A stretch of 64,000 bases of DNA from Sandaracinaceae bacterium (GTDB lineage Bacteria > Myxococcota_A > Polyangia > Polyangiales > Sandaracinaceae), in NCBI GenBank assembly GCA_044220955.1, contig JBGAQA010000001.1, positions 1 through 64,000 of the forward strand. The letters run 5' to 3'. The position numbers and the translations under genes were made by a program. The notes under the pieces are model-generated. The model ran no database searches. It was not told the DNA's origin and saw only the letters and a list, made by a program, of their open reading frames with translations. This document shows, in pieces, positions 1 to 64,000 of this stretch. The stretch's first letter is position 1. The number at the start of each line of letters is the position of its first letter.

Positions 1-1097
1 ACGAAGATCCGCGACCCCAGGCCCGCCACGAGGGCGCCACCGTCCACCGACCACGTGACGAAGAGCGCCGGGCGCGCGATGCGGACGCGCGCGGCGGCCG
101 AGGTGGTGCCGTGCGCGGCGTGGACGATGCGCAGGGCGCGCTCGCGATCTTCGAAGCTCTCGTCCGGTGCCGCGAAGCGATCGATCTCCCACGTCAGGGA
201 AGCGTGGCCGGAGGCATCGGTGCGCACGATCTGGTCGTCGTCGTCCGGGGGCGGCGCGTCGCTCCACGCCACGCGGGCGCCAGGCACCGGCGCGCCGTCC
301 TCGCCTCGCACGAGCACGTCCACGGGCACGGTCTCGCCTGGGCGGACGACGCGGCGCGTGGGCTCGGCGCGGGCCCAGAGCGTGCTCGCCGCGTCGGGCC
401 GCACCTCGACGGTCGTGCTCTGGCTCGCGTCCTCGGTGGCGGCCGCGACGACGAAGCTGCCGGGACGCTCGGGGAGCGCCACCTCGGTGGCGAAGAGCCC
501 GGACGCGTCGGTGGTGAGCACCAGCGGCGCGCGGAGGAGCGTCCCGTCGCCGCGCACCGTGAGGGACACCTCCTGCGCCGCGCGCGGCCGGCCATCCCGC
601 GTGTCGAGCACGCGACCGAGCATCGCGACCGACCCGCCCGGCGAGGTGAAGCTGCGATCGGCGACGAGCTCGACGAGGGTCCGTGCATCGAGCGCGATCG
701 GCGCATCGAAGGTCCTGCGGATCCCCCGCGGCGAGATGGCCTCGACGGACATCGTGGTCCCGCCCTCGAGATCGTCGGGGAGCGCGAGCTCGAGCACGGC
801 GTGCCCATCGGCGTCGCTCGTGGTGGTCATCAGCGCGGGGCCGTCCGCGAACGACGCGGTCACGGTGAGCTGGATCCCCCCTGCGACGCGCAGGTCGCGG
901 CGGCGGAGCACCTCGTAGGTCGTGACGAGCCAGCGGACGTGTCCCCCGGGCGGCGCGTGAAGCGCGCCGTCGATGGACATCTCGAGCCCGGTGACCTCGC
1001 CGGCCGCGACGAGCCGCCGGGCGCGCTCTTGGGCCTGCGCTCCCGCACGAGGGAGCAAGGCCAGGCCGACGACCAGGCAGAGGGCTGCGAGCCTCAC
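1..1097 (-). CDS. Secreted MG2/alpha-2-macroglobulin-like protein, N-terminal part (runs off the left edge)
   Basis: Not in the ORF track (no stop in window). GTG at 1097 overlaps the upstream TGA (GTGA). My translation starts MRLAALCLVVGLALLPRAGAQAQ (signal peptide) and includes VELVADRSFTSPGGSVAMLGRVLD and LTTDASGLFATEVALP, which are MG-type motifs similar to the neighbouring gene. Confidence 0.75.
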   Translation of the reverse strand, partial: MRLAALCLVVGLALLPRAGAQAQERARRLVAAGEVTGLEMSIDGALHAPPGGHVRWLVTTYEVLRRRDLRVAGGIQLTVTASFADGPALMTTTSDADGHAVLELALPDDLEGGTTMSVEAISPRGIRRTFDAPIALDARTLVELVADRSFTSPGGSVAMLGRVLDTRDGRPRAAQEVSLTVRGDGTLLRAPLVLTTDASGLFATEVALPERPGSFVVAAATEDASQSTTVEVRPDAASTLWARAEPTRRVVRPGETVPVDVLVRGEDGAPVPGARVAWSDAPPPDDDDQIVRTDASGHASLTWEIDRFAAPDESFEDRERALRIVHAAHGTTSAAARVRIARPALFVTWSVDGGALVAGLGSRIF

Positions 1098-4000
1098 GGG
1101 GCACCTCCGACGAGCAGCGCCGCGATCTCGAGGGGCCGAGGCGCCAGCACGCTCACCGCGTCGGCGCGATCGGTGGCGTACGCGGCCGCGCCGATCCCGG
1201 CGAGGGTCCCGGCCACGGACCAGCGGATGGGGAGCGCGACGCGCTGCTCGGCGCCCGGGGCGAGCGGCGGAAGGACCACCCGCAGCAGCGACGGCGTCGC
1301 GTCGGCGGAGCGCACGCCGCGACGGACGCGGGCCAGGGCCGCGGCGGTCAGCTCCGCGCCGGTCGGGAGCGAGATCTCCACGACGGGTGCCGCGATCCAG
1401 CGCGGCGAACGGTTCGTGATCACGAGCGCGAGGTCCGCGACCTCGTCCTGCCCATGGCTCTCCCCTTCGAGCGCCAGCACGAAGGGCCCCGGCCGCTCGG
1501 GCGGCGTCTCCCAGGGGACGCCGAGCTCCGCCCGCGCGATCGCGTGCACCGCGACGTGATCTCCGACGTCGACGGTGATGCGGTGAACGCCCGAGGCGGC
1601 GAGGGACGGCAGGTCGGCCGTGTCCGAACCATCGAGGAGCCCGAGCGCGCTCGGCGCGCCGTCGATCGTGACCTGCGCCGTCTCGGGGGACGCTCCGCTG
1701 GCGAGCTCGAGCGCGATGCTGCGCGCCATGGCGAGATCCTCCGCTCCCACGTAGCGGCCCCGCGCGCGCCAGCGCGCCACGGTCGCCAAGAGCGAGAACG
1801 CGCGCTGTCGATCCCCGAGCGCGAGCTCCGCGAGCGCGAACACCAGCGTGGTGGACGTCGCGCGCTCGGCCACGGCGACCCAGAGATCGTCACCGACGGT
1901 CACGAGATCCGGCTCCGCCCGCCGGAGCAGCTCGCGCGCCCGGGCGGCCGAACGCTCACCCCCCGCCGTCGCCAGGGCCGCCGCCGCGAGCACCGTCTCG
2001 GCGGTCTGCCCGTCGAGCCCCACGGCCGCATCGCCGACCTCGCGGACGAGACGGTCGATCAGCCGCTGCATGTCGCCGGCGATCGCCGGCCGCGCACCGA
2101 GGCTCGTCGTGGCGTGCGAGAGACCGATCAGCGTCGAGGACGCGAAGGTGACGCGCGCGGCCGGATCGTCGCCCCGCGCGTCGAGCGACGTCGTCAGAGC
2201 CTCGGCCGCCAGACGCAGGGACTCGTCGGTGATGGCCCGCTGCGTGTACGCCGCGCCGATCGCGTAGCCGAGCCGTGGCGCGCTCTCGGCCTGCAGCGCG
2301 GCGACGATGGCCGGGAGCCGATCCACGCCGGCGTCGGACCGCGGCGCCTGCACCCATGCCTCGAGCGCGTCGTCGCCGGCCGATCGGAAGAGCGCCGCAC
2401 CCACGACGAGCTCGAGGCTCCCCGAGCGCGGATCGGCGTCGGCCGGGACCTCGAGCGAGATCGTGCCCTGCCCCTCGACGAGCGCCTCCCGCACGAGCCG
2501 GACGGTGCGGGCGGGCGCGATCACCTGCAAGGGACGGCGCACGGCGTCCAGGACGTTCCCGCTGGCATCGCTCGCGACCACCTGCAGGCTGCCTTCGCCG
2601 CGCACCGTGGGAGCGACCAGGAAGGGGACCGCCGCCGAACCGCCGGGCTCGACGGTCACCTCGACCGCCGGCGCGTCGGCGATGCCGAGCCCGTCGTCGC
2701 CGAGCAGCGCGAGCCGCAGCGTGCGGACGCTCGTCCCGCGGTTGCCCACGCGGACGGGCAGCGAGAGCTGATCTCCGACGGACGCCACGTTGGGGATCGG
2801 GGCGTCGACCACGACCTCGCGGTCGGACTGGATCTCCGCGCGCGCCGACCACATCCAGCCGTCCGCGCGCCACACGATCACCTCGACGCGGTAGCTCGTG
2901 ACCGCGTCCGCGAGCGGGATGTCCAGCCGCGTCCGTCCGGACGGGTCGACCTCGAACGAGGGCGTGAAGAGGACCGTCGGCGGGAAGCGCTCCCGCACCA
3001 GGCGCGCGAGGTTGCCTCCCCCGCTCGTCACGTGGACCGAGCCGCCCCGCACGCCCGTCCCGAGCGATCCCGAGCCGCTGCCGTAGCCGTAGCCCGAGCC
3101 GCCGCCGCCGCTGCCGTGGCCGATCGTGCCGATCATGCCGAGGCCGATCGTCCCCTCGCTGACCGAAGCGTGCACGGCGTCGCCGATCTCGTCTTCGGTC
3201 ATCTCGGCGCTGATGCGGCGGTACGCGGCGCGGAGCGCGGGAAGCGTGCGCTCCACGGGCGACAGGATCGCCAGCTGGCGCATGAGCGCGTCCTCCCCGG
3301 ACGCGACCGCATAGGGCGTCCCGGCCGGCACGACGCGATCGAAGGGGTCGCGCACGTCGTCGGCCGTCCCGAGGCGCCCGTCGGGACCCGGCGAGACGAG
3401 CTCGACACCCGTCGCGGCAGTCGAGAGCACGAAGGTCGGGTGGGCCGACGCGGTGAGCGCGAAGCGGCCACCCCAGGGGTCGTCGAGCGCCGCGTCCGAG
3501 ATCACACCGCGCTCGACCATGCGTCCGAGCCATCGCTGCCAGGGCTCGCGATAGGCCGTGCGCGCCGCCAGAGACGCATCGTCTCCCGGATCGAGGTACG
3601 CCGCGAGCGACGCGAGCAGCGCGACGAGTCGCACGCGCGCCACACGCCGCGCGACGTGCTCGTAGGTGAAGCTCGGATCGACCGCCGTGAGCATCGCGGG
3701 CGTGGTCTCCCCTTCACCGAGCGTCGGGTACGCCGAGGCGTCGAGCACGTCGTCCTCGAACCTGCGCTGCGCGCCCGAGCCCGTGGTCAGGTCGGACAGG
3801 CCCCCGGTGTCGAGCGCCTCGGTCAGGGCCGCCTCGAGCGCGACCATCATCTGGCCCGCGCCGCGCCGCTCGAGCTCGCGCGCCAGCGGCCACGGGTCGC
3901 GCAGCACGTCGCGCCCGGGCGCCTCGGCCGCGGCCGAGGAGTCCTCCCGAGGCAAGCCGAGGGCGTCGACGAGCGGGGCGGCGATCGGCGGCTCGCCGTC

Positions 4001-5860
4001 GACGGCCGTGTCGGCCGCGAGCGAGACGCGAACGAGCCGCTCGGAGACCAGGGTCTCCGGGTGCAGGAGCGCCTCGTCGTACGCGCGCTCGAGGAAGTAG
4101 CTCGCGAAGTCCTGCTCGCCGCCGTGCGCCGCGAGGTCTCGAACGAGCAGCGCGCCCCACGCGCGCGGGCCGTTCGGCCGACTCACGAGGTCGACGTGCG
4201 CGGTCTCGCCGACCTGCCAGCGCGCTCGCTCCGGCGCGAGCGTGACGAAGTCGGGACCGGCCGGCACGACCAAGACGCTGGTCGCGCCGCCGACGCCCTC
4301 GAGGCTCTCGTCCTCGTGCACGGCGCGCGCTCGGATGGTGAAGCGTCCGATGCGATCGGCGGGGACGTGCAGGCGCGCGCTCGTCGCGCGCGGCGCTGCG
4401 AACACCACGTCCAGCGGCTCGCCCCGCGCGCCGTCGACGAGCTCGACGACGAGGGTGCTGCGCTCCGCCGACGGACGGCGCGCGAGCGCGACCTCGACGC
4501 TCGCTCCCGGCGCCACGACGGGATGCGAGACCGTGGGGAGGACCTCGGGCGCGAGGGCGACGGGCACGGAGAGGTGCGCGAGGCGCTCGAGCGGCCCGCC
4601 GAGCACGTGCACGTCGAGCGACGCACGCCGCTCCTCGAAGGGCCCGGCGCTCGCTCCGATGGGCAGTCGCACGCGGATCTCCGCCAGACCATTCACGTCG
4701 GTCTCGGCGCTCGCCGTCCCGCCCGGGACCGCCGCGCCCGACACCTCGACGCGCGTGCCGGCCGGCGGTGGCTGGCCCAGCGGATCGACCAGCTGCACGT
4801 AGAGCACGTCGTCGAGCTCGGGCGTGAGCGACGCGTGCGCGGCCACGAGGTCGACGCTCAGGGAGAGCGGCACCGCAACGCGCATCATCGCGCTCACGTC
4901 GATCGAGCCGTACGCCGGGTGCGTCACGTGTGCGAGCACGGCGGCCGCGCCCGTGTCCCCCGACAGGTACGCCGGCGCGTGCACCACGAGGCTCGCCACG
5001 CCGCTCGCGTCCGTCGTCGCGACACCGGCGGGCACGCCAGCGACCTCGATCTCGACGCTCGCGTCGCGGACCGGTGCGGCGTCGGGCGTGGTCACTTCCA
5101 CGCGGACGGTGGTCTCGCCGCCGGGCGCGACCTCCTCGGGCGCGACGTCCGCGTGGGCGAAGATGCGCTCCCAGACGCGCTGGCCCACCCGGAAGCTCGT
5201 CTGCGGGGTGACGCCGAGGACGCGCGCGCCGACGCTGACCCAGCCCTCCGTGGCGTGGGGCCCCAGCTCGAACGAGAACGACGCGACGCCGGCCTCGTTC
5301 GTCGAGAGCGTGCGCTGCATGCGGTCGAGCGCCGGGCCGAAGAGCTCGAAGGTGACCGCCTGCGAAGCGAGCGGCGCTCCCGACGCGCCGTCGCGAACGA
5401 GCGTCCAGACGTGCACCGGCTCGCCGGGCTCGTAGAGCACGCGGTCGGTCACGAGCCGGACGTCGACCGCCGGTGCGACGACGACGGGCAGCTCGAACGA
5501 GCGCGCCGCACCCTCGGGCCCGACCTCGACCTCGATGCGCGGCTGGTCGCTCGCCGGCCCGATCGCCACGGCGACCTCGAAGCGCCCGTGCGCGTCGCTC
5601 GTCACGGCCCGCCATGGACCGGAGGACGTCGCGGTGCGGAACCGCGCGCGGACGGCGCCCGCGTACGCGCTCAGCGTGGAGAGCCCGCGCACGCGATAGG
5701 CGACGCCGCGGAAGCGCGCGTCGCGATCGGCGCGCACGCTGCCGGGCCCCGAGAGGGCGAGCTCGTAGCCCGTTTCCGGCAGCGGCTGTGCGAGGGCGAT
5801 GCCCGCCGGGACCACGACGAAGAACGCGAGCAGGGCGAGAGTCGAGGCGGAGGTGCGCAC
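1094..5860 (-). CDS. Alpha-2-macroglobulin-like (MG2/A2M domain) secreted protein, about 1590 aa, no thioester motif
   Basis: ORF 1094..6040; probable start GTG 5860 before a signal peptide (TLALLAFFVVVPAGIALAQ). MG2 motif TDRVLYEPGEPVHV; A2M motif RERFPPTVLF...LADAVTSYRV; C-terminal receptor-binding-like segment. No CxEQ found. Confidence 0.8.
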   Translation of the reverse strand: MRTSASTLALLAFFVVVPAGIALAQPLPETGYELALSGPGSVRADRDARFRGVAYRVRGLSTLSAYAGAVRARFRTATSSGPWRAVTSDAHGRFEVAVAIGPASDQPRIEVEVGPEGAARSFELPVVVAPAVDVRLVTDRVLYEPGEPVHVWTLVRDGASGAPLASQAVTFELFGPALDRMQRTLSTNEAGVASFSFELGPHATEGWVSVGARVLGVTPQTSFRVGQRVWERIFAHADVAPEEVAPGGETTVRVEVTTPDAAPVRDASVEIEVAGVPAGVATTDASGVASLVVHAPAYLSGDTGAAAVLAHVTHPAYGSIDVSAMMRVAVPLSLSVDLVAAHASLTPELDDVLYVQLVDPLGQPPPAGTRVEVSGAAVPGGTASAETDVNGLAEIRVRLPIGASAGPFEERRASLDVHVLGGPLERLAHLSVPVALAPEVLPTVSHPVVAPGASVEVALARRPSAERSTLVVELVDGARGEPLDVVFAAPRATSARLHVPADRIGRFTIRARAVHEDESLEGVGGATSVLVVPAGPDFVTLAPERARWQVGETAHVDLVSRPNGPRAWGALLVRDLAAHGGEQDFASYFLERAYDEALLHPETLVSERLVRVSLAADTAVDGEPPIAAPLVDALGLPREDSSAAAEAPGRDVLRDPWPLARELERRGAGQMMVALEAALTEALDTGGLSDLTTGSGAQRRFEDDVLDASAYPTLGEGETTPAMLTAVDPSFTYEHVARRVARVRLVALLASLAAYLDPGDDASLAARTAYREPWQRWLGRMVERGVISDAALDDPWGGRFALTASAHPTFVLSTAATGVELVSPGPDGRLGTADDVRDPFDRVVPAGTPYAVASGEDALMRQLAILSPVERTLPALRAAYRRISAEMTEDEIGDAVHASVSEGTIGLGMIGTIGHGSGGGGSGYGYGSGSGSLGTGVRGGSVHVTSGGGNLARLVRERFPPTVLFTPSFEVDPSGRTRLDIPLADAVTSYRVEVIVWRADGWMWSARAEIQSDREVVVDAPIPNVASVGDQLSLPVRVGNRGTSVRTLRLALLGDDGLGIADAPAVEVTVEPGGSAAVPFLVAPTVRGEGSLQVVASDASGNVLDAVRRPLQVIAPARTVRLVREALVEGQGTISLEVPADADPRSGSLELVVGAALFRSAGDDALEAWVQAPRSDAGVDRLPAIVAALQAESAPRLGYAIGAAYTQRAITDESLRLAAEALTTSLDARGDDPAARVTFASSTLIGLSHATTSLGARPAIAGDMQRLIDRLVREVGDAAVGLDGQTAETVLAAAALATAGGERSAARARELLRRAEPDLVTVGDDLWVAVAERATSTTLVFALAELALGDRQRAFSLLATVARWRARGRYVGAEDLAMARSIALELASGASPETAQVTIDGAPSALGLLDGSDTADLPSLAASGVHRITVDVGDHVAVHAIARAELGVPWETPPERPGPFVLALEGESHGQDEVADLALVITNRSPRWIAAPVVEISLPTGAELTAAALARVRRGVRSADATPSLLRVVLPPLAPGAEQRVALPIRWSVAGTLAGIGAAAYATDRADAVSVLAPRPLEIAALLVGGAP

Positions 5861-5982
5861 GCACCGAGCCGACACCGGCCTCGACCCAAGGTTCCGGCGG
5901 CGGCGGTGGTCGTCCGCGACGCTCGGGACCGGGGCAGGCTCGGCCCGCGTACGGGATGGGCCGCACGGGCGGCCCGACGCCA

Positions 5983-6273
5983 CTACCGAACGGCTCGGGT
6001 GCTCGCGACGCTCCATGGCGCGCATTGTTTCACCACCCACGCCAGATCGGTGACCGTTCGCTCGATCTCGGCGCGCTGCCGATCCGGGGCATCGTCGACG
6101 TGGACGGTGAGCGCCGCTCCGTCCTGACGCGCCACGCTGACCTCAGCGCCGCCGAGCTCGGCGACGATGGCCTCGCGCAAGGCCTGGGCGTAGCGCTCGC
6201 TGCTCTGGCCGAGATCGACCCCGGCGTTCGCCCCCGCGAGCGCCTCGGCCGAGAATCGGACGACGATCCGCAC
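5983..6273 (-). CDS. Small hypothetical protein (96 aa)
   Basis: Natural-looking amino-acid composition; starts 10 nt after the response regulator stop on the same strand. Confidence 0.55.
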   Translation of the reverse strand: MRIVVRFSAEALAGANAGVDLGQSSERYAQALREAIVAELGGAEVSVARQDGAALTVHVDDAPDRQRAEIERTVTDLAWVVKQCAPWSVASTRAVR

Positions 6274-6283
6274 CGGTCGTGCG

Positions 6284-6895
6284 TCAGAAGTCGCCGAACA
6301 GGTCGGCCATCTTCACGTCGAGGGCGACCGCGATCTTGTAGAGCGAGCCGATCGAAGCGCTCGACTCCGCGCGCTCGATCTGGCTGAGGAGCGACACGCT
6401 CAGGCTCGTCCGGCGCGAGAGCTGCTTGAGCGTCAGATCGCGCTCCTTGCGCAGTCCGCGGATCGTCTCGCCGATGTGCTTGTGCAGGCTCTCTTCCGGC
6501 GACCGGATCAGGCCCTTCTTGCGCATCACGCGGTCGAGCACCGCCCGGAATTCCTCGGGGTTGAAGGGCTTGCGGACGTAGTCGACCGCATCGAGCTTCA
6601 TCCCCTGCACCGCGGACTCGAACGACGGGTAGCCGGTGAAGATCACCACGGCCACGTCGCTGTCGATCTTCCGGATGCGCCGCAGGACCTCGAGCCCGTC
6701 CATCTTCGGCATCATCAGGTCGAGCACCACCAGGTGGTAGCCGCCATTCTTGACGTCGGACTCCACCGAGGCCGGATCGCTCTGCGTCTTGACCGTGAAG
6801 CCGTCCTTGCCGAGGAAGGTCTCCATGTAGTCGCCGATGGCCGGGTCGTCGTCGACGACGAGCACCTTCACGGCGGCTCCGTTCGAGGCGGACAT
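6284..6895 (-). CDS. Response regulator: REC domain plus C-terminal XRE-family HTH
   Basis: VLVVDDD...LDLMMPKMDG...FTGY...YVRKPF receiver motifs; C-terminal IRGLRKERDLTLKQLSRRTSLSVSLLSQIER. Start at 6895 or 6916; the ORF-track start overlaps the tRNA. Confidence 0.9.
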   Translation of the reverse strand: MSASNGAAVKVLVVDDDPAIGDYMETFLGKDGFTVKTQSDPASVESDVKNGGYHLVVLDLMMPKMDGLEVLRRIRKIDSDVAVVIFTGYPSFESAVQGMKLDAVDYVRKPFNPEEFRAVLDRVMRKKGLIRSPEESLHKHIGETIRGLRKERDLTLKQLSRRTSLSVSLLSQIERAESSASIGSLYKIAVALDVKMADLFGDF

Positions 6896-6934
6896 GCGTT
6901 CCGTTCCTTCAGCCATTTCTCGAGGGAAAGAGAG

Positions 6935-7008
6935 TCGGGGCGAAAGGATTTGAACCTTCGACTCCACGGTCCCGAACCGTGTGCGCTACCAGGCTGCGCT
7001 ACGCCCCG
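6935..7008 (-). tRNA. tRNA-Pro (anticodon CGG), CCA not encoded
   Basis: Minus strand CGGGGCGTAGCGCAGCCTGGTAGCGCACACGGTTCGGGACCGTGGAGTCGAAGGTTCAAATCCTTTCGCCCCGA folds into a cloverleaf: acceptor CGGGGCG/CGCCCCG, anticodon arm CACGG-TTCGGGA-CCGTG, T-loop TTCAAAT. Confidence 0.96.
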
Positions 7009-7048
7009 AAAAGACGACCAGGAACCACGACAAGCAAAAGAGAGGCTG

Positions 7049-7077
7049 TGGGTAGCGTCGCGCGGCGGGTCTGTCAA
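7049..7077 (-). promoter_or_regulatory. Putative sigma70 promoter of tRNA-Pro
   Basis: Minus strand TTGACA-N17-TACCCA, ending about 40 nt upstream of the tRNA. Confidence 0.6.
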
Positions 7078-7149
7078 GCGAGACTGGAATCCGCTCCACG
7101 GGGGCTGACTTCACCTTCTCCGCGTCGGCTCCCTGCGTCGGCCGGCGCG

Positions 7150-8073
7150 TCAGAGCAGCGTGTAGCTCAGCCCGAGGACGGTCTGCGTGTCGATCTCGTC
7201 GAACCCGGGGACGGGCTCGCCGTCGTAGGTGAAGTTGAACATGAGGTTCACCGCGAGGTTCGTCGCGACGTGGAAGGCCAGCGTGTTGCGCCACGCGAGG
7301 CGGACGTTGCGCCAGTGGGGCTCGCCGCGGAGATCGACCAGGCCTTCGATGCCGGTCAGGTAGCTCCAGTCGGCGTTCATGTGGTTGTCGTAGCCGATGA
7401 AGAGGCGCGCCGACGGCTGGAGCTCGTCGCCCGGCAGCAGATAGCTGCGCGCGTCGCTGCCGACGCAGGTCGCCGGGGTGACGGTGACGCCAGCGGGTGG
7501 AGGCGCACAGAGCGGGTTCGGGTAGCGGTCGTCGTAGGTGACGTCGGCGCCGATCTCGAACCAGAGCCGGTGCTGCGCCTCGTGCTCGGCGAAGACGTTG
7601 CGGACGTAGCCGATCTGACCCTGGAACCGGAAGTCGAGGCCGGCGAAGGGGTCGTTGCGCCCGCGGACGCTCGCGAAGAGCGCGTCGTCGGCGTCGAGGA
7701 AGATGTCGTAGCGGATCAGGCCGTTGAGGCTCTGCGCGTTGGCGTTCCAGGGGCCGAACTGCTGCGTGGTCCCGTCCCGGAGAGAGGCGACGCCGTAGAG
7801 GAAGGTGAGATCGAGCGTGAACTGGTGCACGTCGCGACGGATCTGGAAGTGGTTGTTCGCGTTGAGCTGCAGGCTCCGCGCGTTGCCGTAGTTGAGCGTG
7901 CCGCCGAGCGTCAGCGTCCACACGGTGTCGTCGGTGTCCGGCGCGGGCCGCGCCGCTGCCGCATCGGTGAATTGCGGTGCCGCCGCCGGCTGGGCGAGCA
8001 CGCTCGCGGGCGCGAGCGAGCCGGTCAGGGCGACGAGCAAGAACGCGCTGGCGCGCGAGGACGTTCGAATCAA
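7150..8073 (-). CDS. DUF481-like outer-membrane beta-barrel protein
   Basis: TTG start with SD AAGGAGG; signal peptide; WTLTLGGTLNYGNA, DPFAGLDFRFQGQIGY and terminal DTQTVLGLSYTLL strands. Confidence 0.75.
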   Translation of the reverse strand: MIRTSSRASAFLLVALTGSLAPASVLAQPAAAPQFTDAAAARPAPDTDDTVWTLTLGGTLNYGNARSLQLNANNHFQIRRDVHQFTLDLTFLYGVASLRDGTTQQFGPWNANAQSLNGLIRYDIFLDADDALFASVRGRNDPFAGLDFRFQGQIGYVRNVFAEHEAQHRLWFEIGADVTYDDRYPNPLCAPPPAGVTVTPATCVGSDARSYLLPGDELQPSARLFIGYDNHMNADWSYLTGIEGLVDLRGEPHWRNVRLAWRNTLAFHVATNLAVNLMFNFTYDGEPVPGFDEIDTQTVLGLSYTLL

Positions 8074-8110
8074 GGGATCCCTCCTTCTTGGCTGACCCGA
8101 GGTCTACGCA

Positions 8111-9517
8111 ATGTCCGGGCCGTGGCGAGCCGGAGCATTTGCCCGGCGCCCACGCCCGTGGTTTGTACGCGATCTCGTGCGAATTTCAGCCATCGCGCTC
8201 GCCGCCGGCGTCGGGTGGGCCCTACACCTGGTGGGACCGGCCCACGTGCGGGCCGGAAACGACGAGGGCGTCCTGATCGGCAACGAGGCCGCGATGACCG
8301 GCGGCGCGGTGACGGCGGTGACGAGCGACGGGAGCGCCATCTGGTACGACCCCGCGGGGATCGCGGCCGTCACGCGCGGGCAGCTGGACCTGAGCGGGAG
8401 CGCCACCGTGCTGCGCATCGCCGAGACCCCACGCCTGCTCTCCTCCGAGACCACCGGGCGCACCGCGGACGGCGGCTACCTCGAGGTGATCGGGATCCCC
8501 AGCGCGGTGACGCTCGTCCGACTGCTGGAGCCTCGGCTCGCGTTCGGCTTCGGCATCTTCACGCCCCAGCTCACCAACCACACCGACCGGGTCGGGCTGA
8601 GCGACTCGGTCATGGGGCTCACCTCGCGCTGGCAGCTGGTGCAGCAGGAGAACACGCAGAGCACGTACGCGGGGCTCTCGCTCGGCTACCAGCTCGCCCC
8701 GAACTTCCGGATCGGCGGGACGCTCTTCGGTCTCTACCGGCAGCAGACTCTGAGCACGCACTTCTTCGGCGGTGCGACGGACGCGGCGGGCAACGACGTG
8801 TTCGCGGCCGGCAGCTCGAGCCTGAGCTCGCTGCAGAGCGTCGGTGTCGAGCTCGCCGTGGGCCTGCAGTGGGAGATCGTGCCGGGCGTGACCTTCGGCG
8901 CGGCGCTGCGCACGCCGGACCTGCAGCTCGGCTCGCTGTTTCGCTCCACGTCGGCGTCGATCACCACGACCCACGGCGGCGCGCTGGACTTCGAGCCCTC
9001 CGACATGTCCGGCCTCGTGCCCAACGTCGGCGTCATCACGCCCACGCGCCTGCGCGTCGGGCTCGCGTTCCGCACGCAGCGGGCCTGGCTCGCCGTCGAT
9101 GCCGACGTCGCGCACGAGCTGACGGTGCCGGGGCTCGGAATCGAGCGGCGCTGGATCGCGAACGTCCACGTCGGCGGCCGCTACTGGATCGACGAGAACG
9201 TGTCGGTCGGTGCGGGGCTCTTCACGGACGTGAGCCCGACCCGGCGGATCACGCAGTACGGCCAGACGCAGATCGACTTCGTGGGCGGCTCGCTCGGCCT
9301 CGAGATCCACACGCCGCACGAGCTCGGCCCGCACGAGCACGCCGAGACGCTGGTGTTCGCGCAGACCTTCGCGCTGCGCTACGCCGCTGGCGTGGGCCAG
9401 ATCGGCGGCCTGCGCTTCTCGGACGCATCGCCGACGATGCAGACGGCGGACGTGCTGATCACGCCGACGACGGTCCACGAGCTGAGCCTGCACCTCGGCT
9501 CGGCGCTCTACTTCTGA
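8111..9517 (+). CDS. FadL/OmpP1-like outer-membrane transporter
   Basis: AAMTGGAVTAVTSDGSAIWYDPAGIA matches the FadL N-terminal hatch (NPA-like) motif; amphipathic strands; C-terminal Phe. The true start may be GTG 8177. Confidence 0.75.
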   Translation: MSGPWRAGAFARRPRPWFVRDLVRISAIALAAGVGWALHLVGPAHVRAGNDEGVLIGNEAAMTGGAVTAVTSDGSAIWYDPAGIAAVTRGQLDLSGSATVLRIAETPRLLSSETTGRTADGGYLEVIGIPSAVTLVRLLEPRLAFGFGIFTPQLTNHTDRVGLSDSVMGLTSRWQLVQQENTQSTYAGLSLGYQLAPNFRIGGTLFGLYRQQTLSTHFFGGATDAAGNDVFAAGSSSLSSLQSVGVELAVGLQWEIVPGVTFGAALRTPDLQLGSLFRSTSASITTTHGGALDFEPSDMSGLVPNVGVITPTRLRVGLAFRTQRAWLAVDADVAHELTVPGLGIERRWIANVHVGGRYWIDENVSVGAGLFTDVSPTRRITQYGQTQIDFVGGSLGLEIHTPHELGPHEHAETLVFAQTFALRYAAGVGQIGGLRFSDASPTMQTADVLITPTTVHELSLHLGSALYF

Positions 9518-9560
9518 GCGAGGGCCCGGGGCTCGCGCACGCGCACGGTGCCACGGCCCG

Positions 9561-9577
9561 TCGGCACGTGAGGTGCT
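9561..9577 (+). promoter_or_regulatory. Putative sigma54 -24/-12 promoter of the hemerythrin gene
   Basis: CGGCACG-TGAG-GTGCT with exact GG-N10-GC spacing, 14 nt before ATG 9591. Confidence 0.5.
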
Positions 9578-9590
9578 TCCACCTCCGACC

Positions 9591-10083
9591 ATGGCCCTGC
9601 AACGACACGCCGCCCTCGCCCCTTTCTCTCGCGACCACCACCTCGCGCTCCAGCTCGCGCGTGCGATCCAGATCGGTGGCTCGCGACACCTGCGCGACGG
9701 GCTCCCTCGGGACCGAGCGGCGCTCGTCGCGCACGTACGCCGGGTGTTCGCCGAGGAGCTCGAGCCGCACTTCGGCGCCGAGGAGACCGTGCTGCTGCCC
9801 GCGGTCGCCGGCCGATCGGAAGCGCTCGACGCGCTCGCGCGCGCGATCGTCGCCGAGCACGTGCAGATGCGCGCGGCGCTCGACGCGCTCACCGACCGCG
9901 AGGCGTCTGCCGCCGCGGTGGACGCGCTCCTCGACGCGCTCGGCCGGCAGCTCGAGGCGCACGTCCGCAAGGAGGAGCGCGAGCTCTACGAGCAGATCCA
10001 GGCCGTCCTCGACGAGCCGGCCCTCGCCCGGATCTCGCTGCGGGTCGAGCGGCACCTCGGGGCTCGCAAGCCGGGCGCGCCGT

Positions 10084-10100
<17 letters not shown>
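9591..10100 (+). CDS. Hemerythrin (HHE) domain protein
   Basis: SRDHH...HFGAEE...EH...HVRKEE di-iron ligand pattern. Confidence 0.85.
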
Positions 10101-11034
<934 letters not shown>

Positions 11035-11073
11035 CCCGCACACGTCGCAGACGTCCTGGGCCGGGCCCCCACG

Positions 11074-11099
11074 ATGTTCCATATGTTCCATCATGGAAC
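11074..11099. promoter_or_regulatory. Inverted/direct repeat, candidate enhancer (UAS) for the ric promoter
   Basis: Perfect palindrome GTTCCAT-C-ATGGAAC (11085-11099) plus tandem ATGTTCCAT x2, in an AT-richer patch upstream of the -24/-12 element. Confidence 0.5.
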
Positions 11100-11141
11100 G
11101 CCGGCGAGCTGCGCGCCACCGTCGCGCGCGGGTGCAGAGCG

Positions 11142-11157
11142 CGGCACGCCCCGTGCG
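11142..11157 (+). promoter_or_regulatory. Sigma54 -24/-12 promoter of ric
   Basis: CGGCACG-CCCC-GTGCG (GG 11143-44, GC 11155-56), followed by SD AAGGAG and ATG 11188. Confidence 0.6.
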
Positions 11158-11187
11158 TAGGTGCATGGCACCGTGAAGGAGCCCGCC

Positions 11188-11859
11188 ATGATCGACTCAC
11201 AGCAGACCGTCGCCAGCCTCGTCCTCGACCACTCGGAGTGCGCCGCCGTCTTCAAGCGCCACCGCATCGACTTCTGCTGCCGTGGCGACGTCAGCATCGC
11301 GGCCACCTGCGCCGAGAAGGGGCTCGACACGGGCGCGCTCGTCGACGAGCTCTCGCGCGCGATCGCGGAGCGCAAGGGAGATGGCAGCGATCCCCGCGGG
11401 CTCTCGACCCCGGCCCTCGTGGGCCACATCGTGTCCAAGCACCACGAGTACCTCCGCAATGCGCTGCCCTTCGTCGCGCAGCTCGCCGCGAAGGTCAGCC
11501 GCGTCCACGGCGACCACGACCCGCGGCTACGGGAGCTCGACGCGAGCGTCGTGCGCCTCGTCGGTGCGCTCCTGCCGCACCTCGACGTCGAGGAGGAGAC
11601 CCTGTTCCCTGCGATGCTCGCCAAGCAGCCGGATCGCGCATTGCTCTCCCGCGAGCTCGGCTCGATGCAAGAGGAGCACCTCGCGGTGGGCGCGTTGCTC
11701 GAGAAGATGCGGACCGTGACCGACGGCTACGGCCTCCCGGAATGGGCCTGCAACAGCTATCGCACGCTGTTCAAGGAGCTCGAGCAGCTCGAGGGCGACG
11801 TGCACACGCACATCCACCTCGAGAACCACGTGCTGCGACCCCGCTTCGCCGCCGTCTGA
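11188..11859 (+). CDS. ric: Iron-sulfur cluster repair di-iron protein (RIC/YtfE/ScdA)
   Basis: IDFCCRG N-terminal motif, KHHEYLR, VHGDH, EEETLFP, ACNSYRTLF, HIHLENHVL. Confidence 0.95.
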   Translation: MIDSQQTVASLVLDHSECAAVFKRHRIDFCCRGDVSIAATCAEKGLDTGALVDELSRAIAERKGDGSDPRGLSTPALVGHIVSKHHEYLRNALPFVAQLAAKVSRVHGDHDPRLRELDASVVRLVGALLPHLDVEEETLFPAMLAKQPDRALLSRELGSMQEEHLAVGALLEKMRTVTDGYGLPEWACNSYRTLFKELEQLEGDVHTHIHLENHVLRPRFAAV

Positions 11860-11921
11860 CCCCACCGATCACCTGGCGTCGAGGGGGCGGGTGCTTACAT
11901 CCTCTGCGATCTCGACGACCC

Positions 11922-13256
11922 ATGCAGACGATGACGCCCCCGACGCCGGGCTCGCTCGACGTCACGATCGCGACGCTCGGCGAGCGTAAGGTCTGCTCCC
12001 CCCTCGGCCTCTCGACCGTCGCGGGGGACTGGATCGCCGACTACGTCCCCGACGACACGCGGGTGGCCTACGAGGTCGAGAGCCGCGCGGGACAGGTGTC
12101 GACGCCCTCGCTCTTCGAGAAAGCGGGCCCGCGAGAGACGATCTTCTTCGAGCCCGAGCGGACGCGCGCGGGCATCGTGACGTGCGGCGGGCTCTGCCCG
12201 GGCATCAACAACGTCGTGCGCTCGCTCGTGCTCGAGCTGCACCACAAGTACCGCGCGGCCGCGACGCTGGGGTTCCGGTACGGATACCAGGGCCTCGACC
12301 CGAGCGGGGGCCTGCCGCCGACGACGCTCACCCCGGCGGACGTGATGCACGTACACCGCCAGGGGGGCAGCGTGCTCGGCCTCTCGCGCGGCGCGCACGA
12401 CGTGGGCGTGATGGTCGACACGCTCGTCGAGCGGAAGATCGACGTGCTCTTCGCGATCGGCGGCGACGGCACGCTGCGCGGCGCGCACGCGATCGCGGGC
12501 GAGGTGAGGCGGCGCGGGCTCCCGATCGCGGTCGTGGCGATCCCCAAGACCATCGACGCCGACGTGGAGTACATCGACGAGACGTTCGGCTACCAGACCG
12601 CCGTCGACGTCGCGCGCCTCGCGGTGGACGCCGCGCACACCGAGGCGATCAGCGCGTACAACGGCGTCGGCGTCGTGAAGCTCATGGGGCGCGACGCGGG
12701 CTTCATCGCGGCGTCGGCGACGCTCGCGAGCCGCGAGGTGAACTACTGCCTCATCCCCGAGGTCCCCTTCGCGCTCGAGGGACCGAACGGCCTGCTCGCG
12801 GCGCTCGAGCGCCGGCTCGAGGCCCGGCACCACGCCCTGATCGTGGTCGCCGAGGGCTGCGCGAGCTCGCTCGTCGGCCCCGACGCCGCGCGCGACCCCT
12901 CGGGCAACCTGCGCTACGCGAGCGCGGGCCTCGACATCGGGACGCACCTGCGCGACGCGATCAGCGCGCACCTCGCCGCACGCAAGATCCCGTCGAGCGT
13001 CAAGTACATCGATCCGAGCTACATGATCCGCAGCGTCCCGGCGAACGCGCACGACGCCATCTTCTGCGACGCGCTCGCGCGCAACGCCGTGCACGCGGCG
13101 ATGGCCGGCAAGACCGACCTCGTCATCGGCACGGTGCACGGCACGTTCACGCACCTGCCGCTCGCGCTCGTGACGGGCAAGCGCAAGCAGGTGAACCCCG
13201 ACGGGGCGCTCTGGCTCTCCGTCACGGAGGCCACCGGCCAGCCGCCGCTGCGCTGA
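11922..13256 (+). CDS. pfkA: ATP-dependent 6-phosphofructokinase (group X type)
   Basis: GIVTCGGLCPGIN, IGGDGT, PKTIDAD, KLMGRDAGFIA, KYIDPSYMIRS; ATG 11922 inside ORF 11238..13256. Confidence 0.93.
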   Translation: MQTMTPPTPGSLDVTIATLGERKVCSPLGLSTVAGDWIADYVPDDTRVAYEVESRAGQVSTPSLFEKAGPRETIFFEPERTRAGIVTCGGLCPGINNVVRSLVLELHHKYRAAATLGFRYGYQGLDPSGGLPPTTLTPADVMHVHRQGGSVLGLSRGAHDVGVMVDTLVERKIDVLFAIGGDGTLRGAHAIAGEVRRRGLPIAVVAIPKTIDADVEYIDETFGYQTAVDVARLAVDAAHTEAISAYNGVGVVKLMGRDAGFIAASATLASREVNYCLIPEVPFALEGPNGLLAALERRLEARHHALIVVAEGCASSLVGPDAARDPSGNLRYASAGLDIGTHLRDAISAHLAARKIPSSVKYIDPSYMIRSVPANAHDAIFCDALARNAVHAAMAGKTDLVIGTVHGTFTHLPLALVTGKRKQVNPDGALWLSVTEATGQPPLR

Positions 13257-13275
13257 GGACGCGAGCGGACGGGGA

Positions 13276-13335
13276 CGCTCTCGCTCTCGCTCTCGCTCTC
13301 GCTCTCGCTCTCGCTCTCGCCTCTCGCTCTCGCTC
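13276..13335 (+). repeat. Hexanucleotide tandem repeat (CGCTCT) x about 10, one unit with a 1-nt insertion
   Basis: Read directly; lies between the convergent pfkA and FAD oxidoreductase stops. Confidence 0.95.
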
Positions 13336-14890
13336 ATCCCCCCGCCGCGATCGCCCTCGCCACGCGTATCCCGTCGAGCGCCGCGCTCACGATTCCTCCC
13401 GCGTACCCCGCCCCCTCGCCGCACGGATACAGCCGCGCGATCCCGACGCACTCGAGCGAGCGCGGATCGCGCGGCGTGCGCACGGGGGCGCTGGTGCGCG
13501 ACTCCGTGGCGACGAGCACCGCGTCGCTGGACGCGTAGCCGCGCACGCGGCGGTCGAACACGCGCAGGGCGCTCCGGACACGCTCGGCGATCGGCAGGCC
13601 CGCCACGTCGAGCACGCTGCCGACGTCGGCCGGGGTCACGCCGGGGATGTAGCTCGTCTCGGGGACGCTCTGGCTCGCGCGGCGCGCCACGAAGTCGCTC
13701 GCGCGGGTCGCCGGCGCGCGCATGGCGCCGCCGCCCGCCTCGAACGCGGCGCGCTCGATCCTCCGCTGCAGCTCCACGCCGCCGAGCGGGCCCGAGAAGC
13801 CGGCGCGCTCCCAGTCGGCGGGCTCGATCCCCACGACGAGCCCCGAGTTCGCGAAGGGCGAGTCGCGCCGGCTCAGGCTCATGCCGTTGACGACGAGCGC
13901 ACCGTTCTCGGTCGACGCCGGGACGATCCAGCCGCCCGGACACATGCAGAACGAGAACACGCCCTGCTCCGCGAGGCGGTACGCGGCGTTCGGCAGCTTC
14001 GGGTGGTCGGCCTCGCGGCCGTACTGCGCGCGGTTCACGAGCGACTGCGGGTGCTCGATGCGCACGCCGAGCGCGAACGCCTTGGGCTCGAGCGGGACGC
14101 CGGCGGCGAGCAGCATGAGGAACACGTCGCGCGCCGAGTGCCCCGTCGCGAGCACGACCGCGCGCCCCTCGAGCCTGCGGCCGTCCGCCACCTCGACGCC
14201 GCGCACCACGCCGCCGGCCACGGCCAGCTTCACGACCCGCGCGCCCATCTCGAAGCGCACGCCGACGCTCTCGAGCGACTCGCGCATGGCCGTGACGACG
14301 CGCGGCAGCTTGTTCGACCCGATGTGCGGGCGCGCGTCCACGAGGATCTCCTCGGGCGCGCCGGCGAGGGCGAGCGTCTCGAGGACGTCGCGCGGATCGC
14401 CGCGCTTCTCGGCCCGCGTGTAGAGCTTGCCGTCGCTGTAGGTGCCGGCGCCGCCCTCGCCGAAGCAGTAGTTGCTGTCGGGGTCGACCTCACCCCGCTT
14501 CTGGAGCGCCGCGAGGTCGTGGCGCCGCGGCTGCACGGTCTTGCCCCGCTCGAGGACGATCGACGCGATCCCGGCGCGCGCCAGCTCGTGCGCACAGAAG
14601 AGCCCCGCGGGCCCGTCGCCGACGATCAGGACCGGCTCCCCCGTCACCTCCCGCAGCGGTGGACGATCGGGCGACAGACGCGGCACCTGCCCGATCGCGA
14701 CCGCGAGGTGGAACACCACGCGCTGCCCCCGCGCGTCGATGGCGCGGCGCAGGATCGTCAGGGGAGGCAGCGCGTCGGGCGGCCGGCCGAGGATCCGGGC
14801 CACGCGCCGGCGCAGCGCCTCGGTGTCGTCGAGCTCGTCGAGCGGCACGTCGAGCTCGACGCGGTCCTTTCGCGAAGAAGGCGGCGCCAC
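13334..14890 (-). CDS. Uncharacterised FAD-dependent oxidoreductase (COG2509-like)
   Basis: IVGDGPAGLF, FGEGGAGTYSDGKL, FCMCPGG, GEGAGYAGGIVSAA. Probable start GTG 14890. Confidence 0.9.
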   Translation of the reverse strand: MAPPSSRKDRVELDVPLDELDDTEALRRRVARILGRPPDALPPLTILRRAIDARGQRVVFHLAVAIGQVPRLSPDRPPLREVTGEPVLIVGDGPAGLFCAHELARAGIASIVLERGKTVQPRRHDLAALQKRGEVDPDSNYCFGEGGAGTYSDGKLYTRAEKRGDPRDVLETLALAGAPEEILVDARPHIGSNKLPRVVTAMRESLESVGVRFEMGARVVKLAVAGGVVRGVEVADGRRLEGRAVVLATGHSARDVFLMLLAAGVPLEPKAFALGVRIEHPQSLVNRAQYGREADHPKLPNAAYRLAEQGVFSFCMCPGGWIVPASTENGALVVNGMSLSRRDSPFANSGLVVGIEPADWERAGFSGPLGGVELQRRIERAAFEAGGGAMRAPATRASDFVARRASQSVPETSYIPGVTPADVGSVLDVAGLPIAERVRSALRVFDRRVRGYASSDAVLVATESRTSAPVRTPRDPRSLECVGIARLYPCGEGAGYAGGIVSAALDGIRVARAIAAGG

Positions 14891-14961
14891 GCGCGCACTG
14901 TAGACCGCGCGCCACCGAGGCGCTGGACGAAGCACCTCGATTCGGGGTTAGCTCTCGGCCC

Positions 14962-15534
14962 ATGTTCGCTCGCCGCCAATGCTCGATCTCGATCCCCGTG
15001 CTCGCCGCGCTGGTCCTCGGGGGCTGTTGCTTCGCAGGTCGGGGCGCCGGGGGCGCCGACGCCGCCGCGAGCGCGCCCGCCTTCGACCCAGCCCACGCGG
15101 GCGAGGGCGCGCTGCCGACGCCCGCGCTCTCGTTCGCGGGCGTGGACCCGCCCTACCCGGATCCGCTCGCCGCGCGCGGAACGCAGGGCGCCATCGTGCG
15201 CTCCGGCAGCGCGACCGTGCGGACGATCAGCGGCAACCTGCCTGGCGTCACGACCGGCACCGTCTGCTCGTACGCGGAGTACCGGATCGTCGGCAGCACC
15301 CTCGACTGCCGCTGGAACGTGAGCTGCGGCGGCTACGTGCTCTACGGCCTCGCCACGGGCGGCTACCAGCACTGCGAGGATCCGACGTGGCCGCCGGGCA
15401 CGCTCATGTTCGATCCGAACACGTCGCGCATCGACACCGACCCGAGCTTCATCTTCAACGCGGGCGGGCTCTCGGTCAGCGACGACGCCGCGGGCCGCCT
15501 CGGTGCCTTCACGGTCACGCTCGGTGTTCCCTGA
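14962..15534 (+). CDS. Hypothetical lipoprotein
   Basis: MFARR...LAALVLGGC lipobox followed by a Cys-containing globular domain. Confidence 0.7.
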   Translation: MFARRQCSISIPVLAALVLGGCCFAGRGAGGADAAASAPAFDPAHAGEGALPTPALSFAGVDPPYPDPLAARGTQGAIVRSGSATVRTISGNLPGVTTGTVCSYAEYRIVGSTLDCRWNVSCGGYVLYGLATGGYQHCEDPTWPPGTLMFDPNTSRIDTDPSFIFNAGGLSVSDDAAGRLGAFTVTLGVP

Positions 15535-15661
15535 GGCTCGGCGTTCCGTGAGCTCGTGGTCGTGCCGGCGCTCCTGATCGCACGGTTGCGGCAGGTGAAT
15601 GGAGCAGGAGCCCCGTGCGTTGAAAGAGGGAGCGCCCCCCGCTAATTCAGACGCACCCCGA

Positions 15662-16378
15662 ATGGTCACCCGCATGCCCGCCCGCCTCGGACCCCTCCTC
15701 CTGCTCGCGCTGGCGCTGACCTCGCTCGCGGCCCCCACGCGCGCGCAGGACGTGGACGCGGGCCCGGCGAGCGCCGCGCAGGTCGCGTCGTCGGTCCAGT
15801 CGTTCTACGACGCGACGACCTCGGTGGAGGCGGACTTCCAGCAGTTCTTCTGGACGCGCGTGTACTCGCGCACGGACTCGTCGCGTGGGCGCCTGCGGAT
15901 CGCGCGACCGGGGCGCATCCGCTTCGACTACACCGAGCCGAGCGGCAAGATCGTGGTCGGCAGCGGCGATCAGTTCACGTACTTCGAGCCGGGCGACGAC
16001 GGCACGGCCGGCCAGTACTACCGCGCGACCACGGACGTCGCGTCGCGCGCGCTCGGATTCCTCACGGGCACCTCACGCCTCGACCGCGACTTCAACTTCG
16101 CGCTGCGCGCGAGCACGACCGGCCCGGCCCACACGGCCTGTCTCGAGCTGCGCCCGCGCGCGCCGGACCCGCACTACACGCGCATCCGCCTCTACGTCTC
16201 GACCGAGCCCGCGACGCGCGGCGCGGTGATGCAGGTCGCCATCGAGGACGGCGACGGCAACTGGAACACGTTCCGCTTCTCCAACTTCCACTTCAACCGC
16301 GAGCTCGACGCGAGCACGTTCGAGTACACGCCCCCCGAGGGTGCGCGCGAGATCACCGCGCCGACCTCGACGCACTGA
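15662..16378 (+). CDS. lolA: Outer-membrane lipoprotein carrier protein LolA
   Basis: Signal peptide; ADFQQ...GRLRIARPGRIRFDYTEP...FEYTPPEGA. Start approximate (15662 or 15674). Confidence 0.88.
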   Translation: MVTRMPARLGPLLLLALALTSLAAPTRAQDVDAGPASAAQVASSVQSFYDATTSVEADFQQFFWTRVYSRTDSSRGRLRIARPGRIRFDYTEPSGKIVVGSGDQFTYFEPGDDGTAGQYYRATTDVASRALGFLTGTSRLDRDFNFALRASTTGPAHTACLELRPRAPDPHYTRIRLYVSTEPATRGAVMQVAIEDGDGNWNTFRFSNFHFNRELDASTFEYTPPEGAREITAPTSTH

Positions 16379-16432
16379 ACTGACGAGCGGTCCCGAGATC
16401 GGGACGGCTCGGCCCTGACGAGGAGCGGCGCC

Positions 16433-16759
16433 TTGGCCCCACCTGCACCGCGGCTCGTGCTCGACCCCGATCGCACGGTCGTCATCGCGCAGGGGGACGA
16501 GCGCCAGCGCGTCGAGGGGCTGCGGCTGCCTGCCTTCGAGAAGACGCCGGACGGCACCGAGGTGTGGGCCGCCGTGACGCTCTCGATCGAGGCCGACGGC
16601 GCGTGGACGCTCTCGCTGCTGCGTGCGAGCGACGACGGGTTCGGCTCCGTCGTTCTGCCCGGGGGGCGCACGCTCGTGTCGCCGGACGCGGGTCGCACCT
16701 GGCATGCCGGCGGTCCGGGCCGCGGGGTGGCGGTGGCGACGCTCTCGAACGAACGCTGA
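16433..16759 (+). CDS. Small hypothetical protein (108 aa)
   Basis: TTG start with SD GAGGAG; beta-rich natural composition. Confidence 0.5.
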   Translation: MAPPAPRLVLDPDRTVVIAQGDERQRVEGLRLPAFEKTPDGTEVWAAVTLSIEADGAWTLSLLRASDDGFGSVVLPGGRTLVSPDAGRTWHAGGPGRGVAVATLSNER

Positions 16760-16772
16760 CGACCCAGCTGGG

Positions 16773-19067
16773 TCAGGGCTCGGAGTCGAGCGCCGGCACG
16801 TCGCTCGGGGGAGGCGTCGTCGCGCCGCGGGGCGCGGGCAGCGTCGACTCGTGCGTGACGGGCGTGTCCGTCTCGGTCGCCGGCGGGGGCGCCTCGTGCG
16901 TCTCCTCGTGCGTCGTCGGGGCGGCGCCGCCACCGTGCGCGCCCTGGGCGCGGAGCAGGTCGGCCTGACGACGCGCGATGGTCGCCTCCGGGCCGCTCGG
17001 AAGGCGCGCGAGATACGCCTCGTAGGCCTCGAGCGCGTGGTCGAAGTCGTGCATCTGACGATAGGCCGAGCCGAGGCCGATGTACGCGTGCCCGTAGCCC
17101 GCCGACGAAGCCTGCCGGAAGTACGTCAGCGAGCCCGAGGCGTTGCCCGCGTCGAGGAGCACGAACCCCATGCCGGTGAGCGCCTCGCTGCCGCCGGGAC
17201 GCTGGCGGAGCGCGGCCTCGTAGAGCGGACGCGCGCGCTCGGCGTGATCGTTCTCGAGCTGCTGGTCGGCCTGGTGCACGAGCGTCTCGTAGTCACCGTG
17301 GGGGCTGCCCCCGCCGGTGGCGGGCGGCGGCGTGTCGTGCTCGTCGGCGTCGAGCTCTCCGCTCGGCGCGATGCCGGTCGCGCTCGTCGGCGGTGGGGGC
17401 ACGACCTCCGTCGTCGTCGTCGGTGGCGGCGGCGCCGCGGCGCCCGCGTCGAGCATCACCACCGCGCCACCGGCGGCGGCGATGCGGTCGCGCAGCGCCG
17501 TGGCGTCGGGATGGTGCGCGTCCCGATCGAGGACGGCCTGCACCTGCGCCCGCGCGGCCGACGTGTTGCCCGCCGCGAGCTGCGCCCGGGCGAGCAAGAG
17601 CCGCGCGCGGAGCATCCCCGGATCTTCGGCCACGGCCCGCTCGGCGGTCTCGACCGCGGCCGCGAGCCCGCCACCGCGCTGGGCCTCGAGCAGCGCGCGC
17701 ACGCGCAGCGCCTCGGCGGAGGGCGTCGTCGCCAGCGTGAGCGCGCGATCGAGGCGCGACTGCGCGTTCGCATCGCCCGCCAAGCGCAGAGCGTCGGCGA
17801 GAGCGACCTCGGCGTCGGCGCCGTCTTGCTGTCGGATCGCGCTCTCCGCGTGCTCGCGGGCGTCCTCGGCGTCGCTGGCCGCCTGGCGCCGGAGCGCCGC
17901 GGCTTCACCCGCCGCAGCCGGCTCGGTCGCCGCACGCGCCTCGAGCTCCTCGGCGGCGAAGATCCGGTTCTGCGCGAGCAGCGCGTGCGCGCGCGAGAGC
18001 CCCGTCAGCACGCGCGCGTCGTGCTCGTCGAGCGCGAGCGCCTTCGTGTAGAAGCTCGCCGCGTCCTCGTACGCATCGTCGCGATCGCGCGCGACCGCCT
18101 CGTCACCCTGCGCGAGGAACTGCGCTCCGGGCGCCGCGGCAGGGGTGCCGGCCATCATGCGCTGGATCGTCGGCCAGCCGAAGTAGCCGCCGACGCCGAT
18201 CGCGGCGAGGAGCACCACCCCGAGGAACACGCCCGTGTAGCTGCGCTGCGGGGGCGACGGGATGTCGTCGTCGTCGTCGTCGTCGACCCGCAGCCGCTCG
18301 CGCGCCTGCGGCCGTGGCATGCGATCGGTGGGCTCGCCCCGCTGAGGCGACGGGCGCGCCATGCGATGCGACGAGTCCGCGCGGCGGGGTGCCGGCGGCT
18401 CCTCTGCGGCCTCGCGCGCGGGCGGCGGGGCCGGGGGCTGGTAGGGGGCCTCGCGCGTCGGCGGCGGGCGGACCGACGCAGGACGCCGCGGCGGCGGCGG
18501 GTCGGACGGCGGCGGGGGCGACATGTTGCGCAGCGTCTCGGCCGGCGCGGGCGGCACCATGCCCTGCGGGATCTCCATCGTGCGGCCGGTCGGGTCGACC
18601 GGGTCGCGCGCGGGACTCTGCCCCATGCCGAGCATCGTGCCCTTGCCGCGGGGCTGCGGCCCGGGCGGACGCGGAGGAGCGGCGGGCGCCGCGGGCCGCG
18701 CCGACGGCGGCGGCGGACGCACGGACTTGGGCTTGGCGGCCGCGAAGAACGTGGCCAGCTCCGCGATGTCGCCGAGCCGCTTCTGTCCGTCCCCCGCGCG
18801 CGAGATCCGATCGTCCGCGGTGACCTCACCGGCGGTGATCAAGCGCTGCAGCTCCTTCAGGGATGCGATCTGCTGCGTGCCGCCCCCGGTGGTCTCGAGC
18901 GTCCAGCTCCGCGAGCTCTCCGGCGGCGCCGCGTTCGGCTCCGAGCCGGGCCGGAACACCTTGAAGAGGTGTCCGCAGTTGGTGCACTTGACCGTGGTTC
19001 CGCGGTCCGAGACGAGCGTCTCGTCGAACTCGTACTCGGTGCCGCAACGCTCGCAGGTGACGTCCAT
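16773..19067 (-). CDS. MJ0042-type zinc-ribbon / GYF-like / Pro-rich linker / TM / TPR membrane protein
   Basis: MDVTCERCGTEY...VKCTNCGHLFKV zinc ribbon; SLKELQRLITAGEVTADD GYF_2-like segment; TM GVFLGVVLLAAIGVGGYFGW; helical repeats after the TM. Confidence 0.85.
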   Translation of the reverse strand: MDVTCERCGTEYEFDETLVSDRGTTVKCTNCGHLFKVFRPGSEPNAAPPESSRSWTLETTGGGTQQIASLKELQRLITAGEVTADDRISRAGDGQKRLGDIAELATFFAAAKPKSVRPPPPSARPAAPAAPPRPPGPQPRGKGTMLGMGQSPARDPVDPTGRTMEIPQGMVPPAPAETLRNMSPPPPSDPPPPRRPASVRPPPTREAPYQPPAPPPAREAAEEPPAPRRADSSHRMARPSPQRGEPTDRMPRPQARERLRVDDDDDDDIPSPPQRSYTGVFLGVVLLAAIGVGGYFGWPTIQRMMAGTPAAAPGAQFLAQGDEAVARDRDDAYEDAASFYTKALALDEHDARVLTGLSRAHALLAQNRIFAAEELEARAATEPAAAGEAAALRRQAASDAEDAREHAESAIRQQDGADAEVALADALRLAGDANAQSRLDRALTLATTPSAEALRVRALLEAQRGGGLAAAVETAERAVAEDPGMLRARLLLARAQLAAGNTSAARAQVQAVLDRDAHHPDATALRDRIAAAGGAVVMLDAGAAAPPPPTTTTEVVPPPPTSATGIAPSGELDADEHDTPPPATGGGSPHGDYETLVHQADQQLENDHAERARPLYEAALRQRPGGSEALTGMGFVLLDAGNASGSLTYFRQASSAGYGHAYIGLGSAYRQMHDFDHALEAYEAYLARLPSGPEATIARRQADLLRAQGAHGGGAAPTTHEETHEAPPPATETDTPVTHESTLPAPRGATTPPPSDVPALDSEP

Positions 19068-19172
19068 GGCGCAGGAAGGAGGCGAGCCTAGCAGGGAGCC
19101 GCGAAACTTGCCGGGTTTACGGCACTCGAACGGGCCGCCGGTGCGGCGCGCGGCCTGGTAGGCTCGGCCGCG

Positions 19173-20135
19173 ATGCGTGGGGCATTCGCGGCCGTCGTCT
19201 GGCTCGGGCTGGGGTGCGCGCTGGCGCCGGCGGTCGCGGGGGCGCAGGCGGCGGCCCCCCTGCCGCTCGTGGATCCGCAGCCGGAGGTGTCGCTCTACTA
19301 CCGCAGCCTCACCGCGGCGCGGGTGAACCCGCTCGGCTTCTTCGAGCTCTTCGACCTGAGCCTGCGCGCGCGCCTCTACCAGAGCGAGACCGACGCGCTC
19401 CGGCAGAACTTCGTGGGGATCGGGATGTCGGGCGGGATCAGCCCCGCGTTCGGTCGCGTGGGCGTGCTCGCGGAGGTGCAGCCGCTGACGATCCTGCGGC
19501 TCTGGGCGCTCTACGAGATCGTCGGGTACTTCTCGTCGTTCGATCTGATGGCGTCGTTTCCGAGCGCGACCTCGGCGTTCAGCGACACCGCGATCCGCGC
19601 GGGCTCCGGCGGCGGTCGGCCCGGCTACTCGACGTACGGCGGTCAGCTGACGCTGGGCGCCAACGCGCAGGTCCGCTTCGGGCCGCTGGCCGTCAGGGAC
19701 GCGCTGCGCGTGATCCGCGCGAGCTTCGGGCTGCGCGCGGGCGACCGCGTCTTCTTCGACCAGCTCTTCGACCTGCAGATTCCCAACGACGGCTGGGCCC
19801 TGAACAACGACCTCGACGTGCTCTTCATCAGCGACTTCGGTCTGATGGCCGGCGCGCGCTACACGTTCGCGACTCCCTTCAACGAGGACCGGCACTTCGC
19901 GCCCGGCGACGATCCCGCGCTCGCCGCGAACCACGTCCACCGGCTCGGCCCGATGATCGGGTACACGTTCGAGCGGCACCCGAACTCGCGCTTCGACGCG
20001 CCGATGCTGATCCTCATCGCCCAGTGGCACCTCGTACATCGCTTTCGGACCGGGGCCGACGTCGACATCGGCCTGCCCTACATCGCGCTCGCGTTCCAGT
20101 TCGTCGGCGACCTGCTGAGCTCCGAGGGGCCCTGA
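19173..20135 (+). CDS. Secreted, probably outer-membrane beta-barrel hypothetical protein
   Basis: Signal peptide; alternating aromatic/hydrophobic strands. Confidence 0.65.
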   Translation: MRGAFAAVVWLGLGCALAPAVAGAQAAAPLPLVDPQPEVSLYYRSLTAARVNPLGFFELFDLSLRARLYQSETDALRQNFVGIGMSGGISPAFGRVGVLAEVQPLTILRLWALYEIVGYFSSFDLMASFPSATSAFSDTAIRAGSGGGRPGYSTYGGQLTLGANAQVRFGPLAVRDALRVIRASFGLRAGDRVFFDQLFDLQIPNDGWALNNDLDVLFISDFGLMAGARYTFATPFNEDRHFAPGDDPALAANHVHRLGPMIGYTFERHPNSRFDAPMLILIAQWHLVHRFRTGADVDIGLPYIALAFQFVGDLLSSEGP

Positions 20136-20208
20136 GCCGGCGCGCGGCCTCTCGAGACGCGCTTCGGCGTCTGACGCGGGGCGGGCGAGCGCGCCGGACC
20201 GAGGGCGC

Positions 20209-21372
<1,164 letters not shown>

Positions 21373-21414
21373 GCGGGTTCCTTTCCGCGGTGGAGCATGA
21401 CAGACCGCGGAGGG

Positions 21415-22356
21415 ATGTGCGCTGCGTCGGCGATTCGGGTAGACCGCGCGCGCTTGCGCGCCGCCGCCATCGCCTTGCTCGTGTCCGCGTGGGCGCTTCC
21501 CGGCGCGGCGCAGGACGTCTCGTCTCCGGCGCCCGAGCCGCCCCCGCCCTCGGCCTCGCCCGCGCCCGCCGACGCCCCCGATCGCTACCTCGTCGCCCCC
21601 CTCGGCGGGGACGCCCCGGAGGCGCTCTCGGCGCAGGCGTGTGACGCCGTGCGCGCGACGCTCGCAGCCGAGGGCTTCGGCGTCGTCGATCCCGCCGACG
21701 CCGCCACGATCTCCCCCGCCCGCTTCGCAGCTGCCCGACGCCTCGACGACCTGCGACCGATCGCGACCGAGCTCGGCGCGACCGCGATCGCGACCGTCGC
21801 CGTGTGGACGAGCGACGGCGCCGCGAGCAGCGTCATCGTCTCGATCGCCCCCGGCGAGCGGAGCTTCAGCGCCACCGAGGCCGTGAGCAGCTCGCTCGGG
21901 CAGAGCGCGAGCGACGCGGTCCACGCAGCGCTCGGCCGCCAGCGCGACGCGCTGCTCGTCGGCGGCGGCACGACGCGCACGCACGACACCGAGCGACACG
22001 ACCCCCCGCCGGCCGAGCACCACGACGACGGCGTCATCCAGAACGGCCAGCTCTTCGGCATCGTCGGCCCCGGCCTGCTCGCCGCGCTCGGCGCCGCCGG
22101 CATCGGCGGGGGCGTGTACGCGTCGCTCGACGCGACGTGCGATCAGCGCGCTCCGAGCGGCCTCTGCCTGCGCGGCGAGCGGCCGAACTACGCGCTCGGG
22201 ATCGTGTTCATCGGCGCCGGCGCCCTCGCGCTCGCGGGCGCGATCGTCTGGTGGGTCCTCGGGGCGGACACGCAGGAGGCGAGCGCCGGACCGCGGATCG
22301 ACGTCGTCGTCCTGCCCGAGGGCGGGGGCTACCTGGGCGCGCGAGGCAGGTTCTGA
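21415..22356 (+). CDS. Secreted/membrane hypothetical protein with two C-terminal hydrophobic helices and a terminal Phe beta-signal
   Basis: Signal peptide AAAIALLVSAWALPGAAQ; two Gly-rich TM segments around a Cys loop; ends GGGYLGARGRF. Start approximate. Confidence 0.7.
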   Translation: MCAASAIRVDRARLRAAAIALLVSAWALPGAAQDVSSPAPEPPPPSASPAPADAPDRYLVAPLGGDAPEALSAQACDAVRATLAAEGFGVVDPADAATISPARFAAARRLDDLRPIATELGATAIATVAVWTSDGAASSVIVSIAPGERSFSATEAVSSSLGQSASDAVHAALGRQRDALLVGGGTTRTHDTERHDPPPAEHHDDGVIQNGQLFGIVGPGLLAALGAAGIGGGVYASLDATCDQRAPSGLCLRGERPNYALGIVFIGAGALALAGAIVWWVLGADTQEASAGPRIDVVVLPEGGGYLGARGRF

Positions 22357-22580
22357 TGCGCGCCCTGCTCCTTCTGGCGATCACCGGCGCGCTCGCCTCC
22401 GGCTGCCTGCGGAGCAAGTTCGACCTCTGTCTGGAGAGCCCGCCCGACCCGCAGTGCGGCTACCTCGACGCCGGCTTCGACGCGGCGGGGACCGACGCGG
22501 GCAGCGACGCGGCCCAGACCGACGCGGGCAGCGACGCGGCGCAGACCGACGCGGGGGCCGCGGACGCGACGACGGACTGA
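22356..22580 (+). CDS. Small lipoprotein (74 aa) with TDAGSDAAQ repeats
   Basis: TGATG overlap with the upstream gene; MRALLLLAITGALASGC lipobox; tandem repeats at about 22491-22556. Confidence 0.7.
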   Translation: MRALLLLAITGALASGCLRSKFDLCLESPPDPQCGYLDAGFDAAGTDAGSDAAQTDAGSDAAQTDAGAADATTD

Positions 22581-22617
22581 CGACGCCCGGCGTGCGTCCC
22601 CTGCGACGCCGAGGACG

Positions 22618-22812
22618 GGATGCCGTCGACGGCATCCGGACTGGCCACCCCTCAGCTCAAAGGCTGTCCCAGAATCGACGACGGCCTCGGGCACGATCCG
22701 GCGGCCGCGCGCGACGAGCGGTGTGCCTCGCGAGGAGCGAAGCGACGAGTCGGAGCGAGGGGTGAGACGCATCCGGCTCCGCCGGTGCGGCGAGGGGCCC
22801 GCTCAGGCCCCT
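22618..22812. repeat. Intergenic palindromic (REP-like) element
   Basis: Perfect 20-bp palindrome GGATGCCGTCGACGGCATCC (22618-22637), a GAGCGAAGCGA motif and a GGGGCC-CGCTCA-GGCCCC hairpin, between convergent genes. Confidence 0.45.
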
Positions 22813-22818
22813 GCAAAC

Positions 22819-24435
22819 TCAGGGCAGCGACGTGAGGAGCACCATGCCGCCACCGTCGACGCCCATGATGGTGGCGTGGTCCGCACCGATGGCGGCCACC
22901 CGTCCCGCGGCGTCGACGGAAGCGCTCGTACCGAGCCAAGCATCGTCGAGCAGCGGCGAGAGGAGGACCGTGCGCCCTTGCGTCCATGCGCGTCCGTCGC
23001 GGGTGAACACGTGCGCGCTCCCCGGGCGCGTGAGCCCACCGACCGGATCCCAGAGGGCTCCGATCACCACGATCGTCCCGGCCGCGTCGAGCGCGATGGC
23101 GCTGCCGAAGCGAGCGTCCGGTCCGACCGACGCAGGTGCCTCGATGATCGCGCTCTCGAGCCAGGTCCCCGCGAAGTCGTAGGCGTACACGCGGCCGACG
23201 TTGTTCCCGGCGGCGGCGTCCGCGCTGGTGGCGGCCACGAGCGCGAGGCTGCCGTCGGACGACACTGCGACGGTGCTTCCGAACCGGTCGTTCATCCGGC
23301 CGTTGCTCGCCGCGAGCGTCGTGGTCTCTTGCCAGCTACCGCTGGCGTCGGAGAAGACGTGGACGCTCCCGATGCCCGCGGTGCCGCGTCGCAGGTCCTG
23401 AGGTGCGCCGGCGAGCGCGGTATGGCCATCGGCGCTGAGCGCCACGGCCGTGCCGAGGTCGTCGCTCGCGGCGCCGTCGCTCGCGATCAAGGTCGCCGCC
23501 TCGCTCCACGTGGTGCCAGCGCGAACGAACACGCGGGCGCTGCCGGCGTCGGCGCCGGCAGCGGTGTCGTCGAGAGGGACGCCCGCGAGCAGCACGGCCC
23601 CGTCGGCGGAGAGCGCCACCGCGCTGCCGAGCGTGTCGAGGTCGCCGCCGTCGCTCGCGCTCAGCGTGGCCTCTTCCGCCCACGACGCACCCGTGCGGAG
23701 GTAGACGTGCACGACGCCGGTCTGCATGCCTCTGGGCGTGGAGGCCGCCGCCTCGCTGACGGCGACGCGCGTGCCCGTGCCGTCGATGGCGACGTCCGCG
23801 CCGAACGCCGTGGTGATGTCGGACTCGACGAAGGTCCACTCGCGGATCCACCCCGTCGCGGATCGCACGAAGACGTGCGCGGTGTTGTCCTCCCGACCGG
23901 TCACGCTGGAGCTCTGGGGAGCGCCCACGACGAGGCGCATCCCGTCGGCGCTCATGGCCACCGCGTCCCCGAACCCGTCGTTGCCTTCCGTGTCGTAGCC
24001 GGCGAGCACGAACGTCGTCGGCGGGGGCGGCACGCCGGCGTCGTCCGACGAGCGTGTGTCGAAGCAGAAGCCGACGCCGCTCGCGAGCGTCTGACACACG
24101 CCGTCGGAGGGGCACTCCGCGCTCGAGGCGCAGGTCGACTCGCAGCGTCCGCCGACGCAGAGCAGGCCCGCGGCGCAGACGCGACCCACGCCCTGCTCGC
24201 AGCCGAGATCCTGGTCGAGGGAGCACGCGCCCACGCCGTCGGCGCCGCGCAGGCAGCGTCCGCCGGGGGCGCAGTCGCGGTTGGCCTCGCATCCGGTCCG
24301 GCAGCGCCCGAAGCGGCACGTGAGGCCGGCCGGGCAGTCGCTCGGCGTGCTGCAGCTGGCCCCCGTCGGGGCGCTGCCTTGGCAGCCCGCGGCGAGCACG
24401 AGGCAGGCGAGCAGCGCGTGAGCGGCCGATCGCAC
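22819..24435 (-). CDS. Lipoprotein with Cys-rich repeats and FG-GAP beta-propeller
   Basis: LVLAAGC lipobox; CxxxxDC repeats; repeated FG/LG-x-AVA-x-SADG...GAP and W-x-E-x-ATL-x-ASDG units. Confidence 0.85.
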   Translation of the reverse strand: MRSAAHALLACLVLAAGCQGSAPTGASCSTPSDCPAGLTCRFGRCRTGCEANRDCAPGGRCLRGADGVGACSLDQDLGCEQGVGRVCAAGLLCVGGRCESTCASSAECPSDGVCQTLASGVGFCFDTRSSDDAGVPPPPTTFVLAGYDTEGNDGFGDAVAMSADGMRLVVGAPQSSSVTGREDNTAHVFVRSATGWIREWTFVESDITTAFGADVAIDGTGTRVAVSEAAASTPRGMQTGVVHVYLRTGASWAEEATLSASDGGDLDTLGSAVALSADGAVLLAGVPLDDTAAGADAGSARVFVRAGTTWSEAATLIASDGAASDDLGTAVALSADGHTALAGAPQDLRRGTAGIGSVHVFSDASGSWQETTTLAASNGRMNDRFGSTVAVSSDGSLALVAATSADAAAGNNVGRVYAYDFAGTWLESAIIEAPASVGPDARFGSAIALDAAGTIVVIGALWDPVGGLTRPGSAHVFTRDGRAWTQGRTVLLSPLLDDAWLGTSASVDAAGRVAAIGADHATIMGVDGGGMVLLTSLP

Positions 24436-24660
24436 GACGCACACGACGGGTCCCTCCACGCCGCCAGGCTCCCGGTTTCTTTCTCCCGTGTCAACGCGGA
24501 GCCAGGTGCGCGCGCGTCCAGTCTCCGGTCGATCGCGCCTGACGGTGTGCTGATCGGTGCGCCCGTGACCTGAATGGGGCGGGGGTGTGCGCACTGGGGA
24601 TCGCAGCCGGGCCCGCCGAGCGCTGGCCCCCGGCTTGCGTCGTGGCGCGCGGAGGCCCCC

Positions 24661-26223
24661 ATGCCCGCTCGCCATGCCGCCCTGCTCGCGCTCGCGCTCG
24701 CCGCCGCGTCCGGCTGTGCGCCGCCGGCCGCGGGGTACGAGGCCGCCCCGAACGAGGTCGTCATCTGCGGGCACGGCCCGACGGTCGAGGGCATCGACGT
24801 CTCGTCCTGGCAGGGCGACATCGACTGGGGCGCGGTCGCGCGCTCGGGCATCCGCTACGCCATCGTCCGGATCGGCGACGGCACCTATCACGACCGCGAC
24901 TTCGCCACGAACTGGGAGGGCGCGCGAGCGAGCGGCCTGATCCGAGGGGCCTACCAGTTCTTCGAGCCCGAGCAGGACCCGGCCGTGCAGGCCGACATCG
25001 TGGTCGCCGCCGTCGGCCGCCTCGGGCCCGGCGATCTGCCCGTGACGATCGACGTCGAGGCGCCCTCGCCCGGCGTCTCGCCCGGCGAGTACACGCGCCG
25101 CATCCACGTGTGGGTCGATCGCGTGACCGCCGGCACCGGCCGCGCGCCGATCGTCTACACCGGGCGCTACTACTGGGATCCCTACGTCGCGAGCAGCGAC
25201 TTCGTGGGCCTGCCCCTCTGGCACGCCCAGTACACGAGCGCGGCGTGCCCGAACATCGACGACCGCTGGGGCGACTGGGCGTTCTGGCAGTACACCTCGA
25301 GCGGCTCGGTCCCCGGGATCGCGGGCAACGTCGATCGCGACCGCTTCAACGGCACGTACGAGGAGCTCGCCGCGCTCGCGAGCGCCGCCACGTGCGACGC
25401 GCACTGCGAGGGCAGCGTGATCGTGGACGCCTCGTGCGGCCGTGGCGACTGCGCGCCCTTCGGCTCGCGCTGCGTCGACGACGCGCTCGGCGCGCGCTGC
25501 GCGTTCTTCGCCTGCCCCGACGTCGGCGACACCACGGTCTGCCTGGACGACCACACGATCGGAACCTGCCACGACGGAGCGATCTCCACGGGCGACTGCG
25601 CGGTGTACGGCTCGCGCTGCACTGCGGCGGGGGGGCCGGCGCGCTGCGCGTTCTTCGCCTGCCCCGACGTCGGCGACACCACGGTCTGCCTGGACGACCA
25701 CACGATCGGAACCTGCCACGACGGAGCGATCTCCACGGGCGACTGCGCGGCGTTCGGCGCCTACTGCTCGACGGCCGGGGCGAGCGGCCCGGTCGCGGGG
25801 CACTGCGCGAGCGTCTTCTGCGTCGACTCCGCCAGCGCGACCCCGATCCCCCACGACGCGTGCTTGCCGAACGGACAGCTCGCGCACTGCACCGACACCG
25901 GCGGCATCGAGAACGCGCGCGACTGCGCCGCGGGGAGCACGTGCACGACGCTCGGCGGCGTCGGCAGCTGCGTCGACCCGAGCGCTCCGACGCCGGACGC
26001 GGGCCCCGGCAACGCGATGGGCACGCGCGCCGACGCGGGCGCGGCGATGGGCGTCGGCGATGCGGGCATGATGCGCGGAGCCGACGGCTCGATGGCGCCG
26101 ATGCGCGCGGGCGAGGGGATCCACGGCGGCGGATGCAGCGCCCTCGGCACGGGCGCCGGCGGCACCTCGCTCCCGGCCATCGCGCTGGCGATCTTGGCCC
26201 TCGGGCGGCGCCGGACGCGCTGA
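24661..26223 (+). CDS. GH25 muramidase (lysozyme) with Cys-rich stalk and MYXO-CTERM-like tail
   Basis: GIDVSSWQG, TIDVE, FWQYTSSG...NVDRD; lipobox AASGC; C-terminal GGGCS...LAILALGRRR. Confidence 0.9.
   Translation: MPARHAALLALALAAASGCAPPAAGYEAAPNEVVICGHGPTVEGIDVSSWQGDIDWGAVARSGIRYAIVRIGDGTYHDRDFATNWEGARASGLIRGAYQFFEPEQDPAVQADIVVAAVGRLGPGDLPVTIDVEAPSPGVSPGEYTRRIHVWVDRVTAGTGRAPIVYTGRYYWDPYVASSDFVGLPLWHAQYTSAACPNIDDRWGDWAFWQYTSSGSVPGIAGNVDRDRFNGTYEELAALASAATCDAHCEGSVIVDASCGRGDCAPFGSRCVDDALGARCAFFACPDVGDTTVCLDDHTIGTCHDGAISTGDCAVYGSRCTAAGGPARCAFFACPDVGDTTVCLDDHTIGTCHDGAISTGDCAAFGAYCSTAGASGPVAGHCASVFCVDSASATPIPHDACLPNGQLAHCTDTGGIENARDCAAGSTCTTLGGVGSCVDPSAPTPDAGPGNAMGTRADAGAAMGVGDAGMMRGADGSMAPMRAGEGIHGGGCSALGTGAGGTSLPAIALAILALGRRRTR
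25492..25750 (+). repeat. Intragenic duplication: two identical 112-bp blocks with a 147-bp period
   Basis: 25492-25603 equals 25639-25750 (ARCAFFACPDVGDTTVCLDDHTIGTCHDGAISTGDCA twice). Confidence 0.9.
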
Positions 26224-26472
26224 GGCCGGGCTGCCTCGTTCACGAGAAACGAAGAACGGGCGCGGGCCGCCGCCAGCCCCGTCGACCGGTGCGCCGCCGC
26301 GCGTCGCTCGCTAAACCGAATCGCGACACGGAGCCGGCGACGCATGCGACGCTCGCGGCCATGAGGCGACGATCACCATGAACGCTGGGCTTGGCGTCGT
26401 GCGCGTGGGCGTGCCCGCGCGGGCAGAGCGGCGGCGCAGGTCTGCCGCGTTCATCGACGATCGGAGGGCGCC

Positions 26473-28443
26473 GTGAGACGCGCGCTCCTCGTGCTGGCGT
26501 GGGCGTGCTGTGCGTGGGCGTGCGCCGGCGCTGCCCGGCCGGCCACGCAGCCCCCGCCCGCGCCCTCGACCCTCGTGGCCTCGACGCCGACGACGAGCGA
26601 GCCACCGGCACCGAGCGAGCCATCGGCGACGACGCCGGCGATCGCGCCGCCGACGACGACCTCTTCCGCGGCCCTCGCAGCGCCTCCGGATCCGGCCGAC
26701 GAACCGATCGAGCCGCCCGATCGACGCTACACCGTGCTCACGCTCGCGGAGGGCGCGGTGTCGGCCACGCACCCGCTGCGCGTGGCGTCGCACAGCTCGA
26801 CGCTCGAAGACACGGACACGACGATGGTGTGGGAAGACGTCGTGCACCCGGTCCCGGCGGTCCGCCGCGCGATCGCGACGTGGGCCCGCGAGTACGCGCG
26901 CGCGATCGCGCTGTCCTGGGCGTTCGACCTGGAGTGTCACCTCGCGCTCGCGGACCAGAACGCGGTGGCGACGTGGTGCACGTACCAGGAGGTCGTCGGG
27001 CGGGACGGCAGCACCGAGTCCCACCTCGTCGGTCAGGCCATGCGCATCGAGGGCGAGACGCTCGTGCCGCTCGACGTCGTGTCGTCGTTCGTCGCGCGGC
27101 CCGGCTTCCAGCGGCACGCGACGGAGAGCTGCAACGCCGCGGCGAGCGCGATGATGATGCGCGAAGCGGATGGGTCGGACGGTGAGCGCGAGGTTCCGAC
27201 GACGTTCACGCAGTGCGCGCACGCGCTGATGCTGCCCGGCCCTCGGGGGCTCCAGATGATCTACCTGGCGCCGACCTACGAGCTCGATACGGTAACCGTG
27301 GAGGTCCCCTGGCGCGATCTCGCCGATGGTGTGCGCGCCGACGGGGGGTTCGCGTCGTTTCTCCCCTCGGTAGGGACGCACGAGATCGTGATCGCAGGCG
27401 CCGACGTGCTCTCGGCCTCGCTCGAGCTCGACTGCTCCGTGCGCTTCGCGGTCACGGACGCGCGGCCCTGGGACGAGATCCTGGACGCCTACCTCGGCGC
27501 AGACGTGCATGGCGATGCCGGCGTGATCGCGAGCGGACCTGGGCAGGGGCGCCTCTTGCTCGAGAGCTGCGCGCCCGACGAGGCGGCGCTCTTGGCGGCG
27601 CGCGACGCGGCGCGCGAGGTCGCGCACCGGCTGCACGCGCACGCCGAGCGCATCGAGGCCCCCGCGACCGCGGAGATCGCGCTCCGGCAGCTCGGAGACC
27701 CGCTCAACCTCCGCCGGACGCCCGGCACCGATGGCCCGTGGGTGGCGTGGCTGCCGGAAGGCGTGCTCGTGGCGGCGATCTCCGGAAGCATCGATGGCAC
27801 GCCATCGCGACGCGGCTTCGGCGCGTTCTCCCTCGTCGGCGCGGGTGGCGGCCGATCGGGCTGGTGCGGCGGCCGCACGATCACGTGGTTCCCGCCCGAC
27901 TCGCGACCCGACCTGAGCACGCTCCTCGGGGGACTGCCGGACGCCGAGCGCGAGGAGGCGGCGCGCAGCGCGATGGTCGGAGTGACGCCCATGGCGTCGG
28001 GGCTGCGGACGGAATTCGCCTACGTCGTCGCATCCCTGACGACGCCTTCGCCGAGCGTGGTCGTCGGTGTCACGCTGCGCCGCGCGCGTCATGCTCCGCT
28101 GACGACGCCGGCGGTCTACGCACGCGCCGCGGGAACGTACGAGCACGTGCGCGTCGTGCGCTCACCGCCCGAGGACCCCTACGTCCTGATCGGGACGCGC
28201 GTGCCGGAGCTGAGTGACGGGATGGTGCGCTGGCAGCTCTTCGCGCCGGGATCGCCGACGGCGGGCTGGACCCTCGATGCGCCGACGGCGCAGACGCTCC
28301 CGGAGCAGGCGCGCGCCCGGCTCGAGACGCGCACCTTCTCCCGGGCGCACACGTGGCTGGCCAGCTTCCGCATGCCGGATCACTCCCTCGTTCGGGTGCG
28401 CGCGTCGCACGGCGTCTTCGTGGAGGAGCGCGTGCGACGGTGA
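26473..28443 (+). CDS. Large hypothetical lipoprotein with SH3b-like segment
   Basis: Signal peptide with Cys, Pro/Thr linker, and LNLRRTPGTDGPWVAWLPEG resembling the start of bacterial SH3. Confidence 0.65.
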   Translation: MRRALLVLAWACCAWACAGAARPATQPPPAPSTLVASTPTTSEPPAPSEPSATTPAIAPPTTTSSAALAAPPDPADEPIEPPDRRYTVLTLAEGAVSATHPLRVASHSSTLEDTDTTMVWEDVVHPVPAVRRAIATWAREYARAIALSWAFDLECHLALADQNAVATWCTYQEVVGRDGSTESHLVGQAMRIEGETLVPLDVVSSFVARPGFQRHATESCNAAASAMMMREADGSDGEREVPTTFTQCAHALMLPGPRGLQMIYLAPTYELDTVTVEVPWRDLADGVRADGGFASFLPSVGTHEIVIAGADVLSASLELDCSVRFAVTDARPWDEILDAYLGADVHGDAGVIASGPGQGRLLLESCAPDEAALLAARDAAREVAHRLHAHAERIEAPATAEIALRQLGDPLNLRRTPGTDGPWVAWLPEGVLVAAISGSIDGTPSRRGFGAFSLVGAGGGRSGWCGGRTITWFPPDSRPDLSTLLGGLPDAEREEAARSAMVGVTPMASGLRTEFAYVVASLTTPSPSVVVGVTLRRARHAPLTTPAVYARAAGTYEHVRVVRSPPEDPYVLIGTRVPELSDGMVRWQLFAPGSPTAGWTLDAPTAQTLPEQARARLETRTFSRAHTWLASFRMPDHSLVRVRASHGVFVEERVRR

Positions 28444-29375
28444 GGCGTGCGTGGCGCCTCGCGCTCGCGATCGGGTGCTGCGCTCCCTTCGCCCCGATCG
28501 GTGGCGTCCCGGTCGAGGGCCAGGCGATGCACGAGGCGGCGCCGTCGATCCTCGACCCGGACGGCTGCGTGGGCTGTCACGAGGAAGAGACCGCCGCGTG
28601 GAGCAGCTCGCTGCACGCGAGCGCGAGCGTCGATCCGGTCTACCTGGCCGAGCACGGAGGCGGGCGCGATCCCTTCTGCACCGGCTGCCACGATCCGCGC
28701 GGCGAGGACCGCGGCGTCGACTGCGCGACGTGTCACCTCGAGGACGGCGTGATCGTCGCCCCGCACGCGAGCGGCCGGGCCCCGCACCCGACGCGCGTCG
28801 TGACGGAGCGAGCGACCCCGAGCGCTTGCGCGGGTTGCCACGACTTCGACTTCCCGCGCGTCCCGGGCCAGCCGATGCAGGACACGGTGGACGAGTGGCG
28901 AGCGAGCGAGGCGCCCGCGTGCCAGCGATGCCACATGCCTGAAGGCGACCACGCGTTCGTGGCCCGGCGCGACCCGAGCTTCGCGTCTGGCGCGATCGAG
29001 GTGAGCGTGCGTGCGCGCGCCCGAGCACGCTCCACGCGCGTCCTCGTCACCCTCGAGAACCACGCCGGCCACGCGGTCCCGACGGGAGACGTGTTCCGGC
29101 GGCTGACGATCACCGTCACGGCGGGCAGCGCGACCCGGACGGTGAGCCTCGGCCGGCGCTTCCACCCCGAGCACGGCGAGCTCGTCGAGACTCGCGACGA
29201 CCGCCTCGCTCCGCGCGAGCGCCGCACGGTGGTCGTGACGCTGCCGGTCGCCGCGGAGCGCGCGGCGTGGTCGGTCGCCATCGAGGCGGTCACCGCGGAG
29301 CGCGCACGGGCGCTCGGCCTGGCGGACCCCGAGTGGCGCACGGAGCTCGCGAACGGAGAGACCGTGGCGCGCTGA
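28440..29375 (+). CDS. Pentaheme c-type cytochrome with C-terminal Ig-like domain
   Basis: Five CxxCH motifs (CVGCH, CTGCH, CATCH, CAGCH, CQRCH); AGHAVPTGD; GTGA overlap with the upstream gene. Confidence 0.88.
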   Translation: MRRAWRLALAIGCCAPFAPIGGVPVEGQAMHEAAPSILDPDGCVGCHEEETAAWSSSLHASASVDPVYLAEHGGGRDPFCTGCHDPRGEDRGVDCATCHLEDGVIVAPHASGRAPHPTRVVTERATPSACAGCHDFDFPRVPGQPMQDTVDEWRASEAPACQRCHMPEGDHAFVARRDPSFASGAIEVSVRARARARSTRVLVTLENHAGHAVPTGDVFRRLTITVTAGSATRTVSLGRRFHPEHGELVETRDDRLAPRERRTVVVTLPVAAERAAWSVAIEAVTAERARALGLADPEWRTELANGETVAR

Positions 29376-29580
29376 GCGCCAGCCATCGACCGACGCGGTC
29401 GGCTGAGCCGTCTGAGCGCGCGGCCGCGGTCCACGCAGCGCGGCGCACGGGCCGGGCCGCGGGGGCCGCCGCATCGCGCGCAGCCAGGGCGCGGTGCGGG
29501 GCAGGACGGCCGCAGTTCCGCGGGGGAACCGCGCATCGACGGCCGCCGAAGGAGGGCCGGGACCGCAAACGCCTCGGAGA

Positions 29581-30795
29581 TCAGAAACAGAAGCCGCTCG
29601 AGGAGCAGCAATACTGGCCACAGTAGTGGCTGCTGCCCGACGCGATGCACGACGGGCAGCACACGGGATCGCTTCCCGTGCAGCTCCCGGGGCAGTCCGA
29701 GTCGGACGCGCACGACCCGGACGACCCGCCGCCCGAGCACGACGAGACCTGATGCTGGCCGCTCGGACAGCTCGTCCGCGCCGCCTGGAGGCCGAGCGCC
29801 ACGTAGTCGGTGCAGTTGGAGACCTCGCGCTCACCGGCGCCGCAGGCCGCGCCGTCGCGCTCGCAGTTGCAGTGGCCGCCGGAGGCGCAGCAGCGCCATG
29901 GCCGCGTGTCGGGTACGTTGTCGCAGACCGTCGTGTACGGAACGCCGGCGCCCGGGTCGTAGTAGTTGCTGCACGCGCAGCTCGAGCTGAACGACTGGCA
30001 ACGCCAGGGCTGGCTGAGCCAGCACGAGCAGCTCCCCGACGACGGGAATCCGCTCGACGCGCAGCAGATCATGGGCGCGAACGAGGCGTCCGGGATGCAA
30101 GTGCCCGAGAAGCGCGTCGGGCCCGTGTCCGTGTCCCCGTTGCACTCGCACCACTCCGCACGCGTGACGGAGCCCGTGCACGTCACCACGTGATCCCTCG
30201 GCGGCGGCGGACCCGCGTCCGGCGGACCGGCATCATGCGGAACGTCCGGCACGCAGGAGACGCACACGCCGTCGCCGCAGTCGGCGACTGCTGCCGATTG
30301 CGTCGAGTAGCAGAGGTCACTGCCCGGGCAGTAATACGGGTGGTCCGGCTGGCAGCAGCGATCACCGCAGTCGTAGTTCGGCCCGCAGCTCACGGTCGGA
30401 GTCGAGTAGCGACACGAACCCCCGGGCGGGACCCACGCGTCGCGAGGCGGCGTGAACGCGTCGCGGGGGGGCGTGAACGCGTCGCGGGGGGGCGGGCCGG
30501 CATCGCCCGAGGCGGTGCATCCGTTCGTGTCGGGAGCGCAGACCGAGAAGGTGCCTGCGCTGCGACACGCGTAGCTCATCGGACACTCGCAGTCGCTCGT
30601 GCACGTGCGCGTACAGCGCCCGGAAAGGCAGAGCATCGACTCGCAGTCGGCGTGGCCAGCGCAGGTCCCCCCGAACCCGGCCGTCATCCCCCCCGGCTCC
30701 GACGCGCACCCCGAAGCCACGAGACCGGCGAGCATCGCCGCGGCGAGCGCAACCACCGCGTGCAACGGAGCGGGACGCACTGTGTTCCCCCGCAT
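29581..30795 (-). CDS. Very Cys-rich lipoprotein
   Basis: LVASGC lipobox; dense Cys modules separated by PPRDAFT repeats and DAG linkers. Confidence 0.75.
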   Translation of the reverse strand: MRGNTVRPAPLHAVVALAAAMLAGLVASGCASEPGGMTAGFGGTCAGHADCESMLCLSGRCTRTCTSDCECPMSYACRSAGTFSVCAPDTNGCTASGDAGPPPRDAFTPPRDAFTPPRDAWVPPGGSCRYSTPTVSCGPNYDCGDRCCQPDHPYYCPGSDLCYSTQSAAVADCGDGVCVSCVPDVPHDAGPPDAGPPPPRDHVVTCTGSVTRAEWCECNGDTDTGPTRFSGTCIPDASFAPMICCASSGFPSSGSCSCWLSQPWRCQSFSSSCACSNYYDPGAGVPYTTVCDNVPDTRPWRCCASGGHCNCERDGAACGAGEREVSNCTDYVALGLQAARTSCPSGQHQVSSCSGGGSSGSCASDSDCPGSCTGSDPVCCPSCIASGSSHYCGQYCCSSSGFCF

Positions 30796-30907
30796 GAGCA
30801 CTCCTCCCCCCGACGTGAGAGCCGAACATTCGTCTCACGGACGGGCGCGATTCGCAAGGTCACGAGGCTTGACAGCCGCGAACCCCCTGCGCGAGCCTGC
30901 CGGCAGC

Positions 30908-32329
30908 ATGATTGGACGGATCCGACCCGGGTGGGTGGTCGGGGCGCTGGCGTGTGTCGCGACCCACTGCACCCTGACCAACCGGATCGACGTGTGTGAT
31001 CGACCACGTCCGGCGCCGCACCAGATCAACGTACGGACCGAGGGCGATCAGCTCGTCGCCACCAACCGGGCGCTCGCGCCGATGCCCGACGGACGAGCAC
31101 TGCTCGCCTTCGTCTCCGACGTGTCGGCGAGCGACGTGGACGACGAGGTGCGCGTCCTGCGCATCGACGGCGCCGGGCAGCCGGCGATCACGTGCGAGAA
31201 CGAGCGCGAGTTCACGCTCTGGCCGGACCTCACCCACCCGCAGGACGGCCACCCGATCGCGGGCGTGACGCTCTCGGCGCCCGAGGCGCTCGCCGACGCG
31301 GGCCTGCTGGTGTGGGCGACCTACGAGCCGAGCGACACGTCGTACGCTCCGGAGATCCTCGCGCTGCCCTACGACGGGCGCTCCGGCTGCCTCTTCAACG
31401 GGGCCTCCCGCGCCACGCTCGGGGGGGTACCGGCGGGCGGCCGGTTCACGGATCTGGAGGTCGTCGGCACGGGGACCGACGAGTTCCTCGTGATCTGGTC
31501 CCAGGCTGCGGCCGGCGCGCTGGCCGGACAGTCTTTCGCGCGCGCCTTTCACCTCTCGCTCGGAACGCCGAGCTGGCTGCCGGTGCAGGACGTCTCCGGA
31601 ACGCCCGTGACGAGCGCACCCGCCGAGGTCCGCTTCGGTCCGGGATCGACCCCGCTCTTCGCGGTGACCACGCTGGGAGGCGGCCGGATCGCCATCGCTT
31701 CGCTCGCGTCGCTCACGCTCGAGCCGCAGCTCGCGGTCGTCGACACCGCCATGCGCGTGCTGGTCGCTCCCTTCTCGATCGGCGCCGCCGCCGGGATGGT
31801 GAGCGCGATCGGGCTCGACGTGGACGTCGCGTTCGACGGCTCCCAGCTGCTCGTCGTCTGGTCCACCGCGGACGCGGCCGGACACCGCGAGGTGATGGGC
31901 CGGCTGCTCACGCCCGAGGGCGACTTCCTGCGCGGTCCGCTCTCCCACGCGGCCGAGCCCTTCGTGATCCCCATCGCCGATCCGGACGACCACGTGCTCC
32001 CGAGCATCGCGGCGCTGCCGGGCGGCGGGTTCGCCGTCGCGTGGGTCCGCGAGCAGCCTGGGGCGGGGAGCGCCCCGAACCGGAGCATCGAGCTCGGCGT
32101 GATCACGCCGGCCGGCGATCGCGCGTTCCTCGATCCCTCGTGCGACCGGCGCGAGGTCGCCGCGAGCGGAGCCCTGCCCGGCTCGCACACGCGACCCTCG
32201 ATCGTCGTGCTGCCCGACGGGAGCGTGCTCGTGGCGTGGAGCGCGATCGACGCAGGCGGCGCGGACGTGAGCGGAGCGGCGATCTACGCGGTGGGGATGG
32301 CTTCTCGGGACCTCTTGCCGACGAGATAG
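30908..32329 (+). CDS. Hypothetical lipoprotein, probable beta-propeller
   Basis: Cys-bearing signal; repeated PSIAALPGGGFAVAW / PSIVVLPDGSVLVAW / FLVIW blades; TTGACA at 30869. Confidence 0.7.
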   Translation: MIGRIRPGWVVGALACVATHCTLTNRIDVCDRPRPAPHQINVRTEGDQLVATNRALAPMPDGRALLAFVSDVSASDVDDEVRVLRIDGAGQPAITCENEREFTLWPDLTHPQDGHPIAGVTLSAPEALADAGLLVWATYEPSDTSYAPEILALPYDGRSGCLFNGASRATLGGVPAGGRFTDLEVVGTGTDEFLVIWSQAAAGALAGQSFARAFHLSLGTPSWLPVQDVSGTPVTSAPAEVRFGPGSTPLFAVTTLGGGRIAIASLASLTLEPQLAVVDTAMRVLVAPFSIGAAAGMVSAIGLDVDVAFDGSQLLVVWSTADAAGHREVMGRLLTPEGDFLRGPLSHAAEPFVIPIADPDDHVLPSIAALPGGGFAVAWVREQPGAGSAPNRSIELGVITPAGDRAFLDPSCDRREVAASGALPGSHTRPSIVVLPDGSVLVAWSAIDAGGADVSGAAIYAVGMASRDLLPTR

Positions 32330-32339
32330 GCGGACCCAC

Positions 32340-33074
32340 GTGCGCGGAGACCACAGGCTCGTGTGGGCATCGATGTTCTCGCTCGCTGGCTGCGTCGCGA
32401 GCGGGCCCGTGGCGGATCTCGACGCGCGCGTCACTCGCCGCGACGCCGGCGCACCGATGTGCGCCACGCCGGGGAGCGCGGGCGACGGCGCTCCGTGTCG
32501 CTGCGGCGCGGACTGCGCCGTCGGCGCGGCGTGCTCCACGGAGACCGAGAGCGGCACGCCCGGCGGCGTCTGCCTGCACACGTGCGACCCCACCGTCGCG
32601 ACGAGCTGCGCGACCGGCGCGACCTGCACGGGCCTCTCGAGCATGGGCGCATGCACGCCGAGCTGCACCACACCGAGCGAGTGCCCCGCGGGGCGCGTCT
32701 GCGGTGGCGGGATCTGCCTGCCCTACTGCGCATCGGACGCCGAGTGCGTCGAGACCGGGCACTGCAACCCGTACACGGGGCTCTGCACCGACGGAGCGCC
32801 GCCCACGGGCGCGGGATCGCTCGCGCCCTGCGTGCGCCCCGACGACTGCGCGTCGGGCTTCTGCGATCCGGGCCTGCATCGCTGCGGCACCTCGTGCTCT
32901 CTCTCCCGCGGCGGCTGTCCGGGTGACGAGATCTGCGTCGAGGACGCGGACCTCGGCGACGACCTCGGCGTCTGCACGCTGCGCTGCTCGTCCACCGGCG
33001 AGTGCCCGATGGCGGGCCTGCGCTGCGTCCTGACCAGCATCCCCTCCGGGACCGCCCGGGTCTGCGTCCCTTGA
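32340..33074 (+). CDS. Cys-rich lipoprotein A
   Basis: SLAGC lipobox; CxxxxEC/DC repeats. Confidence 0.75.
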   Translation: MRGDHRLVWASMFSLAGCVASGPVADLDARVTRRDAGAPMCATPGSAGDGAPCRCGADCAVGAACSTETESGTPGGVCLHTCDPTVATSCATGATCTGLSSMGACTPSCTTPSECPAGRVCGGGICLPYCASDAECVETGHCNPYTGLCTDGAPPTGAGSLAPCVRPDDCASGFCDPGLHRCGTSCSLSRGGCPGDEICVEDADLGDDLGVCTLRCSSTGECPMAGLRCVLTSIPSGTARVCVP

Positions 33075-33101
33075 GTCCACGTCCTGCCGAGGAGATCCAC
33101 C

Positions 33102-33803
33102 ATGCGTAGCTCGACGTTGCTCTTCCCCGCGCTCGTGCTCGTCGCCTGCGCCGCGGAGCCGCCTCCGCCCGGCGCCGACGCCGGATCCGACGCGTCCTCC
33201 GCGCCCGACACCGGGCCCGCGTGTGGCACCGGCGCGGACGTGCCGGACGGCTGGCCCTGTCACTGTGACACCGAGTGCACCGCGGGCGCCGTGTGCAACG
33301 CGGAGTCGCTCGAGGGACAGCCCGGCGGCTCGTGCGTGCGCCTGTGCAGCGCGACCATGTCGTGCAGCGCCGGCGCCGTCTGCCACACGGCGACCGGACG
33401 CTGCCGCGCCGCCTGCACGACGCTCGCGGACTGCCCGCGCGGCCGCTACTGCACGAACGGCGAGTGCCGCGTCCTCTGCGTCGACGACTCGGAGTGCGAC
33501 TCGGGGATGTGCAACCCGTGGTCGGGCCTCTGCGTGACGAGCCCCCCGACCGGCGCCGGCGTCTTCGGTGCATGCACGCAGCACTCCGACTGCCGCGGCG
33601 GGTTCTGCTACATGGGGTTCTGTCCGGTGTTCTGCCGTGAAGACACGCCGGTCTGTCCGGACGGATCCACGTGCTTCGTCACCGGCGGCGGGGACGGGAT
33701 CTGCAGCTGGCCGTGTCCCGGCGGCACCTGCACGCAGGCCGGGCTCGAGTGCGTCAGCGTCTCGGGCGAGCCCTGGTGCTTGCCGCCCGGGTTCGGCGCG
33801 TGA
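33102..33803 (+). CDS. Cys-rich lipoprotein B (paralog of A)
   Basis: SD GAGGAG; LVAC lipobox; shares GxCNPxxGLC...PPTGAG...DCxxGFC with the upstream gene. Confidence 0.8.
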   Translation: MRSSTLLFPALVLVACAAEPPPPGADAGSDASSAPDTGPACGTGADVPDGWPCHCDTECTAGAVCNAESLEGQPGGSCVRLCSATMSCSAGAVCHTATGRCRAACTTLADCPRGRYCTNGECRVLCVDDSECDSGMCNPWSGLCVTSPPTGAGVFGACTQHSDCRGGFCYMGFCPVFCREDTPVCPDGSTCFVTGGGDGICSWPCPGGTCTQAGLECVSVSGEPWCLPPGFGA

Positions 33804-35071
33804 GCGTGCGCGCCGCAGCGCTCTTCGTCCTCGTCGTCGCGCTCGCGAGCGCCACGGGCGGCGTCGTGCGCGCAGACGACGCTTCGGAGGCGCAGCTCCA
33901 CCACGACCTCGGGATGGAGCTCTTCGGTCAGCACCGCTACGCCGAGGCGCTCGATCACTTCATCGCGTCCAACCGCCTCGTACCGAACCGCAACGTGGTC
34001 TTCAACATCGCGGCGATCTACCGCGCGCTCCACCACCCGCGCGACGCGTACAACTGGCTCGAGATCTACCTCCACGACTTCGACCTGAGCGAGACCGAGC
34101 GCCGCGAAGGAACCGAGCTGCGTGATCAGATCGGCGCGGCGCTCGCGGTGGTGGACGTGGAGAGTGATCCTCCGGGCGCGACCATCTACGTCGACCGGGC
34201 GGAGCTCGGCGCCCTCGGCGTGGCACCGCGCCGCGTCGCGCTCGAGGCCGGCCATCACACGCTGATCCTGCAGGCCCCCGGCCGACACGAGGCGCGGGCG
34301 GAGGTCGAAGCGACGTCCGGTCACGTCGTCGGCGCCAGCGTGAGCCTCTCGGCGATCACCGGGCACCTCGTCGTCCGGACCGAGCCGGCGGGCGCGGCGG
34401 TGCGCATCGAGGGCAGCGACGCGGCCCTCGGCGTCACACCGCTCGAGGTGGACCTACCCGTCGGCGACGTCTTGCTGGAGATCCGCCTCGCGGGCTTCGG
34501 CGACGAGCGCCGGAGCGTGCTCCTCGAGGACGGCGCCACCGCGACGGTCGAGCTCACGCTGCAGCACGACGCCTCGACGCTCGCGATCCTGTCGGCCGTG
34601 ACGAGCCCCGAGGGCGCCGAGCTGATCCTCGACGGCCAGCCGATCGGCGTCGGGCCGCTGACGCTCGAGGGCGTCGCGCCCGGAACCCACCACCTGGAGG
34701 TGCGGGCTCCCGGCCACGACCCGTGGAGCGTGGACGCCCTCTTCGAGGCGGGCGCCGCCACGCGTGTGCGCGCGACGCTACGCGATCCGCAGGGCGGGCC
34801 TCCGGAGGCGATCGCCATCACGGGATACGTGCTGGGCGCGGCCATCGCCGCCGCAGCGATCGGAACGGCCGTCGCGGGCCTGCTCGCGCGAGACGCGTTC
34901 TTCGCTGCCGCCAACCCGACCCGCGCCGACTACGACATGGTCGGCACGCTCAACCTGGCCGCGGACGTCCTCGGAGCGCTGGGCGCTGCCGTGCTCGTGG
35001 GGACGTTCGTCTTCGATCTCTCGACCGGCCCGCCGCCCCCCTCGAGCGGCACGTTCGACCTCGAGCGTTGA
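33800..35071 (+). CDS. TPR + triple PEGA domain membrane protein
   Basis: GTGA overlap; N-terminal TPR; VESDPPGATIYVD, VRTEPAGAAVRIEG and TSPEGAELILDG PEGA starts; two C-terminal TMs. Confidence 0.85.
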   Translation: MSVRAAALFVLVVALASATGGVVRADDASEAQLHHDLGMELFGQHRYAEALDHFIASNRLVPNRNVVFNIAAIYRALHHPRDAYNWLEIYLHDFDLSETERREGTELRDQIGAALAVVDVESDPPGATIYVDRAELGALGVAPRRVALEAGHHTLILQAPGRHEARAEVEATSGHVVGASVSLSAITGHLVVRTEPAGAAVRIEGSDAALGVTPLEVDLPVGDVLLEIRLAGFGDERRSVLLEDGATATVELTLQHDASTLAILSAVTSPEGAELILDGQPIGVGPLTLEGVAPGTHHLEVRAPGHDPWSVDALFEAGAATRVRATLRDPQGGPPEAIAITGYVLGAAIAAAAIGTAVAGLLARDAFFAAANPTRADYDMVGTLNLAADVLGALGAAVLVGTFVFDLSTGPPPPSSGTFDLER

Positions 35072-35125
35072 GCCGCGGAACGCGGCCCGCGTGTGGGCCC
35101 GCGTGCTCGGACACTCCGGCCCCGA

Positions 35126-36718
<1,593 letters not shown>

Positions 36719-36772
36719 CGCGGCGCGAGCATACCAGAGGCGCGCGCCTGCATGGGCGGCCTGGGCGTCCGC

Positions 36773-37741
36773 TCACGGCCCTGCGCCGGAGACGAGCGCG
36801 AGCGCGCGCAGCGCCGCGGCGAGCTCGGTGAACGTCGCCTGCGTGTCGGCCGTCACCATCGATCCCACGGCGGCGACGCGCGCGACGGAGAGCGGATGCG
36901 CGAGACCGAGCGCCGCCACGAGGGGGTTCTGCGCGATCAGCGCGAGCTCCGCGCCGGCGACCACGGCCACTGGCGCGGCGAGCGCGGCGGACGGGAAGTC
37001 CAGCTCGAGGTGGATCGCTGCGCCCTGCCCCGCGCGCTCGACCGTCGCGCGCGCGGCGGTCGCCCCGAGATCCGCGAGGACCGGCGGCGGCGAGGTCGTC
37101 TCCGCGCGCACCAGCTCTCCCTCGGGCACGACGAGCCCCGGCTCGATGATGTCGGTATCCGCCTCGCGCCGCGCCGCGTGATCGCGCGCGGCGACGAGGA
37201 TCGCGCCGCGCTCGTCGTCGGGCGCGATGACCGCCTCGTGCGCGGCGCTCAGCAGGATCGCGTGGGGCGTCTCGCGCGAGAGCTCGCCGGGAAGCAGCGC
37301 CGACACGAGCCCCTGGCTCTCGCGCCACGCGAGCGGCTCGCCCCGCTCGCCCGCGATCCGCGCGAGGAGCGCCCGCGCGGCGGCCAAGCCCTCGTGGTGG
37401 CGGAGCACGACGCGCCAGCGCGGCGCGACGGGACCGCCGCGCCAGGACGAGATGCTCGAGGTCGTCGTCACCATCGCGTCGAGGTCGCGTATCGGGTCGA
37501 ACGACGCGGTGCTCGCCAGGCGCTCGAAGAGCGGCGAGCCGCGCCAGAGCGTCGAGACGTCGCCCGCGATGGGGGTCGCTCGGATCGCGGCGCAGTCGAC
37601 GCGGAGCAAGAAGGCGCGCGGGACGTGGAGGTAGGTCGCGACCGGGCCCGAGGGGCCTGGGCGAGCGGGGGGAGGCGCCGGGGCGGCCGCGCCGCACGCC
37701 GTGAGCGCGAGGGCGAGGGCGAGAGCGAGGGCGAGGCGCAC
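36773..37741 (-). CDS. Hypothetical lipoprotein
   Basis: MRLALALALALALTAC lipobox. Confidence 0.7.
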   Translation of the reverse strand: MRLALALALALALTACGAAAPAPPPARPGPSGPVATYLHVPRAFLLRVDCAAIRATPIAGDVSTLWRGSPLFERLASTASFDPIRDLDAMVTTTSSISSWRGGPVAPRWRVVLRHHEGLAAARALLARIAGERGEPLAWRESQGLVSALLPGELSRETPHAILLSAAHEAVIAPDDERGAILVAARDHAARREADTDIIEPGLVVPEGELVRAETTSPPPVLADLGATAARATVERAGQGAAIHLELDFPSAALAAPVAVVAGAELALIAQNPLVAALGLAHPLSVARVAAVGSMVTADTQATFTELAAALRALALVSGAGP

Positions 37742-37758
37742 GAGGATCGGGGTAGCAC

Positions 37759-37786
37759 GAGCGAGAGCGAGAGCGAGAGCGAGAGC
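37759..37786 (-). repeat. Hexanucleotide repeat (GCTCTC) x about 4.7, same unit as 13276-13335
   Basis: Plus strand (GAGCGA)4-GAGC, immediately after the stop of the RsmI-like gene. Confidence 0.9.
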
Positions 37787-38839
37787 TCAGCCCGGCGGGA
37801 AGATCACGATCACGATGCGGCACGCAGCGATGGACGGGGGCGCGACCGACACCTCCGGGCTCCACACGACGCACTCCTCGGTCGGCGCGGTGAGGTCGCC
37901 GAGCAAGCTCATCGACGCACGCACCGCGCGCGCGGCCGTCCCGAGCCGCACGCCGTTCTCCGCGATCCACCCATCGCTCGCGAAGAGCACCAGCGGCCGG
38001 CGGGCCTGCGCGATGCGCGCGAGCTCCTCGAAGATCGCCTCGTCGTCGGGACCGGCCAGACCGAGGAACGTGAACGCGTGGATCGGCCGCTCGACCCGCA
38101 TCAGCGCCATCCCGAGCACCGAGGGACCGCCCACCGCGCGCACGCGCATGGCGGGGCGCGCGAGCGCGGCGGCCTCGATCAGCGCGCGACCGGGATCGGC
38201 GAACCCCGGGATGCCTTCCTCGGCGCCGAACACGCACGCGTCCTGGCCGCGCGCGGCGATCGCGCTCAGGCGCGCGGCCAGCACCGCGGGAGGCTCGTCG
38301 CCGATCTCGACGACCTCCTTGCCCGCGTGGGCGACGCCGAGCCCCGCGAGCAGCTCCACCGCCGCAGAAGCCTTGCCGGGCTCCACGAGCCACGCCCCCG
38401 CCGTCGCGAGCACCGCGAGCCCACGCGCAGACACGTCGCGCGGCTCGCCGAGGTGCCCGGGAACGAGCCAGAGCGTGGGCGCCGCGGTGGCCGCCGGAGC
38501 CATCGAGCGGGCCTGCACGCCCGCCGGCGCCGCGACGAGGTGGTCGTTGCGCTTCAGCGCACGGACGAGCGTCACGACCGCGCGCGCCGCCGAGTCCGGC
38601 AGGAACATGGGCTGGTGGCTCTGGAGCAGCACGTTCAGGTGAGCCGTCCGCGCGAAGGCCTTCTGCCCCTCGTCGCGCGCCTCGACGTAGAGCATCACCT
38701 CGTCCTTGTGCCCCTCCAGCGTGAACAGCGCGCCCGAGCGCTCCGGCAGTGCCTTGCCGAGGGACCACCCTTCACCCACCGGCTGCCCCACGGCGAGCGG
38801 CGCGATCAGCGCGCGCACGAGCTCGGGCGGCCAGGGCAT
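37787..38839 (-). CDS. Divergent RsmI-like (tetrapyrrole methylase fold) protein with extra N-terminal domain
   Basis: LWLVPGHLGEPRDVSARGLAVL, EEGIPGFADPG, VGGPSVL and FTFLG align with RsmI motifs; about 115 aa unassigned N-terminus. Confidence 0.7.
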   Translation of the reverse strand: MPWPPELVRALIAPLAVGQPVGEGWSLGKALPERSGALFTLEGHKDEVMLYVEARDEGQKAFARTAHLNVLLQSHQPMFLPDSAARAVVTLVRALKRNDHLVAAPAGVQARSMAPAATAAPTLWLVPGHLGEPRDVSARGLAVLATAGAWLVEPGKASAAVELLAGLGVAHAGKEVVEIGDEPPAVLAARLSAIAARGQDACVFGAEEGIPGFADPGRALIEAAALARPAMRVRAVGGPSVLGMALMRVERPIHAFTFLGLAGPDDEAIFEELARIAQARRPLVLFASDGWIAENGVRLGTAARAVRASMSLLGDLTAPTEECVVWSPEVSVAPPSIAACRIVIVIFPPG

Positions 38840-38906
38840 CGCGCGATGGTCGGAGATCCGAGCGTCGGGGTCCAGCGTGCGCGAGCCCCGCGGCGGGGCG
38901 GTTCGC

Positions 38907-40268
38907 TCACGGCGCGGGCTCGATGGGCAGGCTCCGGAGGTCGATGCGGATCGCGGCGCGCACGGGCGAGCCGCTGCCTGCGCTGTGCCAGCCGAAGGTC
39001 ACCACCTCGCTCTGCGAGACCCAAATCGGGTTGTCCAGCAACCCCCAGCGCGTCCCGTCCGCGCTCGCCGGCGGCACCGCGAACCGGCGCTGGGTGCCGT
39101 CGGCCAGCGAGATCGCGGCGACGAACTGGCCCGAGGTGGAGCTGTTCACGTAAGCGTAGGTTCCGTCGCCGATCGCGGCACAGGTCGTCGACGCGCACGA
39201 GCCGAGGTCGTCCCGCACGCGTCGCGGCGCGAACCGCGCCATGCTCGTCTCGAACGGTGCAGTCCACAGCTCGTTGAGCGGGAAAGACGTGTGGGTGGGA
39301 TCGTCGGGGCCTTCGCGCCACACGATGTCGGTGGCGTCGGCTTCCAGGCCGTAGACATGCATGCCCGGCCGGGTGGAGGGGTAGAGCGGCTGGCGGCCCT
39401 CGTCGAGACTGACGACGTCGAACCCCGCGGTGCTCTCGGCGCTGGCCCGGAGCCCCAGCACGTAGTGACCGACGACCACCGGCTCCGCGCCTATCTCCGG
39501 GAACATCGCCCAGCGCGGCGGCTCCGCGACGAGAACGGCGGTGGTGGTGTCGATCGCGAAGGTCGTCTCGCTCGCGCTCGGCGACTGGACGAGATCGGCG
39601 TTGGTGATCACGCCGGACGGGACCTGCCAGAGCCCATCCACGAGCGGAGTCAGGTCGGACCAGCTTGCGAGCCCGATGAAGTCGTCGTGCCCCACGCCCG
39701 AGAACCAGTAGGCCGCATCGACGCCAACGGTCGTGCGATTGACGGTCGTGTCGGGACTACATAGGTCCGAGCGCCACGCGAACACCGCTTCATCGTCGTG
39801 GACGATCACGTAGTAGATGATCTCGACTCGGTCTGGATCTTCCAGGATCCACACCATCGCGCCGCGCGCATCGGTCCCTCCGTGGTTGGGAGCCACGCGA
39901 AGGAGCGGCGCGGCGGCGTGGTCGACCACGGTCCACTCACACACCGAGAGTGATCCGGGGCAGCGCTCCCAGTGGAACGCGAGCACGGCCTGCGGCTGTA
40001 GCGCGTACTGGAGACAGTCGCTCGGGAAGCCCGGGATCGAGGTCCAGCCCGGATCGTCCGGAGGCAGCGACGGCACCCTCGCGTCGTGGACCGAGCGCCA
40101 GGCGTCGTCCTCGCTCGCATCGTGGCCGCCGTCACGGCCGGCATCCCGGCCCGCCTCGCGCCCGCCGTCGGTCCCCGCGTCGGACAGAGACGCGTCGTCG
40201 CCCGGCGCGCCGCTACAGGCGACGGCCACGCTGAAGGCAGCAATGAGGACGCGGGCGCGCATGGACAC
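38907..40268 (-). CDS. Hypothetical lipoprotein (DAG linker plus beta-rich domain)
   Basis: VAVAC lipobox; starts 9 nt after the protease stop. Confidence 0.7.
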   Translation of the reverse strand: MSMRARVLIAAFSVAVACSGAPGDDASLSDAGTDGGREAGRDAGRDGGHDASEDDAWRSVHDARVPSLPPDDPGWTSIPGFPSDCLQYALQPQAVLAFHWERCPGSLSVCEWTVVDHAAAPLLRVAPNHGGTDARGAMVWILEDPDRVEIIYYVIVHDDEAVFAWRSDLCSPDTTVNRTTVGVDAAYWFSGVGHDDFIGLASWSDLTPLVDGLWQVPSGVITNADLVQSPSASETTFAIDTTTAVLVAEPPRWAMFPEIGAEPVVVGHYVLGLRASAESTAGFDVVSLDEGRQPLYPSTRPGMHVYGLEADATDIVWREGPDDPTHTSFPLNELWTAPFETSMARFAPRRVRDDLGSCASTTCAAIGDGTYAYVNSSTSGQFVAAISLADGTQRRFAVPPASADGTRWGLLDNPIWVSQSEVVTFGWHSAGSGSPVRAAIRIDLRSLPIEPAP

Positions 40269-40277
40269 CAGCGTCGC

Positions 40278-43200
40278 TCAGAACGTCTCGCCGCAGTCGT
40301 CGCGGTCCGCGTCGACGCGCGACGTGATCGGGTAGTGGCGAACCTCGACGTGCGTCCGGAGATCCACCGCGAGCCCGATGTCGAAAGGACCCGCATACAG
40401 CATCGTCGAGCCGACCGCACCGTCGCCCGAGCCGATCCGTCGGACGTGGACCTCGTCCCAAGCATCACGATGGCGCCCAGGCGCATGGTGCTCGATGCTC
40501 AGCCGCGCCACGACGTGCCGCCGCGCGGATCCGCTCGCGCCCACGAAGAGCTGGCCGTCCGGCCCGGCGCCGAGCGCGAAGCGTGTGTTCCGGCTCGTGC
40601 GCGGCCAACTCGCGAGCACCGTCGCGCCGTCCGAACTCGGGTCGACCGACACGAGCCGTACGACCGGCACGGGCCTGCCGCGTCCGCGATCCGAAGGCAG
40701 CGTATCCAGCACGAACAGGCGATTGCCGATCACGTCATACGTCGCGGCCAGGGGCTCCCCGAGCGCCACGTCGTCGATCGGGACGCTCCGGCGTACACCG
40801 TCGTCGAGGTCGATCGCGGACACCTGCGAGTCGATCACGAAGAGCTCGCCGCGCGAGGCCGACAGCACGAACACGGGCTGGGGCGCCGCGACGGCGGCTC
40901 GCGTAGACACGAGCGCTTGGGGGAAGCAGTTGCTCGGCCCGTTGCCGGGAGGACAGCCAGGGTTGAACCCTTCGGGCGCGAACCCGAACGGTGTCTGCCG
41001 GAGCACGCTCGCGATCTGGGATCCGTCGGACGCGATGCCCACGAAGCGGAGCGTCTGATCCGAGCGCAAGAGCGTGACTGGCTCCGCGAGCGCCGTCCAG
41101 CTCAGGTCCGTCGCGGTGAGCGGGGGATCGCTCGGGAAGACGGAGGCCGCTGGGATCGCGCCCACATCTGTGTACTGCAGCGCCAGCACGGGCGCAGGGA
41201 GGCCCGCGAACGTCGCGGGCACGAACCAGGGCCACTCCCCGAGCGGGGGGCAGATCGGCCCCAGGCTCGGCAGGCTCCGGCGGCAATCCGGGACGGGTAG
41301 CGTGCGGCACCCAGGAGGGATCGGTCCGGTGGGCGGGCACGCCGGGCCGCTCGGCGGAGTCACGGACAAGGGCGCGACCTGGCCGGAGCGGTAGTGACTG
41401 CGCAGAGCGCGGGTCGCCGGATCCGGGCTCGATGCACACAGGAGCGGCAGGCGGCAGTCGTGAGGCGAGTGCGTCCAGAGCACGCCTGGTACCGGCTCCG
41501 TGCTCGTCGGGGTTGTGTCGCCATACGCGAGGGCCGCCCAGCGCGGGATGTCGGCCTCCCACAGCTGCCAGTCGAAGGTCGGCGGCACCGACGGGCTCCT
41601 CCCCGTCGCCCCAGGCCCGAGTGGCAGTGAGCGATAGGTCACGAGGTCGGCCGCGGCGTCGGCGCGGAGACTCGTGATGTGACGCCAGGGTTGCAACAGC
41701 GAGTCGTCGGCAGGCTGATCAAACAACGTCTGCACCTGGTTGCGGACTCGCATGTCCGCGACGACACAGCCGGCGCTGGCCTGACACTCCGCCCGGAGCG
41801 TGTGACTTCCGTCGTGCCCAACGTCGTCCGCAGCAACGGGGCAGCGGCAATACCGGAAGCCCGTCGGACCGACGACGGAGGCCCCGGCGACGATGGGATC
41901 CAGCCGGATGGTCGTCGGCTCGAGCGTCGTGCTGCCGGTCCTCACGAGGTCGAGGTACGTGCGCGCGCACGGGATCGGATCGCACTGATCGCCAAGCGCT
42001 ACGCCCAGCGATCCGGTGCAGTCGGCGCTGGTGGGATCACATCGGTCCGCCGCGAGCTCGGCGTCGAGGTTGCAATTCATCTGGTCGGGGTTGAACGAGT
42101 CGCTGGCTTCGCCAGTGGCGGGTGGCGCGCAGTTGTCGCACGCATCGCCGACTCCGTCTCCGTCGCGGTCGGCCTGATCGGGGTCGTAGACGAGCGGGCA
42201 GTCGTCGTGGCCCAGATCCTCGCGCAATCCGTCGCCGTCCTGGTCGCCGGGCTGTTCCCTGTGCGTCGCGGGGTAGTCTGCCGGGCCGACGAACCATCCG
42301 CGCGCCGAGCGATCGGTGCTCAGGAAGCACCCGTTCGGGCCGGAGCAGTGCAAGACTTGGTCGGTGAGCGTCCGTACGTCGGCGTCCCAGACCGGCCGAC
42401 TGCCGAGCACGTTCGGGTTGAAGGTAACCTGGCCGGCATCGGTGCCGACGCCCGCATCGGGCCGGAAGTTGCGCTGCTCGGTGGCGACCGTGACGAGCGA
42501 GATCGCGCTGTCCGGATCGCCGGAGTAGAACGGCGAGCCGGAGTCGCCGAGCGCGACGCTCAAGAAAACGCTGGTCGCGTCGTCGCCGAAGCTCGTGAAG
42601 TCGCCTCGCCCGACCAGCGTTCCCCCGAGCGCGGGTCCGACAGCGCCGAAGGTGACGTCCGCGTAGACGCGACCACGGCCGCGGTTCGCGCGAGCCACGA
42701 CCCCGCCGTCCACGCCCGGAGCTCCGGCATCGACCCGGACGGGGTCGTGCTCGATGTTCACCCAGCGCAGCGGCGTCGGCGTCCCGTTCGCGATCGGTGT
42801 CTCGTCGCGCACACCCGCCGGGGTCGCGGAGATCGTCGTCGCTTGCACGGGGGCATCGACGCGACGATCGAGCAGGAGCAGCTCCCAGTCGAGGCTCGTC
42901 GCCTCCCCCGGAAACAGGTCCATGTCGGTGCACGGCGGCGCCGCCGTCGCGTCGAGACGCAGCGCGTGCTGATGCGCGAGGCACCTGAGCACACCGACCT
43001 GCCCCGGGTCGGTGATGGGCGTCGCGCCGAAGTCGGTGAACGCCTGACCGAACGCGACGCGGTCGGGCGACCCACAGTGAGCAGCGCTCGCCACGACGCG
43101 CGGCGTGATGAGGATGCCGCCGCAGGTGCCGGCGAGGCGGATGAGCGCACCCGACGTCTCGTCGCGGCGCTCGGGGCTGTGCGTCCGCACCACCGCGTCG

Positions 43201-43405
43201 CGCACCGACTGCGCGGACGTGGTCGGGGCGATGTCGGGCGGCAGGCCACCGTCCGGAAGCGTTCCGCCATCCGGGAGGAGACCCACGATGTTCTCGCGGT
43301 CGACCGCCGTCTGCTCCACCGTCTCACAGCCGACGAAAAGGGTCGTCGCTCCGGAGCAAGACAGACAGACAGACAGACAGACAGGACCAGGGCTCGGTCG
43401 CGCAT
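40278..43405 (-). CDS. Trypsin-like serine protease with thrombospondin type-3 repeats, lipoprotein; SD-led start currently frameshifted by an SSR
   Basis: SAAHC, DWELL, GDSGSP triad; DQDGDG...DDCP...DQADRDGDGVGDACDNC. GGAGG-N6-ATG at 43405 is out of frame with the body of ORF 40278..43448. Confidence 0.8.
43359..43383 (-). repeat. Tetranucleotide SSR (TGTC)6 in the protease signal-peptide coding region
   Basis: Plus strand (AGAC)6 read directly. Confidence 0.95.
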
Positions 43406-43492
43406 CGTGGGCCTCCGGGTGATCAGGGTCGGCGGGCGGCCCGGGCATGTCAACGCGGCTGGCTCTGGTGCGCGCCGTGGTAAGCAGCGCGG

Positions 43493-45235
43493 ATGCGGAT
43501 CGAACGACTGCTCGACGAGGTCGCGGCCTCGGCCATCGAGCGCGCCCTCGGCGTGCGCACGCCGGCCGTGCTCCGGCCCACGAGCGACCCCAAGCACGGC
43601 GACTACCAGGTGAACGGCGTGATGCCGCTCGCCAAGCAGCAGAAGAAGAACCCCCGCGAGCTCGCCGAGCCCGTCGCGGCGGTGCTGCGCGAGCACGAGG
43701 CCATCGCGAAGGCCGAGGTGGCGGGGCCTGGCTTCGTCAACGTGACGCTCGCGCCGGCCTTCATCGCGAGCACGCTGCGGCACGCGCTCGGCGATCCGCG
43801 CCAGGGCGTGCCGCCCGCCGAGACCAAGCACCGCATCGTCGTCGACTACTCGAGCCCGAACATCGCCAAGCAGATGCACGTCGGGCACCTGCGCTCGACC
43901 ATCCTCGGCCACGCGATCTGCGAGCTGCTCTCGTTCGTCGGCCACGACGTGATCCGCGACAACCACGTCGGCGACTGGGGCACGCAGTACGGCCTCCTGA
44001 TCGCGGGGCTGCGGCGCTTCCGGCCGGGCGAGGAGGGCGGCGCGATGTCGCTCGACGACCTCGAGGGCCTCTACAAGCAGGCGAGCCAGCTCGCCGAGAC
44101 GGACGCTGCGTTCGCCGATGCCGCGCGCGCCGAGCTCGCCAAGCTCCAGAAGGGCGACCCCGAGAACCGCGCCCTCTGGGAGCGATTCGTGGCGATCACG
44201 CGCGTCGAGCTCGACCGCATGTACGAGCGGCTCGGCGTGCGCTTCGATCACTGGCTCGGCGAGAGCGCGTACGACGCGATGCTCGAGGGCGTGGCGAGGG
44301 ATCTCGAGGCCAAGGGCCTCGCGCGCCGCGACGAGGGCGCGCTCTGCATCTTCTTCGGCGACGAGATCTGGCACGACGCGCCGGAGAAGCTGAAGAAGCA
44401 GAAGGAGCCCTACATCGTCCAGAAGAAGGACGGCGCGTACCTCTACGCGACGAGCGACCTCGCGTGCATCGCGTACCGGCGCGATCACTTCCACGCCGAC
44501 CGCGCCGTCTACGTCGTCGACGTGCGCCAGAGCCTGCACTTCGAGCAGCTCTTCGCGGTCGCGCGGAAGCTCGGCGTCACCATGGGCCTCACGCACGTCG
44601 GCTTCGGCACCATCCTCGGGACCGACGGCAAGCCCCTCAAGACGCGCGACGCGAGCGGCAAGACCATCCCGCTCGCCTCGCTCCTCGACGAGGCGGAGCG
44701 CCGCGCGCTCGAGCTGATGAAGGAGGCCGAGGTCGACCTGCCGGAGCACGAGCTCCCGATCGTGGCGCGCGCGGTCGGCGCGGGCGCGGTGAAGTACGCC
44801 GACCTCCGGCAGAACCGGCTCAGCGACTACCAGTTCGACTGGGCCAAGCTCATCGCGCTCACCGGCAACTGCGGCGTCTACATCCAGTACGCCGCCGCGC
44901 GCGCCGGCGCGATCTTCCGCAAGGGCGAGATCGACGAGCGCACCCTCGCGCCCTCGTCCATCGTGCTCGACGCGCCGCAGGAGCTCTCGCTCGCGCGCAC
45001 GCTGCTGAAGTTCCCCGACGTGGTGCACGCCGCCGCCGAGACCTACCAGCCGCACCTGCTCACGGATCACCTCTACGCGGTCGCGAGCGAGCTCAGCTCG
45101 TTCTACGAGGCGTGCCCCGTCCTCAAGAGCGAGGGCTCGACGCGAGAGAGCCGCCTCGCGCTCGTGGCGCTGGCCGGCCGGCAGCTGCGGCGCGGGCTGC
45201 GATCGATCGGCATCGACGTGATCGAGCGCATGTGA
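43493..45235 (+). CDS. argS: Arginyl-tRNA synthetase
   Basis: HGDYQVN, AGPGFVN, DYSSPNIAKQMHVGHLRST, NHVGDWGTQ, FYEACPVL, terminal ERM. Confidence 0.98.
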   Translation: MRIERLLDEVAASAIERALGVRTPAVLRPTSDPKHGDYQVNGVMPLAKQQKKNPRELAEPVAAVLREHEAIAKAEVAGPGFVNVTLAPAFIASTLRHALGDPRQGVPPAETKHRIVVDYSSPNIAKQMHVGHLRSTILGHAICELLSFVGHDVIRDNHVGDWGTQYGLLIAGLRRFRPGEEGGAMSLDDLEGLYKQASQLAETDAAFADAARAELAKLQKGDPENRALWERFVAITRVELDRMYERLGVRFDHWLGESAYDAMLEGVARDLEAKGLARRDEGALCIFFGDEIWHDAPEKLKKQKEPYIVQKKDGAYLYATSDLACIAYRRDHFHADRAVYVVDVRQSLHFEQLFAVARKLGVTMGLTHVGFGTILGTDGKPLKTRDASGKTIPLASLLDEAERRALELMKEAEVDLPEHELPIVARAVGAGAVKYADLRQNRLSDYQFDWAKLIALTGNCGVYIQYAAARAGAIFRKGEIDERTLAPSSIVLDAPQELSLARTLLKFPDVVHAAAETYQPHLLTDHLYAVASELSSFYEACPVLKSEGSTRESRLALVALAGRQLRRGLRSIGIDVIERM

Positions 45236-46374
45236 CGGAGCGCGAGCGAGAGGAGCTCCCCGCCTTCTTCGTCACCGCGGCCCGCGGGACGGAGGTCGCG
45301 CTGCGTGACGAGCTGAAGGAGCTGCGCATGCGCAAGGTGCGCGCCGACCGCGGCGGCGTGCGCTTCCTGGGCTCGCACGAGGACGCGCTGCGCGTCTGTC
45401 TCGAGAGCCGCATCGCGGTTCGCGTGCTCCTCTCGCTCGGGACGGCGACGGTGCGCGATCAGGGCGAGCTCTACGACGCCGCACGCACGATCGCCTGGGA
45501 GCGCGTCCTCGACGCGAAGCGCACGCTGGCCGTGAGCGCCGTCAGCAAGGACGAGGCGCTGCGCCACACGGGCTTCGTCGCGATGAAGGTCAAGGACGCC
45601 ATCGTCGATCGCCTGCGTGAGAGGGATCACTCGGGACGCCGCCCCGACGTCGACCGCGACGACCCCGACGTCGGCGTCTTCGTGCACCTCTCGCGCGGCA
45701 CCGCGAGCTTCTACGCGGACGTCTCGGGCCGCTCGCTGCACGAGCGGGGCTATCGACGCCGCATCGGCGATGCGCCCCTGAAGGAGACGCTCGCGGCCGC
45801 CGTACTGCGGCTCGGCGGCTGGGACCGGAAGAGCCCGCTGCTCGATCCGATGTGCGGTTCCGGCACGATCGCGATCGAGGCGGACCTCTGGGCCCGGGAG
45901 GTCGCGCCGGGCCTGCGCCACGCCCGGTTCGGGATCGAGCGCTGGGCCGACCACGACGCCGCCCGGGCCACCTCCTTCGCGGCGGTCCGGGCGCGGGTGG
46001 CTGCGCGGGCCCGGCCGGAGGGTCCGACGATCGTCGCCAGCGACGCCGATCCGGCCGCGATCGACGCGGCCACCAAGAACGCCCGCGACGCCGGGGCCCG
46101 CGTCCGGTTCTCCGTTTGCCGCGCCTCGGAAGCGGCGATCCCCGGACCGGGGACCTTCGTCGTGACCAACCCGCCCTACGGCGTCCGGATCTCCGGAGCG
46201 GCCGAAGCCATGGAGGATCTCGTGGCCCTCTTGCGTCGGGCCCGCCCGGCCCGCCTGGCCGTCCTGGGAGAGCTTCCGGCCAAGCTGCCCTTCGTCGCCG
46301 TGTCAGCCCACGCACTGAGCAATGGCCCGCTGGACGTCACCCTCTCGGTGTTCGACGCCCCCGAGCGGACCTGA
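45232..46374 (+). CDS. THUMP-domain RNA m2G methyltransferase (RlmL-like)
   Basis: [36 protein letters not shown] overlap with argS. Confidence 0.9.
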
Positions 46375-46425
46375 AGGCCCGCCCTTGGGATCTTCCGCCA
46401 TTCTGGTAAGCTGCGAGCAGGCTGG

Positions 46426-48063
46426 ATGAACCAACCCGCGTCCAAGTCGACCCAGGTCGACGCCCCGGAGAACCTCGTCGGGCGGACGCTCGACGGGCGC
46501 TTCCGCATCATCGCGGCGCTGGCGCGCGGCGGCATGGGGGCCGTCTACCGGGCCGAGCAGCTCCCCCTCGGGCGCGCCGTCGCGATCAAGGTTCTCTCGC
46601 TCCGCCACGACGAGGACCAGGACCCGGAGTTCCGCAAGCGCTTCCTCCTCGAGGCGTCGACGGCCGCCAAGCTCACGCACCCGAACACGGTGCGCGTGTT
46701 CGACTACGGCCAGACCGACGACGGCCTCTACTTCATCGCCATGGAGCTCCTCGAGGGGCTCACGCTCAAGGAGATCATCGCGAAGGAGGGCGCCATCGCG
46801 CCCGAGCGCGCCATCGAGATCACCAAGCAGATCGCGCGCTCGCTGCGCGAGGCGCACCGCATCGGCATCGTCCACCGCGACATGAAGCCGGGCAACGTGA
46901 TGCTCGTGCAGCGTGGCGGCGACGAGACGGTGAAGGTCCTCGACTTCGGGCTCGCGAAGGAGACCGGCGGCGCCGAGGGCGAGATCGAGGACATCACGCA
47001 GACGGGCGTGTTCATGGGCTCGCCCAAGTACATGTCCCCCGAGCAGATCCAGGGCGAGAAGCTCGACGCGCGCTCGGACCTCTACTCGGTCGGCGTGATC
47101 CTGTACGAGATGCTGGCGGGCAAGCCGCCCTTCCAGCGCGAGCAGCCGATGCAGGTCCTGATGGACCACATCCGCGAGATCCCGAAGACGGTCGCGGCGC
47201 CCGAGGGGCGCGACCCGCTCCCGCTGGGCGTGGTGCACGCGACCATGCGCTGCCTCGCGAAGGTCCGCGAGGAGCGCTGGAACGACATGGACCAGTTCCT
47301 CCTGGCGCTGAAGGAAGCCATGGGGGGGCCGACGTCGTCGTCGGGGCAGATCGCCGCGATGACGGGCGAGTGGGACGCGATGAAGTCGGGCGTCATGTCG
47401 CTCGCGAACACGACCGGCAGCGGCCCCGCCGTGCGCGTCGCGACCGGAACACCCGACCACGGCGTCACGCCGCTCGGCGCGTCCTCGGTTCCGTCGCCGG
47501 CGCCGGTCCTGTCCGAGGCCCCGCCCGCGTCACGCGGCAACGGCGTGCTCTGGGCGGCGATCGGCGTCGTCGCGCTGGTGGCCGCCGTGGGCGGCTACGT
47601 CGTGTTCGGCCAGGCGCCAGCCGCCCCGCCCACCACCACGCTCGCGACGCCCACGCCGCCGCCGACGACGACGACCGAGGCGCTACCGCCTCCCTCGACC
47701 GCCCTGGGCACGACCGCGGTCGTGGCCCCTCTGCCCGAGACCACCATCCGCACGGTGCTCGTGTCGCTGCGCTCGCAGCCCACGGGCGCCACGGTGGTCC
47801 TCGGCGATCGCACCTACGGGCCGACGCCCAGCGAGGTGGAGCTCACCGGAGCGCTCGCCGAGGAGGGCGCGACGCTGCACTTCGTGTTCAGTCACCCTGG
47901 CTTCCGCGACATGCCGATGGACGCGACGGTGAGCGGCGCCACGCTGGACGTGAACGCGCGGATGGCGCGCATCCCACGCGCGACGACGTCGCACGAAGAG
48001 ACCGGCGAGGGGACCGCGACGGGCGACACCCACGTCGAGGGCTACCGCGACTCTCCGTACTGA
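46426..48063 (+). CDS. Membrane Ser/Thr protein kinase with PEGA-like C-terminus
   Basis: [40 protein letters not shown]. Confidence 0.95.
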
Positions 48064-48184
48064 TCGAACGCTGGGCGCTCGGGTAACGATCAGGTCCGCA
48101 GGCGCTCCGGAAGCAGGCGGCGTCGCGGTGTGTAGGGGCCCGAGCGCCGGGACACGTCCGCTCGTGCCCGCTGCGCGGCGGCGC

Positions 48185-49414
48185 TCAGCTCGCGGGCAGC
48201 AGCGTGGAGAGCGCGACGGTGTCGTCGGCGAGCGCCTCGGGCGACACGTCGACGCCGGCGGCGATGAGCTTCTTGGCCCCCGCGATCTCCTTGAGGCGGT
48301 TGACGCCGATCGCGAAGGCGAGCTTGCCTCCCCGGAGGTGGAACGCGACGAACGCGCGCGCCTCGCGCGAGCCGCGATGGACGACGCGATCGTAGTCGGC
48401 CACGTGGCCGACGCTCTGCATCTTGAGGTCGTACTGATCCGACCAGAAGAAGGGCACGGTGTCGTGCACCTCCGGCTTGCCGAGGAGGTTCGCCACGATG
48501 CAAGCGCCCTGCGTCTGCGCGTTGTCGACCGACTCGACGATCACGTGCTTGCCGCCGAGCGCGCGCGCCGGGCCGCACGCGACGTCGCCCGCGGCGTAGA
48601 TGCCCGGGGCGTTCGTCTGGCAGTGCGCGTCCACGATCACCCCGCGGTCCGTGCGGACGCCCGACCCCGCCAGCCACTCGGTGCTCGGCGCGACGCCGAT
48701 CCCGACGACGACGAAGTCGCAGGGGATGCGCTCGCCGCTCGTGGTCACCACCTCCTCCGCGCGAGCCGCGCCGCGGATCGCCGAGACGCCCACGCCGCAG
48801 CGCAGGTCCACGCCGCGCGCGCGATGCTGCTCGGCGTAGAACGCGCCGACGTCGGCCCCGAACGCGCGCAGGAGCGGTCGCTCGGCGGCTTCGATCATCA
48901 CGACCTCGAGCCCCTCGTCACGACACGAGGCCGCGACCTCGGCGCCGATGACGCCGGCGCCCACGACCACCACGCGCTTCTTGGTCACGACCTCCTCGCG
49001 GATGGCGCGCGCATCGGCGAGCGAGCGCAGGACGTACACCCCGGGGAGCGAGGCGCCCTCGCAGGGGAGCGTCCGTGCGGCAGCTCCGGTCGCGACGATC
49101 AGGTGGTCGAAGGGCACCCGCTCGCCCCCCTCGAGCTCGACCTCGCGCGCCGTCGTGTCGAGCCCGCGCGCGCGCCGGCCCGTGACCAGCTCGATGCGGT
49201 GCTCGTCGTACCAGCCGGGAGCACGGAAGAAGAGCTTGGCCTCCTCGATCTGGCCGCGGATCAGCTTCTTCGAGAGCGGCGGGCGATCGTAGGGACGCTC
49301 GACCTCGTCGCCGATCAGCGTGATCGATCCCTGCCACCCACCCCGGCGTAGCTGCTCGGCCGCCCGCCCGCCCGCGAGGCTCGCGCCCACGATCAAGACC
49401 CGCCCGCTCGTCAT
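48185..49414 (-). CDS. Ferredoxin reductase-type FAD/NAD oxidoreductase
   Basis: IVGASLAG, PYDRPPLSK, VGAGVIGAE, YAAGD, PFFWSDQYD. Confidence 0.92.
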   Translation of the reverse strand: MTSGRVLIVGASLAGGRAAEQLRRGGWQGSITLIGDEVERPYDRPPLSKKLIRGQIEEAKLFFRAPGWYDEHRIELVTGRRARGLDTTAREVELEGGERVPFDHLIVATGAAARTLPCEGASLPGVYVLRSLADARAIREEVVTKKRVVVVGAGVIGAEVAASCRDEGLEVVMIEAAERPLLRAFGADVGAFYAEQHRARGVDLRCGVGVSAIRGAARAEEVVTTSGERIPCDFVVVGIGVAPSTEWLAGSGVRTDRGVIVDAHCQTNAPGIYAAGDVACGPARALGGKHVIVESVDNAQTQGACIVANLLGKPEVHDTVPFFWSDQYDLKMQSVGHVADYDRVVHRGSREARAFVAFHLRGGKLAFAIGVNRLKEIAGAKKLIAAGVDVSPEALADDTVALSTLLPAS

Positions 49415-49478
49415 GGGTGCGCTATCTAGCGCCGATCCGCGTTCGCGCTGGCGCCGCGGGGCGTGATACCAACTTCGT

Positions 49479-51689
49479 GTGCGCTCTCTCGCCCTCCTCG
49501 CCCTCCTCGTCCTCGCCCTCGGCGCGTGCTCGCAGCCTGGTCCTGCGGCCCTCGACGGGAGCGCCGATGCCGGCACCGATACGCCCGTGGTGCGCTTGGA
49601 CGCCGCGATCACCTGGACGGCCGCGCCTTTCGCCCCGACGCCGGACACCATCGCGTACTGCGTCGGGCACGACGACGCGGCGATCGAGGCGCACATCACC
49701 GCGCTGCTGTCCCAGCTCTCGCTCGACCAGAAGATCGCGCTCATGCACGGCGCCTCCACGGGGCTCGTCGACGGCACGTGGCAGGTCGACGGCATCGCCG
49801 CGCTCGGCATCCCCGGTCTGCACATGCTCGACGGGCCGCGCGGGCTCTCGCGCTTCACGAACCTGCATGGCACCGCGTTCCCCGTCGGCATGATGCGCGG
49901 CGCGACCTGGGACCCGGCGCTCGAGCGACGCGTCGGGGCCGCCATCGCCGTCGAGCACCGCTCCGCGGGCGCGGACGTCGTTCTCGCGCCGACCATCAAC
50001 ATCCTTCGGCACCCGCGCTGGGGACGCGCGCAGGAGACCTACGGCGAGGACACGCACCACCTCGGGGAGATGGGCCTCGGGTTCGTGCTGGGCGTCCAGA
50101 GCGAGCACCTGCTCGCCAGCGTGAAGCACTTCGCCGCCAACTCGATCGAGGACACGCGACACACCGTCGACGTGACGATGGACGAGCGGACGCTTCGGGA
50201 GGTGTACCTCCCGCACTTCCGGCGCGTGATCATCGACGGGCACGCCGGGTCGGTGATGAGCGCCTACAACCAGCTGAACGGCGCCTACTGCGACGTGAAC
50301 GCGCACCTGCTCACCGACATCCTGCGCACCGAGTGGGGCTTCGCGGGCTTCGTCGAGTCGGACTGGCTGCTCGGCACGCACGGCAGCGCGGAGTCGGCGA
50401 TCGCGGGTCTCGACATCGAGATGCCTGGTGCGATGCACTACCGCGACCTGCGCGCCGACTTCGAGCGCGGGGCGATCGATCAGGCGACGATCGACCTCCG
50501 CGTACGCGAGATCCTGCGCGGCATGTTCTGCTTCGGGCTCGACGCGGCGCCACCTCGGACGCGGGGCGTGCGGATCGACGACCCCACGCAGCGCGAGACG
50601 GCGGAGCACCTCGCGCTCGCCCGGGAGGTCGCGCGTCGCGGCATCGTGCTCTTGCGCAACGAGAGCGCTGCGTTGCCGGTCGGTGCGGCCGTGCGCTCCA
50701 TCGTCGTGCTCGGGCGCAACGCAGACGAGGAGAACATCGGAGACGTCGGATCGAGCGACGTGACGCCGACGGACGTCGTGACGGCGCTCGAGGGCCTCAC
50801 CGGGCGGGCTGGATCGGCTGTCACCGTGACGCACGTGCCCGGCACCTCGCTCGACGCGGCGGCGACGTCCGTGGTCGCGGCCGCCGACGTCGCGATCGTC
50901 GTCACGGGCCTTCGGAGCAGCGACGAGGGCGAGGGCGACCTCGCCGCCGGCGACCGCGAGAGCCTCGAGGTGCCGCCCGCGGAGGTCGCGCTGATCCGCG
51001 CCGTCGCGGCGGCGAACGCGCGCACCATCGTGATCCTCGAGGGCGGCGCGGCGCTGCTCACGCGGCCGTGGGAGAGCGAGGTCGAGGCGATCCTGTTCGC
51101 GTTCTACCCGGGCGCGCGCGGGGGCGAGGCGATCGCCGACGTCGTCTTCGGCGACGCGGCGCCCTCCGGGCGGCTGCCGTTCAGCATCCCCGTCGCGGAG
51201 ACGGACCTGCCGCCCTTCGACTCCACGTCGCCGACGGTCGCGTACGGCTACCTCCACGGCTACCGCTACCTGGAAGACGCGTCCGTCGCGCCCGCCTACC
51301 CCTTCGGCTTCGGTCTCTCGTACACGACGTTCTCGCTCTCGAACCTGCGCGTCTCGAGCGCGACCGCGCACCCCGGCGACGCGATCGACGTCACGGTCAC
51401 CGTCACGAACGAGGGCGGCGCGGCCGCGATCGACACGGTCGAGCTCTACGTCGCCGCGATCGGCAGCGCCGTGGTGCGCGCGCCCGAGGATCTGCGTGGC
51501 TTCGGCCAGATCGAGCTCGCCGCGCACGCGAGCGCCGACGTCACGATGACCTTGCGCGCGGACGACCTGCGCACCTGGGACAGCGCGACGAGCGCATGGG
51601 TCCTGGAGCCCATCGACTACGAGCTCCGCGCGTCCGCCTTCGCCGGCGATCCCGCGGCCCTCACCGCGGCGATCCACGGATCACCCTGA
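49479..51689 (+). CDS. GH3 beta-glucosidase lipoprotein with Fn3-like domain
   Basis: LGAC lipobox; DGPRG, RHPRWGRAQETYGED, KHF, VESDW, YPFGFGLSYT. Confidence 0.95.
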   Translation: MRSLALLALLVLALGACSQPGPAALDGSADAGTDTPVVRLDAAITWTAAPFAPTPDTIAYCVGHDDAAIEAHITALLSQLSLDQKIALMHGASTGLVDGTWQVDGIAALGIPGLHMLDGPRGLSRFTNLHGTAFPVGMMRGATWDPALERRVGAAIAVEHRSAGADVVLAPTINILRHPRWGRAQETYGEDTHHLGEMGLGFVLGVQSEHLLASVKHFAANSIEDTRHTVDVTMDERTLREVYLPHFRRVIIDGHAGSVMSAYNQLNGAYCDVNAHLLTDILRTEWGFAGFVESDWLLGTHGSAESAIAGLDIEMPGAMHYRDLRADFERGAIDQATIDLRVREILRGMFCFGLDAAPPRTRGVRIDDPTQRETAEHLALAREVARRGIVLLRNESAALPVGAAVRSIVVLGRNADEENIGDVGSSDVTPTDVVTALEGLTGRAGSAVTVTHVPGTSLDAAATSVVAAADVAIVVTGLRSSDEGEGDLAAGDRESLEVPPAEVALIRAVAAANARTIVILEGGAALLTRPWESEVEAILFAFYPGARGGEAIADVVFGDAAPSGRLPFSIPVAETDLPPFDSTSPTVAYGYLHGYRYLEDASVAPAYPFGFGLSYTTFSLSNLRVSSATAHPGDAIDVTVTVTNEGGAAAIDTVELYVAAIGSAVVRAPEDLRGFGQIELAAHASADVTMTLRADDLRTWDSATSAWVLEPIDYELRASAFAGDPAALTAAIHGSP

Positions 51690-51755
51690 CCTGGGGTCAC
51701 TCCAACCCCTCGCAAGTACCCGAAACGACACGCGTCCTGCGGGTAGGTGCGCGTT

Positions 51756-52976
51756 TCAGTCGTGCATCGACACCAGGGCGCGGCCCTCGAGCCCGCTGAG
51801 CTGGTTCACCGCGGCGGGATCGCCGAGCAGCTGGCTGCCCCAGAACGCCGCGGCCACGTCGGCGCCGAGCTCGCGCGCCTCGGCGTTGTCGGCGTAGGTG
51901 AACGCCGCGCGCGGCGGCGCCTGGCGCATGCCCATCCCGCAGCCGGCGTTCCAGCCGTCGTGCAGGCCGGCGATGTCCGAGAAGGAGAAATGACCAGCGT
52001 CGGCGACCTCGACGAGCCAAGCGGGACCGCCGACGTGCGTGTAGTCGTTGCGGAGCACGGCGTTTCCCGCGAGGCCGATGCTGTTGTCCTCCTGCGCGAG
52101 CAGGAACAGGTAGGGGACGTGGATCGTGGAGACGTCCGCGCCGAACGCCGAGAGCGGCGCTGCGATCGCCATCGCCGCGACGAATCGGCTGTCCGACATG
52201 ACGGCCGCGCCCGTCGTGATCGCGCCGTAGCTGTGGCCCATGACGCCCACGCGCGTCGCGTCGACGTGGCCACGCAGATCGACGGGCAGCTCCGTCGCCG
52301 TCGCGTCGAGGAGGCGGTCGAGCACGCTCGAGACGTCGCTCGAGCGGACGGCGAGGTACGTGGCGTCGAGCGGCGCGAGCGTCGCGTCCCAATAGGTGTC
52401 CTCGAGGTGATCGGGCGCCGCGACGACGATGCCGTGCGAGGCGAGGCGCTCGGCGATCTCCGCGACGTCGAAGCGCATGCAGCCGTGGCAGTGGGAGAAC
52501 ACGATGGCGGGCCAGGGCGTGCTGGCCGCGGCGGCCGCGGGCGCCGCCGCCGAGCGCGTCTGCGCCCGGATGCAGCTCGCCGGCGCCGTGGCGACGAGGG
52601 ACGTGAGCGTCGCCGCGCGCGCACCGGACTCGAACGCCGACATCGACTGCCCCGTCGTCGCCGCGGCGCGCGCGCTCTCGTCGGCCGGATACCAGATCTC
52701 CACCGGCAGCATCCGCGCGCCCGTGCGGTCGAGCATCGTCACGTGCACGTTCCCGACGGGATGCGGACCGGCGCTGCCGTAGTCGGTGCGCGGCATCCCG
52801 GCGTCGGTCCAGCTCGCGTCCCGCACGTAGGCGTCGGGACCGACGTCGGGGCGCGGGGCCGCGTCGCGGCCGGCGTCGTCCACGACGCTCGCGTCGTCGC
52901 CCGCGTCGGGCGTCGACGCCGACGAGGGGGTGCACGAGACGAGCGAGAGCAGCGCACACGAGAGCCAGATCCGCAT
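51756..52976 (-). CDS. Alpha/beta hydrolase lipoprotein (PAF-acetylhydrolase/dienelactone hydrolase-like)
   Basis: LVSC lipobox; EIWYPA, VFSH, LASHGIVVAAPDH, GHSYG nucleophile, AGHFSFSD. Confidence 0.88.
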   Translation of the reverse strand: MRIWLSCALLSLVSCTPSSASTPDAGDDASVVDDAGRDAAPRPDVGPDAYVRDASWTDAGMPRTDYGSAGPHPVGNVHVTMLDRTGARMLPVEIWYPADESARAAATTGQSMSAFESGARAATLTSLVATAPASCIRAQTRSAAAPAAAAASTPWPAIVFSHCHGCMRFDVAEIAERLASHGIVVAAPDHLEDTYWDATLAPLDATYLAVRSSDVSSVLDRLLDATATELPVDLRGHVDATRVGVMGHSYGAITTGAAVMSDSRFVAAMAIAAPLSAFGADVSTIHVPYLFLLAQEDNSIGLAGNAVLRNDYTHVGGPAWLVEVADAGHFSFSDIAGLHDGWNAGCGMGMRQAPPRAAFTYADNAEARELGADVAAAFWGSQLLGDPAAVNQLSGLEGRALVSMHD

Positions 52977-52987
52977 GCCGTCTCGTA

Positions 52988-53587
52988 TCACACGCGCCGG
53001 AGCACGAGCACGAAGTTGTTCGCCGGCATCGCCACGCGCTCGTCGAGACGCAGCCCGCACGCCTCTGCCTCGGCGACGACGGCCTCGAGATCGCGCACCC
53101 CGAACCGCGGGTCGCGCTCGCGCTTGAGCCACGCGTCGAACTCGACGTTGCTCTCGGAGGTGTGCTGGCCACCGATCTTGTAGGGCCCGTAGGTGACGAG
53201 CGGCGCGCCCGGGGCCAGCAGCGCGGCGGCGCCCCTCATCAGCGCCGGCACGGTCGAGGGCGGCGACGCGTGGATCATGTTGATGCACAGGACTGCGTCG
53301 GCCCGAGCGATCGGCCAGGGCTGCGCGAGCACGTCGAGCCGCATCGCGGGCAACACCGTCCCTGCCGTCCGCATGGCGGCCCGGGCATCGATCTCGCCGA
53401 GCGCCTCGTCGCTCGCCTCCGTCGGCTGGAAGATCAGCTCTGGAAGACGCTCGGCGAAGTACGCCGCGTGCCCGCCGCCGCCGCTCGCGATCTCGAGCAC
53501 GGTTCCTCGCTCCGGCAGCACACGCACGAGCACGTCGGCGATCGGCCCGCGGTTGCGGAGAACGGCTCCCGAGATCGGCTGGACCAT
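52988..53587 (-). CDS. DUF938 SAM-dependent methyltransferase
   Basis: RNRGPI, VLEIASGGGGH, CINMIH, YGPY, SNVEFD, MPANN. Confidence 0.9.
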   Translation of the reverse strand: MVQPISGAVLRNRGPIADVLVRVLPERGTVLEIASGGGGHAAYFAERLPELIFQPTEASDEALGEIDARAAMRTAGTVLPAMRLDVLAQPWPIARADAVLCINMIHASPPSTVPALMRGAAALLAPGAPLVTYGPYKIGGQHTSESNVEFDAWLKRERDPRFGVRDLEAVVAEAEACGLRLDERVAMPANNFVLVLRRV

Positions 53588-53612
53588 CGGCGCATCGTAG
53601 TACGCTCGCGCC

Positions 53613-54038
53613 ATGCGCTACCTCCACACCATGCTTCGCGTGCGCGACCTCGACGCCGCGCTGAGGTTCTTCGTCGACGATTTGGGGCTGCGCGAGACGC
53701 GGCGCCGCGAGAGCGAGCAGGGCCGCTTCACGCTCGTGTTCCTCGCGTGCGGTGTCGAGGCGAGCCCGGCCGAGATCGAGCTGACCTATAACTGGGACCA
53801 GAAGGAGCCCAACCCCACCGGGCGCTTCTTCGGCCACCTCGCGTTCGAGGTCGACGACATCTACGCCACGTGCGCGCGGCTACGCGACCGCGGGATCACG
53901 ATCCACCGACCGCCGCGCGACGGGAAGATGGCGTTCGTGAAGACCCCCGACGGACACTCCATCGAGCTGCTCCAGAAGGGAGACGCCCGGCCGCTCGAGG
54001 AGCCGTGGAGGTCGGCCCCGAACGTCGGCGAGTGGTGA
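53613..54038 (+). CDS. gloA: Lactoylglutathione lyase (glyoxalase I)
   Basis: [42 protein letters not shown]. Confidence 0.9.
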
Positions 54039-54061
54039 GCACGCGAAGGGAGCGGTGTACC

Positions 54062-55414
54062 TCAGACCGCGGCCAGCGCGTCGACGAGGCGATCGAGATC
54101 CGCCTTGGTGTGGCGCTCGGTCACGGCGACCAGGAAGTCGCGGTCGCGATCCGCGTAGAACCTGCCGAGCGGCACACCGCCGAGGATGCCCTTGGCGCCG
54201 AGCGCGGCGAGCAGCGGCGCCGCCTTGCCCTCGTTGCGGCGCACGACGAACTCGTTGAACGTCGGCGCGCTCGCCGGGAGCGAGTAGCGGCCGGTCGCGA
54301 CGATGCGTCCCTTGAGGTACTCGGCCTTCGAGAGGCACGCTCGGCCCGCCTCGTCGAAGCCCTTCTTGCCGAGCATCGCGGTGCGGATGGTGAGCGCGAG
54401 CGCGACGAGGCCGTGGTTCGTGCAGATGTTGCTCGTCGCCTTCTCGCGGCGGATGTGCTGCTCGCGCGTCGAGAGCGTGAGCACGTATCCGCGGGTGCCC
54501 GCCTGGTCGACCGTCTCGCCGACGAGGCGGCCCGGCATCTTCTGGAGGTGCTCCTTGCGGGTCGCGAAGAGACCGACGCCGGGACCACCGAGCTGCGGTG
54601 GGAGCGCGAGCGCCTGACCCTCGCCGACCGCGATGTCCGCGCCGAACGCGCCGGGCGGCGCGAGCAGCGACATCGCATAGGGCTCGGCCGTCGCAGTGAC
54701 GAGCAGCGCACCTTTCTTCGTCGCGATCGCGCGGATCGCCGCGAGATCCTCCACGCAGCCGAGGAAGTTCGGATAGCCGACGAGCACCGCCGCCGTCGCG
54801 TCGTCGACGCAGGCCTCGAGCTCCGAGAGGTCCGTGCGCCCGTCGTCGTTGAGGCGCGCGAGCGCGAGCTCGGGCTTGCCGGCGTCGATGTTGCGTAGGT
54901 ACGTCGCGATGGTCTCGCGGTACTCGGGGTGCAGTCCCGCGCTGAGCACGATGCGCGTCTTGCCCGTCACGCGGCGCGCCATGGTCACGGCCTCGGCTGC
55001 GCCGCTCGCGCCGTCGTACATCGACGCGTTCGCGACCTCCATGCCGAAGAGCTCGGCGACCATCGTCTGGAACTCGAAGATCGCCTGCAGCGTGCCCTGC
55101 GCGACCTCGGGCTGGTAGGGCGTGTACGCGGTGTAGAACTCGCTCCGCAGCAGCAGCTGGTCGACCGCAGGCGGGATGTGGTGGTGGTAGAGCCCCGCGC
55201 CGAGGAACGAGAGCGCGCGCGACGAGTCGTTCTTGCTCGCGAGCGCCTCGAGGTGCCCCATGAGCGACGCCTCGTCGAGCGCAGGCTCGATCGCCAGGCG
55301 CCGGTTCAGGCGATACGCGGGGGGGACGTCGTCGAAGAGGGCGTCCAGCGACGGCGCCCCGATGGCGGCGAGCATGCTCTCGATCTCGGACTGCGTGTGG
55401 GGCAGGTAGCGCAT
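54062..55414 (-). CDS. gcvPA: Glycine dehydrogenase (decarboxylating) subunit 1
   Basis: MRYLPHT, EFYTAYTPYQPEVAQGTLQ, NASMYDG, REQHIRREKATSNICTN; 450 aa. Confidence 0.97.
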   Translation of the reverse strand: MRYLPHTQSEIESMLAAIGAPSLDALFDDVPPAYRLNRRLAIEPALDEASLMGHLEALASKNDSSRALSFLGAGLYHHHIPPAVDQLLLRSEFYTAYTPYQPEVAQGTLQAIFEFQTMVAELFGMEVANASMYDGASGAAEAVTMARRVTGKTRIVLSAGLHPEYRETIATYLRNIDAGKPELALARLNDDGRTDLSELEACVDDATAAVLVGYPNFLGCVEDLAAIRAIATKKGALLVTATAEPYAMSLLAPPGAFGADIAVGEGQALALPPQLGGPGVGLFATRKEHLQKMPGRLVGETVDQAGTRGYVLTLSTREQHIRREKATSNICTNHGLVALALTIRTAMLGKKGFDEAGRACLSKAEYLKGRIVATGRYSLPASAPTFNEFVVRRNEGKAAPLLAALGAKGILGGVPLGRFYADRDRDFLVAVTERHTKADLDRLVDALAAV

Positions 55415-55482
55415 ACGGGCGGGCGCTGATCTACCCGAAAACCGGCGCCGCGCGAGCGCGGAATTGCGCCGTTCGGCGAGCC

Positions 55483-55764
55483 TCAGCTCTGCGGGCCGGC
55501 GTCGCCGCCGGGGCCGGCGTCACCGCCGCGGCCGGCGTCGTAGATCGGGCTCGGCGCGCCGCAGCCGCCGCAGCCGCACGCCGCGAGGAGCACGGGCGCC
55601 GCGACGATCGCGGACGCGACGATCACCAGGCCGCCCGCCGTCATCGCCTTGCGCGCCACGGCGGGCCCGGACGACGCCGTTCGCGGGTCTCGACCGCAGA
55701 AGAGGCAGATCGAGTCACTCGCGTCACACCGACGACCGCAGGCACCACAGCGCATCGAGCTCAT
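55483..55764 (-). CDS. Small zinc-ribbon plus TM protein with Cys/Gly tail
   Basis: SD GGGAGG; CGACG...CLFCG; TM; ACGCGGCG; DAG repeats. Confidence 0.65.
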   Translation of the reverse strand: MSSMRCGACGRRCDASDSICLFCGRDPRTASSGPAVARKAMTAGGLVIVASAIVAAPVLLAACGCGGCGAPSPIYDAGRGGDAGPGGDAGPQS

Positions 55765-55811
55765 CGCAGCCTCCCGCGGCCAGTATCGTTCAACCGCACG
55801 CCGGGATGCGT

Positions 55812-55827
55812 AGCGATCGCCGTGCCA
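55812..55827 (-). promoter_or_regulatory. Sigma54 -24/-12 promoter
   Basis: Minus strand TGGCACG-GCGA-TCGCT, one mismatch from TGGCACG-N4-TTGCW. Confidence 0.65.
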
Positions 55828-56018
55828 CACGAATTGCCGACAGAAACGGAGTCGACCTGTGCCTCGATGCGCCGCGGACCTGCCGAATGAGGTCCCTGGT
55901 TCTCACCCTGCGCGCCCCCGCCTTCGGAGGCGCCGGCGCCGGGCGGTGGCCCTGGCGAGGGCAGGTGCACGGTCGGAGCCAGCTCGCCGACCGTCGCGGC
56001 CCTGGTCGCGGGGCGGTC

Positions 56019-56513
56019 TCACTCCGACGTCGCGAGCCGCTCGAGCGCGATCCGGGCCTCGGCGGCGGCGCGCCGCAGGTCCGCCCGCGCGCTCTCGTCT
56101 TCGCCGATGCCCGTCAGCCTCGGCAGGACGGCCCTGAGCTCCGCGCGCTCGCTCTCACGCGCGTCGAGCGAGCGCGCGTCGAGCGAGCGCGCGATCTCCG
56201 AGATCGCCTGCAACGCGCGCGGCGCGAGATCCGGGTCGCGACCGCCCGCGAGCTCGGCCAGCGTGGGCAGCGCCGCCTCCGGCGCGTGCAGCCGCGGCGT
56301 CGCCGAGACGGCGAGCACACGCACGGCGATCGGCGTCTCGGGCGCGAGCCGCGCGAGCACGGCGTCGTCGCCGATCCGATCGACCACGCGCGCGAGCTCG
56401 AGCGGGTCGGTGTCGTGCCCGGCGAGCAGCGGATCGACCGCCGCGGCCGGCTGCGCGGACGCGAGCCCGCCGAGGGCCAGGACGGAAACGATCGCGACCG
56501 AGCGACGCAACAC
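56019..56513 (-). CDS. Secreted helical (HEAT-like) hypothetical protein
   Basis: Signal peptide; ALPTLAELAGGRDPDLAPRALQAI. Confidence 0.65.
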   Translation of the reverse strand: MLRRSVAIVSVLALGGLASAQPAAAVDPLLAGHDTDPLELARVVDRIGDDAVLARLAPETPIAVRVLAVSATPRLHAPEAALPTLAELAGGRDPDLAPRALQAISEIARSLDARSLDARESERAELRAVLPRLTGIGEDESARADLRRAAAEARIALERLATSE

Positions 56514-56599
56514 GGGCGAACTCTACTCGATGGCGTGCGCGATCGCCGCGCTGACGACCGGCGCGGCCCGGTCGAGATCGACGGGGCTCGATTCGTCAC

Positions 56600-57427
56600 T
56601 CACTCGATCGCGGAAGCGATCGCCGCGAGCTCCTCGATCGTCAGCGTCTCGGCGCGCCGGACGCCGTCGATCCCGCAGGCCGAGAGCGCGCGATCGACGG
56701 CGTCCAGCGGGTAGTCTCGCCCGAGCGCGTTGCGCAGCGTCTTGCGTCGCGTTCCGAAGCCCGCGTGCACGACGCGCACGAACGTCTCGGTCTCCTCCGC
56801 GCGCGGCCTCGCCCGCGGCACGAGGCGCACGACCGCGCTGTCCACCTTGGGCGCGGGATGGAACGCGCCCGCAGGCACGCGGAGCAGGGAGCGGACCTCG
56901 AACGCTGCCTGCACGAACACGCTGGGCATGCCCCACGCCTTCGTGCCCGGTGACGCCACGAGGCGATCCCGCACCTCCTTCTGGATCATCAGCACCGCGT
57001 GGGTGAGCGCGCGGCGATGGCGGCCGAGGTTCGTCAGGATCGCGCCGGTCGCCGCGTACGGCAGGTTCCCGGCGAGCACGAAGGGGCCCTGCCGTCCGAG
57101 CCCGGACAGGTCGACCTGAGCCGCGTCGGCCTCGATGACCTCGAGCGCGCGATCCCCGAGGTCGGCGCGCAGCACGGCGATCATGTCGCGATCCCGCTCG
57201 ACGGCGGTGACCCGCGCACCGCGGCGCAGCAGGGCGGCGGTCAACGTCCCGAGCCCCGGGCCGAGCTCGACGACGTGCGTGCCCGCCGCGGGTACGGCGG
57301 CATCCGCGATCGCCTCGACGACGCTGCGCGCGACGAGGAAGTTCTGCGAGAACGAGCGCTTCGGCGAGAGGCCGTGCCGGGCCAGGGCCTTGCGCGGATC
57401 CTCCCACTCGTCGACCGGGGACGGCAT
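56600..57427 (-). CDS. rsmA: 16S rRNA dimethyladenosine transferase
   Basis: SQNFL, VELGPGLGTLT, GNLPY, MIQKEV, PAPKVDS, RRKTLRNAL. Confidence 0.96.
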   Translation of the reverse strand: MPSPVDEWEDPRKALARHGLSPKRSFSQNFLVARSVVEAIADAAVPAAGTHVVELGPGLGTLTAALLRRGARVTAVERDRDMIAVLRADLGDRALEVIEADAAQVDLSGLGRQGPFVLAGNLPYAATGAILTNLGRHRRALTHAVLMIQKEVRDRLVASPGTKAWGMPSVFVQAAFEVRSLLRVPAGAFHPAPKVDSAVVRLVPRARPRAEETETFVRVVHAGFGTRRKTLRNALGRDYPLDAVDRALSACGIDGVRRAETLTIEELAAIASAIE

Positions 57428-57431
57428 CGGC

Positions 57432-59060
57432 TCACGCGGCGCGGCGTGCGCCGACCTCGAGCGCCGCCAGCGCGGTCGCCGGTGAGTCGGACGCACGCAG
57501 CGTGATCACGCGGACGCCGAGGGCACCGAGCAGCGTCCGCATGTCCACCACGCGGCGCCGCTCGCCGCGCGCGTACACGTCGAAGACCAGGCGCTCGCCG
57601 CCGGTCTTGGGCGCGCGCGCGAAGCTCGGCGCATCGGGGACGAACATCGTCAGCGAGTGGCCGCGCGCGCGCAGGAGCTTGACCGCGCTGACGAGCGGCG
57701 TGGGGTCGCCGACGCCGTCGAGGTCGGTGAGGATCCCGATCCCGGCCGGTCCCTTCGTGCGCGCGCCGATCTCGCGCAACGCCGCCGCCAGCCCGGGCGC
57801 CTTCGCGCCGTCGCGCGGGTCGGCGCGATAGGGGAGCGGGATGCCGCGCGCCTTGCAGAAGCGCCGCAGGAGATGGCTCGCGGGCGTCGATGCGACGATC
57901 GGCGCGGCCTTCGCGCCCTCGGCTCCGTCGCCCTGCGCGAGCACCTTCTGCACGTGCCGCAGCATGAGCGGCACGTTCCACTCGGTGCGGCTCGCGACGA
58001 AGTCGATGCCGTCCTGCTGGCGCAGGTAGCGGCCCACCACGCCGATCACGTCGAGCTCGTCGGCATCCGTGAGATCCTCGTCCACGACCTCGGTCGCCGC
58101 GAGCAGCGCGTCGAAGATCCGCAAGAGCTGCGCCGGCCCGTCGTGCGCCGGGACGTGCGCGAGGATTCGCCCGTCGACCGTCAAGAGCCCGACCTGATCC
58201 CCTGCCGCGAGCCCGCGACGCGCGTGCGCCGCGATCGCCTCGATCGCGTGGTCGAGCTTGCGCGCGCCGAGCGCCCCGCCGCGCATCGTGCCGCTGACGT
58301 CGAGCACGACGTAGCGCGTCTCCTCCACCTCCTGCTCGACCTCGCGCACGAGCAGACGCCCGCGACGTGCGCTCGCCTTCCACGCGATCTGCTTGAACGG
58401 ATCTCCGGGCACCATGTCGCGGATCTCCCGGAGCTCGGTGCCCCCACCGCTCGACACGAGGCTCGCGCCGCTCCGCTCCACGGTCACGCCCGTCTGCGCG
58501 CGCACCGCCCGCGGCACGCGTGCCGCCGCCTGCGGCAGCACCTTGATCACGAGCGGGTTCGGGAAATAGAGAGGCACCTCGAAGAGCCCGAGCGGCCCCG
58601 AGAGCGTCACCGCGAGGCCGTGCAGCACGACGCGCCCGGCAGCCTGCGCGACCAGCCGGAACGAGAGCTCGGTGCGGGAGCCGGGAGTGACCTCGATCGC
58701 GCGCAGCGCTTCGTCCTCCAGGGCCGCTCCACCCGGGATGATGGGCTCGACGTTCGTGAGTCGCAGGAAGTCCTCGCCGCGGTGGCGAACGAAGCAGCGC
58801 ACCTCGAAGGGCGTGCGCGGCACGACGGCGCCACCACCGGCGCCCGGATCGCCGTGGGCGAGCCACCAGGCGAACTCGAGCCGCTCGCGACGCACCCGGC
58901 GGCCGAGCGGGATCGTCGTCATCAGCGCGATCGCGAGCAACACGGCGATGGCGCCCCCGAGGATCGTCGCGGCCGCCGACGCGAGCAGCGCGCCGGTGAT
59001 GGTCATGATCGCGGCGGCCAGGCAGAGCGCGCTCGCCGTTCGGGTGGGGATCGGCAGCAC
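57432..59060 (-). CDS. DUF58 (vWA-like) membrane protein
   Basis: N-terminal TMs; ELREIRDMVPGDPFKQIAWKASAR; LDVSGTM. Confidence 0.9.
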   Translation of the reverse strand: MLPIPTRTASALCLAAAIMTITGALLASAAATILGGAIAVLLAIALMTTIPLGRRVRRERLEFAWWLAHGDPGAGGGAVVPRTPFEVRCFVRHRGEDFLRLTNVEPIIPGGAALEDEALRAIEVTPGSRTELSFRLVAQAAGRVVLHGLAVTLSGPLGLFEVPLYFPNPLVIKVLPQAAARVPRAVRAQTGVTVERSGASLVSSGGGTELREIRDMVPGDPFKQIAWKASARRGRLLVREVEQEVEETRYVVLDVSGTMRGGALGARKLDHAIEAIAAHARRGLAAGDQVGLLTVDGRILAHVPAHDGPAQLLRIFDALLAATEVVDEDLTDADELDVIGVVGRYLRQQDGIDFVASRTEWNVPLMLRHVQKVLAQGDGAEGAKAAPIVASTPASHLLRRFCKARGIPLPYRADPRDGAKAPGLAAALREIGARTKGPAGIGILTDLDGVGDPTPLVSAVKLLRARGHSLTMFVPDAPSFARAPKTGGERLVFDVYARGERRRVVDMRTLLGALGVRVITLRASDSPATALAALEVGARRAA

Positions 59061-59069
59061 GTGCGATCC

Positions 59070-60056
59070 CTACGCCTCGCGCCGGTGCGGCACGTCGGCG
59101 AGCGCCTTCTGCACGAGATCCTGGCGGCTCGTGCCCTCCATCTCGGCCTCCGGCGTGAGAACCAGACGGTGGGCGAGGACTGGGACCGCGAGCGCCTTCA
59201 CGTCGTCGGGCAACACGAAGGGCCGGCCTGCGATCAACGCGCGCGCGCGTGCGGCCGACACGAGCGCGAGCGACGCGCGGGGCGAGACGCCGAGGAGCAC
59301 CCTCGCCTGCTGCCGCGTGTACGTCGCGATCCGGACGACGTAGTCGAGGATCTCCTCCTCGACGTGCACGCGGCCGACGAGCGCCTGCAGGCGCCGGACC
59401 TCGCCCTCGTCGAGCACCCGACGCGCCTCCGGGCTGCCCTCGAGGAAGCGCCGCAGGACGGTCTTCTCGTCTCGCGCCGCGGGGTAGCCGATGAGGATCC
59501 GGACGAGGAATCGGTCGATCTGAGCCTCGGGGAGCGGGTACGTCCCGGCCTGCTCGACCGGGTTCTGCGTGGCCAGGACGATGAAGGGCGCCGGGAGCGG
59601 CCGCGTGTCGCCCTCGATCGTCGCCTGGTGCTCCTGCATGGCCTCGAGCAGCGCGCTCTGCGTCTTGGCGGGGGCGCGGTTGATCTCGTCGCCGAGCAGG
59701 ACGTTGGTGAAGATCGGGCCCTCTCGCAGGGTGAACGTGCCCTCTTTCGGCGAGAACACGTAGGTGCCCGTGATGTCGGCGGGTAGCAGATCGGGAGTGA
59801 ACTGGATGCGGCGGAACGAGCTGCCGAGCGTGGCCGCGAACGCCTTGCAGAGCGTGGTCTTCGCGACCCCGGGCACTCCCTCGAGCAGCGCGTGGCCGCG
59901 CGCGAGGAGCGTGACGAGCAGGAGCTCCGGGACCGTGCGCGTGCCGACGTAGACGCGCTGGACCTCGTCGATGACCGCGTTCGCGCGCGTCGAGACCTCC
60001 GCGAGCTCGTGAGGCTCGAGCGTGACGGCCCCGTCGCGCAGCGTCCCGTCGCTCAC
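59070..60056 (-). CDS. MoxR-family AAA+ ATPase
   Basis: LLEGVPGVAKT, RIQFTPDLLPADITG, DEINRAPAKTQSALLEAM, ATQNPVE; GTGA overlap. Confidence 0.96.
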   Translation of the reverse strand: MSDGTLRDGAVTLEPHELAEVSTRANAVIDEVQRVYVGTRTVPELLLVTLLARGHALLEGVPGVAKTTLCKAFAATLGSSFRRIQFTPDLLPADITGTYVFSPKEGTFTLREGPIFTNVLLGDEINRAPAKTQSALLEAMQEHQATIEGDTRPLPAPFIVLATQNPVEQAGTYPLPEAQIDRFLVRILIGYPAARDEKTVLRRFLEGSPEARRVLDEGEVRRLQALVGRVHVEEEILDYVVRIATYTRQQARVLLGVSPRASLALVSAARARALIAGRPFVLPDDVKALAVPVLAHRLVLTPEAEMEGTSRQDLVQKALADVPHRREA

Positions 60057-61342
60057 GAGCGCAGCTCTCGCTTGGCGACTCGCTCGAGCAGCGCGTCTCC
60101 ACGCGTGACGAGCGAGCGGAGCAGCGTCTCGGAGATCGGATGATCGCCCGCGTGTCGCTCGGCCCGGTCCTCGGCCCGGGACAGCTCGCCGAGCAGCGCG
60201 CGCGCCTGCTCGACCTCGCTCGCGGAGAGCCCACGTTTCTGCATCGCCTGCACCACGTCCATCAACGAAGAGCGTCCCGAGAGGCCGAGCCGGGCGTGCA
60301 GCTCGGTCTCGAGCTCGAACTTGTACACGAGGAAGGGCTCCGTGAGATCGGCGGCGCGCGCAGCGTACCATCCCACGCGCCCGACGAAGCCACCCTCCTG
60401 CGCGGGCCGCGTCGCGAACGACGCGCTCCCGTACGGCGAGGCCTTGGGCAGGACCCCGGCGCCGAAGAGCAGCAAGATCGCGGCGAGCGACGCGGCCAGG
60501 ACCCGGAGCGCCGCGGGGGGCAGCGACCAACGGTCGAGCTCACCGAGCAGCGTGCGCAGGTTCGAGAGCGGGTCCGCGAGCGTGCTCGGCCCGTAGTGGC
60601 CGCCGACGCGCCCGTCCGGCGGGACGATCAGCACGCGCCCCTCCGGCCGCGATACGAACTCGATCAGGTTCTCCGCGAAGCGCCGGTTGCCACGCATCTG
60701 CAGCATGTTGTTGATGAGGACGCTGGGATCCGAGACGACGACGAGGCGGCCCTGGTGCTGCTCCTCGCCGACCGCGCCCGCGAGCACCACGGCGTCGCCC
60801 GCGGCGATCTCGAAGATCGGCGGCAGCGGTCCGCCCCGCTCCGTCGTGCGGGAGGCGTCCGGGTGATGCACGGCGACCTGGGGATGGTTGGTCACGAGCG
60901 CGTCGACCCCGAGCGTCAGCGGATGTTGCATCGCGGGGTGGGCCACCAGGAGCTGCGGGTTGCCGCGCAGACGGAGGACCCCCTCGTCCGTGCGCGGCGC
61001 GCGGCGCTCGATGTGGAACGTCTCCAGGATCGCGCCACCGGCGCCGAAGTCGTCGGCCACCACCACGCGACCGCCGTCCCGCATCATCGCGACGAGCGGC
61101 TCCGCGAGCGGGGTCTCGCGCGGCGAGACGAGCAGTACGGCATCGTCGGCGCTCAGCGTCGAGGCGTCGAGGTCGCGCGTGACCAACGCGTGGGAGCGCT
61201 GCTCGGCGATCGCGAGCAGCTCGGAGAGCCCGTTCCACTCCGTGTTGTCCGGGTCGAAGTCGCTCGGATCCTGCGCGAGCGCCGATGACGCGGCGCTCCA
61301 GAGGGACAGGGCCACCACGACCGACGCCAGCGCACCTCTCAC
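60053..61342 (-). CDS. DUF4350-like membrane protein
   Basis: Signal peptide; WNGLSEL, GGRVVVADD, GRLVVVSDPSVLINNML, TM; typical partner of MoxR-DUF58. Start 61342 or 61354. Confidence 0.8.
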   Translation of the reverse strand: MRGALASVVVALSLWSAASSALAQDPSDFDPDNTEWNGLSELLAIAEQRSHALVTRDLDASTLSADDAVLLVSPRETPLAEPLVAMMRDGGRVVVADDFGAGGAILETFHIERRAPRTDEGVLRLRGNPQLLVAHPAMQHPLTLGVDALVTNHPQVAVHHPDASRTTERGGPLPPIFEIAAGDAVVLAGAVGEEQHQGRLVVVSDPSVLINNMLQMRGNRRFAENLIEFVSRPEGRVLIVPPDGRVGGHYGPSTLADPLSNLRTLLGELDRWSLPPAALRVLAASLAAILLLFGAGVLPKASPYGSASFATRPAQEGGFVGRVGWYAARAADLTEPFLVYKFELETELHARLGLSGRSSLMDVVQAMQKRGLSASEVEQARALLGELSRAEDRAERHAGDHPISETLLRSLVTRGDALLERVAKRELRS

Positions 61343-61439
61343 CGGCGCAATCATAGCCGCCGTGAACGAAAAGCGCGCCGGGACGTCACATCCGGGCGCG
61401 CTTGTCAGAGCGGGAGTGCCCGAGCGGTCGGGCCGTCGA

Positions 61440-61601
61440 TCATCCGAGGTCGATGACGACGACACCGCGGTTGGCCTCGTCGCCCTCGGCCTCGCGGGGC
61501 CTGGGCGGAGGCATCGGGATGTCCACGAAAGGACGCTGCTCCCTGCGCGCCTCGTCTTCCTCGCGGCGGCGGATCTTCTCGATGATGAAGGGAGGCAGCA
61601 T
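61440..61601 (-). CDS. Small protein (53 aa)
   Basis: SD AGAGGAG then MLPPFIIEKIRRREEDEARREQRPFVDIPMPPPRPREAEGDEANRGVVVIDLG (tail of ORF 61440..63470). Confidence 0.65.
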   Translation of the reverse strand: MLPPFIIEKIRRREEDEARREQRPFVDIPMPPPRPREAEGDEANRGVVVIDLG

Positions 61602-61771
61602 GGCGATGTCTCCTCTCGGCTCGGGCCAGACTCGTCTCGCTCGGAAACGTGCAGCGTACGTGCCACGACTATAACAACCGATCGGTCCCTGTAAAGATAC
61701 GAGGGGCGCCGGAAGGCTTGGATCGGCGACGCGCTGCGTCGAAGCCCATGACGGGCATCGCGCCCCGCAGG

Positions 61772-62158
61772 TCAGTGGTCCAGGGTGCCGAGGTACGCCT
61801 CGTAGGCGGCGGCGTCCATCAGGCCATCCAGGCTGCCCGCGCCCTTCAGCGCGATCATCCAGCCCTTGTCGTAGGGGCCCTCGTTGACGAGCTCCGGTGA
61901 GCCTTCGAGCTTGTCGTTGATCTCGGCGACCTCGCCGTGGACCGGAGCGAAGAGCTCGCTGACGGTCTTGACGGACTCGATGTCGCCGAAGTGCGCGTGG
62001 GCGTCGAGCTTCGCGCCGACCTTGGGGAGATCCACCAGCGTCACGTCGCCGAGCTGCTCGACGGCGTAGCCGGTGATGCCGACGCGCACGAGGTCGCCCT
62101 CCTTGCGCGCCCACTCGTGGTCCTTGGTGTACTTCAGATCCGACGGGTACTTGGACAT
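61772..62158 (-). CDS. gcvH: Glycine cleavage system H protein
   Basis: YTKDHEW, IESVKTVSE (lipoyl Lys), PELVN...GW. Confidence 0.97.
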   Translation of the reverse strand: MSKYPSDLKYTKDHEWARKEGDLVRVGITGYAVEQLGDVTLVDLPKVGAKLDAHAHFGDIESVKTVSELFAPVHGEVAEINDKLEGSPELVNEGPYDKGWMIALKGAGSLDGLMDAAAYEAYLGTLDH

Positions 62159-62185
62159 CTCGCTCTCCCTCGCTCTGTCTCACTC

Positions 62186-63307
62186 TCACTTCGCGCGCTT
62201 GTAGAACGGCGTCTTCACCACGACGGCCTCCACCGCCTTGCCGCGGACCTGGACGCCGATCTTCGAGCCGAGCGCCGAGAGTGCGGTCGGCACGTATCCC
62301 AGCCCGATGTTCTTGTCGAGCGTAGGCGAGGGTGAGCCGCTCGTGACGATGCCGATCGTCTTGCCGCCGGCTTCGCTCCCATCCCACTCGACGATCGGGT
62401 AGCCGTGGCGGCCGATGCCTCGGCCGACCATCTCGAAGCCGACCATCTTCCGCGTCAGGCCCGCCGCCTGGATCTTCTTCAGCGCGTCCTTGCCGAGGAA
62501 GTCGCGCGGCTTGTCCAGCTTCACCACCCAGCCGAGCCCCGCCTCGAGGGGGTTGGTCGTCTCGTCGATCTCGTTGCCGTAGAGGGAGAGCCGCCCCTCG
62601 AGGCGCAGCGTGTCGCGCGCGCCGAGACCGCAGGGCTCGAGGCCGAAGGCCTTTCCCGCCGAGACGAGCGCGCGCCACAGGGTCACCGCCCCGGCGTTCG
62701 CGCAGAAGAGCTCGAAGCCGTCCTCGGCGGTGTAGCCGGTCCGCGCCGCGATCACCGGGACCCCCGCGATCGCTGCGTCGGTGAGCGAGAACGACGCGAG
62801 CGCGGGGATCGCCTCGCTCGCCCCCGCCGCGCGCACGACGTCCACGGCCTTCGGACCCTGGATCGCGATCAGCGCGAAGCGGTCGCTCGCGTCCTCGAAG
62901 CTGATCTTCCCCTCGCAGTGCTTGCGGAAGTGGCTGGCGATCTTGTCGCGGTTGGACGCGTTCATCACGACGAGGAAGCGATCCCGCCCGCGACGGTAGA
63001 CGATCAGATCGTCGAGGATCGTGCCCCCCGCGTTGCATGCGACGTTGTAGACGGCCTTGCCGTCGGGAAGCTTCGTGAGGTCGGCGGTGACCAGGGCGTC
63101 GATGGTCTCCTCCGCCTTCGGGCCCTCGAGGATCATCTCCCCCATGTGAGACACGTCGAAGAGGCCCGCCGCCGTGCGCACCGCGGCGTGCTCCTTGAGC
63201 AGCCCGGCGTACTGGACGGGCATCTCCCACCCCGCGAACGGGACGATGCGGCCACCGAGGGCCTTGTGTTCTTCGAAGAGGGGCGTGCGTCGGAGGGTCT
63301 CGCTCAC
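62186..63307 (-). CDS. gcvT: Glycine cleavage system aminomethyltransferase
   Basis: [39 protein letters not shown]; probable start GTG 63307. Confidence 0.97.
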
Positions 63308-63372
63308 GCGCCGAAAGTACGCGATCGGGCCGCGGCGGCGCAACGCGCGTGGAGGGGCCGCGATAAGCGGGC

Positions 63373-64000
63373 ATGGAGGCCATCGTTCTCTCCTTCCGCG
63401 GCGAGCCGCTGCGGATCTTTCCGCTCGACGCGAGGCCGCTCGAGGTCGGGAGCGGCGCGGGGTGCGACATCGTCGTTCACGACGCCAGGGTGCCCGAGCG
63501 GCTGCTGCTGCTGAGGCGGGACGGCCTCGCCGTCGTCGGGCACCGCCTCGACGAGACGGCGCACGCGCCCTTCGCGCTCGTCCCGGAGCGCCCGCTCGCC
63601 GTCGGCGAGCACCACACGATCATGCGCGTGCTCGACGCCGTGACGGGTGAGCGGGCGGCGCTGAGCCGGACCGAGCCGGTGATCGTGACGGGCCGCGAGC
63701 CGTCGCGCCTGAGCCTGCTCGTGGTCGGAGGCGCGGAGTCTCGGCGCCTGCCCCTCGCCTCGAGGCCCGTGGTCATCGGCGCCAACCGCGGCCTCGATCT
63801 CACGCTGCTCGATCGCACCGTGAGCGGGCGGCATGCGCGGATCGAGCCCAGCGAGGACGGCTACCTCGTGCGCGACCTCGGCAGCCGGAACGGGACGTAC
63901 GTCGACGGCGTGCCGACGATCCTCGCGCGCATCGGGCCCGGCTCGCGCATCCGCGTCGGCCGCACCGACCTCGTGGTGGTCGCGAGCGGTGAGCGGGGCG
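63373..64000 (+). CDS. Tandem FHA-domain protein, partial (runs off the right edge)
   Basis: My translation: [16 protein letters not shown]...[13 protein letters not shown] (degenerate FHA), then [24 protein letters not shown]...[14 protein letters not shown] (canonical FHA). Confidence 0.85.

Follow-up and report, generated by a model that had tools for sequence, protein, structure and literature searches.

Near the start of a predicted trypsin/TSP3 lipoprotein gene lies a perfect (TGTC)6 tract that puts the gene out of frame and has different lengths in different samples. We consider it very likely that this tract acts as a reversible slipped-strand switch; it would be one of several likely switches in the genome and one of many among related free-living myxobacteria. 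The gene lies in the window (the whole stretch of DNA analyzed, 64,000 nucleotides), which belongs to a genome of 7.5 Mb with 72.5% G+C, represented by a metagenome bin of 301 contigs with N gaps. A sequence-only reading had described the gene as a contingency locus, and this description was supported by the out-of-frame position of the best ribosome site, homologues that begin with MR, an h-region and a Cys, a second tract length, and an enrichment of such tracts close to starts. The scope had been underestimated by that reading, as the focal locus belongs to a repertoire that spans the lineage. The features observed at the start of the gene were:

43412..43416, minus strand: Shine-Dalgarno GGAGG, 6 nt ahead of ATG 43405, duplex energy -9.5 kcal/mol
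43403..43405, minus strand: probable true start codon ATG, from the ribosome site and the MR..Cys N-termini of homologues
43359..43384, minus strand: perfect (TGTC)6 tract of 6.5 periods, inside the predicted signal h-region
43326..43340, minus strand: predicted lipobox LFVG-C, aligned with LFAGC, LAGC, LSSC and AAGC of homologues
40278..43358, minus strand: intact body of 1026 codons plus stop, with a trypsin (S1) domain, TSP3-like Asp/Cys repeats and a long unannotated C-terminal part
42758..43405, minus strand: out-of-frame 6-unit product of 215 codons
43448..43453, minus strand: TTGACA hexamer, a possible -35 element whose final base doubles as the A of ATG 43448
43493..45235, plus strand: divergent argS, given as context

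The letters reported earlier for the minus strand (GGAGG, six nucleotides, ATG 43405, then six TGTC units) were confirmed. The ATG is followed by CGC GAC CGA GCC CTG GTC C, the six TGTC units and TTGCTCC, with a distance of 21 nt from ATG to tract. From this start the 6-unit allele reads MRDRALVLSVCLSVCLAPERR... and stays open for 215 codons, until the stop at 42760. Frame arithmetic upheld the earlier claim that 6 units are out of frame and that 4 or 7 units join the protease frame, and showed that 10 units restore the frame of the 1026-codon body as well; the lipobox Cys then falls at residue 24, 28 or 32 for 4, 7 or 10 units, respectively. An L-S-V-C cycle is encoded by (TGTC)n in all three frames. 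The ACAG class, to which the tract belongs, was represented only once among the 261 tetranucleotide tracts of at least 3 units in the 7.5 Mb genome, and roughly 1e-9 runs of six units of this class are expected from composition. The tract is thus a perfect repeat, longer than chance, of a unit that is not a multiple of three, and it is located between the body and the start assigned by ribosome site and homology, where its length sets the frame.

The choice of start codon was examined using duplex energies computed against the anti-Shine-Dalgarno motif that matches the 16S tail of this genome. A strong ribosome site was observed at ATG 43405 alone among the tested starts (-9.5 kcal/mol), with ATG 43448 at -2.1 kcal/mol and five in-frame GTGs at -3.0 kcal/mol or weaker. 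A very unlikely alternative is expression from ATG 43448 or GTG 43319, in which case only a leader or some 5' untranslated sequence would vary with the tract. Both codons are in the body frame at 6 units, and the public gene call (P0001, 1013 aa) does begin at GTG 43319, beyond the lipobox, which is therefore dropped. Neither codon has a ribosome site, however, and the GTG would give a protein lacking the lipobox that homologues keep. The sequence-only reading had noted that ATG 43448 gives a Pro-rich leader and lies close to the argS ATG (43493, 45 nt away), and both points stood, while the third in-frame start, GTG 43319, had been overlooked. The first 23 residues of this leader include 8 Pro, 4 acidic and 1 basic residues, its Cys is placed at 41, its ATG overlaps TTGACA, and its frame would be broken in a 5-unit allele. 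We found no matching -10 element for the TTGACA at 43448-43453, and a sigma-70 promoter scan returned 0 sites. A paralogue (P0003) starts MRGHLVRLVLFALTLAGC, with GGAGG-N6-ATG, MR, h-region and Cys, and the closest homologue within the genus (G003:C1) starts MRRVVW...AMGC behind GGAGG-N6, both without a tract. From the ribosome site and this homologue layout we firmly infer ATG 43405 as the true start.

The body behind the tract is predicted to have a chymotrypsin fold with a His-Asp-Ser triad (S1) and is a predicted protease. Its match to the Pfam trypsin family (PF00089) was weak, at 20.4 bits slightly below the cut-off of 20.6. In an alignment of 40 N-terminal domains the His was invariant and the Asp and Ser were observed in at least 90% of rows, with the triad complete in the focal protein:

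42531..43085, minus strand: catalytic triad motifs AAHC (43085), DWELL (42890) and GDSGSP (42548), placed by alignment

A profile built from this alignment matched 538 PDB sequences with S1 proteases on top (best E 5.5e-24). The single-sequence fold (pLDDT 32) was set aside for an alignment-based model (pLDDT 64, pTM 0.68), whose first Foldseek matches were kallikrein, tryptase and elastase at a TM of about 0.5. The closest orthologue (P0002, 63%) carries GDPGS in place of GDSGS, with Pro at the catalytic Ser, and protease activity is therefore not certain as the selected function. The gene call for P0002 begins just five residues ahead of its lipobox Cys. The long C-terminal part behind the TSP3-like repeats is conserved among homologues, the best of which in titled records came mostly from Sandaracinaceae, Polyangiaceae and other Myxococcota bins. 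An identity with NCBIfam MtsC was rejected (33.9 bits against a cut-off of 350), as the TSP3-like repeats alone were responsible for the match. Nearly all full-length members of the family end in Cys-Phe or Cys-Leu (ERCF, SSCF, ACF, RCL), perhaps a terminal disulphide or a sorting mark; the focal protein ends CGETF (40278-40300).

The N-termini of 4- and 7-unit alleles would read MRDR followed by an h-region of moderate hydrophobicity and a Cys at 24 or 28, and the extra Cys residues within the repeat could serve as alternative lipidation sites. The body itself is intact (1026 open codons) and the lipobox is conserved in homologues, with a surface location predicted for the protein.

Tract length was compared across metagenome runs, of which 8 of 24 listed were examined as assembled contigs, with the tract letters masked in the alignments. 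Runs containing the stretch were bioreactor and sludge metagenomes, with one unlabelled. In run X1, which may be the source sample, a contig (record 2, depth 8.8) covered 43017-43497 gap-free with 6 units. In run X3, from another study, record 18 gave 336 letters over 340 bases, with 4 gap letters, 0 other differences and a depth of 3.2, and the depth dip was located in the bin of the tract. X3 therefore carries a 5-unit allele, which is also off, as seen in a single contig of depth 3.2 with a masked tract. Contigs from two studies (X4 record 24, X5 record 8) each stopped after exactly 28 letters below 43391, where the sequences of a 5-unit allele and a longer one part ways. Because both end at the 5-unit fork, mixed lengths are probably present within samples X4 and X5, as judged from contig ends with the letters masked. 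The tract was bridged in 2 of the 8 runs, both with out-of-frame lengths, and no contig crossed it in X2, X6, X8 and X15; the X15 contigs break off 35 and 7 letters inside the masked stretch, at places that match no fork point. A 4- or 7-unit (in-frame) allele was not observed in the contigs of the 8 runs, 2 of which bridge the tract, and the exact pattern across the tract gave no match in metagenome contigs. The 90% cluster of the called protein held no second allele, since this cluster has one member.

These contigs, at low depth, agree with the earlier proposal of a variable tract, with 6 units in X1 and 4 letters fewer in X3. They also run counter to an assembly or sequencing error hiding a true count of 4 or 7 units, which we regard as extremely unlikely. 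The 301-contig bin has N gaps, and longer tracts do break assemblies, e.g. at L071, which would favor such an error. However, a separately assembled contig has 6 units at depth 8.8, another study gives 5, and the 26-nt tract is shorter than both the 31-letter words and the reads.

Two additional features were placed around the protease gene:

38907..40268, minus strand: partner gene, a predicted lipoprotein, 9-15 nt past the protease stop, with a weak ribosome site
43467..43468, no strand: apparent boundary of a cassette that varies between strains, next to argS, from contig comparison

The partner matched no Pfam or NCBIfam family, and its Atlas matches were all <0.9. Of 16 distinct homologous loci, 15 have a partner homologue behind the protease, and the remaining one ends inside the protease gene. 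At the cassette edge, a contig from X2 (depth 17.6) agrees with the window from 43468 up but has 1115 different letters ahead of that point, and X1 contigs break at 43467-43468. Five relatives within the genus carry different genes upstream of argS, and a DNA-level orthologue of the locus was not found among 30 relatives, in which matches were confined to argS. The protease and its partner thus occupy an apparent strain-variable slot beside argS, with a cassette G+C (0.69-0.73) barely unlike that of the flanks. A tract-less paralogue (G000:C274, about 12770-12860) lies directly behind an apparent tRNA-Gly gene, as judged by eye; tRNA genes are common integration sites.

The focal tract is accompanied by others in the same genome. 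Five of the seven tetranucleotide tracts of at least 5 units sit 3-21 nt behind an ATG, before a signal-like stretch that contains a Cys. Each of these five is out of frame, and the remaining two lie away from starts. The start-proximal tracts further to the focal one were:

G000:C5:20760, C49:10869, C248:46275 and C237:179: tetranucleotide tracts close to a start, all out of frame

We scored tracts by a lipobox test, which required an ATG within 50 nt and a lipobox within 30 codons and was passed by 696 of 20000 random places (3.5%). Four of the seven tetranucleotide tracts of at least 5 units passed. By number of units, the passes were 3 of 3 (6 or more units), 1 of 4 (5 units), 4 of 10 (4 units) and 18 of 244 (3 units), and all four passing 4-unit tracts were in frame. 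Only 3 of 215 hexanucleotide tracts passed, and homopolymer, di- and trinucleotide tracts showed no enrichment at lipoprotein starts in this genome. Off tracts are followed by long, uninterrupted bodies of 1026, 1914, 658+ and 2243 codons. Those behind the four other tracts belong to large predicted exported proteins, two of them (C5:20760, C49:10869) with teneurin-TTR domains and CBM96/DNRLRE-like N-terminal parts, one with SpvB, FG-GAP and RHS matches and possibly its own start further on, and one cut by a contig end. In L065, from another genus, a homologue of the C5:20760 and C49:10869 proteins has the same word, in frame. Tract lengths were 5-7 units in this genome and up to 26 in relatives. 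MutS and MutL are both encoded, and the genome is therefore no general mutator by gene content, which ruled out loss of mismatch repair.

Repeats and frameshifts of other kinds were also seen. The genome is very rich in hexanucleotide repeats of the GCGAGG/GCGAGA type (215 tracts of at least 4 units, often at contig ends), and one at 37759-37786 adjoins a lipoprotein start reading MRLALALALALAL. The paralogues at G000:C8 (about 4800-5700) and C44 (about 94180) appear by eye to be frameshifted inside the trypsin domain, and G003:C1 has a mid-gene frameshift; these three apparent frameshifts are at or near short C runs or lack a tract.

Relatives were searched by repeat, with two degenerate patterns scanned over 31 other genomes of the family. 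A total of 19 perfect tracts of at least 5 units were observed, of which 11 passed the lipobox test (null 3.2-3.4%), one of them (L129) probably by chance. Four of the 11 were in frame, and four further family tracts were seen by eye behind an ATG and a signal. In a 300-genome sample of the phylum, 50 other genomes matched, and 30 loci and 12 regions were examined among the matches listed. Within the same order, a Shine-Dalgarno sequence and ATG were found within 25 nt at 15 of 20 perfect tracts among the matches listed (null 5.3-5.8%), with a weak signal outside the order (2 of 9 tracts among the matches listed). Imperfect pattern matches, duplicate loci of one place, 239 unlisted matches and the loci of genome G042, in which the one locus screened lacked a perfect tract, were left out. 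Homology to the focal protease was seen in four of 33 compared bodies, each with a different word. Two 78%-identical paralogues in one genome (L106, L153) were observed with one in frame and one out.

In one order-level genome, out-of-frame GCAG tracts lie behind the Shine-Dalgarno sequence and ATG of response-regulator genes (L104, L148), and the repertoire is therefore wider than exported proteins. Very long TTCG tracts were also found, with more than 14 units running into an N gap at L071:1525 and 26 units at L110:1498. Long tracts break short-read assemblies, and any census therefore undercounts.

A protein-first search, in which selection was blind to repeats, gave 78 loci by alignment, some matching the TSP3-like part alone. 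We counted all 46 anchors with a His motif, including the few that are spurious or in neighboring genes. A tract was found within 600 nt upstream at 14 of the 46, with five tracts in the other 281 kb. Five of the 14 were G runs of 9-12, which assemble poorly, and the nine non-homopolymer tracts were of the TGTC class (four, one imperfect), CAGGT, GCAG, GGTCT, GCAGATC and TGGT, five out of frame and four in frame. Loci without a His motif contributed 11 more tracts, all 2-32 nt behind an ATG, ten out of frame and one mixed. Ten of these precede an open signal-plus-Cys body, and one locus (L207) contains stops. The P values for the tracts in loci without a His motif ranged from 1e-5 to 1e-16 and are overstated, as kin are not independent. 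The protein-first and tract-first sets overlap, and their counts are therefore not additive. The use of different words by one family at a single spot suggests repeated selection, and unrelated words at one position would be hard to explain by descent or chance.

We weighed these results against one-way decay, in which a repeat that grew by drift was tolerated, as repeats are in signal-peptide regions, and slippage then inactivated a dispensable accessory gene now heading for loss, with no selection for switching. Several observations are consistent with decay, including the location of the gene within a strain-variable cassette, the other frameshifts in relatives and paralogues, and the abundance of hexanucleotide repeats in this genome. 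All five start-proximal tracts here are off, and the off state at 5 of 5 tracts here and 10 of 11 family tracts exceeds a flat one-in-three expectation, an excess that equally fits selection for the off state. Against decay, however, the bodies of 1026, 1914, 658+ and 2243 codons behind off tracts remain intact, and the enrichment at starts is of frame-shifting words of 4, 5 and 7 nt and not of frame-keeping words of 6 nt (3 of 215). In addition, in-frame and out-of-frame tracts coexist among homologues, even in the 78%-identical pair, and many different words were recruited to one spot. Decay of this kind is therefore unlikely, and we favor the reversible switch.

For such a switch, translation would begin at ATG 43405, as the ribosome site and homologues suggest, and replication slippage would gain or lose 4-nt units, at a presumed rate and with presumed reversibility; a 4-letter difference was seen between runs. 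Alleles of 4, 7 and 10 units would yield LFVG-C and the full body, 5 units a short product and 6 units the 215-codon junk product, so that one length in three would be on. As a 4-nt unit recurs every 12 nt, all frames would read one tetrapeptide cycle. The words give L-S-V-C, R-S-F-V, A-R-T-H or G-R-Q-A, which are stop-free and suited to an n- or h-region. The signal peptide holding the repeat is predicted to be cleaved in the Sec/SPII pathway, which would leave the same mature lipidated protein from every in-frame allele. The outcome would be a population with a minority of cells displaying the protease, and the partner lipoprotein would probably be co-switched by translational coupling or polarity. 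The benefit may be bet-hedging on a costly, exposed accessory protein, e.g. a phage receptor or a weapon against prey or rivals. In other taxa the usual drivers of switching are phage, grazers, rival swarms and cost, and the same may apply here.

On a wider scale, we lean slightly towards the view that free-living Polyangiales maintain a large convergent phasome. Accessory exported families (trypsin/TSP3, teneurin-TTR/CBM96, RHS-type and unknown lipoproteins), and even response regulators, would each have recruited 4-, 5- or 7-letter repeats with words that are signal-compatible in every frame. A swarm would then be a mosaic of cells randomly displaying predation, kin-recognition or phage-receptor proteins.

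Several consequences follow from the locus. What it newly adds is a between-sample difference in length together with the repeated recruitment of different words by one family. Given this length difference and several loci per genome, the proposal is directly testable in public metagenome reads. Gene callers truncate such genes, as in the public call without signal and lipobox, and myxobacterial secretomes are therefore under-annotated. Such loci also flag exported proteins under fluctuating selection in a social predator.

The sequence-only reading knew of no characterized case in myxobacteria, and in our literature search, too, no title and no opening of an abstract dealt with repeat-driven switching in this group; survey lists of long SSRs may hold myxobacterial tracts. 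A review of myxobacterial genomics, in the portion available, names phase variation just in its references (PMC8538405). Phase variation is described in a myxobacterium, the yellow/tan variation of Myxococcus xanthus, which as far as the available text goes is a colony-level regulatory switch (PMC3986340). Its mechanism is apparently different from the one proposed here, as the words 'slipped', 'repeat' and 'rearrangement' are absent from the available part of that paper (PMC3986340). The mechanism proposed for the focal gene is a textbook one of the Neisseria autA/nalP type, in a lineage and on a scale that we did not find in print. A close likeness is to autA/autB of Neisseria meningitidis, where, in the available text, AAGC repeats lie directly behind the start codon as in the focal gene (PMC5472700). 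These are autotransporters of a human pathogen, whereas the focal family consists of predicted trypsin/TSP3 lipoproteins of free-living myxobacteria, with many words and known from sequence alone. The same source, as available, describes NalP of Neisseria as a lipidated serine protease that switches through slippage of a coding poly-C tract and is on in about half of strains (PMC5472700), and PilC is reported in the part of a second paper available to have a poly-G switch in its signal-peptide region (PMC13190605). Both use homopolymer tracts, in contrast to the tetranucleotide of the focal gene, and NalP is a subtilisin-type autotransporter, whereas the focal protein combines an S1 trypsin domain with TSP3-like repeats and has a partner lipoprotein that is conserved.

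Haemophilus influenzae offers a comparison at the level of the genome, with lic1 and hgp among its tetranucleotide phasome loci. About 12 tetranucleotide loci are described for this species in the available part of a 2025 review, nearly all at the 5' coding ends of surface-related genes (PMC11868660), and the same text treats the confinement of multi-locus phase variation to pathogens as a major open question (PMC11868660). The likeness lies in several tetranucleotide tracts per genome at 5' coding ends. H. influenzae, however, is host-restricted, with long tracts and low G+C, whereas the genome studied here is that of a sludge organism of 7.5 Mb and 72.5% G+C with short tracts.
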